From: Octopus vulgaris
Lineage: Eukaryota
Direction: 5' to 3'
Length of the DNA stretch: 64,000 nucleotides
NCBI GenBank assembly: GCA_951406725.2
Contig: OX597822.1
Location: 8,060,001 to 8,124,000, forward strand
Of this stretch, positions 1 through 64,000 are shown piece after piece. Under the pieces are notes generated by a model. That model saw nothing but the letters and a program-made list of their open reading frames with translations. It made no database searches and was not told where the DNA came from. How positions within the stretch are numbered: the first letter of the stretch is position 1; every line of letters starts with the position of its first letter. Both the position numbers and the translations under genes were made by a program.

Positions 1-290
1 TTGTTTTGTAAATGTAACTCTGTGGTTATTCTCTAGACGGACACTCTGGTGAATAATGGTTGGATGCCTCTCATGAATGAGAAAATCGAAGATGCACCAA
101 AAAGCCTCATTGGTACCAATGTATGCTTCTCTGTCATACTGTGCATCTTCCTCATTTTTATTTATCAGCTGACTATCATTCTGCATAAGAGTGTATTGAC
201 TCTGGCTACCTGTACTCATCTTTGCTTCAGTGTAGAAAACTGATCACCTCCATCTACTCCGACTCCTCTTCTGGAGTGAGAACATTTGTG
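1..290 (-). pseudogene. Helitron Rep/helicase remnant, running off the window start
   Basis: Manual minus-strand translation gives NEEDAQYDREAYIGTNEAFWCIFDFLIHERHPTIIHQSVRLENNHRVTFTKQ. This resembles the Helitron RepHel block DE..QY...RYI..NEA.WRIF.FPIHERHP.V.HL.VHLEN.QRV.F. Upstream is frameshifted. Confidence 0.75.
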
Positions 291-1199
291 CTCGGAAACT
301 TTTACGAAAATTAAAATGGAGAATAAATGGAAAAATTAGTTACGCGAATATCTTCAGAAGAGTAATTGGAATAAATGGGACCCACGCACACGCACGCGCA
401 CACAAACACACAGAGAATATCAAACATCAGATGAAATGAACGTTTGTGTGTGTGTGAGAGAGAGAAGAGGTGTGTTGTCATGTATATGTTCATACATAAA
501 TATGCGTAGAATTTTTGTGTGTGTATGAGAGAGAGAGAAAGGGAGAGAGTGAATGTCACTTAGACATCACCCTCTCTTTCTCTCTCTCTCTCAAACACGC
601 ACACATACATACAAAAAGATGTACGCATATGCATTTATGCATGTACGTATACATACATAAATACATTGGTGAAGCTGTTTTTACGTGAAAAGCGAATACA
701 CACACATCTCTATTTTATATGTTAGATATATATACACCGGGCTTATTTTAAGCTTTAGAAAATCGAGTAAAAACACCCCTATAGACCGAAGAAGTTGCCA
801 GCAGCCTCTACAAAGAATCGAATTATATTCCTCTCAAATTCATCGTTCATGATCTTTTATAAGAAAATATTCTCACATTTCAAAACATATTATTTAGCAT
901 TCTGAAAAAAGACTGCCTGTTGTTAGGTTAGTTTAGCTGAATGGTAGAGACAACTAAGCCAGACTTTGGGAAGCGGAGATTTGGATTCTCTGTTGCGGCC
1001 ACTGGCGACTTTTACCGTCTTCATGGGGTGGTTTAAACGATTTTCTCTAATTCTATTTTCACAGCTACTCTCCTGCGTCCGAGATTTCCTCCATTTCTGA
1101 AAATATAAACTTTTTACACTTTTCTAGGTTTATAAAAATACTATTTCTTTCCTGGAGGCCTTTTGACAAATTCTTGTTATTAGAAAGCGAAACGACCCC

Positions 1200-1649
1200 C
1201 CACGTTAAACGACGAAAACTTTGAAGTCTGGGGTAAAAGACTGATGCTATATAAAAAGTGATAGTTCAAGGAAGTTGGTTAAAATTGCCGGTAACTTGAA
1301 TAGTGCCAAATAATCTAGTTTCTGAAGTACAATTTAATACTTGATACTTGGATGAAGGTGATATTTTTCAGGAACACGGAGCTCTATGCCACAGATCGCG
1401 TGCAAGACAACAGAGAATGGCTGATGAAGGTGGTACCATATTGAAAGATTTGCCATTGATCAAATGTGGACAGACCTAAAGAGAAGAGTTCGTGAGAAGA
1501 CTCCACGCAATCTGGAAGAGTTGTGGGAGCTCAGGCACAGAGAATGGCATCTCTTACCTGGGAAGATGGTGAAGATGGTGAAATATCCATCTCTTCCCAG
1601 GCGTATTGATGCAATTATTCAAACTAAGGGAAATCACACGAAATATTAA
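1200..1649 (+). pseudogene. Tc1-family DD34E transposase remnant (C-terminal half)
   Basis: ORF 1464-1649 (WTDLKRRVREKTPRNLEELW...SLPRRIDAIIQTKGNHTKY) has the typical Tc1 C-terminus. Upstream broken frames give VWG, KLVKIAGNLNSAK and DIFQEHGALCHRS (FQQDNAPCH-like). Confidence 0.85.
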
Positions 1650-1773
1650 CAATGTACAGTAGATTCTTAAAATGAACATTATGTAATACATTTCAATGTA
1701 GATATTTTTCTGTTTTAAAACTCTGGATTGGTTTATGTATATAACTTCCGCATAAGAAATTACGTTGATATAA

Positions 1774-2158
1774 TCTCTCTCTATATAAACGGCAGTTTGT
1801 CTGTGTGTGTTTCTGTGTGTCTGTTTGGTTGTACCCTCACCCTGACCACGGCTTTCAACCGATTCTGATGAAACTTGACACACACATAGCCCAATGTCAT
1901 AATTCAAAACTAACGCAGCGAAAATTTTGAAAAGTTCCCCCAGTTCTGAAAATAATCGATAAATTCGACATGGGGTCGAGAATCAGAAACACAAACCAGA
2001 GACTGTCTAGGGGACGCAACTCGACCTTTTTTAACTCTCAAAAAAATTTACCATCATATTTTTTCCATTTTTTTTGTTATTTTTTGCCTATAACTCTCTA
2101 AAAATACTTTATAGTTATTTCCCTTACAAACCTGAGCAACGCCTGGCGATACTGCTTG
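1774..2158 (+). mobile_element. Non-autonomous Helitron-type element
   Basis: A|TC 5' end at 1773/1774. Sub-terminal hairpin CCTGAGCAACGCCTGG followed by CTTG|T (CTAG-like). The 3' ~110 bp is shared with 43333-43737. Confidence 0.7.
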
Positions 2159-2386
2159 TCTATGTATAAAAGAAACTATATATGTATAACGGAAACTGAG
2201 TGTAGAGGCATAAAGTCTGTACAGTTTGCATTTGAATGATGCACCGTGTCACACATGAAATGCAAACTAGCAGTTAAAGGAGGTAGTATTATATTGGATA
2301 TGTACCCACCAGCAAAATAGATAATTTGATGAGATAAAATATAGAACATATTTTTCAATTAGTTTACAACTGTTGTATTTGAATGA

Positions 2387-2722
2387 AGGCGCGTGGCTCA
2401 GCGGTTAGAGTGTCGAGCTTACGATCGTGAGGTTGTGAGCTGGAATCCCGGACCGGGCTGCGTGTTGTGTTCTTGAGCAAGACACTTTATTTCACGTTGC
2501 TCCGGTTCACTCAGCTGTAGAAATGAGTTGCAATGTCGCAGGTGCCAAGCTGTATCGACCCCTTTGCCTTTCCCTTGGATAACACTGGTGACGTGGAGAG
2601 GGGAGGCCGGTATGCATGGGCGACTGCTGGTCTTCCATAAAACAACCTTGCCTAGACTTGTGCCTCAGAGGGTAACTTTCTAGGTGCAAGCCCATGGTCA
2701 GTGTCTGACCGAAGGGGGTAAC
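2387..2722 (+). mobile_element. tRNA-derived SINE with CORE-like central domain
   Basis: A-box TGGCTCAGCGG and degenerate B-box GCTGGAATCC, followed by TGTGTTCTTGAGCAAGACACTT (CORE-like). Confidence 0.75.
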
Positions 2723-3130
2723 ACACATTTGAATGAATGTAAATTTCCTAAGCCTTCTTACACACGAACCTGAAAGAGAAATGTTAACCCTACCAGTTAA
2801 AATTTTGCATAGATGCATTTCCTCTCAAGGCAAAAAAACCCAAAAAACCGATGTAGCCTCTCTTGAACTGGTGGGATACACATTACACATTGGAGGCTAT
2901 AACTCTTTTATTCATGGACAGGAAAAATATGTTAACTTCCCAATCAATAACGATTCCTCTGAAATTTCACGTAGTATTTTAAAGTTTCAATTGTTCCATG
3001 CCATTGTGAAGATACAACACACAGTGCGCCAAACTAGCTACTCGTCATAAATATCACTGTTAATGCAATTTGCAGTAACTATCTACAAGAAAGTTTTCTT
3101 TTTACGAACACTACAAATTGAACACAAGAA

Positions 3131-3498
3131 CGAGTAGAAACGTTAGCATGCCGGGCGAAATGCGTAGCCGTATTTCGTCTGCCGTTACGTTGTGAGTTCA
3201 AATTCCGCCGAGGCCAACTTTGCCTTTCATCCATTCGGGGTCGATAAATTAAGAACAAGTTACGCACTGGGGTCGATGTAATCGACATAATACCTATGTC
3301 TGTCCTTGTTTGTCCCCCTTATGTTTAGCCCCTTATGGGTAATAAAGAAATAGGTATTTCGTCTGTCTTTACGTTCTGAGTTAAAATTCCGCCATGGTCG
3401 AGTTTGCCTTTCAAATTAAGTACCAGTTGTGTACTGCAGTTGATCTAAACGATAGGTCCGATCCCCTAAAATTTCGGGCCTTGTGTCTAGAATAGAAA
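3131..3498 (+). mobile_element. SINE family A (tRNA-like head, internal unit duplicated)
   Basis: GAAACGTTAGCA..GCCGGGCGAAATGC...GAGTTCAAATTCCGCCGAGG..GCCTTTCATCC.TTCGGGGTCGATAAA. At least 8 copies are in the window. Confidence 0.85.
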
Positions 3499-3972
3499 CG
3501 TATATGTATACCAGCATCAAAATGGACAGATTCCTAGTTGAAATATGCGCAAACACTATTTGCATCAAATTCTTCTAAATTGGATAAATAAGTTATGTCT
3601 AGTTTGGCGATCAGTTGATCCCAGAGTTTCGTTCTTTCGTCTAAATTAAGGAAACTGAACATTTATGTAAGAGGCGGTTAACGTGTCAGGGAAATATTCT
3701 ATATACTTTACTAGGAACAGCTGCTATTCTCCGTGGTGGGAGCTGGCGAGAGAAAGATAGGGAGAGGGGGAAATGAGAGGGGAGATAAAAACTGGCTTTC
3801 ACAAACTAGTAACCATTTCTTCCCCAGTTGTTTTTGATAGATTCCAGCTATCACCGAATTACACTTTGTAGATAGACAGTCATATGTGAATAGGTTTTAA
3901 CACACACACACACACATATATATATATATGTATATATATAGATATAGACATATATACACATACGCATATATA

Positions 3973-4013
<41 letters not shown>

Positions 4014-4020
4014 ATAATAA

Positions 4021-4335
4021 AAATATTAGGGAATAAATCCAAATTTACAGGGAAAAATCAGATTTAGGATTAAATCCAATTTTATAGTAAAATAGTATAT
4101 AATATAATTCGAGACAAAACCAGTATTTTGCAAAACAAACAAGGAAAGACTTAATCAATACATAAAAATTTTTAATATAAAGAAATAAACCGCCACTACA
4201 ATCGTTTCATGTCTTCAATGACATTCGTCAGGTGGATTTTCGATCTCCTAATCTGTTTTAATTTATGAAGTGGCGGTTTATTTCTTTATATTAAATTTTT
4301 TTATGTATTGATTAAGTCTTTCCTTGTTTGTTTTG
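4021..4335. mobile_element. Short fold-back element between (TA)n tracts, with ~66-bp inverted arms 4131-4197 and 4269-4335
   Basis: CAAAACAAACAAGGAAAGACTTAATCAATACATAAAA...AAACCGCCACT is reverse-complemented at 4269-4335. A hammerhead lies at the apex. Confidence 0.8.
4193..4235 (-). ncRNA. Minimal type I hammerhead ribozyme (canonical core)
   Basis: Minus strand reads CCAC CUGACGA AUGUC-auugaa-GACAU GAAA CGAUUG UA|GUGG. Stem I has 4 bp, stem II has 5 bp, helix III is near-palindromic, and the cleavage triplet is GUA. Confidence 0.8.
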
Positions 4336-4576
4336 AAATAGAAATATATATATATATTTATATCGAATATATATATATATATATATAAGTATATAAAATG
4401 GAAATAAACAGTCTCTGACTGCTATTTCTAATTCTTTCGGTATGCGGCAGAGCAACCTGTTGCCTGCCCTTTTACTTATATACTATATATACTGAACTCT
4501 ACAGAAGTTCCCGACGCTAAAATTGTAAATAATTGCTGGTTGTCTGAAAAACCATCGAAAAAATTATTTACCCTTT

Positions 4577-4621
<45 letters not shown>

Positions 4622-5985
4622 ATACCATTGTTCCATTATTGGTGATATCAACAAAGAAAATACTCCAATACAAAGATTTAAACGTGAGCTACTGTTAATT
4701 TCGTGCATCTGAATGAAAATACAATGTTCTGAGAAGCCTGTGTAGCATGTTGCATATTTTCAGACAATCATTCAAACTTGAAATCATGTTTCTATTAAAT
4801 GATCTTCATGTGTGATTGTGTTCCTGATTGTGTGAGCGCGTGTGTGTACAACCACACAGAGCGCCATTCGGTAAAATACAGATACCAGTAACTTGCTTCA
4901 TTCAAACAAAAGAGACTACTTACTATGCTAGTGACATGGCTGAGATGTCGGAAAATATTTTGTGTGCATACCTGTATGTAAACGTATATTACCTACGAAC
5001 TTATATATAGTTTTGCTTTTAATCTATCTTTTTTTTTTTCCTTCAGGACGACTGAGTATATAGTAGAAAAAGTAAACGTGTTAATAGCTGAATGCAAACG
5101 TGATAAATTTCTCACCTCAATTATTTTGGCGTCTGTTCAATATCTACATGCTACACATGAAATGAAATAAAGAAATTATATTACACGACACAGTATTATC
5201 TCGAATTAACAGCCTGGTGATCCTATAAATTTTGAATGGTATTCATATAGTTATATTGAAAATCTGATTACCTGCATTCTGTTTATTCCCTGCTCAGTTT
5301 CCCCATTTCACCATGTATTGTTAAAATGAATTAGGTGATTTAATATGCTACTCTATTTCAAAGGAAGATTAATATCGCATAGCGAAAACACCTTTCGATA
5401 ATATTTCAAGTGTTCAGGTGGTGGCATTACAGAAAGCAAAGTGTTCCGAGCTTTATTGTTTTATTTTTATTAAATATCGTGCATCGCTAAAATAAATGCC
5501 ATCTTTATGTGCCAGTTTAGGTAAATGCTTCTACACATTCCCCTTATATATCAGTAGTCTTGTAATAGGTAATACTCAACATAGATTTAATTCTTGCAGA
5601 GGGTATATGTCATTCACTTACGAAATATTAAAGCAACACTAGCTATATAGCTACATTATGATACTAAAGTTATCGTCTAGAATGTAATATTAAAGGACAT
5701 AAATAAGTTGAACTTTCCCTATATACATACAACTTTAACAGTTTTACGCACGACTTGGTGTAATTACTGTCGAAATTTCTTGCTCTCAAACTTTATCGTC
5801 TTTAAAAAAGGTTGCTTAGATAGCTTGATTCTGAGTGGATTACATTGGGGGGAAATGAAAAATAGAATAATGGGCTTATTTACAGAGTATTTAATCAACC
5901 GTCGACTCAGTCAATCTACATTGAAATAATAACCATAACACAAGATATTTTTATCCAATCAAAACAAACAGTTAATACTCAGTAT

Positions 5986-6422
5986 GGATCTTTTCCGTTT
6001 GAACGGCTGTTTTTCTAACGGTGTCATATGAAATTGTCACCCATAATAATGACCCTAGTATCGATCTATTGCATTTCAATCTGTTTTAGGATTAGGGTTA
6101 TTTAGGGTTATGGTTAGGGTTAGGGTTGGAGGAAGGGTATCTTTTTTTCTTCACAAATGTAAATAAACCCAATCTGTTTCTTAAACGAAGGACATATTCA
6201 TACGGCACAGAATGTTTTCACCTCAATAGACGTCATTGATTGGTTGAAATTGCAGAAATTGAAGAAAAGAAGCAACAAATATCTTACAAACTATAAAATT
6301 TTCGCAATAAAACCAAGAGAAAAAGATGTTTTATAGACACATTCTACCAGTATACGCAGTTTAAAAGTGTTTAGTTACGTGGAAATTATTTTAAAAAACT
6401 GCCGTTCAAACCGAAAAGATCC
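5986..6422. mobile_element. MITE (non-autonomous DNA transposon) with ~30-bp TIRs, 8-bp TSD and internal TTAGGG repeats; Merlin-like or hAT-like
   Basis: TIRs GGATCTTTTCCGTTTGAACGGCTGTTTTT / AAAAACTGCCGTTCAAACCGAAAAGATCC. TSD CTCAGTAT at 5978-5985 and 6423-6430. Confidence 0.9.
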
Positions 6423-7406
6423 CTCAGTATTGACAATAAATCATATTCGTGCATATTTTAAAGGTGGTGAGTAATGCCTAAGCAACACACAGTGTTCCTC
6501 ATTGAAAATATTGACGTGTCCGCTGTTTATTTTAACTTAGTCTAGCAATGATTGCATGGAAGATGCATGGAAGCGTGCAGGAATTCTTGTGCTTTGTAAA
6601 TCTAGGAAAAAAATACTGTGTGGCATATTTAGCTTGGGCTGTAGTAGTCAAAAGCAAATGCGGCAACAGGAGTAGGTAAGCGTGACAAGAGTTCTATCGT
6701 GAAGAATAGCAAATAAAATAACGAATTTGTCATTTATTCATTCCTGTACTACAAGTTTGATTTGGCAGGTATAACAGAACATGAGACAAAATGCATTTTG
6801 TAATTTGTTCCAGGTTTCTGCGCATTTATTTCATATCAGTTTAAGGATTACTTTATTTATTACTCTTCCTTCGTCAATAAATAAATGATTGGCTATAAAC
6901 TTCTGCAATTCCTGTCTGCCTTATCCTCTCCGTCTTTCGTTCCCTTTTTTCACTCGAAATCAGCTACTGTTCGTGGATGTAACATTGCTAAGACCCTTTT
7001 TTTCAGAAGTGAAGGAGCGTTGAGACACAAACTACAAATGTCTTCTCGTGGAGAGTATGACAATAACTAATGTTATTGAAACTGCTCAATGATGCAGCTA
7101 TGCAAAGGAGAGAAGCTATAGATAAAGAAAAGAAAAAAACTATTTAAAAAGCAGTGATTCAAAATATTAGAACACCATTTTCCTAATGCCGGGTTTTAAT
7201 TGACTGGTAATCATATAGCAGGGGAGAGGAAGCAAGCTCTTTAAGGCATCAGATTGAATACATTCCTCTACTTATTCTTGGCCCCTACTAAGTTACCTGA
7301 AGCAAATTATTCTTTCAAACATGCGAATTCGATAAATAAATAAATATACTAGTCAAGCACAGTGATTGCTTTCTCTGTCTGAATGTTTGTCTATATCTTT
7401 CTGTTT

Positions 7407-7411
<5 letters not shown>

Positions 7412-7448
<37 letters not shown>
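7412..7448. repeat. (CT)n microsatellite
   Basis: Seen directly. Confidence 0.95.
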
Positions 7449-7453
<5 letters not shown>

Positions 7454-8022
7454 ACTCTCTTCATCTGTTACAATATACGTGAAAAGAGTCTAGGAAGCTC
7501 GCTCACAGCATCCTTTTCTTACAACATGGAGAGTATTTAGAGTTGTGTTACCAACCACTTTTCATAGGGAGAACAAAATGGTCCAAGATCGTACAATGAT
7601 AGATTGCAATGCTGCACCAAAGCGGAGAGAAATAAGGAACAAAATCAGATCAGGAAATGGAGATGCTTGAATTATCTATAAACCGTACATGTACAATGAG
7701 CCACTCAGACTTTCGTTTAACCGTTCAGTGAGCTTGAACAAGAACATTGCCCAGTATATATTACAAAGTATCTGAGTCTGATGGATGAATGTGAGTATGT
7801 TACAACACACTCATGATTTGTTACAAGCAGTTTGCAGTATATCTGGCAATTAGGGGACTTTTTCTCGCCGACTCTGGATCTTCTATGGATTGTTGTACCA
7901 TTTGTAACCCTACTAACGCCTACTAAATTCCTGGAATAACTGTTGCAACTTTTTTTTTTATTATTTTGGAACAAGGTCAGCAATTTTAAGAGCAAAAGTA
8001 AGTCGATGAAACTTACCAAACT

Positions 8023-8090
8023 AATTTAACTCAGAACGTAAAAACGGAAAAAATCACGTATTTTGACCGGCGTACTAACGATTCTGTCCT
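8023..8090 (-). mobile_element. SINE family A fragment
   Basis: AATTT.AACTCAGAACGTAA...CCGGCGTACTAACGATTCTG matches the reverse complement of the family A head. Confidence 0.6.
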
Positions 8091-8514
8091 CTAATTGCAT
8101 TATTAAATGCTGTAACCAACTAAATAGGCATTCGATCAATTGCTGTTCTTGCTGATAGAACAGATAATGTATAATCCTCTATGTGGTTCAAAATTATGAA
8201 TTGTGATGACGTTAGGTATTTAAGTTAAAAGTATAATCACCCCAATTAGTTTTAAATTTCTCTCAAAATCTAAGTCGACAGAGGGCAATAGCAAATAATA
8301 CTTACTGAAAAGGATACGCAGACGGATTGGACCAGTGATCTCGGAATTGCAAAGCAAACCCATTAAATATTCAACAATGTCGGTTTCTACGAATATGGAA
8401 ATAAAATTGATAATCCTGGTACAAAATTTATCATACATATATAGAATAAATAACACGCCTTGTTAGTAAAGTACGTGATATGACACGTATTTCTATGACT
8501 TAGTTATTTATACT

Positions 8515-9098
8515 GCATTAATGACTTATAGGCACGTGGTATTTTGTTATGTAACCATACCTATACAATAAAATATGTTAAATAAAATTTATAAGTCAAC
8601 AGCAACTTCTACTGTGTTAGCAGTGCTCTTTACATTATTTTGTTAAGGCTGTTTCTACAGAAATCAGCCAGCACTGATTTTTTGTTTTTGCTACAATGTT
8701 TCGTATCGAAACGTCAGATATAAACAAACAATGAGATCGAAGACAAAAATGAGTAATGAGCGTATATACCATATTTCGTGGGGTTTTTGCCCCTTCATTA
8801 GCATCCATCTAACCTCCTGCGCTTCTGATCCCATCCCTTATATGGCCACCGCATACAGTGGTGTTAAGTTATTGGATATACCAATGTGCATGTTAAACAC
8901 ATTCATTGAACTGGTATGTAAGCATTAATGACTGTAAGGCACGTGGTATTATGTTATGCAACCGTAATATATTATAAAGTATATTAAATATTTTTTATAA
9001 GTCAACAACACGTTCTACTATGTTAGCAGTGCTCTTTATATTATCATGTTACGGTTATTTCTACAGAAATTATATCCAGCACTGATTTTTTGCTACAA
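8515..9098. repeat. Diverged direct repeat of ~180 bp (8515-8697 and 8922-9098)
   Basis: GCATTAATGACT..AGGCACGTGGTATT...TGTTAGCAGTGCTCTTTA...TTTCTACAGAAAT..CCAGCACTGATTTTTTG..CTACAAT occurs twice. Confidence 0.85.
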
Positions 9099-9403
9099 TA
9101 TATTATGGTTCCATAACGAAATTCAGGTGTCTATAAATCATTAATGTTTACAAACCAGCTCCAAGAATGCGTTTAGTATGTAAATCGGTATATCTAATAA
9201 CTTAACACTTCTGTTTGCGGTGGTTATATAAACGACGTGCTCGGAGGTGACAGTGGATTAGATGGTTGCTGATGAAGGGGCACCCTCCCCCGAAATATGG
9301 AATATACACTTATTACCCATTTTCGTCTTCGGTCTCATTCTTTGTTTACAATTGACGTCTCGATATAAAACGTTGTAGGAAAAAATTAGTTCTGGTTATA
9401 ATT

Positions 9404-9632
9404 TCTTATTCCTTTATTGCCCGCAATGGGCTAAACACAGAGGGGACAAACAAGGACAGACAAATGGATTAAGTCGATTACATCGATCCCAGTGTGTAAC
9501 TGGTACTTAAGTTATCGACCAAGAAGGATAAAGGGCAAAGTCGACCTCGACGGAATTTGAACTCAGAACGTAACGCCAGATGAAATACCGCTATGCATTT
9601 CGACCGGCGTGCTAACGTTTCTGCAAACTCGC
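9404..9632 (-). mobile_element. SINE family A
   Basis: Reverse complement of the 46262-46672 sequence. Confidence 0.85.
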
Positions 9633-11181
9633 AGCTTTCTTATAATTTCTGTAGAAATAAATTTAACAAAATTAAGGGTTCATGCTTAATAATTTTCGAA
9701 ATGTCTGGGAACATGGAACCATTAAAACTGTTAATAAGGAGGTACCTGAATCTGATAAATTTAAAGCATGAGATTTTCCTTTTCTTTTCAAAGTAACCAA
9801 TAAATGATTTTGGATTGAAATATTTCAATAATGAAGTGGAATATAATGTAATTCCTTACACTTACTTCAAAATAATAGTGACCCAAATACAATTAATCAT
9901 TGAAAATATCAATTTCACAATGATTCAAAAGCTTGAATATGAAATTTATGAATAGACACTGGTGAAGATATCTCAGGTGGAATTGAGTTGTCAAAATTAA
10001 AATCGATGTCTTGGTTTATTGTGAACTATGCTCAAGTGTTGGACAAGATTTTGTTCTGTGGTGTAGCAAACCTTTTGTTCAACATTTTATATATTATTTA
10101 AGTTTAATCAAAGGAAGAAGGGCAGTGTCTAGGAATATAAAAATAGATTCCTGGGACATTCTAAAGAATATCAAGGACGTGATAAGCAACTTTCGACTAA
10201 AGGTTACTCGTGATAAAATGGCAATGTTAAAACAAACGGTTAATCGAGTCATCGAAAATTGAGTCACAAATCTACAAGATACGTGCCTATGAATCATCAG
10301 ATAAGGTGATGCGGTGGAATTGATGTCGCCTGCCATGGACACAAATCAGCGTTCAACGGAGCGTAATGACGATGTCTTTCATTTGCAATCTTCAAATTTT
10401 TCTCCAATCTTACAAATAGTTACCAAAGGAATACTTATGGATTTCATGAAAAATTCGTTTTTTATTCTCAGACGTCAAAGCATAAAGTATTGATTAGAGA
10501 GACGATTTTGATTATCAAAGAAATTTTCATTACTGTCAAACTTAATATTTGCCTTTATTTTTTAATTGTGTTGGAGGAGTTTACGCCTAAGTCATTTGCA
10601 GACCCTCCGGTTGATGCGAAATTTATGCTATTATACTTCTTAAACAGTTGCGAGTCGATATATGTAAGCAAGATATGAACAAGGAAGATATTCCAAACAT
10701 GTCGATAACTAGACAGCAAGGGTTATGAGAAAGAAAGACAAGTGATTTGGAAGAAACTGAATTTTGGAGATGTGAAATCAGACATAATGTCAAAAAATGG
10801 ATTAAAACTTGGCAGCACAATTTGAGGCAAGCAGGCGAAGCGATCTGTGAGCTATTTTATTCAGATCAGGTAAATATTCTATTTTGCGAATGTATTTCAT
10901 GATATCTTTAGGCGTAGCAGGAGCCCTGCCTGGATGTGAGTGCAAAACTTCCTAGTAGTTGTCTCATAACTCTTGGCAGAGTGCTAGTAATTGAAGGGTA
11001 ATAGAATATCAAGGGGACTAAAAAGTAATCAACGTTTTGAACCATAAAGAATTTGTACCGGATTTTTGCAGAATTTTAAATTAAAAAAAAAAAATTGAAA
11101 TTGTCTGATAATACAGACATAGACAAATGCATCAATAAATTAACATTGATATTTTTTTCACCGTTGTTACAGTTGTCTTGA

Positions 11182-11973
11182 TTGGAACTCTCAAAACGCT
11201 ATGTTCGAGCAATTTTGCTATTCAACTTCAAAAAAGGACGTAAAGCAAATGCAGCTGCTCGCGATATCAACGAATCGTTTGGTGTGGAAATGACTAGTGA
11301 GTGGTCTGCTCGAAAATGGCTTAAAGAATTTCACAGTGGAGATCTGAGCCTTGAATATCGTGAGAGTAATGATCCCCCATCTGTCATCGATCCATTTCTC
11401 GATCGTATGGTAACACGATGAAAAGTGGAATTTGTACAATAGTATCGTTCTACGCAGTGGTTGGACCAAAATGAAGAGCAGAAAAGTTTCCTTAAAGCGA
11501 ACTCTTCAAAAGGAAGGTTATGATGACTGTTCGGTGTTGTTCTGCTGGATTCATCCGTAATAACTTCTTAAAACCTGGAAAAACCATTACTGCAGAAACA
11601 TACTGGCATGAAATTGCCAAAATGAACGAAAAACTGCTCCGTCCCAGACTGGTCAACAGAAGATGGCCAATCATTCTTCATGAAAATGCCCGAGAACACG
11701 TTTCACTTATGACGCTATAGATGTTGGAGATCTTGGCTACGAAGTTCTTCCCCAGTTAGCTTATTTTCCAGACTTTTCTCCTAGCGACTATCACTTTTTC
11801 AAGCTCCTTCATGGTTTCTTGCGAGAAGAGTTGAAAAATGAAACTGATGCTAGAATTGTATCCAAAGAAGTCATCAGCTCCAGAACTCCAGATTTTTATG
11901 TTACTGGAATAAACAAACTTGTAACACGCTGGTAAAAATGTGTTGATTTTAATGGTACTTACTTTAATGAATA
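11182..11973 (+). pseudogene. mariner (DD34D) transposase remnant, internally deleted and frameshifted
   Basis: N-terminal HTH (RAILLFNFKKGRKANAAARDINESFG...ARKWLKEFHSGDLSLE), PFLDRMVT.DEKW, LHENAREH, YFPDFSPSDYHFF and the end GINKLVTRW*KCVDFNGTYF. Confidence 0.9.
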
Positions 11974-14774
11974 ACATTTCTTAATGAATATAATGAAATG
12001 AAGCTTAGTGAAATGCGGTCCTTGCTTTCCGTATTGAGCGTAGCTGATAGTGACACGTAATTGGAGAGAAATTAAGGGCAATATGTAATTGCTGCTCATG
12101 TTTGTGGGCTTATATTTCTCTGCTGAATTTGATCGATACAGAGCGTTTAATTTTGCTTTTGTTAAAACCAAGACTGGTGTTGGCAAATATTATTGTAATT
12201 GGCACACACTATTCCGCTTGGAAACAACTGGAAACAATATAATCAAACGTGAGTGAAGATTTTACCAGAAAGACCATTATATAACGAAGAGGGTGAACAA
12301 CTGAAATGGTTGCAACCATAAGCATATGACTTAAAATTACAATAATACTACCAAAAATGAAAATAAAACAGGCACGACGACATTCTAGGTGCTCATAGTA
12401 TCAATGAACAAAGAAAAATATATACTAAAATTAATCTTATTTGAGATAGGGTAACAGCTAAATAAAAAATAGAGAGAGATAAGTTTTGAAACGATTTTGC
12501 CTAGAAGTGGATGAACCACGGCAAGGGAAATAAGATAATGTAAAATACAATAAACAAAAGGTTTTTGAAAATAAAGCCATAAAATATCTCTTATCTTCAT
12601 TGTATATACTAAGTTCACTGTCTAGTGTTGTCCCGCTTTTACTCTGCCGGCCGTTTGTTACTAAGTGACATGTCGGCTTTCTTTCATCTATTTGCCTGTA
12701 TCCTAATTTACAATTTTTGCTTTATCATTTTGAACCTGTCCCGTCGTCTACACTTACAGATTGGCAATTCTATACACACTGTATATGCGTTCATTTTAAT
12801 TCTCCCAGCGCCAATTAATATTCAGCCTACTTCAGCCCAGCTACTTTCCATTTATTGCCTACTACACACTTTCAAAAAACATTCGATACTACAAAATACT
12901 ATCTTGTTTTAGTTGCCCTCTCAAGCAAATCTCAAGGTTATCTCTACGCTACAGTACCGTATAATGTCTATTAAATTACTTAGGCTTATATGAAAGTTAC
13001 AAATTTCACAACAGCGTATATAGTTTTCCTATACCTATATTTGGTATTAAGTGACTATCACACACACACACACACACACATAGGAAAAGAGAGAGAGTGG
13101 GGAGAAATTCAAATTTTGCTTCAATAGTCAGGTAATATTTTATTGATCTTCGTGGTCAAAAGGCAATTCTTAGTCGGTGTTATCAGTTGATATGAAATCG
13201 TAATATTTATACATACAGTTGCTTTAATTATATACATATCAACACCAAAATTATGTCTACATGCAAAACATATTGTAAAATATATGCCAGGTTGTATTTA
13301 CATTTCTTTATCTACCCTCCATTTTTCTAATAAAAATGTGATTAAAAAATCATATAAAATATGTAGATAAAGTCTGTTTCATTGTGCGTATTTTTACATG
13401 TTACATAAATATATAGACTAGATTTTCAAGTATTGTTATTGTAATTTGTTTCAAATAAAACATTACATTTGAAATTCCAATAATATTACATATTTTGCAT
13501 ATTTTCATTCCAAGTAAAACAAAGCAAAACACATTAATGCAGGATATAATAGAATAATTGCTATCAGGTTTATTATTCATGCTTCAAACATTTGCATATG
13601 ATCACCCATTGTGTGCCACCATAACAATTGTGATAGCCAATGCAATCTTTACAATTTGTTACGTTAGAGAAGGAACATAAATGCGAATAAATATATCTGT
13701 ATTAATGGTTTGTGTGTTTGAAACTCTGTGATAAAACCTAATTTAAATATTCGTAACTAATAGACTTCATTTCGAATATTAATTTATGAATAGTGATGCA
13801 TTAGTGACATAAATATTTACATGCAGCGATACATTAAACGCAAACAGACTACATGTATTCACTTCTTACAGGCAGGCTTACAAGAAATAGAACATTCACA
13901 GGCATACACGCACACACATACGCATTCAAATACGCTTACAGACACACATATGTTTTGATGTTTCTCTGTTTCTGTGCGCATGTGAAAATATAAATGCATT
14001 TTAGATATGCATAACTGAATATATCTCTTTTCTCTCTCGTGGTGTGTATGTAATTGTGTGCACTTGCTTGTGTCTGAGTGTGGCCATGTTTCAGTGTGTG
14101 TTTACCTACACTCCTATTTTGGTTATGTACTAGTATATTATATGAAATAAAACTGGAATACATCTGGGAAGCATTTTGGTATGAGGCCATTTCAGTAGTA
14201 GAATATCTCATGCCATATGCCTACCAACAAACTCGCGTAGTTACGCGTTGTTCTGATGGGTAAATCCGGATTCGCTTCCTTGCATTATGAATTTTTTCGA
14301 GTGTGTAAATTCCACAGAGTTACAGAGAATTCGGAGACTGGTGCATCGTAATAACAGTCAGTTATACAGCATACTTAGTTAAAATGACCAACGCTTCTTT
14401 CTACTTCACAAAATATGAGCAGTGATGTATACAAACGAGTATATTCTGCTAAGCAGATTCAATCAGGGTCTTTCTACAATTGTGGGTCCAAACGAACTGA
14501 GTTTATTTATTCGAGGCTGTATATATGTGTGGTGTAGCAGCCAAGAAATAAACTGGAACATCGGATGGGAACTAAAGGACGATTACCTAAAAATACCCTA
14601 TGAGAGGGAACCAGTCTTGGCATTTTACGGGCAGGAATTCGGTATCCGCCTGGATATTATATCCCTTCTCATACTGTATATATACACACACACACACACA
14701 CACATACACACACACGCACACACACACACACATACACACTCACGCACGCACACACATTTATATATATATATTTT

Positions 14775-14870
14775 CTCTTTTCTCTTATACTTGTTTCAGT
14801 CATGTGACTGTGGCCATGCTGGAGCACCGCCTTTAGTCGACTAAATCGACCCCATGACTTATTCTTTGAA
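14775..14870 (-). mobile_element. SINE family B 3' fragment
   Basis: CTTGTTTCAGTCATGTGACTGTGGCCATGCTGGAGCACCGCCTTTAGTCG is the reverse complement of the family B tail. Confidence 0.8.
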
Positions 14871-15412
14871 AGGGCGAGTACGTAACTAGACAGCTTCACT
14901 TCAAAACTATTAGAATATTTTTCGACTGTTATAAATTTACAAGACATTTTTGATCGTCGAATATTTAAAGTAGACGTTTAGAAGATAGAATTGTAATTCG
15001 TATTATCTCAGATCATGTTTATATTTTTGAAGGACTAAAGGTTGATTGCAGCAAGGAGTGAAAATGTGTCCAATGTTGAAAATGGAATCTATATATATGC
15101 TTTATAAGTATTGACTGAAAATTTAATCTCCTGATTAGTTAGTTACGTCAACGGTCGAAGATTTACACTCGTAATTTGAATTTCTGAAATTTTAACACGA
15201 GAAATTAATTTCTCTAGCATGATATCCAAGATGGAGTATTTTTAATAACTAATGCGCCCGCAGGCAAATTGGTGGTTGCTAGAAACAGGAGTAGAAGTAT
15301 GTACATGCTACGTATGTACGAAAATCCAGTGACAGGACGAGTAAATGCAGGCATATGCATGCACATACACACACACAAACACCTATACACACATGCACGC
15401 ATGCACATACGC

Positions 15413-15465
<53 letters not shown>

Positions 15466-18400
15466 GAAGGAAAGAAAATAGGTAAAGGAGAGACAATGAA
15501 AGAAAAAATACATAGAGTAGAGAAATAGACAAAGCGGTAGAAAGAGAAGAAAAGGTAGGTAAATAGAATATATATACGCACCCATATATGCAAATTATAC
15601 GATATTATCTGCGTATTCGAAGAGAAATATACATGGTTTCATTCACTGACACAGACTTAATATTTAACAATGCAAATTGGAGCAAATAATGTTTCCATTA
15701 GAAGGCATGGTTTCACTTGTACAGTTAATTATATGAATTATACAATGAAAAATGTTTTGCTCTATCCAGGAATTAAGTTTTCTTCTGCAATATGAATTGC
15801 AAATAACGGGAGATTATGTTGATGCACAGTACGATTTTTCCTAATATTCCATGTTGCTCAATTAGGATTTCTATGCCGCATTGAAATATTTTAAGTATAA
15901 TTTAACAACGCTCATCCTATTTTTGAAATGCATATGACATCCCTGATAATTACAGCAGTAATATATCTCTATTTAATCATTTTCAATACTTCTAATGTGC
16001 ACATATTTATAAGCAAGAGGCGATTGTGAGAATTATTCCCAATTATATATAAATACTTACGTTTTATATAATATCTTGGAATGCTTTATACTGTGGTTTT
16101 CTGTTGAGTTTTAATCGTATATTTCGAGATATATTTCATCATATTTGCACTGAAATGAGTCAATGATTGAATATCTACAAATGCTAACCGAATATGCTTT
16201 AGATGATTACATAGAGCTATACTAAAAATATTGTGACTCATTACGTAACGTCCGCCTTGATACTATTTAACTAGATAGTAATACAAGATTCGATATTCAG
16301 TGCAGAGTACTGCTTTTCGAACTGATTCGGGGTTAACCAACAAAGAGCACTATAACAAACCTGATTTGAAGTTAAGAATGAGTGTGATAGTAATCTATAT
16401 TTCAAAGATAATATTAACTAATGAAACAGACAATACTGTACGTGAAATATTTCCTTCATTACATCTGAAGTGTTCATGGTATTCGAAGGCGTTGAAAGAA
16501 AAGTTTGGAAGTATTTACAGTATTTACATAGTCTCGGAATTCCCTTTTCTCACCGCAACACAGTTCTTGAAACACTTTACATATGCAGGAAATAATATAT
16601 TTCATTGTGATTTAAATTATTTTATTATTAAAGTCTCCCAGTAATTTTCCGTACAATATCTAATGACCATTGATGGAGCTAAAACATTTTGTTTTCATAC
16701 TTGATTTTATGTTAACAATCTACGAAGCTCGGCAATGCACCAAGCAACATGATATACGCGGCAGCAGTGGTAATATTCACATAATATGTAGCCAGCATCA
16801 TAAATTATATTAAAGTTATTTGAAGATCTTGATCATCGTGAATCGATAACTTGCGGAAAGCCAAAACGTTTTATTCTTCTGTTCGTCTGCAATCATTACA
16901 CCAGTCTAAGTCCTCTGAACCAGTTATATATATTATCACTCAAGCCACAGATGCTAATTCTTCTTTTAGTTCTGTTTGTACACATGCTTTCTTTCATATC
17001 CAGGATAATCGCACAAAATACGGAACTTGTAGAAGTCTGCTGCACGTATTGCTGTTATTCTGTTGGCAACAAGAGCTATAGATTATTAACATTATTAAAT
17101 GCAACAATGCAAAAGGGATTCCAAAGTTCGTAAGCAATGTTTCCTCCTTTATTCTATTTACAGAATTGAAACAATACAATTAAGTTTTCAGAGACTCATT
17201 TTATGGAGATGAAAAAATGATGTTGAACTCCAAAAGAGAATTCAGACATAGGTTTACGTAGTTAAATCTTGAATATAGTGAATGCAGACTTATTTGGCGT
17301 CTTGCAGGCTTAAATTGTTTTAACATCTTGAGTGTTAGGATTATTTGCGTTATGTTCGTCTTATAAACGAAATTTTTTTTCATATTCTTGTGAACATAAT
17401 AACTTCTAATACAATGACATTGATTCACGGTTGAAGTGTTCACTTGCATCAAGATAAGCATTAGGTTTATTCTTTGAGAAGATTGAATGAAAATTCCAAC
17501 CGAATTGGACATAATCCTACTCCACGTGTAAAGACGATCGAGATGCTATAGATTACGCAAGACAAGGAGAAAAGCAATTACATATTTACTTCCGTCCTTT
17601 GTAGCTGAAGGAAATTTGAAGTTTAGAAATCAATACTGAACTCACTTAGTGACTCAAACTGCCAGAAAATTACACTACTTTTTTTCTTTTGCACTCAATA
17701 CTTCTTAAATATTCAATAAATTGCTTTTTCTTGCATGCAGTTTGGTATTATGATATATTTGTGAAATATTATAAACATTTGTAGGGAAATTAATGCAAAG
17801 TACTCGGATATAAAGTGTGATAAAATCCAAACTACGTGAACAATAAATTTTGAAACTAATTCAAAAAGTATAGAAAGGAATGCTTATGAATGTCATATAT
17901 ATTCAATAGCGAGATTGTATATATCTAGACGTCTTTGGTAAGTAGAATCACAGAAACGTTTATTTTGCCATTTCTTCCAAGATACAAGTTTAATAAATGA
18001 AATATTAAATAACCGATAATGCTAAAGTTAACTTAGGTTCAACACGTCACCAGGCAAAATGATTTTGGAGTTTCACGAAAGATAACTTAATCATTACAAT
18101 GTTACTTTTATTATAAGGTATGTGTGCAAATAATGCATCTATCTACAAATCAGTTTTGAATAAGCTCTGAATGTTATTAAATCTGTGCATAAAACTTATG
18201 GTTATAACGGGAAAACATATCGTAAAATTCAAATAATATTTCCATTCATCTACAAATAATCAACATACTTGGTTGGTGATTTATACTAACATTCGATGTG
18301 TTTACGCACTTCTTCCATCGACACAGCATGAGAAACAAACTGGTTATCCAAAATATTTTGATTCACTGTAACAAGTTTAATGCCGAAAAATAGACATTCA

Positions 18401-18639
18401 TAAAGACATAGAAAATATTCTCACACTGCACAATTTCCTCTTTCTATCTCACATACGTATCTTTGCACAAGTCTATAAACGCAAAAAAGAATTACATTGG
18501 CGCGCGCATGAACACACACTGAAACACACATACACACAAAGACACACACTGAAACACACATACACGCAAAGACACACAGACACACCCACAAGCATATGCA
18601 TACACAGATACACAGACACAACATACCCAGTCTTCCCAT

Positions 18640-18962
18640 AAGTAATGTTCGAACTTCTATATTTATAAATTTTGATAACAAGCTCCTTTTTGGAGAACTT
18701 GAAAAAGATTATGCAGTTTCAGTTGAAGAATTGGAAAGCAACCTTCGTTTAAATCATACACTATCACCTTCAACAGCATGAAAAGGTCCCCAAACTCGGA
18801 AATTTGATGTCCCATGATTTGCCTGAATCCAACAACAAATCCCGAGTGAACATCTGCTGTTCTCTTCGTTCTCGTGAGCTCATCTCGCCCTTTCAGGACA
18901 GACTGCTTACTGGTGATGAAAATGGGTCTTTTATCAAAAGTTTAAGCGTCGTAAACATTGAC
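18640..18962 (+). pseudogene. mariner transposase remnant (middle region)
   Basis: Frameshifted translation: FDNKLLFGELEKDYAVSVEELESNL...KVPKLGNLMSHDL (WVPHEL-like)...RVNICCSLRSRELISPFQDRLLTGDE.W.FY. Confidence 0.8.
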
Positions 18963-19121
18963 TTAATACTATTGCAGTATTAACTCTCAAACTTGAAACA
19001 ATTACATCTCTCTTGTAATGATAGATAATACATCCAATTAAAATACTTTCACGATTCAAAATGAATTTATTAAAAGTGAAACTTTTATTGCACTTACATA
19101 TATACACACATACACACACAA

Positions 19122-19215
<94 letters not shown>

Positions 19216-19217
<2 letters not shown>

Positions 19218-20493
19218 CATTTTGAGAGCCTTGGGAGAGGGTTCGAACACTGATGTCATCTACCTTGATTTCAGCAAGGCCTTTGACAGGGTTGATCATT
19301 AAATCCCTTTGAGAAAGTTGTCCAATATTGGTGTCACTGGAAAGCTGCTGCAGTGGATCAAGTGCTTCCTGCCTAACAGAGCCCAGCATGTTGTAGTCGA
19401 AGGAGTCAAATCCAGCCCAGCCAAAGTCAGTAGTGGTGTCCCACAACGCACTGCGTTGGGCCCACTTCTCTTCATCATCTACATTAATGACATCACTGAC
19501 ATCATCAAACACAGTAACATCAGAATCTTCGCTGATGATTCCAAGCTCCAGAAGGTCATCAATGGCATGGGTGACCGGATAAGCCTTCAGTCAGACCTAC
19601 TGGGTGTTGTCCAATGGGCGGAAAAGAACAACATGTTGCTAAACGAAGACAAATTCGAAATGATCCACTTTGGAAGGGAGGATGCTCTGAAACTCCCATA
19701 CTCTCTTCCTTCTGGTGAAATTCTCATGGCGTCTAGCAACATCAGATACTTGGGAGTAACTGTGGACAACAACATAAGCTGGGCTACACATATGAGCAGC
19801 AAAGTTGACATGGCCCGTAGAGTGCATTCCTGGATTCTCAGAACCACCCAGTCGAGAGATTCCCACACCATTATCATTCTCTTCTCCACTTTTGCCCGAT
19901 CCCACCTTGAATACTGCTGTCCACTGTGGTCTCCCTACACGAAACAAAATATTATGAGAATTGAAGCTCCCCAAATGTCAATCACAAAAAAGATAGATGG
20001 CATATTAGACCTCGACTACTGGAGTAGACTAGAAAAGCTGAAACTGTATTCACTAGAACGACGCCGTGAACGCTACATTATCTGTATGATGTGGAAAATA
20101 TTCCATCAGCACTGTCCGAATGATGTTGGCATTATCTTTAAAATACATCCAAGGCTTGGACCACGTGCCATCCGTCCACAACAAAAATCTAAATCGCATC
20201 ACATAACAACAATACGGCACAATTATTTCACCTCAATTGGACCCGCTCTCTTCAACATTACACCAGGACACGTCAAAACAGAAACTGACCACACAAAATT
20301 CAAGAAGTCTTTGGACAAATTCCTTCAAACAGTCCCGGACAAACCACCCACACCCGGATATGTCTCCGCAAACAATAACTCTCTGCTCGAGTGACCTTGG
20401 TGCCCAAATCCTGAATTGAAAAACTTCGCCAGGTTCTAACTATTAAGTTAGACATGGCATGGGCCGATACTGGCCAAAACCTTTCTAAGTTAT
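19216..20493 (+). mobile_element. 5'-truncated CR1-group LINE (RT domain to 3' end) between (TA)n tracts
   Basis: DVIYLDFSKAFDRVDH* is in frame with ORF 19309-20394, which has GVPQR(G)TALGPLLF.IYIND, IFADDSKL, YLGV, HLEYCCPLWSP and LYSLERRRER. It ends in a short 3' UTR with a TCTAAGTTAT tandem tail. Confidence 0.92.
19309..20394 (+). pseudogene. Reverse transcriptase, C-terminal part of a LINE ORF2 (361 aa open)
   Basis: RT motifs as above. A stop codon lies just upstream and there is no endonuclease domain. Confidence 0.9.
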
Positions 20494-20701
20494 TCTAAGT
20501 TATATTGTGTACATATATACATATTGTATGTATTTTGATAGGTATATATGTATAGATGTATATACACATATATATGTATATATGTATATATGTGTATATA
20601 CATATGTATGTATATATGTATATATATAAGAATATATATATGTATATATATACATATATATATAAGAATATATGTATGTACACACATATATGTATATATG
20701 C

Positions 20702-20787
<86 letters not shown>

Positions 20788-20791
<4 letters not shown>

Positions 20792-21175
20792 TACATTTAA
20801 ACACGTAAGAGATATCAATCATAGGATTCCTTGCACGCTAGAGAGGACAGTTAAATTCAAAACCACTATTAATGATAAAACTTCGAAGGGAATGAGAAAT
20901 ATATACATTTGCCATCTAACACCTGGAGCAATGTTTGAGACATTTTAGCAAATAGAATAATTTGCTAAAGTGTACCTGCTGAAGAAGACTTCAAGCAAAT
21001 TAAATTATTTGCTAAAACAAGTCTCAAACCATTGGTCCAGTATTTAGATGGTAAATGTTTTTATGTTTCATTTCCTTCGAAATTGTATCCCTAAAAGTGG
21101 TTTGGAATTTAACTGTCCTTTCTAGCGTGCAAGACATCCTATAATGGATATCTCTTATGTATTTAAATGTACACT
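20788..21175. mobile_element. Fold-back element with ~180-bp diverged inverted arms and a hammerhead-like fold at the apex
   Basis: AGTGTACATTTAAACACGTAAGAGATATC...TTGCACGCTAGAGAGGACAGTTAAATTC is reverse-complemented as GAATTTAACTGTCCTTTCTAGCGTGCAAG...GATATCTCTTATGTATTTAAATGTACACT. Confidence 0.85.
20973..21043 (+). ncRNA. Hammerhead-like fold lacking G12 (probably inactive)
   Basis: UACCUG CUGAAGA AGACUU..AGCAAAU-loop-AUUUGCU..AAGUCU CAAA CCAUUGG UC|CAG. The left arm supplies CAGGUG, which would complete a 6-bp stem I. Both arms read CAAA where GAAA is expected. Confidence 0.55.
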
Positions 21176-21320
21176 GTATTTATGTGAATAATATATTGTC
21201 CATTGACTAAAATGTTTTTACACGCAATGCTACTGGCAATGGAAATTTCAAATATTACTGATTACTCTTTGATATTATTAAATATATGTATGTGTGTCTG
21301 TATATATCAAGTGACGATCT

Positions 21321-21422
<102 letters not shown>

Positions 21423-21485
21423 AAGATATTGCGGAGATGTACGTGCATAGCAAGTGACGTGATCTCAGATCGTGTGCTGGAACGA

Positions 21486-21775
21486 AAACAATTGTAGCGT
21501 GGAAGGTGTTTATAAGCCATATAAGAAACACACAAAAACCGTTAGATTCACTTCAACATTTAAATTTATTTTGTAAAAATATTTTCGTCGCTTTGAGACC
21601 GCGATCTGTTGACTGACAAAATTCAGTGAGATGCAGCACGGAATTTTGTCAGTGAACAGGTCGCGGTCTCGAAATGACGAAAATATTTTGACAAAATAAA
21701 TTTAAATGTTGAAGTGAATCTAAAGGTTTTTGTGTGTTTTTTAAATGGTTTATAAACACCGTCCACGCTACAATT

Positions 21776-21779
<4 letters not shown>
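21486..21779. mobile_element. Fold-back element with ~140-bp inverted arms between (TA)n tracts
   Basis: AAACAATTGTAGCGTGGAAGGTGTTTATAAGCCAT...CTGACAAAATTC is mirrored by GAATTTTGTCAG...ATGGTTTATAAACACCGTCCACGCTACAATTGTTT. A single arm of the same family lies at 54152-54270. Confidence 0.9.
21643..21697 (+). ncRNA. Type I hammerhead candidate with compensatory G3-C8 core
   Basis: AUUUUGUCA GUGAACA G GUCGC-loop-AUGAC GAAA AUAU UU|UGACAAAAU. Stem I is a perfect 9 bp and helix III is the palindrome AAUAUU. The opposite arm has GCGAC, which perfects stem II. Confidence 0.65.
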
Positions 21780-21851
<72 letters not shown>

Positions 21852-21873
21852 GAATGGAGTCGAACGATGATTT

Positions 21874-21988
21874 AACAAAATTCCTTTATTCTCGACATAT
21901 GTTTCGAAGACTGCATATTCCTAATTCCGAAGGAATAAAGGTCGCATTATGCCGCCTTCTCATCAGGAAAGAAAAGGAATTTATGTCA
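21874..21988 (-). ncRNA. Type I hammerhead ribozyme, canonical core with GUC cleavage site
   Basis: Minus strand reads AUUCCUUUUCUUUC CUGAUGA GAAGGCGGCAUA...UAUGCAGUCUUC GAAA CAUAUG UC|GAGAAUAAAGGAAU. Stem I is long with an internal loop, stem II is ~12 bp, and helix III is the palindrome ACAUAUGU. Predicted cut is between 21894 and 21893. Confidence 0.9.
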
Positions 21989-22199
21989 GCATCATGACGA
22001 ACAAAAACTTTTAGATGACTGCCCACACGGAGTCCATAGTGATAATGAGTGTTTCTTTAAAATATTCCGTTATAAGCAGTGACATCAAAATTGGTTGAAT
22101 GGAGAAGATTCTAAAAAGTTCAAGAGTTCAAAAAAGGTTGGGAGGGGAGAGTTCCAAGAATAGGAAGGTGACGACTTGCACCCTGTCACCTTCAAGCAT

Positions 22200-23098
22200 C
22201 AGGTTCGTTTAGACTGGGAAATCTCACATGGTGTTACACATTTCTCACTCATCCCTTCTCTGTAGCTTGTGTTCGTGGTACATCTTGCATCTCTTAACCC
22301 CCATATTTCACAGTTACCAATGTTGCAATTTGATACCTTATCATGTCCCCACAAAATATATTGGTTTGAGGTTAACTTGAGTGCATTCATTCACAATATG
22401 GCAATGGTTTCGTGAAACCTGTTACAATTTCGGCACAATACGGACACTTGCTCATTCCTAAGATTGACCCTTCCAATTCATGGTGAGCTACCAGTATGGT
22501 ACTCTCAGTCACCTTTTCAAATGTTCCTTTCTTTAAGTACTCTCACCTAAGTTCTGCAGCAACTTCATTTGTGGTTGCATAGAATTAAAAATACAGTCAC
22601 TTGTTGAATAATGCTTCTTTATATGTCTAGCTCTTCTGGCTTGTTATTTTCGTTTTTCCTATTTGCAGTATTCCCTCATTTGTCACTACCACAACTCAAG
22701 TTTTCTTTGCTGAGCTAAAATATTTAGGTTAAATATTTGAGCTAGTTCCATCTTCAATACGCATACAGCCTTCCATACATACCAGTTCTATTCATACATT
22801 ACCTCCCTTCATGTATGTATGACTTATGTCTACACGTGGAAGATGCTCTCCTACCCAGTTCATTTAGCTCATCTTCACTTCACTACAGAGTTCCAATTCC
22901 ATATCAAGCAACGCAACTACGTGCAAGTTTACTGCCGAAATTGTTTCTGGGTCTTCTATCGCTTCGTACAATCTTTCTTTCCCTTTTGTTTCGTATCATC
23001 ATGTTTCATTCCATCTGCATAAAGCATTCCTAGGTATTCAGTTTCGTTTGCGTTCATCATTTCACCTATTCGTGTACAAATAGATTCTCTTCTGACAA
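22200..23098 (-). pseudogene. R4/Dong-clade non-LTR retrotransposon remnant (RT thumb to CCHC finger)
   Basis: Broken minus-strand frames give EYLGMLYADGMKH, ISAVN, EDELNELGR, YLKKGTFEKVTESTILVA, VSVLCRNCNRFHETIA(H)IVNEC and HDKV. These match the R4/Dong-type WL.KG.LK.ETE..I.AA and CR.C...ETI.HI..EC...RHD.V motifs. Confidence 0.7.
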
Positions 23099-23550
<452 letters not shown>

Positions 23551-23956
23551 TCCAGCGTATCTCCTCCTGCTACCGTTGTTACATGAATCTCGTACATTTG
23601 ACATTATGTTGCCCTTTAATTGCAATGCCATCATGAATCAGTGAGCCTACTAATTAGCAAGCATTAAATTACCATCGATAATCTAACACATCGATCATAC
23701 ATTAGCATACCACGTGAGATTAGAGCTTAAGCCACTCATATTGCTCTCTATGCGAGCATCATTAATTTTAAATTTGTTAATCACAGCAGACGTCCGTAAA
23801 TAGTACGCTTGTTGAAACACCCAAGCTAAAAGCCTCCTTATGAGATGATGTAATTTACTCACCACATGCAGAAAAGGAGAAATATTATAGAACCGAAATT
23901 CTGAATCCATTGAAATGCACAATAATTTAGACAGGCATCGAATAAATTTTACTGAA

Positions 23957-24347
23957 CGCAGGAATGGCTGTGTGGAAAAAATCTTGCTTCCCAACTACAC
24001 GGATTCGGGTTCAGTCCCACTGCATGTCACCTTGTGCTTTCTACTATAGCCTCGAGTCGACCAAAGCCTTGTGAGTGGATTTGGTGGACGAAAACTGTCG
24101 TAGATGTATATAGATGTGTACGCATCTGTGAGTTTGTCTCTGTGTCTGTGTTTTTCCCGCACCACTGCTTGACTACCGGTGCTGGTGTGTTTACGGCCCC
24201 ATAACTTTGCGATTCGGCAGAAGAAACCGATAGAGTAAGCACCAGGCTTTAAAAAAGTATGTACTAGATCCAATTCATTCGACTAAAAAAATACTCCAAG
24301 AAGGTGCTCCAGTATGGCCCCAGTTCAATGACTGAAACGAGTAAAAG
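23957..24347 (+). mobile_element. SINE family B (tRNA-derived head, CORE-like domain, LINE-like tail)
   Basis: GCAGGAATGGCTGTGTGG...GGTTCAGTCCCACTGC...GGTGCTCCAGTATGGCC..ATGACTGAAACGAGTAAAAG. Confidence 0.85.
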
Positions 24348-24361
24348 TTTTGTGGTATATT

Positions 24362-24978
24362 CTTTTCTACTCTAGGGCACAAGGCCCCATTCTTGGGGGG
24401 GGGGGGGGACCTAACGATTAGATCGACCCCAGTACACAACTGGTACTTAATTTATCGACCCCGATAGGATGAAAGGAAAAATCGACCTCGGTTGAATTTG
24501 AATTCAGAACGTAAAGGCAAACGAAATACCGCAAAGTATTTCGCCCGGCAGCTGACGTTTCTTATTTCTTTACTGCCCACTAGCGGCTACTCACAGAGGT
24601 AACAAACAAGGAGAGACAAACGGATTAAGTCGATTATATCGACCCCAGTGCGTAACTTGTACTTATGTAATCGACCCCGAAAGGATGAAAGGCAAAGTCG
24701 ACCCCGGAAGAATTTGAACTCTGAACGTAAATAAAGGCAGACGAAATACCTATCTATTTACTACCCAAAATGGGGCTAAACACAGAGAGGACAAGCAAGG
24801 GCAGACACACGGATTAAGTCGATTATATCGACCCCAATGCGTAACTGGTACTTATTTAATTGACCCCGAAAGGATGAAAGGCAAAGTCGACCCCGGCAGA
24901 ATTTGAACTCAGAACGTAAATAAAGACAGACGAAATACCTATTTCTTTACTATCTACAAGGGGCTAAACACAGAGAGG
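24362..24978 (-). mobile_element. SINE family A, tandem array of ~3.5 internal units of ~175 bp
   Basis: ATCGACCCC..AGGATGAAAGG.AAA.TCGACC..GAATTTGAACTC.GAACGTAA is repeated three times. Confidence 0.85.
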
Positions 24979-25149
24979 AACACCTTACATGAAAATACCA
25001 ATGGATTAAGAACAAACACTACTCGGCCAAGAAATCATTTGAACAACATCAGCAACAACAACAATTACTACAACCATTCCGCCCCTTCTAGCAACACTGG
25101 TGACAATATTCCTCACATCGACCAACAGAAATAAACAGATTAAATACGT

Positions 25150-25298
25150 TTTTCTTTACTACCCACAAGGGGCTAAACACAGAGAGGACAAACAAGGACA
25201 GACAAATGGATTAAGTCGATTATATCGACCCCAGTGCGTAACTGGTACTTATTTAATCGACCCCGAAAGGATGAAAGGCAAAGCCGACTTCGGCGGAA
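25150..25298 (-). mobile_element. SINE family A fragment
   Basis: Matches the family A unit. Confidence 0.8.
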
Positions 25299-25569
25299 TG
25301 TCGACAGATTAAATACTACTGCTAACTGGACCAGCAACAATCACTACCACCATCCCGACACTTCCACTAATACCAACAACAATATACACCACACTGACCA
25401 ACAAAAATGTAAAAACAAATACTTCAATCACCACCAACAGACATAGCAACGACTGACCACCCACCGAAATCTATGCGCCCTACTACCACCACACACAGAG
25501 CCCCACCACCACCTAATATATCCACACCTACGACGGCTACTGCTGCTGCTGCTAACGATACCCTGGTTA

Positions 25570-28130
25570 CAGACCTTACTGATTCCCTCACAGTAGGAGA
25601 GAAACAACTGCTAAGCTATGGACCCAAATTCATTCTAACTCAACACAATGTCAAATTGAAACTGAAGATAGAGACCAACTTCTGTCGGACAGCTTACCAA
25701 CTAAAATAGATTACGGCCCTTAACCCCTCTCTCCCTACATCATCTTCGCCTTCATCGTCATCGCTGCTAATACCTTCACTGTCGACATTATCGCAGTTAT
25801 TACCCTCACTATCATCTACATCTTCTTCTACACCTTCCTCATCACCATCATTGACGACTTCATCTGCGTCATCGTCATCATCATTCCTTTTAGTCCTACC
25901 TCCTCCTCTCCCTCCACCGCCCCACTTCTTCCTCATCGTCTTCTTCACCATCTTCATCATAATCATCGTCATCTCTTTCTTCTTCTTCTTCTTCTTCTTC
26001 GTCTTCATCTTCTGCTTTTTAACATTCTACCCCCTTCTCTCCCTCCTCCTCCGTTACACTTAAATTCCCCGTCCACCACCTCGATTAATCAGTCCACCCC
26101 TCCCAAACCCGAACTCAACACTAAACTAACTAGACCCAAAAATCCATACTTAATATATTAGATAAATGCCCTTCCCATCACGCAACTTTACTAAATCCTA
26201 ATTACTGACCTTGCAAAACCTAAGAAACGAAACCCTCATCTACCTACCTACAGACAAAGGGAAGGAATTCTGCAGTATAGACAAACTCACCTGCACCAAA
26301 CTAGCTCTCGAACACCTCAGTGAAACCACACTGTACGAAAAGGTTTACAACATCACACCTCACTAACTGGAGTCCACCATCAACACCAGCTGAACCAACA
26401 TCTGTCACCAAAGGAATTTCTCTAAGAATACTAGACTGAACTACACAGCTAAAAACACCACTCTTCCAACCTTCTACCACTTAATAAAAACCTACAAACC
26501 CGGGCATAAGCTTATAGTCAGACCCATAATATTAGGAATTAACGGTCCTTTCTGTAAGATTTCTTGGCTCCTCTCTAAACTCCCCAAGCCCTTACTACAC
26601 GCATTCCCCGGACACATCAGCAGCTCCCCCCAAATCTTCACAAGACCCTCCATATCTAAAACTAACAAATACCCTTTTATTTTAGTCTCTATACCTTTGA
26701 ACCCGCTCTCCCGGCCGTTGATATCCTCATATACCACATCACGTCCTTAGTTCCCCCCACATCTCCTTGACCCACCTCAATCCTCATCTCTAGCTCACTC
26801 CCCTGCAATCTCTTCCTCCTCTCTATATTTCCCTTCGTCTTCTCCCACCTCTCCATCCATCAATATCCAGCTCTTCGGCCTCACACCCTCGGACATACGA
26901 GAGTTACTAACCATTATAGTTGGTAACACCTACTTCCAATATAAATGTGTGATTTACAAACAGATTTCCGACCTACCTATGGAATCTAGCCTTTCAGGCC
27001 TGCTGGCCATCACGTACATGGATAAGCTAGAACGCACAGCATTCAACACTTGCCGCTCATGCATCTTCTTCTCCAATTCGTCGATGACATCGTTATCATC
27101 ACGTCTTCCAGGGATGAGGCCATTATCATACACCAGACCTTCAATAACCGACATAAACATCAAACACGAGATTGAACATCCAGACGATTCCGGAATGCTC
27201 TCTCTCTACTCGACTTCCAACTAAAGATCACAGAGGAAGGCTCCATATTTACCAAATTCTAAAGAAAAGCAGCTAATAGAAAACTTTTCGTTCACTACCA
27301 GTCAACCTTACCCACCAGAGCCAAAGCCGCAACGTGACAAACGAGATTGCACGTATAAACAGCAATTGCGGTAACGTGACCGACAAAGCCGTCTTTAGCA
27401 ATCAGTTCCTCAGAGACATAAACCTGAATAGCTACTCACCATTTTAGATAAATAACGGTGCCTGAAGAACATCGAGGTCTATAAACCCCGGAAGAACCAT
27501 CGTACTCCCAAGTCCAGCACGTACATCCGAACGCTACCACACTTTGACGGCAGAACTACCGCAGCGATACAATACGCAGTCCGCAGAGAAGGACTCGACA
27601 TACAGACAGTGCACACCGGCCCTTCCCTGATAAAAGCTCTGTTCAAGAACAACACCTCTCACTAGCCCCCAGGAGTGCACATTGTCGAACTTCTCCTTCA
27701 ATGACCCTGAATTGTGCCAGAGGACCTATGTTGTATAGGAGATCACCCGTGGAAAATGTGCCGCGTCCTACATAGGAAGCACGACACGAAAACTGCATAC
27801 ACGCATTAAGGAACACATGCAGACAGACACTTCCGTGAAGAAACATCTATGGAAATGCCGGACCCGGGAATTCCCAGTGCATATCAAGGCAACACTGCGG
27901 AACAGGGGCAAGCATGGAATCTCTGAGGCCATCCTCATACACCAAAAGAAAACTAAGATCAACAATCGAAGAGAGTTACAAGAAGATATTTGGTTGATAT
28001 GGCAATGCCTTTCAACGCATGCCCACTCCACACACGCTCACACACATGCACATCGGCAACATTCGTCAATTTCTTGAAGATAGGGTGATAATCCCGAAAT
28101 ATTGAATACAAGATAAGTCTACATTAATTC
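25570..28130 (+). mobile_element. Decayed Penelope-like element (RT plus GIY-YIG endonuclease)
   Basis: Frameshifted motifs: EKQLLSYGPKF, YLPTDKG, PTFYHLIKT.KP...RPII, NTYFQY...YKQISDLPMESSLSGLLA..YM..LE, VDDI, LLDF, LFVHYQS and the GIY-YIG-like YVV*EIT.GKCAASYIGSTTRKLHTRIKEH. A low-complexity interruption spans 25710-26100. Confidence 0.85.
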
Positions 28131-28238
28131 ACATATTTTTTTTCTTGTGGTTTACATTGCATTTACTTCGCATTATCTTGACCTAACCCACGATCCTTTA
28201 TACAATATATGTGTGTGTGTGTGTATGTGTGTGTGTGC

Positions 28239-28286
<48 letters not shown>

Positions 28287-28789
28287 CGGTAGCTAGATAG
28301 TTGAATGATCTCCCTTCCAAGAAAGATTATAGAGTAACCTTCTTTTACTATATTTCTCGAAGCATGTGTGTCATGAGACGTGATTCTTAATTATTCAAGA
28401 AGCTTAGCGTTTCTCTTGGAAGTTTCTAGAATGTCTAACGTATTATTGATAAAAACAGCTTGCTAAACCTGCTCTTCGCTTCTTAGACGATTACACTTAG
28501 AGTCATTCACGTCATTGCTATGTCCATCTATTTCTCTATGCCACGTGACTGAAAACCACCACTTAGCTGTTATTTCTACATTTTCTATCTCTGAATTTTC
28601 TTGCATAGATAACATCATTCGACTAGATTCTACATTTTGATTATGAATCATCATCGACCAGTAAATAAAATATATTTTTATGTAGTAAATTTATAGTGCT
28701 AGAATTTATTCTACATCTCTATATGAACTCTGGTAATAATATACCACAACAACAACTTTTACTAACTATATATATATATATTTCTTTCT

Positions 28790-29204
28790 CTTTTTTTCTC
28801 TATTACTTGTTTCAGTCATTTGACTGCGGCCATGCAGGAGCACCGCCTTCAGTCGAGCAAATCGACCCCGGGACCCACTCCTTGTAAGCCCAGTACTTAT
28901 TTAATCGGTCTATTTTGCCGAACCGCTAAGTGACGGGGACGAAAACACATCAGCATCGGTTGTCAAGCAATGCTAGGGAAACAAACGCAGACACACAAAC
29001 ACACACACAAACGTATATATATATATATATATACATATTTACGACAGGCTTCTTTCAGTTTCCGTCTACCAAATCCACTCACAAGGCATTGGTCGGCCCG
29101 GGGCTATAGCAGAAGACTCTTGCCCATGATGCCACGCAGTGGGACTGATCCCGGAAACATGTGGTTGGTTAGCAAGCTACTTACTACGCATCCACTCCTG
29201 CGCC
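28790..29204 (-). mobile_element. SINE family B, full length
   Basis: Reverse complement of 41237-41644. Confidence 0.9.
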
Positions 29205-30106
29205 TATATATATATATATATATATATATGGAGAGAGAGAGAGAGTGGGGAAGGAGGTGGAAAGAAGAGATGTATAGAGAAATTTAGGTGCATTCTCAAA
29301 CCCTAAAACAAATCATTTCATATCACGCCCTGCGCAAGTATATTTTTCCTTCTTTCTCTCTCCTTGTTTTTTTTCTCACTACATTTTTCATTTGCATACC
29401 CTTCTGTCAAATAGCGTAAGCTCGAATTCTCAAAGACTTTTCCATCCTTCCTGAGCGTTAAATTAATACACAGGCTTATTTGTCCTTCGCTTTTTCATGT
29501 CTCTAGGAATATTTGAGCGACCGTATCATTAGAAGAGTTTGTAAAAGCAGCTTATTTAGAATGTATATTTCATAGAATCTTTTGTTCTTCAATCTGATGA
29601 AATCATTTTTATGCGCAGTACCGATTTACTTTGACAGAAGTACAACACCCTGATGCAAGCTCTGAGCTAGGGTTAAGATCTCTTTTATGTATTCTTACTA
29701 CTATTCGCTTACACACACACATTCACACACATACATACGAATGCGCACAAACGCACACACAGACACAGAAATACACATATATTTATCAATTACGAAAATT
29801 TATTTCATATACTTTTGTTATATTTTCATATGCGTTTTCATGTTATTCTCTTTCTTTAATCTGCTTTTTTTTTTCTTTCTTATTTATCAATAATATTAAG
29901 AATATGCTTTTTAAAATTAGAGGCAGCGATGCTAATAAAGTTCGCATAAGTACAAGGGTGTCCTCTTTGAACGACGCAAAATGCCATTTGCTTCACTGAT
30001 ATTTCTCATAAAACACTCACTCATACATACGTATTACTACACACACGCACGCACATACACACACACATATAAGAGAGAGAGAGAGAGAGAGAGAGATATG
30101 TATGTG

Positions 30107-30550
<444 letters not shown>

Positions 30551-30654
30551 GTGTGCGCGCGCGCATATTTATTGACATGTATTTACATATATATTCATAG
30601 AGAAATAGATAGATAAATGTGAATATATGAATTTATATATATATATATATATAT

Positions 30655-30688
<34 letters not shown>

Positions 30689-31559
30689 TACATATCAAAT
30701 TAAAGACATATACATACATGCATAGATAGGTACATCCAAGGATATGTGCATGCATATATGCATAGATGAATGCACGGATACGTAGATTCCTATTCATAAC
30801 TACTTATATACATACGTTTAGCGTTGTAGCCTATTAAATATTTTTTCTTCTATAGTATATTTTTTTTAATTTGCAGACACTTGGTTGTTTTTAACTTTAT
30901 GTAGTTGCAGCAAAAATATTTATCAAAGTTTTTGCAATCGATGATTTCTTGTTCGGAGCATCAATATTTTTTTGTGAAATATATCAAAGAAATAATAAAG
31001 TGGATGCCTCCGGTGAAAGTATTCTATATATTGCGCTCTTAATATATATCCTGAATAATATATTAAAAAATGAAAATATATTTCTTTTAAAACACAGAGA
31101 AACAGAATGACTTATAGATTTCTATTATTTTCTGAAAACAATTGAGTTTTCCTTGAAGTTATACCACATGCTAGTGCATTATCTGAAATTATTATTCTAT
31201 GAATTGCACGAGTAAAAACGACAAAAATATTTGTACATTCGAACACATATTGAAGCATAACGTATTAGCAATAAAATTGAAAAAAACAGGTTTGTATGGC
31301 CGTCGTTTTCTAAAGTGTATTCAATAACCTAGTCGCACAACTGTCACCTTTTCTTTCCCCCCGAATACATGTTATTTCCTAATGTTATGTCTTTAATTTT
31401 ATGATATTAGCTCAGTTATGAACAATTGCTAGGCACCAGTCAATAGAATGCGTACAATAATAGAACATGGAGCTGAAACTGAATACAATATATTACTATT
31501 CAAAAAATAAACTTAAAAAATATTCTTTATATACATTTATCATTACATAAGTAAAATAT

Positions 31560-31616
31560 GTGTGTATGTATATGTTTATATAGATATATGTTTGTGTGTG
31601 TGTGTATATATGTGTA

Positions 31617-31680
<64 letters not shown>

Positions 31681-31692
31681 CATGTATATATG

Positions 31693-31725
<33 letters not shown>

Positions 31726-31767
31726 ATATACATGTATATATATGTATATATATATACATATATATAT

Positions 31768-31813
<46 letters not shown>

Positions 31814-31860
31814 TATATATATATATTATATATATACATATATATATATATATGCATATA
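31560..31860. repeat. (TA)n/(TG)n compound microsatellite
   Basis: Seen directly. Confidence 0.9.
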
Positions 31861-34753
31861 AAGCATTTCCTTCGTGGTTATTGAATTACATTATATAATA
31901 TATGCATTTATTGTACTTTATTTCATTTATTTGATAATCGTTTTAGCTTCAGTGCTAATTGCATTTCTTGATAAATATTTCATAGTACATAACAACTAAA
32001 TTAGTAAGGATAAGTCGGAATGTAATCCATTTATATAGATCATTCGTGATCAATATAGTCTCGACTAAATCACACATATAGAAGTCTCATACATAAAATC
32101 CTACACTTTTCAAAAAGGCCAATAACCAATTTAGTATTAAATATTATATGTCACATAATATACTAAGTTGAAAAATGGTTAATTCTGGAATACCCCATTA
32201 AAAGAAAATCTTGATAATGTATTATTAAGCAATAACATTTATTATAGTAAAGAAAGCGACTATCTAGCTTAAACAATTATTTTAATTAAGTATACTATAA
32301 ACTACAGCTTTATGTTTCTTGACCAGCTGGCCTTGGTAGCGCAAACATTCTCAGTTATGTTGATTATATTCTTGTTTCGTTGTACTTAGACATCATCGGA
32401 GAATTCTGCTAAAAATGAATTCTATCCATGACAAAGCCGCCTTTCCTTTCACATATATTGTTTTGTACCTATTGCTTTTTCTTCAACATGACGTAATACA
32501 CATTTACTACTAAAAACAAGTAGAGAAATTAGAGATTAATATAGCAAAGTGTTTTCGGGGTTAAAGTCCAATGTGGAACTGAACAACTCGAAGCAAAGAC
32601 CTTCACTATGAGAATTATAAATATTACCGTTTTAATTATGTCGTGTCAAAAACTATATTCATATTCATGTCTGTACGCCTGTACATATTTGTAGTTAAAG
32701 GAAAGGTCTTTGTGTGTGTTTATGGATACATATATGTGTGTGTATGAAGGTGTACTTACAAACACATGCACATTTACATACAACTGTAACCACACATATA
32801 ATGGCTGAGCTATGCCATCGCTCTCTATTAACTGCTTAAAGTGCATAATAATTGAAACCTCTTCGAAGCGTCTATCAATTGTCTGTCGAAATCTGGAATT
32901 GCTTGCAATCTCTTTTCTTCATCATTGTTAGTTAGGGAAGTTCAATTAATTCAGCGCTTATATCTTCGTGACAGAAATCGAGTAATCTTATTGTGACAGG
33001 CGGTAAGTTCAGCTGTGCAAGACAATTATATTGATCGCATAAAATATGCAGTTAAATAACTGTCAGTCTCAAGATTGTGTCTCACGTAGTTGACGAGAAA
33101 TGAACAGTGAACATAAATAGCTCTGTTCTCCGCCGTGTCTACAGACACACCTACCTTCATAAATTTATCGATCAATTATAACACCGACAAACAGAAACAG
33201 ACATACAGATACACATACATACACAGGATCATACACAAATTTACATTACACGAGCAGAAAAATACAAAATCATTAACAATTGATATAACCAATATAAAAT
33301 TTAGATATATTAGAATCCACAGAACCATGAAGGACACGGGTAATTAAACAGATACATAGCTTTGAAAACCACGGTACTAATTTAGCTAGTGTTATTCTTC
33401 TATTTAACAATGTTATTCTATAATTGTAGATATATATATATATATGGAAGTGGTTATCTCGAAAATCTACGTAATTATTTGAATAGCATTGTAAACAGCA
33501 GTTAACAATAAAGTTTATGTAATCACATATACTTTTATTTTGACATGTTTCAACAATGAAAAGGCCAGAACTGTCATATTTCAAGAGATTCTGATGATAT
33601 GTGTATTTATTCTCTATAAGAGAAGTAACTCGGAAGGTTGTACACGTGTATAACTGCACACAAGAATGGGACCCAGTTATTAAAGCATGTTGATTTATTG
33701 TTTAAGAAATCAGAAAACATACTTCGCTAAACCTGTCTCGAAAATTCATACATTATATTTAAACATGTTCATTGGGTTCTCTATTATATAGTTTACAAGG
33801 GTTATCACTTAAATGTGACATAATATTTACAAGTACGATATAACATCGAGTAGGATTTAGGATATCTGTCTTAGTGTTTATCCTGGAGAAGTCACTCGTT
33901 CAAATATTGTGAGCAAAATTAGTTTTAATTTATAAAAAGTGAGATATCGTTTCATAAACTAGTATTAATACGAGTGCCATAATCATTATTAGGAAAAATA
34001 CTCCCGGTAGGTGAAATAGAATTAGAACAAAATACCCGTGGTACGTAGTTGTTTGTTATGACAGAAATATGAACCACAATTACATTTGAGCATATTTGAA
34101 GTTGAGTGGCTGACTACTACTGCCAACTTCCATGTAGTTGGCTCTAAAATCTGACAACCCGACCAAATACGACGAGCACATGTAAAATGTTTATATTCAC
34201 AATGTAAATATAAACATTCAGTCTATATATATTTCACTATATATTTTGATAATTTTCCTTTGCAAGTGTTCGTCATTATATTTCATGTTAAGACTCGTAA
34301 ATTACTTGCTGAAGTTTATAATTTTAACGCAAAACATGCAGTAAGAAAAAATATATTACAAAAAAAGATTTGCACTGCTCCGCTTGACAAATAAGAGGCA
34401 CTAACTACTAAATGAAGCGACATCAACACTGTTTGTAAATCCGTTTGAATTTATCACCGTAATTACATCTAGTTATAGGTAGTCGTTTTCGAACAAGATG
34501 GGAGTATCACGGCCTAACTCATTTATTTACTACTCACCTTACATATTAGTACTTACCAAAACCAAAATAGCACCATATAAAAATTACAAGTATCAATTTG
34601 AAGATGGTGACATAAACAGAGGTAAAATACCTAAGAGCCCAAGTAATATATACATATACTTACATGCGTACATTTATATATTAGTTCAAACTTTATAACT
34701 CTCCCTATACATATATATATATATATCTTTATCTCTCTCTTTCTCTCTGTGTG

Positions 34754-34840
<87 letters not shown>

Positions 34841-34846
<6 letters not shown>

Positions 34847-35234
34847 TAGAAAAAAGCACCTTTTATCAATTCAAACTGAATAATTAAATTACACCATCTA
34901 GAAAATTACATATAATAGAAAAGTTAAAATTAAAATAACAATTAAAAAGTAAAGATTATGTAAATTACAAAAATAATATAATATATATAATAGGTAGAAA
35001 AACGACACGTGTTTCGCTGCTATATTTAAGAAATGATTATAGTAGTAAAGAAATCACTTGCATATAAATATAGTCGCTCATCAGGTTAAAAATATAATAG
35101 AACAATTAATTAATAAATATACTTTAATATATTTTATATATATTATATTGTGTGGAATTTGATTTAGTATTTCTAAATTGAATCCTTTTTTCCTTGTAAG
35201 TTTGGATTTTATTCCCTCAAATAATAAATAAAAA

Positions 35235-35236
<2 letters not shown>
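34841..35236. mobile_element. Short AT-rich hammerhead-bearing unit between (TA)n and (CA)n tracts
   Basis: Contains the 35001-35087 hammerhead. Its right end (35175-35225) is similar to the reverse complement of 4024-4060 (GGGAATAAATCCAAATTTACAGGGAAAAA). Confidence 0.6.
35001..35087 (-). ncRNA. Type I hammerhead ribozyme, canonical core, extended stem II
   Basis: Minus strand reads AAC CUGAUGA GC-GA-CUAUAUUUA...(AAGUGAUU/AAUCAUUU)...UAAAUAUAG-CA-GC GAAA CACGUG UC|GUU. Helix III is the palindrome ACACGUGU and the site is GUC. Stem I has only 3 bp. Confidence 0.8.
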
Positions 35237-35291
<55 letters not shown>

Positions 35292-35644
35292 AAGTTACTG
35301 TTAAAAAAGTGGGGATGAATGGCGTTCAGTTACTCAGTGCATCAAATACTACAAAACGTACGAGTAGGATAGGCACAGAAGAACCCTAATTCTCCATCAG
35401 TATCGACCAAAATACTAATACTCAGTTTCATGCATTTAATGGCAAAACAGAGAACATCGTATATTGGCGACACCCGCAAAATTTGCGAAGAATTAGGACT
35501 CGAGCAAACAAAATCCTACTGGGTGGACGTACGGAAGTAAACATTTAATTTGAATCGATAGACGACGGCGGAATAAATACAGCCTTTCGGCGAAACACTA
35601 GTGTGGTGGTGAATGGATATAGAAGGGGACGTAGCAAGAGAGGA

Positions 35645-35664
35645 ATATATATATATATGTGTGT

Positions 35665-35703
<39 letters not shown>

Positions 35704-35800
35704 TGTGTGTGAGTGTGTGTGAGTGTGTGTGAGTGTGTCTGTGTGAGTGTGTGTGAGTGTGTGTGTATGTGTATGTGTGAGTGTGTGTGTGTATGTATGT

Positions 35801-35831
<31 letters not shown>

Positions 35832-35985
35832 AATGTGTGTGAGTGTGTGTGCGCGTGTGCGAGTTGTGTGTGTGTATATATGTCTATATATATATATATA
35901 GACATATATACACACACACGCACACGAACACACACGCACACACACACACACGCTCACACACACACACAAACGCTCACACACATAT
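35645..35985. repeat. (GT)n/(GTGA)n followed by (CA)n compound microsatellite
   Basis: Seen directly. Confidence 0.9.
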
Positions 35986-38090
35986 ACAATTATAAAAGAA
36001 CTACTAGTAGTTCCATATTTTAAGATACATTGATTTGGCAGATTTGTGTAACATGCCATTTATCTCCGAGCAATCTTTCGGGTTCAGTTCCTATATTACA
36101 TGTATTTAAACCCAGGACGCTGTCCTACGGGAAAAAATTAGAATAAGCGAGGACAAAACAAAAACGGGACGAAATTTGATGCAGAGAGTAGAAGGAAAAG
36201 AAGGGAAAAAAAGGAAGAAAACAAATATCTTTGTTCTCTTTTTTCTGTAGAACCATAATTAATGTTGCTGGTACAGAATAATATAACAGAAATGAGGCCA
36301 AAATCTTTGAGATATTGTCCCAGTGTATGTATTGCTTCCATTCTTCATTAATACATTCGTTTTAGTATCGAAGAGAGAAAATACAAGTGGTACCTTCTCC
36401 ATTAAGTGGAAGAGCATTTTGATCTTAGTATAAACTAGCATGCCGAATTAAGAGAAATGGATAGCCTCCTGGAACCTCATTATGAGCAATAGGAAGACAA
36501 ACACAACACTGTACCCTGTATTGATTCTTCCAAATTAGAATTCTTCTAGTATTGTTAATCATTTTATCTCTCTGCCACACTACAATAAATACTATATATC
36601 TCTCTACAACAAATATTTACATGCCCCGGTTGCAATTGTCGTTCATATGTCTCTAACTTATTTCTCTGCTTACCGGATTACTACATTAGTCACGTAATGC
36701 TTCTGACTTCCAAAGACTTATATCTAGCATTCGGTAACGTATAGCCCGTTTCAAATACGATATATATTCTGTACATGTTCTATCACAATTTGTTCATCAA
36801 TCTCATTTCTTTTACCTCTAAATAGATTGTTTAACATATATCAATGGAGACATCTCAAAGGTTAATTAATGGCTCACTCCCCCATCAAGACAATAATAAA
36901 AAACAATAAAATAGCAAAAATGTTCAGTAAACCCTTTGTTGCATTCAATAATCTTATATTTCATCTTCGAATATATTTTTAGCAGCTCTAATGATTTCTT
37001 ATGCTAAAGCAGTATTGATATGATCTATAAATATAATTTAATATTCGATTTTATCAACTGCATAGTTCATCCATCAACACGACCATCGTTGGCAGCCGAA
37101 TAATTCTCATCTTTGTCGACGTCAGGTTGGATGTCACCCTCTTCTTAATCTCCTTTCTGCTCCTCCTTCACCTCCTCCTCCTCATCATCGTCATCATCAT
37201 CATCATCATCATCATTACTATCACCATCACCACCATCATTATCAGTTTCAAGAACATTTTTGTCATGAACGCCATCGTCGGCTTTATCACCATTTTAATT
37301 ACTTCTCACATTTTCTTACCAAGATTAATTAAGATTTTCATCATTGCCTCTATTATCGGTTTATAGTATCATCATTCTATTGGCTTCTTAAAGAGCATTG
37401 CTATGAACATAATATTTTTATCCGATTACACCATTAACTTAGAATAGCAATATGACCCATAGCAGTGCTGCTTTTCTCATCAAAATTTTCTGATAATTAT
37501 AATAAACACCATATTAAGAATTTCCTGTTCGCTACAAGTAATGCAAAAACATTTAGGGTAAATCAAAAACAAAGGAGAGTTGGGGATTTACATGAACCTG
37601 CCGAAATAGAAAGAAAATAAAAATTAATAACAAATATATACCAACAAATATCCTATATATAGGGAAACTGCACAGTCGTGGGGCAGCGAAATAACATTCT
37701 TCATCTTACTCACCAGTATTATCAAGGTAAGTACATATCCCTCTTCCGATATTCACAGCCTATGGGTGCCAGTTTAGAACGCGCACACTCACTAGGGTCA
37801 CCAGCGATACACTGAGGCGCCTTTCAATTATTTTTCCGAGAGGTGCCGGACGTCCCGCTGGCTTTTCCTTCTAAACAGAAGAATAAAAAGCCTGCGAGGA
37901 CTTTGTCGAATAGGGAAGTTTCTATCTTTAGTCTTCTCATTTGCGTTTACCACGCAACTTCTTTCGCTATAGTCACGAGACAGGAAATCTGCGATTTATT
38001 AACGCCGAAAGGAAGGCAGTGTTGAGATCTTCTCAATGAAATCGGTTGATAGCTGAACGTTTCCTACATGTTTTAGCAGTTGTTCGACAT

Positions 38091-38489
38091 GCGCAGGAGT
38101 GGATGTGTGGTAAGTAGCTTGCTAACCAACCACATGGTTCCGGGTTCAGTCCAACTGCGTGGCATCTTGGGCAAGTGTCTTCTGCTATAGCCCCGGGCCG
38201 ACCAATGCCTTGTGAGTGGATTTGGTAGACGGAAACTGAAATAAGCCTGTTGTATATATGTATATATATATATGTATGTGTGTGTTTGTGTGTCTGTGTT
38301 TGTCCCCCTAGCATTGCTTGACAACCGATGCTGATGTGTTTATGTCCCCGTTACTTAGCGGTTGGGCAAAAGAGACCGATAGAATAAGTACTGGGCATAC
38401 AAAAAGAATATATCCCGGGGTTGAGTTGCTCGATTAAAGGTGGTACTCCAGCATGGCCGCAGTCAAATGACTGAAACAAGTAAAAGAGT
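38091..38489 (+). mobile_element. SINE family B, full length
   Basis: Head GCAGGAGTGGATGTGTGGTAAG through tail CAGTCAAATGACTGAAACAAGTAAAAGAG. Confidence 0.9.
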
Positions 38490-38825
38490 AGGTCTACAAT
38501 ACTCGCACACATTATGAACGCGAGCAGGACGGTTTCATCTCTCTGCGGGTATCTGTAACCAGGGACACTGTCGGCACTCCCACGTATGTAGATTTTTTTT
38601 TCCGAAACGGCAATGCTCCCGTGTATTACTGCTAGGCCAGAGATTCACATATTGTGCGTAGGTGACTAACATTCAGCTTCTTGAATATAATAAGTTTAAA
38701 AAGCAAGGTAAAATACTTACGGAACTATGAACAAATAGAATGCTGTAAAGTGAGTGAAATTTGCTCTTATAATATATGGTAATTTACAATGTGTATATAT
38801 ATATATATATATATATGATATGCTC

Positions 38826-39022
38826 TTTTACTCTTTCACTCTTATACTTGTTTCAGTCATTTGACTGCGGCTATGCTGGAGCACCGCCTTTAATCGAGCA
38901 ACTCGACCCCGGGACTTATTCTTTTGTAAGCCCAGTACTGATTCTATCGGTCTCCTTTGCTGAACCGCTAAGTAACGGTGACATAAACACACCAACATAG
39001 GTTGTCAAGCAATGCTAGGGGA
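38826..39022 (-). mobile_element. SINE family B, 3' half
   Basis: Reverse complement of the family B tail half. Confidence 0.85.
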
Positions 39023-39048
39023 ACTAAAACAGCCTGAGTAAACTATAC

Positions 39049-39081
<33 letters not shown>

Positions 39082-41236
39082 TGTATGTATGTATGTATGT
39101 ATGTATGTATGTATATTTATGCATACATGTGCATATACATATGTCGAAGTTCTTTTTCTATAATCTTGTCTCCTCTTGAGTGTACTGCTGAATCCTGCTT
39201 GGTCTGTGTATATCCACTGGTTTTCAGGGTCTCCCAATCTGCTTTTAGCAACATAAAATTGCCCGTGTACGGACACCAGTGGTTACAGCTAAAATTACCG
39301 CGTTTTTAATCAAATATTTTCAGTTACTATAGTAACAACGCTACCTACGTACTTACGTAATACTCACGCACGTACCTACCTACCTACTTTTCTATCTATC
39401 TATCCATCCGGCTGTCTTTCACACACATACACGCCCACACGTACTCTCTCTCTCTCTCTCTCAACAGTATTGTCCTTTTCTGCCGTCCTTCAACAAAGAT
39501 GTGACCCGGTAATCTCTCTAACTTATCCCCATCTCCAGTTCCCCTCCTTCTACGTATATGATGTAGCGGACAGACATACGGAGATCAGCATCTCTTTTAT
39601 ATATAATTCTCATAATTCGCTGTACCTGTGTATTTCTTCTGTCTTACAGCAGTAGTTCATAAACACACACATACACACATACACACAGACATACACACGC
39701 AAACATGGAACCACATCGCTCATGCGTGAATCTGTGTGCATGCATATGCCTATACATGTGCCTAGTTTTGTGTGAGTGTGCGCCTATATGGATTTTTCTT
39801 TAATTTCATCTGAAGTCATATTCGTGCGCTATCATTTTCTAGAAATGAAATCTCTTTGAATTTATCGAAACAGCTTTTTACATTAACGCAGAAATAAAAT
39901 AAAGCCTAAACTGAAAAACCATACAAAGACAGAAACTATTAAATATCAAAAGGCCAAATGTACATAGATACTCATTTTTTTTTTACTTTTATTAAGAAAA
40001 CAACTTACACAGACGTGTTATTTTATTTGAGGTATAATTTGTTACAAAGTAGAAGTAATTTTAAAATATGACATTAAACTGAACTGGAATATGAATCGAT
40101 AGAAATGAAAAAAGGCATTAGCTAATCCGCGTAAAATTGTATTAAATAATGTTTCACTTGTGTAATATAGCGAAGATATTTCTTAGATTTCTTCCAATAC
40201 GCTTGTGCACGAATATCCATAATATATTGATGTACAGAACGTTTTGTAACTCATCATGTTGATTAATTTGGATTACAATCAATAACGAACCATTTTGTAT
40301 GTATAATGCTGCGACTCTCACCTGTATTTCCTGTATTTTAACGGAAGGGCTATCGAAGTACAATAGATATTCCATGCAACGAGTGAAAGAAATATATTTA
40401 TTAAAGTTATGTATGTATGTACACATATTTCAATGATCTAATTTTAAGAGCAACGTGAACGTATATTCGGAATATTGGTCTGCGGCATGCATTTGAAGAG
40501 TGCATTCATTTCACTCCCTTTCTACAGTACAGATTTGGATTTCATGTACATATTTTTTAAACAAATGATAAAAAATAGATTATCATGTGTACGTGGCATG
40601 TGCCTAGAGAGATGTATAGAATTCCATGTTGCTCTGTGTAAAGGAATTCCAAATATGCCTTTCCAATGCATGCTAAAATCTAATTTTCAGAATATATTGC
40701 ATATGATGATATGCAATATATTTCAATACAAATTACAATATATGATGTACTTCAGCTTTACTTATAATTCAATATGAAGTGAACTACATTCTATATACAT
40801 CGCCATTTAACAGCTTTACATATGTCATTTTAAGTCAATTTCTACCACAATATGACAAAAGAAATATGGCAGCCAAATTCATGTTTGTTGTTGGGCCAAC
40901 TTATTTTGGGACAGGGAGTTTGAAGTTTTTACAAATTTATGTTATGTTTTTCCAGAGACCAAGTCTTACCCGACAGAACAAGTACCTGAGGATCAACGGC
41001 ACTAAACGCACGTTATGCAGTGTAGCGTGCATTTGGCAATATAGAGTTCCATAAAAAATAATGTTATTTCTATCAGGTCGAGAGAATTTTTAAACATCTC
41101 TGCGCTGTCGTATAATCTTACATATCAGTTGTTGTTTTTCTACTTTCCTACACCCGCGTGCGCACACATACATATATACTCACTCATACACACGCACTCA
41201 ATTTCCTTAATAGCAGTTTGAAACTTAAAGTTTTGA

Positions 41237-41644
41237 GCAGGAGTGGCTGTGTGGTAAGTAGCTTGCTAACCAACCACATGGTTCCGGTTTCAGTCTCACT
41301 GCGTGGCATCTTGGGCAAGTGTCTTCTGCTATAGACCCGGGCCTACCAATGCCTTGTGGGTGGATTTGGTAGCCGGAAACTGAAAGAAGCCTGTCGTATA
41401 TATGTATATATATGTATATGTATGTGTGTATGTTTGTGTGTCTGTGTTTGTCCCCCTAGCATTGCTTGACAACCGATGCTGGTGTGTTTATGTCCCCGTT
41501 ACTTAGTGGTTCGGGAAAAGAGACTGATAGAATAAATACTGGGCTTACAAAAGAATAAGTCCTGGGATCGATTTGCTCGACTAAAGGCGGTGCTCCAGCA
41601 TGGCCGCAGTCAAATGACTGAAACAAGTAAAAGAGTAAAAGAGT
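41237..41644 (+). mobile_element. SINE family B, full length
   Basis: Same head and body as above, with a (GTAAAAGA)n tail. Confidence 0.9.
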
Positions 41645-41876
41645 ATACAACAGAATCTACTATGTCAGGCTCGGAGTAAACCAAAAAGGCGAGACTGAGA
41701 TGGTATTTTAATACTGCGCTACTAACAGTCAACGTGGTGTTAGTAGATGGTGTTAGTAATATAAACACTGCACTACATCTGATTCTCTATTCCCATCCCT
41801 AATCTCAGAGCACGTGGTGGGGGGGTTTGGTATGCTAGCCGCATCAGTTTATAGGGCTCTGTATGTGTGTGACTAT

Positions 41877-42102
41877 GCGAGCTGGCAGAATCGTTAGCAC
41901 GCCGGGCGAAATGCGTAGCCGTATTTCGTCTGCCGCTACGTTCTGAGTTCAAATTCCGCCGAGGTCGACTTTGCCTTTCATCCTTTCGGGGTCGATAAAT
42001 AAAGTACTAGTTACGCACTGGGGTCGATGTAATCGACTTAATACCTATGTATGTCCTTGTTTGTCCCCTCTATGTTTAGCCCCTTGTGGGTAATAAAGAA
42101 AC
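41877..42102 (+). mobile_element. SINE family A
   Basis: GCGAGCTGGCAGAATCGTTAGCACGCCGGGCGAAATG...GAGTTCAAATTCC. Confidence 0.9.
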
Positions 42103-42671
42103 ATATATATTGTATTTGTATATTGAGTACGTGTGCGTATGTTTCTGCAGTTTGTGTGAGCAAATGTGTGTGGATGCGTAGGAGTTACTGACATCCGTTT
42201 CGTAGGTGTATGTAAGATGATGTTATATGTGTGTCTGTATGTGTGCATGCATATGTGTTTGTGTGTGTGTGTGTGCGCGCCAGTATATGCTTGTATTCGT
42301 GTGATTTAGTATACGCTATGTATGTTTATCTCTTGTTTATGTGCGGGCATTTGGTATGTGTGCATATATTACTCTGTAAATGTACTTCACGTTGGATGAA
42401 TATATGTACATATATCTGGTGTAAATATGTGTGTGTAAGTGGTGTGTTCTTGCATATGTCAGCGTATACATCTCTGCTGTATGCGCGCGAACGTAAGTGC
42501 GACCATGCTGGATGTGATTGTGTGCGCCTGTGGGTATGTATTCTCAGGAGCATTTTTTTTTTTGTACGTGCATAACTATGACATTTGTAAGTGTGTGTGT
42601 GCCTGATGTGTGCAAATGTGTATGTGGTGTAAGTGTGTGCAGTAATTCTAGCTCAAGTTAAAGGAAACTCT

Positions 42672-42702
<31 letters not shown>

Positions 42703-43332
42703 CGTATTTTACAATACATATTTTCTTCATTTATTAAGTAATCGAACGCAACGCACGCCGAATTGTATTAACAGTAAGCATTTTTATACATCCGTGTGAC
42801 TCTCTCCTGCCTTCACTCTTTCTCTCTTTCTATCTCTCACAATCTCCCTTCTATTCTAGCCTTTCCACTTACACATTTTTCATTCTCCCACCGTCTTGTA
42901 TACCTAGCCTTTCTCCTAGTTTGTTCTTCATCCATTCCCCTGTTTCCTCTCTGTCGCTCTCTATCCCCCTTTCTTGCCCTCTTTCTCTTCGGCGAGTTGC
43001 TGTCTCTTAATCCGTGGCCAGCCTTCCTTGCTGTCCCTCATTTCTCACACTGGTCCCCGCAGCTGACCAGTCGCAAATTCTCTGTCTCACCGGTTTCTAT
43101 CATTTAAGATGTCTTCTAAGCGTTACTCACTATTCTTGTCAATTTTGGCCCTAATGCTGATCTTGCTCGTCTCTGATTCATTTCGTCTTTGTCCATTATC
43201 CTAAATCGCATTTATTCACTTTCGTGTGTCTATGCTGCATTGTTATGTCTTGTTTCCTCTTGGCCCCATATATATTCTACACAAATTTTTACGGGCACCG
43301 CCAATATGGGAAGTTCATAGTTTTATCATTAA

Positions 43333-43737
43333 CTAGCAGTATCGCCCGGCGTTGCTCGGGTTTGTAAGGAAAATAACTATATAAGCATTTTTAGAGAGTT
43401 GTAGCCAAAAAATAGCAAAAAATGCATTAAAAATGGAAAAAAATTGATGGTAATTTTTTTTAAAAATCGTTGACTCATCGTAGACTCATCGTAGACATTT
43501 TTAGAGAGTTACTTCCATTATATAATAGCGAAAAATGCATTAAAATGAAAAAAAATTATGGTAATTTTTTTAAAATCGTAGACTCATCGTAGACGCGCGC
43601 TAATACCCAGAATGGCTCGATATGAATCACGACTATAAGATACCCGGTTTTGGTTAAACTGCACCGCAAAATGTGGGAGTAGTTAGGAATCTAAATCGTA
43701 GGAGACAGATACACAACTTCTCTTTTATATATAAAGA
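43333..43737 (-). mobile_element. Non-autonomous Helitron
   Basis: Minus strand starts A|TC and ends with the hairpin CCCGAGCAACGCCGGG plus CGATACTGCTAG|T. There is no TSD. An internal ~120-bp tandem duplication is present. Confidence 0.85.
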
Positions 43738-43926
43738 TGGTGAGAAATTGACTATTACCAAATCGGTTGATAACTGATGAAAAATTAGGGACCTTCTGTG
43801 TCTGTCTCCCGTCCGGTTGTACACCCAATATGCGTTTTGTCTTTGTTTATCTACCATACATTTTTCATTTACGTTATTTATATTATTTATATTTGACGGA
43901 TATTTGTCCTCATCTTGTTTGTTATT

Positions 43927-43972
43927 AACACAACGTTTCGGCTGATATACCCTCCAGCATTCATTAGGTGTC
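43927..43972 (-). ncRNA. Minimal type I hammerhead copy (G5A damaged)
   Basis: GACAC CUAAUGA A UGCUG-loop-CAGCC GAAA CG UU|GUGUU. Confidence 0.65.
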
Positions 43973-44395
43973 ACGGGTTCTCTTTCCTAAGGTTCTCTTT
44001 CCTAAGGTATTTTTCGATGTTGTTGCTGTTGTTGTTGTTGTTATTATTATTATTATTATTGAGTGAGAGAGCAGTGCATGCCATCAAAGTGACACTGGGG
44101 TAAAATATACGAAGCCCAATATACCCATCAAGACCACCCGTCTGATAAGGGTACACTAGGCACATGCATCACAACCATATGTGCGCGACATGATGATCTC
44201 ATATCAAGATAAACAGCACATGACCTTGCAGGTGGGGCCCAGTTAGAATTTTCTTCATTTTGAGTAGCCCATCCTGCTCAAAAAGTCCCTGAATAAGGGT
44301 TGTTTAAGAATGTTGAACGAAACACCCATGTTCCCAGAGGTTAATTATTCAAACCCGAAAGAATCCCTCTCAACACATGGCTATGATGCTCCCCA

Positions 44396-44455
<60 letters not shown>

Positions 44456-44466
44456 CATCATTATTA

Positions 44467-44538
<72 letters not shown>

Positions 44539-44584
44539 GTATTAGTATTATTATTATTCAGATAACTGTCTGGGATCGAACTCG

Positions 44585-44649
<65 letters not shown>

Positions 44650-44696
44650 TCGAAAAATACCATACGAATGAGAACCCATGTTCGAAATTTTCCCAA

Positions 44697-44742
44697 GACA
44701 CCCGATGAAGGCTGGAATGTATATCAGCCGAAACGTTGTGTT
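44697..44742 (+). ncRNA. Minimal type I hammerhead copy (U4C)
   Basis: GACAC CCGAUGA A GGCUG-loop-CAGCC GAAA CG UU|GUGUU. Combining it with the partner copy restores CUGAUGA. Helix III is the palindrome ACGU. Confidence 0.7.
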
Positions 44743-45803
44743 AACAACAAACACGATGGGGACAAATGCCCGTCAAATGTAAATAATGTATATAGAAATG
44801 AATTTTTCATTTATTATGTATATATATATATATAAAACTATAAATTAGGCTATCCGAGAGATACCACCATGCTGAAATAGCAGGCAAAACCTGACCCTAA
44901 GGCCACCTTAAATGTTCATATAGCACTAGGAGAGAAGACAGAGAGACAAAATAAACTAGAAAAAAATATTTTTTACTGGATAATTCCAGAACCTGGATTT
45001 CTGGCTTTGCATAAGAGAAGCTCTGCCTTCTTCAGCGGAATATACCAGATAGCACATAAATACAGATACATATGTATACAGAAAATACGTTATACTTAAA
45101 TATACGAACGCCCATACATACATATATATGCACGTATGTACATGGCCAGCTTAAATTACACGCCTAACAGTCTTTATTTTGACCATATCGCGCTGTTAGG
45201 TGGGTAATTTAAGCTGGTCGTATACATAAGTGCATATATATGTATGTATGTATGAGTGTTCGTATATGTAAGTATATCGTATGTTCTGTATATATATCAT
45301 TTTTGAAGAGATGTAAAATTCGATACATAATATTTTGAAATATAATCTGAACATGTGTTGGAATAATTGTGAATTTGATGATTGCTTATATGTATTTATA
45401 TATGTATATATATGGTTATACATTTGTGTATATGTTTATATATTGTAATCTTCCAAAACTGAAACACGTATAGTTCCCTCATATTTAATAAATATAAGTA
45501 TTAACTAAAGTAGGATATAATTAACGAAGTATATTATATACCCTGTTGGTAATTCTGGTTATATGATTTAATAATTTCGTGATATCCAAACTGATACGAT
45601 GTGTTTACTGTCAGATATACTCATTGGGTTATTTTTGTATTATCTGAAATATTAATACCCGCATATATTAATATTGAATTTTATCAGATACTTTGTATAT
45701 TTATAGATAAATATATAAATATACGATAAATAAAAAACCCCAAAGTACGATATGTAGATGCATGCACCTGATTGATTCGGAAATTTGTTTAACCAAATTA
45801 TAA

Positions 45804-45923
<120 letters not shown>

Positions 45924-46261
45924 CGTTATAATCCCAAGGTTGGGCGATAACAATATATGTACAGAAAATTACATCAGATAAAATAAATTAAATTAAAATC
46001 ACGAGCAGGTGAGATGTTTAAAAGATTCATAATCGCTCTAGAATGAAGTAAAATTAAATAGAGTAAGGTGATTTTAAACTCTCCTCGAATGAAATAAAAA
46101 ATAAACCAGTTCACGAGTGAAATAAAAAAAAACTAAGTGAGGTATCTTACAATCGTTTCAGGTATAACGGAAAGCAAAAACTTGTTCTTTCGTCTTTGGT
46201 AGCTTCATTTCCTTCACACATATCGTATATGCACATGTACGTTAATACACACACAAAAAAA

Positions 46262-46672
46262 GGCGGCGAGCTGGCAGAAACGTTAGCACGCCGGGCGAAA
46301 TGCTTAGCGGTGTTTCGTCTACGTTACGTTGTGAGTTCAAATTCCGCCGAGGTCGGCTTTGCCTTTCATCCTTTCGGGGTCGATAAATTAAGTACCAGTT
46401 ACGCACTGGGATGGATGTAATCGGCTTAATACCTATGTCTGTCCTTGTTTGTCCCCTCTGTGTTTAGCCCCTTGTGGGTAGTAAAGAAATAGGTATTTCG
46501 TCTGCCGTTACGTTCTGAGTTCAAATTCCGCCGAGGTCGACTTTGCCTTTCATCCTTTCGGGGTCGATAAATTAAGTACCAGTTACGCACCGGGGTCGAT
46601 GTAATCGACTTAATACCTATGTCTGTCCTTGTTTGTCCCCTCTGTGTTTAGCCTTTTGTGGGTAGTAAAAAA
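46262..46672 (+). mobile_element. SINE family A, full head with duplicated internal unit
   Basis: GGCGGCGAGCTGGCAGAAACGTTAGC followed by two copies of the ~180-bp unit. Confidence 0.9.
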
Positions 46673-47539
46673 ATATATACACACACATGTACGTTACTTT
46701 GATAGCGTCCTGAATGCGTTCCTCTTCTCCCACCCCTTACTTCCATCTCTCTTTCGCTAGCGGTTATTTTTTGTTCTTCTTTTTCTTTCCCCCCTCCCTA
46801 CGTTTAAGAAATACTTCCCATCTCTCTTGTCTGTTATAATTAGTATATGTATACACCAAGAGATTTTTATGCGCGTCCGTATATGTATATGTGTGTATGT
46901 GTATTTGAGCGTATATTTATGTCTTACATATATGCCTGTTTATATATGTAGCTATATGCATGCATCTGTGTATTTTGATGTATATATGTATACTATAGAT
47001 GGTCTAGTATGCGTATAAACTGTGGTTAAATATTTATGTAATGCAGCGTGAACATTTTATTTTTAATGTATTGACTTATATTTCGTATATAATTATTTAC
47101 AATACGTATTTTGAATCTTCTCTTCGATTTAAGGTTTTCTTCCATTTTATAATAGGATGAATGTACATTGAATCCATTTATTTTGTTCATTGCATGTTTA
47201 AGACTGTTAATTGAAATGACCAATGAAACAAATCCATTTTTGAAGGTGTATCCTTTAAATAGTGTTGATTATATCGTTATTTCTGTTCCATTTTAACAAA
47301 ACTGTCCGACGAACGGGAACGCGATCTTTATTATTGTCACACTGCCTTCTGCGTAGAGTGACAATAATAAAGTTGTTACTATCGTGGTTACGTGATTGAA
47401 GTTTGAGCCCGATGGATCTATTTTTCTTTCTGGCTTTACAGTGTAAGCCTAGCCGCTCCACTAGCAATGTGCAACATTGAAGAACGAAGAGCAGTGATCC
47501 AGTCAGCAATGCAAGATAGAGTGCTTTGGTGACGAAAAA

Positions 47540-47863
47540 ACTAAAGCCAGCTATTCGCACCAACTGCGTTCTCTATTGTCGAAGCACGTCCACACACGGC
47601 CGACCAGATCATGGAAACCATTAACAAACTGAGTTTTTAGGGGCGGAAACACTCTGCCTACAACCCAGATCTCGTCCCTTTCGACTATCATATCTTTCGA
47701 ATGCTCAACGATGGTTTACAAGGTGGTCGATTACCTACGGATGAAGATGTGAAGGAAGCTGTGCACGAACAACCGTAAACATTCTTCTCGGATGGAATAC
47801 GCAAAGCTTGTAGACCACTGGGCCATGTGCATCGAAAAGAAAAGAGATTATATAGAAGAATAA
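47540..47863 (+). pseudogene. mariner transposase C-terminal remnant
   Basis: HSAYNPDLVPFDYHIF (YSPDLAPSDY-like)..DEDVKEAVHE..FFSDGIRKLVDHWAMCIEKKRDYIEE*. Confidence 0.85.
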
Positions 47864-48087
47864 CAGACTCTTGTCTATCATGCTTTTGCTTAAATACATC
47901 AAAAAGCAAGAATACGTATAAGATTTTACTGTCCCTCATACACACGTACACACACACACACACATAGAAATCATTGTGGTTACGTGAGCATAGTAGTACC
48001 AACTATAAGCACGCATGCGCAGAAGGCAGTGTGATAATAATATAGACACGTTATGGTGAAAGCGCTGATACATTTTGACTTACCCTC

Positions 48088-48123
<36 letters not shown>

Positions 48124-48164
48124 GACAAATTGGAGTTGTAAGGTACCGCACGAGTTGAATTATA

Positions 48165-48380
48165 ATACGAAAGAAGGCTTGAAAATGTAATTTTAAAAGA
48201 TGCTTATTTACTTTACCGGTTTCACTTTTTAGAAAAAAGATTGTCAAAATTATTGTCACAACCAATATTTAACGCAACCAAACTTCTACATGTTACTTTT
48301 GACAACCTTTTTCTAAAGAGTGAAACCGGTAAAGTAAATAAACATCTATTAAAATTGCATTTGCAAACCTTCCTTTGTAT
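48165..48380. mobile_element. Fold-back element with ~84-bp inverted arms between (TA)n tracts
   Basis: TTATTTACTTTACCGGTTTCACT..TTAGAAAAA..TTGTCAAAA is mirrored by TTTTGACAA..TTTTTCTAAAGAGTGAAACCGGTAAAGTAAATAA. Confidence 0.85.
48293..48337 (+). ncRNA. Type I hammerhead candidate with compensatory U3-A8 core
   Basis: UUACUU UUGACAA CCUUU-uucu-AAAGAGU GAAA CCGG UA|AAGUAA. Stem I has 6 bp, helix III is the palindrome ACCGGU and the site is GUA. Stem II is imperfect at its base. Confidence 0.55.
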
Positions 48381-48574
48381 ATATATATATATATAAATAT
48401 ATATATATACATACACACATACGCACACACAAACACACGCGCACACATATACATATACACACTCATACATGCATACATACATACATACATACATACATAC
48501 ATGCATACACACGGAGCGCGTGTGAGTGAGAGAATTCCTCTCAGCTTGATATGCAGAAACAAGCTTTTTCACCA

Positions 48575-48731
48575 GGTGAATACATGAATCACAACTTTCA
48601 AAAACATTCGAAAGCTAACCGTGCCGATCAGAAAAATTGATCGACACTAGTCATAGAATCATAAAGTGGCACAAGATGGTGGTCTCTGAATATTTTTGAA
48701 TGTTGTGATCCATGTATACACCTGATGAAAA
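48575..48731. repeat. Inverted repeat with ~44-bp arms
   Basis: TTTTCACCAGGTGAATACATGAATCACAACTTTCAAAAACATTC / GAATATTTTTGAATGTTGTGATCCATGTATACACCTGATGAAAA. Confidence 0.75.
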
Positions 48732-49146
48732 CGTTTTTTTTTTTTTCTAATGATTTAATTTATCTATTAAGCATTTGAAAACTGACTGGAAATTTGTATA
48801 GTGGATTGACTCATTATCCAGCTGTTATTAATTAATTGATTTATTTATTTATTTATCGCATCACTCGGAACCTGCTTCTTGCGTGGATCTGAAGAATATT
48901 GTGGACGTTGCATTTAGTGCATTGTGCGTTTAGTAGATTAGCCTTGTACTCAGTCGGGTACAGTTAATCGTATACATAACCTGAACATCTTTTTGCCTGT
49001 ACTTCGGTACGCGCGTATGTATTCCCCTATTTTCTTTGTGTACACATTTTATCTTTCGACCCAACCTGGTGCCTTACCATTTAGGTGCGTGTTTCACTGG
49101 TATCCTGGTCTATTACATATGTGTGTATATGTGAGTGTATATATGC

Positions 49147-49194
<48 letters not shown>

Positions 49195-49245
49195 CCATAA
49201 ACAGATACATATATGTATGTATATATATGTATATATATATATATG

Positions 49246-49276
<31 letters not shown>

Positions 49277-49280
49277 GTAT

Positions 49281-49625
49281 GTGCCAAAGGTCCCGTCTTC
49301 CACATCCAGGGTAAGGAGCAGATACTGTAATAGCCTGGGGTTCAGGGGCCCTCAGCTTTTCAACAAACTGCCAAGAAAACTAAGAGATCTACATGATGCG
49401 GATGTGGACATTTTCAAAAAACATCTAGACAAGCTGCTTTCCGGGATCCCAGATGAACCCACTGCAAGGTACGAAGGTAACCTAAGGGCAGCAGCTACAA
49501 ACTCTCTCTTAGATCAGTGGCCAGCCACGCAAACTGGACTTGGAGAGGATAGCAACAAGGGTGGTGCCCCAGCATGGCCTCAGCCGGATGGCTGAAACAG
49601 GTAAAAGAGTAAAAGAGTAAAAGAG
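49281..49625 (+). mobile_element. 3' end fragment of a second CR1-group LINE inserted in (TA)n
   Basis: [19 protein letters not shown]...[16 protein letters not shown]...ATNSLLD aligns by eye with the C-terminus of ORF 19309-20394. It ends in a (GTAAAAGA)3 tail. Confidence 0.85.
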
Positions 49626-50559
49626 TATATATATATATATATATGTATGTGTGTATGTGTGCTCAAAAATACGAAAACTAGCTCAAAATGTAAAACTTAG
49701 GTGGAAAGATCCCATTATCCTCATACTAACGAGCTAGAAGGGTACACTTTTTTCTTTCACTTTCCCTCCAGGCTTTTCTTTTTTTTCTTTCTCGTTGTCT
49801 CTAAGTTTGTTTCAAAGAGTTGCAACGTGGTATTTTTGAGCGCGGTCGTTGACAGGGTACTACACAGCATGCTATACAAGCGTGTCCGGTATCTGTACTC
49901 GCCGAGCAGGAAATTTATAGTGTTCCTCACCTCATAGATAAATCATGTTTTTATTAAATAATTTTCTCTCCGCTGAATGGAGTAGGTTTTTGCTGATTCT
50001 ACGTACAACACAACAGTATGCGATAGACAGGCGCACGCAAACACAAATAAATGCATAAACTACTGAAAATGTACAACCTAATTTTCATCAAATTATGCGT
50101 TCATCTTGATAACAGATATTTCATAGAAAGCCTTCGATACGCTACATTTTAAAAGCAATTAACCAAGCAGAAATAATCTGATTTGATGGAGACGATTAGA
50201 TATCCAAAATATTGTTCAATAACGATTAGCCTAAGCCGTTTTATAAATTCTTTCTAAGAAAAGCTACAGAAATACTTAAACATGTGTACAAAAAACAAAA
50301 CAAAAATATTTGTAAAACGAATAAATACGAAGTAGTAAAGTAAGTAGTTGAAGTGGTTCCCGTTTATTTACCCATCACTTAAATGGAAAGTTTAGGCTTA
50401 ATCAAAGACCCCATCGTCTGGCGCAGACTGTGATGTTTTTACTGCAATTTAACGGACACACAGAAGGGTAATTTATAGACAGATAAAATCAGTTATGTAC
50501 ACACGCACACACATAAATATGTATGTATACATATGGATATGTACATTCGTATATGAACT

Positions 50560-50595
<36 letters not shown>

Positions 50596-50699
50596 AGCGT
50601 CTGTACATGTATATATGTGTATATTTATATATCTATGCTTATATATTTATATATATACATATATATATATATTTATATACATATATATATTTGTATATA

Positions 50700-50730
<31 letters not shown>

Positions 50731-50743
50731 TTGTATATATGTA

Positions 50744-50809
<66 letters not shown>

Positions 50810-51175
50810 CACATATATGTACATACCTGGTGGTGTGTGTATTCACATTGGCTGTTAATAGGCAATATTATCACTGATTTATCAACCACGTTCACCCTAA
50901 TAAAACAGTTCAGAGCAATAATTAGTATATCGTTCATGTGTTTTTTTTTCCTACGTACGTCTGTTACCTCTTAATCCGAACGTCGCTCCTAAATTTTACA
51001 CTTCGTAAGTAATGAAAATTCACCAGTTCAACGGTGAGTGTTCTTCCAATTTATTTGTGTTGCCTAACTACTTTTATTTATATTATCAAGTATTCATAAC
51101 TTCAAACCCGGTTATACTTTATGTGATCATTAGTGTTGGCTTCCGTTCGGCTTTCATAGTTTATATATATGCATA

Positions 51176-51246
<71 letters not shown>

Positions 51247-52168
51247 ATATATTTTATGTGTAATTTGTGAGTATCATATTTCATCCTCTATTTTCATTTA
51301 TATATATCTTATCTACCCGTCTCGTCTTCTGTAATGCTGTATGATATTATTATGGTTCATTAGTTATCGTTTCAGACGCATTTCGCCATAGCGCTTTCAA
51401 TATGTTATTTACGGTTTTTATGTTCGGAAAGTTTTTACCACACTATGCAAATGCTTATATCATTAAGCATCACACAAATGTATGTATGTCTGTGTGTAAC
51501 TATGCATGTATGATGTATGATGTGTGTATATATGTATGTATGTATGTATGTACGTCAGTATGTATGTATGTATGCATTTATTTTTGCATATAGATATAGA
51601 TAAGTTTGTATATATATGGACATATTTCTATCTCGCTTTATATGTATGTGTGCACATGGGTGTGTGCATGTGTGTGTGAGTATGTGTGCATTTCTGTTTA
51701 TGTGTAATCGTTTATGCATATATATATAGAGAGAGATTTATTTATACACATACATATAAATAAGCACAAACACTTATATGCAGGCGCACACACACGCAAA
51801 TGTATTTATATAAAAACCTTCGACTTAACAGCATTTATTACTATAGAATTCTGTCTGTGTTTATACATAAGTGCATCCATAAAATACATATGAACACATT
51901 TATATATATACATATAAATATGTAATATATATTCATACGCATACAGATACATACATACATGTATATTTATATATACACATACATATATATATACATACAT
52001 ATATATATATATACATATATCCATGCGTATATATACATATATATATACATACATAAATATATATATATGTATGCATATGTGTATGTATAACATTATATAT
52101 GTGGAGAGAGTTAGAGAGAACTACAATAGAACAAACAAATATATATATACATATATGCATAAGATGTG

Positions 52169-52247
<79 letters not shown>

Positions 52248-52551
52248 TATACATATATATACATATATATACACATGTATATGTATATGCTACAATCATT
52301 CGCATGTGTACATACGGTCATACACATGTATAGAATACGTAAATTAATGGCTGCTTCCAAAAATATGTCTGCTAGACAGGTCAAGTAAACTAAGATGATA
52401 TTTATGCGCGGAACATTTTACTTCAATCAGACTAAATAAACTAATATCGTAACTAATAAATGATTATGTCTATTTTTTGTCAAATAAAAATAGCTTAAAT
52501 CCAGTTTTAACTATTGATTTATTTAGTTTGATGTGAACTTAAATCATAACC

Positions 52552-52605
<54 letters not shown>

Positions 52606-52620
52606 CTATGGTTGTATATG

Positions 52621-52776
<156 letters not shown>

Positions 52777-54151
52777 TAATAATAAAGAGAGGTGACAAAG
52801 GAATACATGATTATTTTATGAAGTTGATTTGCTTACGGTTGGTTCAGATATAAAATGCTATAGTCGAGTGCTTGAATAATATCCTATCCCTTCATTGGAG
52901 TCTCGAATAGGAAGTGCAATCTTTTTGGGAAAGAGTTACATTTAGGTCTATTTAGTGAAAGGCACCATCAATGCATCTTATATTAGTAACAGCTGTAAGC
53001 TAATGAAGTTCGTAAGATAATCATTCATTCCTTCGTCGTCTCTCATCTTAAGGATACTGAAATACTAGAAGATATTTGTTTGTACTCTAAATATATCAGA
53101 TATTGTATATTTTCTCTTTTTTCTTTTGATACTTACTATATGCATTGCAGTACAAATTTCTGTGGTATTCGGACGTCTATTTATCAATGAAAATATTAAA
53201 CAGTATTTTTATTTATTTCTTGACGAAAAAAAAAAGGCTTCTACACATCTACACACATACAGAATACACACGCATATAACGAATGTCATGGTGTGTGAAT
53301 CAATACAAACACACGTACGCTATCTCTGGCTTATACACACATAGAATTAGATCTCTCTATTCTCTCTCTCTCTCTCTCTCTCTCTCACGCTCTAAGCAAA
53401 AGAAAACGTTGTCATTTTGGCGTACACAATATTTTTATCATTTAGAAATATTTTTAAGTGAATGTGATTTCAAAAACGTAAGTTGTTTGTACATTAGTTA
53501 TCCATATTTTAGCTTTCTTTAAGCAGATAATAATTGAATGCTTTGTTTTATAATTATTTTCAAGAAAATACCATTACAAAAATTATTTTTGGCGTATCTA
53601 AAATATATTTTGAAGTGAAAATGACTAATTATGCTATATATTTCGCAAAAGACCCGTTCGTAACTTTGATATGAAATTTTATTTTCCGTAGTTTTTTTTC
53701 GAGTGCATTCAACGTATCTCATTTTCAAAGATTTGACTGCTGTTTCCTGCACACTCTGCTACCACATAACAGTTATTTGCTATAAAAACCCCGAAATACG
53801 GTTACGTAGTTGCAAAGCATGCAAGATATAGCAGCCAAATCTTTATTTCTCCTTGGAAAGGATCAGTTTAAGCATGATTTCGATGCCTCATTCGTTGAAA
53901 GCATGCAAAATAACCTGGAAAAGAAAAAAAAACACACGAAACCAAACTCCGTTACTGGGAAACTCTGTCTCAGGTGACCCAGGGAGGAACACAAACACAC
54001 GTTCGCTATCTGTGACATATACACACACATATTGTCGCTCTTTCTCTCTACCACTCTCTAAGGAAAAACGACGTCGATTTTTTGACGTACACACACGCTG
54101 ATATATGTTTTTTTCTATTTTTATTACAGAAAACTCTATCAATATTAATTG

Positions 54152-54270
54152 GAACGTGGAAAGTATTTGTAAGCCATTTAAGAACACACAAAAGCCGTAA
54201 GATTCACTTCAACGTTTAAATTTCATTTGTGTCAAAATATTTCCTTTGCTTTGAAACCGCGACCTGCTCA
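54152..54270. mobile_element. Single decayed arm of the 21486-21779 family, fused to other repeat fragments
   Basis: CGTGGAAAGTATTTGTAAGCCATTTAAGAACACACAAAAGCCGT.AGATTCACTTCAAC...GTCAAAATATTT...CCGCGACCTGCTCA. Confidence 0.75.
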
Positions 54271-57184
54271 GGCCGAGCAAAACTTTGTGAGTGGATTTAT
54301 TAAAAGAAACCCGTCATATATACATATATACATATTTCCCGAGCCTGATACTAATACATCTGTTAGTTATCTACACCACGTGTCTTCGTATTTTGTTCTT
54401 TCTTTTGTGAATTCTCCCCGTATATATATATGTAATTACACCTCATTGTTCGAGATTGAGTATTCTTTAACTTTCAAATTTTCAATCACGAGGCTTGCCT
54501 TGCTTTTCGCCCGGGGAAAATACTTAAACCCCCAATAGCTTTTAGCCTGTAAAACCTCAGGTAATAATCCCTTTGAGTGAATTACCACATCTACATCTCG
54601 ACCTTGCTTTTGTGCCACAATAATCAATATGATTATGTTCAGTAAAAGGTATCAAAAACATCCAATATTGTTTTAAATATAATTTTCAAATTGAAGAACA
54701 AAAATTTACTCGTCGCTACTAATTAGTTTCCTACGACAATTAACAACGTTCTCCCGAGCCAATCAACACAGCCCCATTAGCAACCCGTATTTTGTCCCAC
54801 TGAGACATTTCTCATGTTACCACGACAATTACTCGGCAATCGTCTGGAAATACCGTTCGTTTTATCCGTAACCAATATAAAAGTACTTTCATCTCAAAAC
54901 TAAACTTAGTTTAGAAAATAGTTTTTTTGTTCGACGATGACATCATAGAGAATATATCTATAATACACACATACACACACATCACACACACACATTTATA
55001 TATATATATTGACAGGCAGTTACCTTTTCATATATCCACACATAAGTTAGCTTTAATACTTTTTATTGAATTTTAAATATATCGCTTGCGTAATACGAAT
55101 TTCTAAAGAAAGTTTTCATCGCTTTTATTTTTTCAATGACTGTGTTTTCTCTTGTATTTTTTCTTTATCACTTTCACACGAACCACGGAACTTTTACTTT
55201 GCACATGCGTGTTCAGAAAATCAATTGATGGGAATTTCTTAAGAAACTTTTGGGCAATTTCAGAAGTGAAGAATTTTCTGGGAAAAAAAAAATAAAAGTT
55301 AAAACAAAATAAAATATCAGCAGTTGGTGTAATAGGAAATGTGATGGATGAGATACATCGTTAATTGTCTAATAAAACCATCAATCAAATGTAACTGTCT
55401 TTAACACTAAACTTCAGCTTGTGTTTATTTGTGGAATGTGAATGAAGCAATAGATTTTGAAAGTGCTGGCAAGAGAGAAGTCGCGATAAATTTCAGAAAT
55501 TGATGGATGGAGAACCGATATACTATTTCACGCTAGTACGTTATAATTTGTTAATAAACTTGTTAAAAGAATCAGGTGAAATGATGAGGTCAAAATGCCA
55601 GCAAGAATAAAAAAAAGTATAAACAAATTTATAAGCTGAATATATATGTTTATTTGTTGTATGTCAGCGTATTTTGCAATTCTTACATACTTATAATACT
55701 AGCTCTCCGTTATTCTCTGTAAATCTGTCTATATAAACGCACATTTATACATAGACACACACTCACACACACACACACATACACACACACAAGCTTATGT
55801 CTGTGTGCGCTGGTTCGGGACCTCAGTGTGCGTATGTATATGTATACGTGAGTATCAGGTCAGGGTTCTGACAAGCAGAGTTATACTACCATCAGTGCTT
55901 TGCACATTTACGCCTGGTTCGTGGTTTAGTCGTCTACGGCTAAAATATCAGCCGCAGTATCTTTTTTACAAAAAAAAAAAAAACTATATTTAAATTGCCC
56001 TGTCAAATAATACATACTATCTGTCATAAAGAGATGATGAATCCCATTTCACATTTAAGAATGTTACTTGCTCAATTTGAATCTGATTTTCTGAAGCCAC
56101 TTGAGAGTATATTTGAAGTTTCTCATCTTTCTCCCGACCATTACATTCGTACAAATTTATGTATGAATTCATATATTTATTACTGTGAATGTAAAAGTAC
56201 GAATGCATTTGCGTGTAAATTCATGAAAAATCTTACCTTGTAGAGTCGCTATCGTCGGTTTAATGCTATTTTATCAATGGCATTGGCGAGAAATGTCGGT
56301 GAGTGTTCGTTGCTGACTCTACAGACTGAACGATGTCTGATGAGGAAGCAGACGCAAACTATAATTTTGAAGCATTGAAATATTATGCTGTCACAAGCAT
56401 TAATATGCAAGCAATGAGTTCATGGATTATTGCCTTCAGTTCAAGTGGCAGCCGTGCATGTGCAGTACAAAAAGTAAACAATCGTGATACAAGGAAGCTA
56501 TTTCAAGTAGTTACGCGAGGGGAAAAGAATTTGTTTTGATTTTCTTTGCATAAATTTCAAATTTGGAACACATTTACACCAGTTGTTGCATGATAAAATA
56601 CGTTCCAAACGTGCCCGATGTGTACTTTTTTTCTTTTTTTATTAGTATAGTGTTCAATTTTTTTCTGATTATGTATATTATGATTCCATATTATTCCCTG
56701 TTATTTCTAACATTAGAACGTAATCTCAGCAACGCGCAACGGCTTTTTGCTATAAGTGTTCAGGCAAACAAATTGCTGCGTGCATCTGGATTAATCGATA
56801 AGTATATTTTGGAAGTATTACAATGGTGCTATTCTGGTTTTATGTTGTTGCTGATCTCTATGATAAGATGAACTTATTGCCGCCTATTTTTCAGGACTGG
56901 CAATCATGTCAGAATTTGGTTATTGGCAGATGCATGAAGGTTATTGTAGTAAATGAATGCATTTTTTAAATATGTTTTTTGTTGTCTCAAGTGTAACTAA
57001 TCTTCTTTTAAAGTTATATGCAAACGATACATCTAATTCCTTGAAAGTCTACTGAAAACAATATTTAGTAAACAGTAAACATTCTACTGTTTTGTTCCTC
57101 TGGTTTCGATTGCAACTGAGAGATCGGTATATATCACTCGCAATAGTAAGGAGCAGATTATTTCATTATTTTTTCAGCTACGAA

Positions 57185-57381
57185 GGCGGCGTGCTGGGCG
57201 AAATGCTTAGTAGTATTTCGTCTGCCGTTACGTTCTGAGTTCAAATTCCGCTGATGTCAACTTTTGTTTTCATCATTTCGGGGTCAATAAATTAAATACC
57301 AGTGAACATTTCAGTTAATGTAATCGACTAGTCCCCTCCACAAAAATTTCAGGCCCTGTGCCTTTAGTAGAAAGGATTATT
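57185..57381 (+). mobile_element. SINE family A, short variant
   Basis: GGCGGCG..GGGCGAAATGCTTAG..GAGTTCAAATTCC...CTTTAGTAGAAAGGATTATT. Confidence 0.8.
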
Positions 57382-58940
57382 ATGTTCAGTTACAATTCCC
57401 GTACATTGATAGTCCAGTCTGCTTGTTGTCGAATAAGCTCGACTGTTGAATGTTGCCCATTTTGCTTTAGTTACGAACATATGGATCCTTTACTGGCATA
57501 ACAATGCGCCTCGTATAGAATCCTCCAAGATGTATGAAGGCGGTCATTGTCAAGAGCTATTAAACAGATTAGATTAAAAAGTGATTTTGAAATATTATCC
57601 ACCTACATGGGTATGGAAGCAAACTTATGATGTGTGGATATTGCCATGAAATCACTCTATGTCTCTATATAATTCTTCACACACACTCAAGCAGGGTGAA
57701 TTACGCTCTCTAGTAACAAGTAACTTGTGAGGAGAAGATGTAAATTCATCAATTTCAAGTGAGTTCAATATACAATAACTATAGAATGTCAATTTATTGT
57801 TGCCATAAGTGTTGTGTTGAAAATTATACTTTCCCCAAAACATAAAATTTTGAACTTAAACTAGCAAGCGATATTTACGTCACCTTATAAGCATGGGCTG
57901 TGCTATATGTGCATATCTTTATATTATTTCAAGGGGAGATAATTAGATGTCCTTGAAATCAATCCTGTTTTTCTTTATCAAACGCATTTCTAAATCAATT
58001 TCGCTTGTTTTCAAACTTAAAAGTTTGAGGTTTTCAAACTGAGCTACTCTTCTACATGTCGCCTGAAATACAGAGATCAATCAACACGTGAAATAGTTTC
58101 CAAGTTTTGGTCTTTCAACAAAATAGATGTGAGTTTGTAAAACTATGGAAAACAAAGTTAGATCGTAGAACGTGAATAGAACTTAGTATTTAATACCATG
58201 GGACCAATTCATACTCGCCAACGTGCATTTAGGCTAGACAAACACAATAATATTACCGTCGATTTTATACACAAACTTACACACGTATATGTTTCTCCAT
58301 ATATAAGTATGTATTCATATAGATTTTTTCGCAATAAATTACTGAAAGTGAGTTTGAAGTGTCCGCTTACTAGCCGTCAGCAGACTGTGTGATGAGGACA
58401 TGTAACGTGAAATCAAAGTCATGTTGAAACATCTCCTCGAAAAATATTTACAAATACCATACTATAATATGAGCAAAGTACGGTGTTCCTCTTTATTGTT
58501 ATATTGTGTATGTATTTTTATATAGTTATGGTATATTCTGTTGAGAACGTATTAGAGTACAGTATAAAGCTCGTCCACCATCAGATATCACCCTGTGCTA
58601 TCCAGTAGTAGTATTACACCTACCTACTTACAGCTCTGCGTTTGGGCTGCCGTCGTGTGTGAATAGACAATTAGAAACATTTCGCGTCAACAAGGAATAC
58701 GGTTGGACATTTATTGTTCAATTGTTTCTATGCAACGCAGTTTTCCAAGTGTGCAGGTATTTAATTATGCAACCGTTTCCCTGCATTTTTTAACTGTTGC
58801 ATGTACTGATATATTTGCGGTAATGATGTAATAAATATGTATAGCAAACCATTGTAATGCATGTACATACCAATTCCATACATTTGAAATTTGGTTTTAT
58901 TTCTTTGTATACGTTTCACTATGCATACAAACTCATATAA

Positions 58941-58996
<56 letters not shown>

Positions 58997-59057
58997 GCAC
59001 ACACAAATATGTATATATATAGACATATGTATTTAGATATATATATATTTATGAATG

Positions 59058-59096
<39 letters not shown>

Positions 59097-62000
59097 TGTG
59101 TGTTTATACATATAGGCATATTCTCACACGTATGTACACACACATATATATATGCATGTATTTGTGTGTGTACGTGTCTGTGTATGTGTTTATGGAGGGG
59201 ACCCTATATGTGTGTATTTGGGCGGGTATGCACATGTATTTTATTGTAATATATGATGAAAAGCATGAAATTTCGATGTGATACTTGGAGATTATGTACA
59301 CAAAGAGGGATGTATGATTACCATAAAATTACATTGCACAGAAATAAACATGAACTGGGTGCTTAGGTCAAAAGTTACATTCTATGGTGTGCCATTAATA
59401 TTGGCACTGCCTTGCGTAAACAAATAATAGCACGCGCCAATATTGTTGTTTAATAAAAAAAAAATACCAACCTGAAGAATAAGGAAATTATGGGTTTTGC
59501 AGCAAATCTGCACGTCAAATCATGTTTGCAGAAATCACATGAAAATAATGATAGTTATGAGAAGTCATTAGAATATATTTACGTGTTTTCAACACATGTG
59601 TAAAAGAATAAATTTTCTCCATCAATACAAGTATATATACTTCGTCGTTGTACCACAAGCAGCATTTACCTTTGACGACCATTGAGCGGTTGCAGGTTTA
59701 TATGTGAAAATTATATTTTGTATTTTGAAATACAAATGGAATGAAAATAATCAAAATCGTTATCGATTGCTGGTTTCAGGTTTAAGTTTTAATTCTGCTT
59801 CTTTAGTGACATAAACTTATGGACAAGAGCTGTTATTTAGACCGTAAATTAGAGATAGATGGAGGAAGTAGTGAGAGATATGAATGATCTAAAAATGTTA
59901 ACATTCTCAAAGGATATTAGCACATTTTTCACGATATATCATCATCCAGAATAGTGATCTAACACAGTGCTACGTGTGGCACAATGTTACATACTTTTCA
60001 CGGTTATATTTTTTCATAGTAACTCTACTGTTTGGGTGTATCATATCTTTATCAATTACGGTTTTCTAAGTTTCGTAATGCTATATTTAGTAGTAGGTAA
60101 CATGACATCTGCCGACTGGACATTGGGAATTGTGCATTCTACCGAAATACACCTGTCAACTCTCTGCTACTTGATGGTGGAACTGAAAATAACTGTCAAT
60201 TTGGAATGTTTAAGTTACAATGTTTTTGTTAAAGCGACAGATTTATATTTCGAAGCACATTCACACAACATATCATTCCCATGGCTCAGAAGTATTAGGA
60301 CCCAAGATACATTTGATAGATATCCTTCCCGTGGTTTCTTTTTATACCTTCCTACAATGTGAACCACCAGTATTTCCTAATGTATACACCCCAGGTTTTC
60401 CCTAATTTAGAATTAAACTCTGACCATGCAGCTGGCCAAGGCAAATTGTTCTTTATCTTGGGATGCTCTAGCGAATATCTTTCGCCTCAAAGGACGAAGA
60501 AGAAAAATTAAAGTTTCACTAACTTTCCATTTGTACAACGTAACGCAACAATGCAAAAGTGTGATGCGTAATTAAATATAATTGAACCTATTTAATTTAA
60601 CATTGTATTGTGAAAGTTTGTCATAATAGCAGATCCAACTATGTCTATATCTACCACTTCAGCTACTTTACAATTCTACGGCTCGCTTAACTTCTCACTA
60701 CTAATCTCCATTTCGACCTAACTATAGATATACATATTCCTTTCTTTCAGGTAAATGATCGCCCAGGATACCTGATATAATTTTATCTGCCGTTCATTGT
60801 GTCAGCTTTCTTACCTTGTGTTCGTCTCTAAAGATTTCACACCCTTTCCATTGCGAATCCATTTTTTCCATGGATCCACACTAACCCACTTCTTAGGGCT
60901 CTAATTCTCAGGCTGTAGTCAGCCTTGACATAATAAAACAACGAATTCCTGACGTCTTTAGTATGCTTTTTCATCCTTCAAAAGTTCCTCAAGATCTTAT
61001 TTCTTCCCAGCTTCATAACTTTGTAGCGGCCACCCACTTTTATATCCGCAGAGAGTATCATTTAGACGGTTGAATTTTTTCCACATTCCATGAAACTTAT
61101 AACCGCAGATTAGAAGTCTTGGTGTACCGGTTGACCGAACCGAAAAATTGCTGAAAGGCAAGCTAACATGTCGCGAATTTACTGCAAAATTTATTATTGT
61201 TTATATTTGAGTCATTGAGCGCACATTGGAAATACGAATTGCTGTTTTGAAATGTGGCCGCAATAAAACATAAAACATCCAATTAGCTGCATTAGCAGTT
61301 TGCGAAACTTTGATATACATATTTTGCCACACTGCCGTCGTAATTCTTCTCAAGAAACTCTACTCCACTTAACTTGCTTGAATATGTTTAATATGTTATA
61401 TAGAAGATTTACTTCGAAACCTGTTTTTTCATATTAATTAAGTTACTATATTTTTATGTCAGTTCAACTACTTCCTTAACATTGAAACCATCTTCTTCGT
61501 TGAGTTCTTAATCTACTATGTAGCATAAGTTGATGGAGTATTCACCCTGGATGTTATAGTAATCTGCACCGTATTTCCCTTACTAATAGGTTATCCGCGG
61601 CAGTCTCGAGCAGCACTACAGTTATTTTACATTCAATAGTAATACCCTTATGCTATTGAGTATATAGAAAGGTATAAATTACACACACAGAAATGCAGAT
61701 TCGCCAATTATGTGTGCATCGAGGAGCTTAACTCCTGTCTGTTATTATGTACTTCTTGAATACTGAAACGTAATTTGGAATATTTTCTGTGGTAGACTAG
61801 CTAATCATCTATGTGTACTCAGAACATATAAATCATCTTATGATACCATTTTTGACGTAGCATCAATGTATCTGTTAATACATATATTGTACTCATTCGC
61901 AAGTAGCAAAGTATATATTTTATTTAGCAGTAATATATGTCAGAGTTACATAATGAAAGAAATCAGTTATTTTTCTTCTGCAGACCAAGGTGACAACTTT

Positions 62001-62622
62001 GCTACGTTCCGTCTTTCTTCAGCCGTTTTACTTATTTCGTTAAATCTGTGATCTGGTGATACAAACAACCGAAACGTAGTAGTTTGTTGGTTTCTTATTT
62101 TCTTTGCATATAACATGCTAAAAAATTACTTTCATTTGAAGATGTGATAAATGAAAATATAGTGCTATGATTCCAAGTGTATAATGATATACGACATGCA
62201 ATTTATGACAAACCGTCGCTGACTCAATTATCCCATAGTTAGAGAGTGCTTGGTTTCTCATCGATTCCCAACCAGTGGTTCATGAAATAGCTCATACCCA
62301 TTTACACTCGTTAACGGAATCATCAATAAGTGTTAATTTCTATTTATATTCACCTTATAAATATTTCTTTAGTATATACTGGTTTCACTACTTCGGTATG
62401 CCTGCAGGTATTACCTCACTGTTTAGTGTTTCTAGCTTGCTAAAGCACTCCTTTAAGATGTGGGGCCTCTATATTCCATTTTTACACTGGCATATATGAG
62501 TGTGTGTTTGTGTGTGTACGTGTGTGTGTTCATATATGCATAAAACTTTATTTTTAAATATATTTATGTTCCTGCATAGAAAAATATTTTATCCGCATAA
62601 AATTATATTCGCGTAACATTTT

Positions 62623-62787
62623 TTGAAGAGGCCGACCAAGAACCCGCTGGCTTGACACCATCAAGAGTGATACTGGAATGGACATAGCCAGTCTGAAAGA
62701 AGCGGCCCAGGATAGAACAGACTGAAGGGCACTGATCTAACGAGTGACCGAGAGTCGACTTCGACTGAGCAGTTAGAAGAAGAAGAA
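62623..62787 (+). mobile_element. RTE/BovB-like LINE 3' fragment
   Basis: RGRPRTRWLDTIKSDTGMDIASLKEAAQDRTD*RALI*RVTESRLRL followed by a (GAA)n tail. Confidence 0.8.
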
Positions 62788-64000
62788 CATTTTTTGCGGT
62801 TGTCAGAGTGTTATTTCCCGTCATTAATCCTCTTTTATAATCTCTTTTCCAAGTTCTTGCAACGTTCGGAGTGCGATTTTGCTTTTTCTTTGATGCACGA
62901 AGTATATACAAACGGAATTTGTGTAAATAATTATCCCGGATTTTATATGTTTACCTTGTCGGTTAACGGCTTCTAATGTATTTTCTTTTATGTTAAATCA
63001 TGTACGAATTGTAATGCCTTCATGTATATGCATAGTGATCCTATGAGAGATATACATCGGTATATTACCAATACACTAGTTATTTGCCATAGTAGCGTTT
63101 ACAAATATTGCTTTTATGGGTACATTCACTATGTGCAATATATTTAATTCGTAACTTATTGCATGTTTGTGTTCTATCCAGTTTGGTATTATTGAATGTT
63201 ATTACGCACAATATTACAGATAGGCTATGGTTTCCAGCTGTAGAAAGTTTGAAGACTAACCAATAACGGTGATGGTGAAGCAAGAAAGCCATCTAGCGCA
63301 CGGCGCTACCTGCATTATGTGTTCTGTATAAGAAATCCAAATATTAATTTTGAAGCATAAATATATTCAAAAAACATCTACATATGATTAAGTGTCAGAC
63401 GACAGCTAATCATTAGCACGTTTGTTTACATATAACATGGTACGATAATTGAAAAGATGTATATAAACAAACCATACATACAACATTTTTTTATGGTGCA
63501 AGATGTGTGAATAGCAACACTAAATAACAGTATCTAAGTAGGTGTGAGCGAAGATAAAAATATTCCAAACGTCTTTAAATTATGTACCGAAAATACCTGC
63601 TCCGTTATTCTTTAGGAAATTGTGTTATGAGCTTGTTCTATTCGACATGAAAAGAAACAGCATTTGTGTTATATTATCGATGTTCTGGTTGCTTAGTTGG
63701 TGTGAGCCGATTAGTTAAAAATATTTTGTCTGCCATAATGACAGTTCTTGGACGACGATCAAAAATCTGTTTACAGCACACAAACGCTAACTGCTGTAGT
63801 TTTGAAAATAGTTGTTTTGATGTTTGTTTGAAAAACCGATAATTTTATGTAACCGTCTTTTTCGAAAACACGGCGCGAGTGTATCTCTCTCGGAGAAATG
63901 AAGGGTCAAGTGGTAAGGAAACATATCTGCTGGGATTACAAGGTTGTGTTTATGAAAAGGAAAACGAATAGTCCACTCCCTGATTTCGTCTCACGCTTCA

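Follow-up and report, generated by a model that had tools for sequence, protein, structure and literature searches.

The hammerhead and its surroundings

The minus strand of the window, by which we mean the whole 64,000-nucleotide stretch of Octopus vulgaris DNA at positions 8060001-8124000 of contig OX597822.1, carries a complete type I hammerhead at 21874-21988, with its core in type I order. The catalytic core CUGAUGA lies at 21966-21960, GAAA at 21905-21902 and the GUC triplet at 21896-21894, all on the minus strand, confirming the claim of the sequence-only reading that all core nucleotides are present. Helix III is the 8-bp palindrome ACAUAUGU (A-C-AUAU-G-U; 21902-21895, minus strand), self-complementary as had been described; in a monomer it forms 2 bp closing an AUAU tetraloop, in a dimer 8 bp. 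Following hammerhead convention, we take the cut to fall between 21894 and 21893, and counting from the GUC triplet returned this same, previously predicted position.

Both long stems were also recovered on the minus strand. The 5' strand of stem I (21967-21982) pairs with its 3' strand (21893-21878) at 14 of 16 positions, leaving a 2x2 internal loop (C.A, U.U), and the MFE structure lengthens the stem by 5 + 6 bp, in line with the earlier account of an extendable stem of about 14 bp. The extension and the tail (21848-21877) run to the first of the family's 3' end points, some 50 nt beyond the cut. In stem II, 21948-21959 pairs with 21906-21917 at 11 of 12 positions, G.A being the single mismatch. 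Its 30-nt loop (21918-21947) is branched and contains a 5-bp sub-hairpin (AUUCC/GGAAU, 21936-21932/21928-21924), matching the stem of about 12 bp with a hairpin in its loop proposed before.

A strict type I descriptor (stem I of at least 4 and stem II of at least 6) matched once in the window and never in any of 40 dinucleotide shuffles. The folding z-score was -2.85 for 21874-21988, with -2.40 for the plus strand of the same span, and -3.4 for 21862-21996. As the descriptor found nothing in the shuffles and folding z is negative, the hammerhead is not a chance match. Rfam gave no hammerhead match for the motif at the gathering threshold or at E<=10.

The hammerhead lies within a non-coding 325-bp remnant (22172 to 21848, minus strand) which we assign to a Penelope-like element as its solo, 5'-truncated 3' end (3' UTR/pseudo-LTR). 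The remnant is 96.3% identical over 325 bp to its nearest genomic copy and, counting the TA tract, shares 94% identity over 394 bp with the 3' UTR of L033, a near-full copy elsewhere. At the 5' junction stands an inverted 21-nt piece of the same element (22173-22193, plus strand), a fold-back with 9 nt duplicated that is identical to L033 4671-4691 in opposite orientation. The remnant ends at a (TA)34 tract (21779-21847), likely the insertion target; other copies end in such tracts. No tandem array was found at the locus, and tblastn with the related full-length proteins P0001 and P0002 found no match in the window. Judged by its homology, the hammerhead is thus a Penelope-like element's ribozyme from the 3' UTR/pseudo-LTR, present here as a solo truncated copy, a relationship that the sequence-only reading had missed.

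No host exon was identified with Pfam among the 104 open frames of at least 75 aa in the window. Short exons would escape this frame scan, so the remnant may lie in an intron. Only two frames passed Pfam cut-offs: a mariner transposase HTH fragment at 11182-11418 (+; HTH_48, E 4e-12) and a LINE-type RT fragment at 19303-20391 (+; RVT_1, E 3e-10). Tandem copies of 184-189 bp at 24569-24979 and 46309-46675 presumably represent an octopus SINE. A MITE-like fold-back element (21486-21779), with 143-nt arms that are 92% complementary, lies between two (TA)n tracts. It adjoins the Penelope remnant and is repeated elsewhere.

The parent Penelope-like element

The 136-nt motif gave 2,454 first-look candidates in the 2.8-Gb genome, the best 40 of which were 93-97% identical, many as close inverted pairs. 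An 18-nt tail pattern had 4,703 exact matches genome-wide and none in the control. The full element is about 3.4 kb long and consists of a 5' UTR, an ORF, about 570 nt of 3' UTR, a sense-strand hammerhead, about 50 nt and (TA)n. Within the ORF an RT-like region is followed by an Asn-rich linker and a GIY-YIG-like C-terminal end. L033 is a decayed near-full copy that carries an inverted arm on its 5' side and is flanked at either end by TA tracts. Its ORF (1688-4318, from ATG 1688 to stop 4318) is split into several frames, and its ribozyme core lies at 4889 on the coding strand, in the 3' UTR. The frames are collinear with two unnamed full-length proteins, P0001 (711 aa) and P0002 (806 aa), found among 7,999 candidates scored (E 2e-65 and 1e-42, respectively).

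The element's protein contains the motifs DKT, LMGS, YRDD, IYQC..FYIG (GIY-YIG-like), CGVC and CMH, and CCHH is absent. Pfam GIY-YIG scored E 5.5e-4 and 20.6 bits, under the 22.6 cut-off; the Pfam RT family gave no match in the element fragments, nor did a PDB sequence search with an RT fragment. Motifs, layout and the unnamed homologues together point to a Penelope-like identity. Three features are those of EN+ Penelope-like elements: a single ORF with an RT and then a C-terminal GIY-YIG, a pLTR or partial tandem arrangement with inverted 5'-truncated arms and an optional tail, and a hammerhead in the pLTR on the sense strand.

Much of this architecture is shared with the Hydra clade as characterised by Craig et al. 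2021 (PMC8557442): a C-terminal GIY-YIG without CCHH, DKT, CxxC and CxH near the EN end, (TA)n insertion, a sense-strand hammerhead near the 3' end with a short near-palindromic helix III, and inverted 5'-truncated arms. In the octopus family 11 of 100 arms also had TA on their 5' flank, and the RWK position reads RWL in L033, the sole copy read there. The element differs from the clade in length (about 3.4 kb as against <3 kb) and in the linker that joins RT to EN. Where the clade has CxCX5C (PMC8557442), the three open-frame copies (L029/L033, L040 and L043) all have a 157-aa Asn-rich stretch (42-46 Asn) with no Cys, and CxCxnC upstream of EN was absent in any frame from all ten distinct copies, which were reached via two related queries. 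We therefore call the family Hydra-like and not a member of Hydra. P0002 carries both the Asn-rich insert and the Cys motif and may show an intermediate state. At another locus (L008), part of a different Penelope-like ORF (1758-2612) that includes a Cys linker lies beside a copy of the hammerhead family.

The ribozyme itself also sets the family apart. The octopus member Hydra-1_Obim has a different, short-stemmed ribozyme (PMC8557442), and this difference in sequence makes ours another family. The Hydra rows of File S2 in that paper list stem II of 3-7 bp and loops of 3-10 nt, as against 12 bp and a branched 30-nt loop here. With published hammerheads derived from Penelope-like elements (PLEs) the octopus ribozyme shares type I topology, a palindromic helix III, the G10.1-C11.1 pair, solo copies that number in the thousands and stem from truncated elements, and opposite-strand pairs 100-700 bp apart. 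It departs from them in its longer stems I and II, in a 2-bp helix III with a tetraloop and in lacking an unpaired base between positions 9 and 10.1. Our search, which covered published papers, turned up neither this hammerhead family nor a Hydra linker devoid of Cys. Hammerheads at Penelope ends have already been published, one in an octopus Hydra element among them, and what is new is a further family with modest peculiarities.

Conservation and ends of the genomic copies

To describe the copies we used a sample that was unselected as to 5' length and comprised the 100 tail matches that came first in the list, all from the first 67 Mb of contig C1. An alignment of 53 rows combined the window copy with the 52 arms that were long enough. 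Column variation rose from 1.4% in the core through 4.7% in inner stem I and 7.1% in loop III to 8.4% in outer stem I, 11.6% in stem II and 14.1% in loop II. The core was intact in 46 of 53 rows (45 of 52 without the window copy). By these comparisons the catalytic core is the best-conserved part of the element's 3' end. The exact palindrome ACAUAUGU occurred in 38 of 53 rows; another seven carried the non-palindromic ACAUGUGU, with a self-duplex energy of -6.0 as against -7.0, and these rows weaken the case for strict selection for dimers.

Stem cells paired in 85.7% of cases, compared with 40-49% in slid controls. Two-sided pair changes numbered 6 among these 53 close copies as against 6.5 in shuffles, so support for the stems comes from pairing and not from compensation. 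The pair that creates the 2x2 loop in stem I formed in 11 of 53 aligned copies, and 41 show a 3x3 loop. The window copy departs from most relatives at 21980, 21973 and 21943-21942, the last being near-private to it. These differences fall in the stem I loop and in loop II, where tertiary contacts would lie. A hairpin running from the cut site to the tail was considered as an RT-start signal or a ribozyme off-switch. It was unsupported (z -0.08), and its central pair was broken in 16 of 53 rows; the tail is invariant through the way the sample was selected.

We also looked for traces of cleavage in the ends of the copies. The cut site was spanned by 85 of the 100 arms and the whole core was reached by 59. 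Every 10 nt contained about 1-10 arm starts, and these did not peak at the cut; the ends of divergent subfamilies are perhaps underestimated in this distribution. Four arms started in +1..+10 and four in -10..-1; the only one at +1 lay inside a (GA)n repeat. At the 3' side, 54 arms stopped no more than 30 nt from the tail anchor, some 50 nt beyond the cut, 38 ended 140-172 nt further on, after entering the 5' UTR, and 8 elsewhere, giving two end points about 155 nt apart. Copies are thus 5'-truncated at scattered points, often with an inverted partner arm, and stop at either 3' end point. In one group of loci (L106-L190) at least three 3'-end subfamilies coexist, with an optional 3' extension of about 155 nt as against the usual 30-40 nt.

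Targeted patterns yielded several candidates for ends at the cut, none of which stood. All 25 matches for copies ending there carried on past it as point-mutated copies (G-to-A at CpG in 20), and all seven matches for copies starting there, from six loci, fell at junctions of inversions or rearrangements. In 32 short palindromic pairs, counted by eye with a pattern biased to short arms, 5 arms started at +1, 6 ambiguously at -2 and about 42 at +3..+10. We rejected this cluster as a cleavage footprint because the 100 unselected arms show no peak. The genomic copies show no footprint of cleavage.

The two 3' end points are reminiscent of Poseidon PAc of Anolis, which has two RT start sites and an optional tail (Frangieh et al. 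2024, PMC11167929). In both elements there are two discrete end points downstream of the ribozyme and no ends at the cleavage site, as seen in RNA reads there and in genomic copies here. According to that study, the end points are 30-40 nt apart in Anolis (about 155 here) and the ribozyme lies over the start codon, in contrast to the 3' UTR position in octopus.

A few inverted pairs were joined at short palindromes: 2 of 32 exactly via the helix III palindrome, and 1 of 32 via a TCGA palindrome centred on the cut site. L098, G000:C18:5202300 and L101 are among such junction loci. These joins suggest fold-back priming at short palindromes.

Predicted cleavage and role of the ribozyme

The sequence-only reading had proposed that the motif would cut any minus-strand transcript crossing it, with palindromic helix III allowing dimers. 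ViennaRNA, an energy model without tertiary contacts, gave the catalytic fold of the monomer a probability of about 0.002. The monomer kept stem II and outer stem I and mispaired the core, with pair probabilities of 0.77-0.96 for stem II, 0.22 for inner stem I and at most 0.01 for helix III. When cofolded without constraints, two copies formed a double hammerhead in which stems I are swapped and helix III has 8 bp, at -61.6 kcal/mol compared with 2 x -27.5 (-55.0) kcal/mol for two monomers. Dimer folding as proposed was thus reproduced. No tertiary partner of loop II was identified, and the one Watson-Crick alternative tried, a 9-bp switch in which loop II CCUUUAUUC would pair with the 3' strand of stem I, was disfavoured and rejected (P 5e-8).

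Cutting of any minus-strand transcript was not upheld. In the model the monomer rarely adopts the catalytic fold, no second copy of the family was found within the 64-kb window, no host exon was found nearby, and published PLE hammerheads are weak: in PMC4209133 they show no monomer cleavage and low dimer cleavage. From the folding model the hammerhead would likely cut RNA well when two copies pair up and poorly alone. Some cleavage in vitro as a dimer is somewhat more likely than not; as a monomer it is doubtful, and it is quite unlikely that a host transcript at this locus is cut to a meaningful extent.

Contigs of three presumed-RNA runs cover the repeat, though such contigs show neither RNA ends nor strand. 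At 21942, 21943, 21973 and 21980 between 80 and 100% of their depth shows the letters of other copies, and they barely reach the remnant's unique flank, which a DNA-like run largely misses too. Two presumed-RNA runs covered 30 and 28 of 30 bins of the parent element's coding region.

Very probably, then, the motif is a type I hammerhead in a Penelope-like 3' end, here a truncated solo copy that would likely cut poorly without a second copy or protein; it is not a lone active host ribozyme. The element would nick (TA)n DNA, and uncut RNA would be reverse-transcribed from a start site downstream of the ribozyme, which would therefore be copied whole. In tandem pLTR-ORF-pLTR transcripts two ribozymes may pair via ACAUAUGU; as such a dimer, or aided by protein, the ribozyme would trim the precursor RNA. 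PMC11167929 describes a PLE hammerhead that needs the element's protein and is dispensable for insertion, with an RT that takes unprocessed RNA. Differing by about 4-6% from its relatives, the window copy would have been dead on arrival from such an insertion and is probably carried along as a neutral passenger.

A ribozyme competent as a monomer would have wider consequences. Its long stems would let it cut any sense transcript, and the roughly 2,400 intact copies, an extrapolation (4,703 x 59/100 with the whole core x 45/52 intact), would be cleavage sites in host pre-mRNAs. The core is intact, the 14-bp stem I has an internal loop at the usual distance, and stem II is confidently paired (0.77-0.96). 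Helix III of 2 bp with a tetraloop is a form linked to efficiently cleaving invertebrate retrozyme hammerheads (PMC7229834), which makes monomer activity possible. The same model however leaves inner stem I at 0.22 and helix III at no more than 0.01, the branched 30-nt loop II has no tertiary partner identified and its 9-bp pairing with stem I is negligible, the copies bear no cleavage footprint, and no exon was found near the locus. We consider this reading unlikely. It is equally unlikely that the Hydra-like family has lost a Cys linker proposed to steer (TA)n insertion, yet has set thousands of copies there, and bears an extended, branched-stem-II hammerhead of which about 2,400 copies cut host transcripts alone or paired. 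A non-autonomous retrozyme replicating as a small circular RNA would explain short, non-coding sequences in thousands of copies, and retrozymes have been proposed to derive from PLE pLTRs (bioRxiv 10.64898/2026.07.22.740005). Metazoan non-LTR retrozymes also share the type I hammerhead and 2-bp helix III; they are however tandem 170-400-nt units (PMC7229834), as against part of a coding element here. The locus holds no tandem array of such units, the copies lack a fixed 5' end and grade continuously into the coding element, and 0 of 25 candidates end, and 1 of 100 arms starts, at the cut. The retrozyme reading is highly improbable and already largely refuted.

Under the favoured reading of a Penelope-like 3' end, the unselected genomic sample indicates that insertion uses uncut RNA, in agreement with the Anolis result in vitro, yet the core is the best-conserved part. 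The family also targets (TA)n apparently without the proposed Cys linker and is thereby a natural control. It is useful for two open questions, the role of PLE hammerheads and what targets PLEs to (TA)n. If the long-stem ribozyme were active alone, its copies, in the thousands, would be of consequence for the processing of host RNA.

Hammerhead scans found three motifs in the window, of which that at 21874-21988 has the longest stems. The sequence-only reading had named it the window's best candidate for a still-active self-cleaving RNA. The motif at about 35005-35087 (minus strand, core from 35084) has CUGAUGA ... GAAA, the perfect palindrome ACACGUGU and GUC, with a long AU-rich stem II and a stem I of about 3 bp followed by AT-rich sequence. 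The motif at 4193-4235 (minus strand, core from 4231) has CUGACGA, a 5-bp stem II, ACGAUUGU and GUA. It belongs to another repeat family with 997 candidates; about 200 bp around it are partly self-inverted and gave no tblastn match with P0001/P0002. Its core and helix III were identical in all ten copies retrieved.

Follow-up and report, generated by a model that had tools for sequence, protein, structure and literature searches.

A minimal hammerhead-like motif with a U3-A8 core in a high-copy repeat family of Octopus vulgaris, probably of Penelope type

The motif and its chance rate

A minimal type I hammerhead-like motif with a U3-A8 core lies on the plus strand of a 64,000-nt stretch of Octopus vulgaris DNA (the window), at the inner end of a fold-back near 48 kb (Table 1). 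The sequence data support this description, and comparison with assembled contigs places the motif in a high-copy repeat family that is common to three organisms. The locus itself probably goes back to a Penelope-like element (PLE) whose terminal repeat (pLTR) was inserted here in 5'-truncated and inverted form and is now dead.

Table 1. Features of the insertion near 48 kb and of the hammerhead-like motif that it carries (positions are those of the window).
Feature	Position	Strand	Remarks
(AT)n microsatellite, left flank	48092-48122	.	likely target
Tail of left copy	48125-48164	-	~40 bp of family sequence; at the 3' end of the left copy only
Left copy, inverted	48165-48249	-	ends inside the stem I 5' strand
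Core of left copy, inverted	48247-48241	-	H17 = 48214
Head-to-head junction of the two copies	48250-48252	.	locus-specific
Right copy	48253-48377	+	5'-truncated at ~48253; ~40 nt upstream, hammerhead, ~40 nt downstream; no tail, then (TA)n
Minimal type I hammerhead-like motif, right copy	48293-48337	+	stem I, core, stem II region, GAAA, ACCGGU
Stem I, right copy	48293-48298 with 48332-48337	+	6/6 pairs
Core UUGACAA, right copy	48299-48305	+	U3 = 48299, A8 = 48304, A9 = 48305
Stem II region, right copy	48306-48321	+	16 nt
Stem II pairs, preferred register	48307-48311 with 48316-48320	+	extra U/C at 48306, extra U at 48321
GAAA, right copy	48322-48325	+
Palindrome ACCGGU, right copy	48325-48330	+	CCGG, then U16.1 = 48330
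A17, right copy	48331	+	predicted cut 3' of 48331
(TA)n microsatellite, right flank	48378-48413	.	likely target

The elements listed in the preliminary description (a 6-bp stem I, UUGACAA, GAAA and ACCGGU at the inner end of the fold-back) are all present, at coordinates that agree with ours. The arms of the fold-back align over 93 columns with 81 identities, 10 mismatches and 2 gaps (48252-48161 on the minus strand against 48294-48385 on the plus strand), the arm core being about 84-85 nt long. As had been reported for UUGACAA, the core recurs in both arms; so do GAAA and CCGG, and U3-A8 is found in each arm. The left copy makes only four of the six stem I pairs because it ends inside the 5' strand of that stem.

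Chance occurrence was estimated from 60 block-wise dinucleotide shuffles of the window. The descriptor combined a Watson-Crick 3-8 core, GAAA, a palindromic loop III and at least six consecutive stem I pairs, and it was drawn up post hoc, with the motif already known. Two sites in the window satisfy it, the motif at 48293 and another at 21652, against 0.033 expected per window. Folding of the 55-nt stretch alone is no better than that of its own shuffles (z = -0.91). Rfam hammerhead covariance models gave no match at gathering score anywhere in the window; at E values up to 10, the 60 Rfam matches between 47900 and 48600 are all to generic hairpin models and none is a hammerhead.

The surrounding DNA is AT-rich animal sequence with many microsatellites, SINE-like repeats and broken retroelement frames. 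A decayed mariner-like transposase fragment with in-frame stops, recognized by eye from the translation, occupies 47250-47870 (+), 300 bp upstream of the motif. A 363-aa open stretch at 19303-20394 (+) matches RVT_1 (Pfam, E = 3.2e-10) and is a LINE fragment; a short piece of a similar 3' end may lie near 49330-49595. A sigma-70 scan stayed at chance level and is not relevant to an animal genome.

The repeat family and the architecture of the insertion

Family members were sampled in four of the 17 listed runs as contigs at least 80% like the window. They number 895 in X1 (organism A), 611 in X2 (organism B), 228 in X4 (organism C) and 19 in X13 (organism A). Either X1 or X2 may be the window's own sample, and X13 is only guessed to be RNA, so that its 19 contigs are no basis for claiming transcription. 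Summed depth over the motif reaches 4.0-5.9 x 10^5 in X1, against 60.8 for an X1 contig identical to the left flank; summed depth is not equal to copy number, and we infer that family copies number in the thousands.

Differences between contigs and window were tabulated from 4% of depth upwards (14 rows at 13 places). In all four runs, no variant reaches this threshold at U3, U4, G5, A6, A8, A9, GAAA, CCGG or U16.1, and ACCGGU as a whole is invariant at the same threshold. Because nothing at or above 4% is seen at 48299 or 48304 in any of the four runs, U3-A8 is the state of the family and no local accident. The cleavage-site base is more variable: in the right arm, A17 is replaced by U in 18-58% and by C in 0-10% of depth, while in the left arm C accounts for 19-94%. 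Family variants at position 17 are A, U or C, and G is never listed. Elsewhere in the motif, one stem I position shifts from U-A to U.G in 20-67% of depth with both strands kept, and 48314, a U/C variant of loop II, is C in 87-99% of right-arm depth. The left-arm stem II reads AAAAAG instead of AAAGAG, with one extra U; it is well covered in X2 and X4 without any listed difference and seems to be a second family type, the two arm types differing by U.G versus U-A in this stem.

All five family-level variants inside the motif are ones that a hammerhead tolerates. The hammerhead model accepts 21 of 45 transitions and 16 of 90 transversions, and a five-of-five outcome has a chance probability of about 0.003, or 0.007 when the variant used to choose the stem II register is left aside (hand arithmetic, post hoc). 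The argument is tempered by the fact that C to U and G to A, the latter at a CpG, are common directions of mutation. Family shares are depth-weighted and the contigs were window-like, which biases apparent conservation toward the window's letters; a diverged C3-G8 sister family would escape the 80% likeness cut. Since the family has few variable sites overall, the invariant core is modest evidence of selection.

Upstream family sequence has no match elsewhere in the window, and no PLE reading frame could be linked to the family from the window and the family contigs. A pattern scan of metagenome, genome and viral contigs returned 31, 25 and 1 loci, respectively. None of the 57 belongs to the family (best BLASTN match, 38 nt) and none shows six consecutive stem I pairs. 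Many of these matches (L002, L005, L008, L033-L038 and others) come from Desulfobacteraceae-type contigs that share a conserved TTGACA and resemble one another in the letters after it; stem I is missing from them, and they seem to have nothing to do with hammerheads.

Contig ends define the architecture of the locus. In all four runs, loose ends of family contigs depart from the left arm at 48249 with the spacer letters of the right copy, and in X1 and X13 they extend upstream of 48253 with letters absent from the window. Because contigs diverge at 48249 and 48253, the fold-back consists of two 5'-truncated copies placed head to head and is no pair of terminal repeats. A single X2 contig bridges the junction (48214-48303, depth 50.1, one difference). 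Past the arm end, family contigs enter TATA. Bins covering the tail have summed depths of 50,021-97,575 in X1, and loose ends behind 48164 in X2, X4 and X13 lead into the arm end (in X4 through joints 48164-48372 and 48164-48201). The occurrence of UUGACAA in two arms does not count as independent evidence for the motif, the arms being parts of one inverted insertion.

This layout, an inverted truncation with a one-sided tail between (TA)n flanks, matches published PLE insertions. In the accessible parts of the papers cited here and below, an inverted 5'-truncated copy with a 30-40 bp tail at one end is described as typical of PLEs, together with a bias toward microsatellites (PMC8557442), and head-to-head is the commonest arrangement (PMC3846280); the tail has been tied to two start sites of reverse transcription, and AT-rich DNA is cleaved (PMC11167929). 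By analogy with this literature, the reverse transcriptase/GIY-YIG protein of the element would have nicked AT-rich DNA, and copying of the RNA would have begun at either of two sites about 40 nt apart, giving one copy with the tail and one without. Nothing but the end with the hammerhead would have survived truncation. A tandem transcript of the source element would carry two hammerheads, which could pair through the self-complementary ACCGGU (a 6-bp helix III joining the copies) and exchange their stem I strands; U3-A8 would take the place of C3-G8, and slow cleavage 3' of position 17 would trim the element from read-through RNA. Several observations weigh against a PLE reading, namely the missing linked frame, the lack of an Rfam hammerhead match, a marginal stem II, and the four of seven fold-backs in the window that contain no match to the strict descriptor.

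A borrowed origin, in which a short non-autonomous hammerhead retroelement of retrozyme or SINE type uses PLE enzymes, would account for the absence of a reading frame, and animal retrozymes have been argued to be non-autonomous PLE derivatives (bioRxiv 10.64898/2026.07.22.740005, accessible part). We consider it quite unlikely: the locus has no tandem unit, its hammerhead geometry is minimal rather than canonical type I, and the tail and inverted truncation are marks of PLEs themselves. Two inverted arms between TA flanks, a mariner remnant nearby and the lack of Rfam support might also suggest the remains of a MITE or another DNA transposon with a TA target, the arms being its 85-bp terminal inverted repeats and the hammerhead likeness a matter of chance. 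This proposal is largely refuted, and very improbable, by the locus-specific junction at which family contigs diverge, by the one-sidedness of the 40-bp tail, by the low chance rate given above and by the recurrence of the same layout in other fold-backs of the window. Finally, the host could keep the locus for a function of its own, for instance to make a long hairpin RNA or to cut one of its transcripts in a regulated way. The junction is indeed present in a run of a second organism (X2), and the arms can form a hairpin of -91 kcal/mol. This idea is extremely improbable, since both arms depart from the family at several places of their own, the 10 differences between them over 91 aligned positions are what neutral decay predicts, and no gene is evident nearby.

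Stem II, folding and predicted activity

If the locus is a PLE insertion, its hammerhead departs from the usual pattern mainly in stem II. A family stem of the type ACUCUUU/AAAGAGU had been anticipated, and family copies do not show it. They read A at 48305 and U at 48306, the latter in 99.5-100% of depth (the C at 48306 in the window is private to this copy); the AC/GU pairs next to the core therefore do not exist. Two registers remain. Register a (UCUUU/AAAGA) makes five Watson-Crick pairs with a 2-nt bulge before G12 and is available to the right-arm type only, whereas register b accommodates both types: an extra U follows A9, a C-G pair and four or five U-A/U.G pairs come next, and another extra U precedes G12. 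We prefer register b, a being ranked below it because it breaks in the left-arm type. If b is right, the family carries at 48306 the extra base after A9 that is typical of PLE hammerheads.

Five or six stem II pairs are thus possible, with either the extra U before G12 or the 2-nt bulge, at -0.5 to -0.7 kcal/mol. The stability on which the preliminary description made the motif depend is therefore borderline, as folded for the two natural copies of the window only. Neither register has a purine at 10.1, and G10.1-C11.1 is absent; stem II is weak and probably closed by a U.U mismatch followed by C-G. By our own count of the 56 rows of PLE hammerheads in Fig. S3 of PMC4209133, helix II opens with G in 51, A in 3, U in 2 and C in none, and one row has an extra base before GAAA; G10.1 is known to help metal ion binding in hammerheads. 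The unusual part of the motif is the stem II junction rather than the 3-8 pair, and it may entail weak or no activity.

Calculated folding of this copy is unfavorable. As a monomer, the hammerhead fold has -0.7 kcal/mol versus -7.3 for the minimum free energy structure, and as a dimer the double hammerhead has -12.3 to -12.7 versus -18.9 kcal/mol. Stem II pair probabilities do not exceed 0.06. The ACCGGU duplex by itself has -10.3 kcal/mol (10-nt pieces). In the isolated motif, A17 pairs with U3 at a probability of 0.91, resembling the C3-G17 trap known in hammerheads (PMC3884650). A transcript through both arms would collapse into the long hairpin, all hammerhead pairs falling to 0, and the two motifs are unable to dimerise within one RNA because they lie on opposite strands. 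Between 48293 and 48323, an alternative helix of 8 pairs (-4.3 kcal/mol) can form in which the 5' side of stem I exchanges its own partner for the 3' side of stem II, possibly as an on/off fold or as a by-product of AU richness.

Altogether, the private change at 48306, the predicted misfolding, the opposite-strand arrangement and the loss of most of the stem I 5' strand on the left suggest that this copy is probably inert, and cleavage in its own context is unlikely. For RNA of the family type, the prediction that it cleaves as a dimer has about an even chance. PLE hammerheads have been found to show no activity as monomers and low activity as dimers (PMC4209133). The C3U/G8A covariation occurs naturally and had been shown to be active in vitro, and natural hammerheads with a very weak stem II exist (PMC3088659).

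The same PLE origin is compatible with a hammerhead that was crippled before the family spread, U3-A8 and the odd stem II being frozen relics. The pyrimidine at 10.1, the extra U before G12 and the fact that no PLE hammerhead of the 56 opens stem II with C speak for such a history, as does the competing stem I/stem II pairing; hammerhead mutants, moreover, left PLE insertion in vitro unimpaired (PMC11167929). Yet the family has retained the rest of the core, both stems and the palindrome including its CpG, its variants respect pairing and the NUH rule, hammerheads with a very weak stem II occur in nature, and one of the 56 published motifs has an extra base before GAAA. We regard early crippling as possible but doubtful, and retain the insertion of a PLE terminal repeat, with its hammerhead possibly still functional at the family level, as the preferred reading.

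Other fold-backs in the window and relation to known hammerheads

All four matches to the strict descriptor lie inside short fold-backs (2,931 of the 64,000 bases) and point outward. Three of seven fold-backs hold such a match, versus at most one of seven in 500 shuffles; shuffled windows average 0.67 matches. The C-G and G-C versions of the 3-8 pair announced by the preliminary description are indeed found, at 44702 (+) and 21652 (+), next to the U-A version at 48293 (+). The conclusion drawn from them, that three Watson-Crick combinations argue for selection on the fold, stands in part: the three pairs support the view that hammerheads are a conserved part of these elements, but not selection at this locus. 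The families bearing the three pairs show no cross-match to one another. Since the pairs come from three unrelated families, any selection acted on mobile elements and not on the locus.

The G-C case is the least secure of the three. It belongs to a fold-back at 21486-21779 (131 of 143 positions identical) that ends in (TA)n; the hammerhead-like motif at 21652 (+) has a 9-bp stem I, an extra G after A9, G10.1-C11.1 and a palindromic AAUAUU. G3 and C8 occur in both arms. Position 5 is G in the right arm and in a third copy of this family at 54282-54147 (-), which begins at U4, and C in the left arm. If a natural G3-C8 family exists, its novelty would exceed that of the U3-A8 family: in the papers found, as far as their accessible parts go, G3-C8 figures solely as a mutant made in the laboratory, and Lunse et al. 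2017 or the remainder of the PMC4209133 supplement could list G3-C8 or such a stem II closure.

The C-G case is a head-to-head pair of C3-G8 minimal hammerheads, 43864-44024 (-) and 44643-44802 (+), with (AAT)n repeats and a SINE-like insert between them; a single core mutation is found in each arm, different in the two. Close by, a small fold-back without visible hammerhead (45100-45267) is flanked by a separate C3-G8 candidate at 45041-44983 (-) whose stem I has 6 bp and whose loop III is not palindromic. The fold-back at 8685-9384 has arms of about 290 bp (231 identities) and, at 9269 (+), a C3-G8 core with a 4-bp G-C stem II; this motif has G at position 17 and fails the strict descriptor. 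So do the degenerate C3-G8 stretches seen by eye at ~4230 (-) and ~20980 (+), each in the longer copy of its fold-back (4124-4340 and 20788-21175).

Broken PLE-like frames for a reverse transcriptase and a GIY-YIG domain, with frameshifts and stops, were recognized by eye at 26150-28110 (+) (Pfam GIY-YIG, E = 0.081). At ~28070-28105 this remnant ends in a hammerhead-like motif of minimal type whose 3-8 pair is a U3.G8 wobble; the end shows no match to the U3-A8 family. Its segment 26751-27221 found nothing in Pfam, PDB or the protein database; in the Atlas it fell with unnamed eukaryotic clusters (0.95-0.96) and with one cluster in which 21% of members carry RVT_1 (0.90).

The U3-A8 core in PLE hammerheads is already in print for other animals, and the octopus family adds one more animal lineage to them. 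Our literature search, which did not extend to Lunse et al. 2017, found no paper on hammerheads in octopus PLEs, and the accessible part of PMC13282606 mentions neither hammerhead nor ribozyme. The locus is also a tidy small example of a Penelope insertion, with inverted truncation and tail. Should RNA of the family cleave without G10.1-C11.1, standard descriptors and Rfam models miss such motifs; should it not cleave, a large family with a dead ribozyme bears on whether PLEs need hammerheads. A bolder proposal, which we hold to be rather doubtful, is that the family's hammerhead works with U3-A8 and a U.U/C-G stem II, the cleavage base having moved to U or C and so avoided the U3-A17 trap; together with the G3-C8 family, one genome would then hold active Penelope hammerheads with three different 3-8 pairs.

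Among known systems, the Cercyon PLEs of Schistosoma mansoni share U3-A8, found there in about 1,300 matches of minimal hammerheads (Cervera and De la Pena 2014, PMC4209133; rows S. mansoni 3 and 4 of Fig. S3). They also share the type I topology, an extra base after A9, a palindromic 15.2-16.2 region, AU-rich flanks, dispersed truncated copies and opposite-strand pairs; dual minimal hammerheads 100-700 bp apart on opposite strands have been described in PLEs (PMC4209133). Unlike those of Cercyon, the octopus motif has a 6-bp stem I, a 4-nt palindromic insert (CCGG) and an AU-rich stem II with U.U and C-G, or U-A and a 2-nt bulge, in place of G-C/G-U. The 56 rows of Fig. S3 include no cephalopod-type or matching row, and A17 is present in five of them by our count.

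PLE hammerheads of Drosophila, rotifers, shrimp, mosquito and Oikopleura share a short palindrome between GAAA and the cleavage triplet, and hammerheads of this kind have been proposed to act as dimers (PMC4209133); unlike the octopus motif, they have C3-G8 and a purine at 10.1. The natural C3U/G8A hammerheads of Perreault et al. 2011 (PMC3088659), found across genomes and metagenomes, show the same covariation at positions 3 and 8, while the octopus motif is without a real monomer helix III. With canonical EN+ PLEs (Penelope/Poseidon, Neptune, Nematis, Hydra), the octopus locus shares head-to-head truncation, a one-sided tail of about 40 bp, an AT-rich or (TA)n target and a hammerhead in the repeat (PMC8557442, PMC3846280, PMC11167929); it differs from them in holding the repeat end only.
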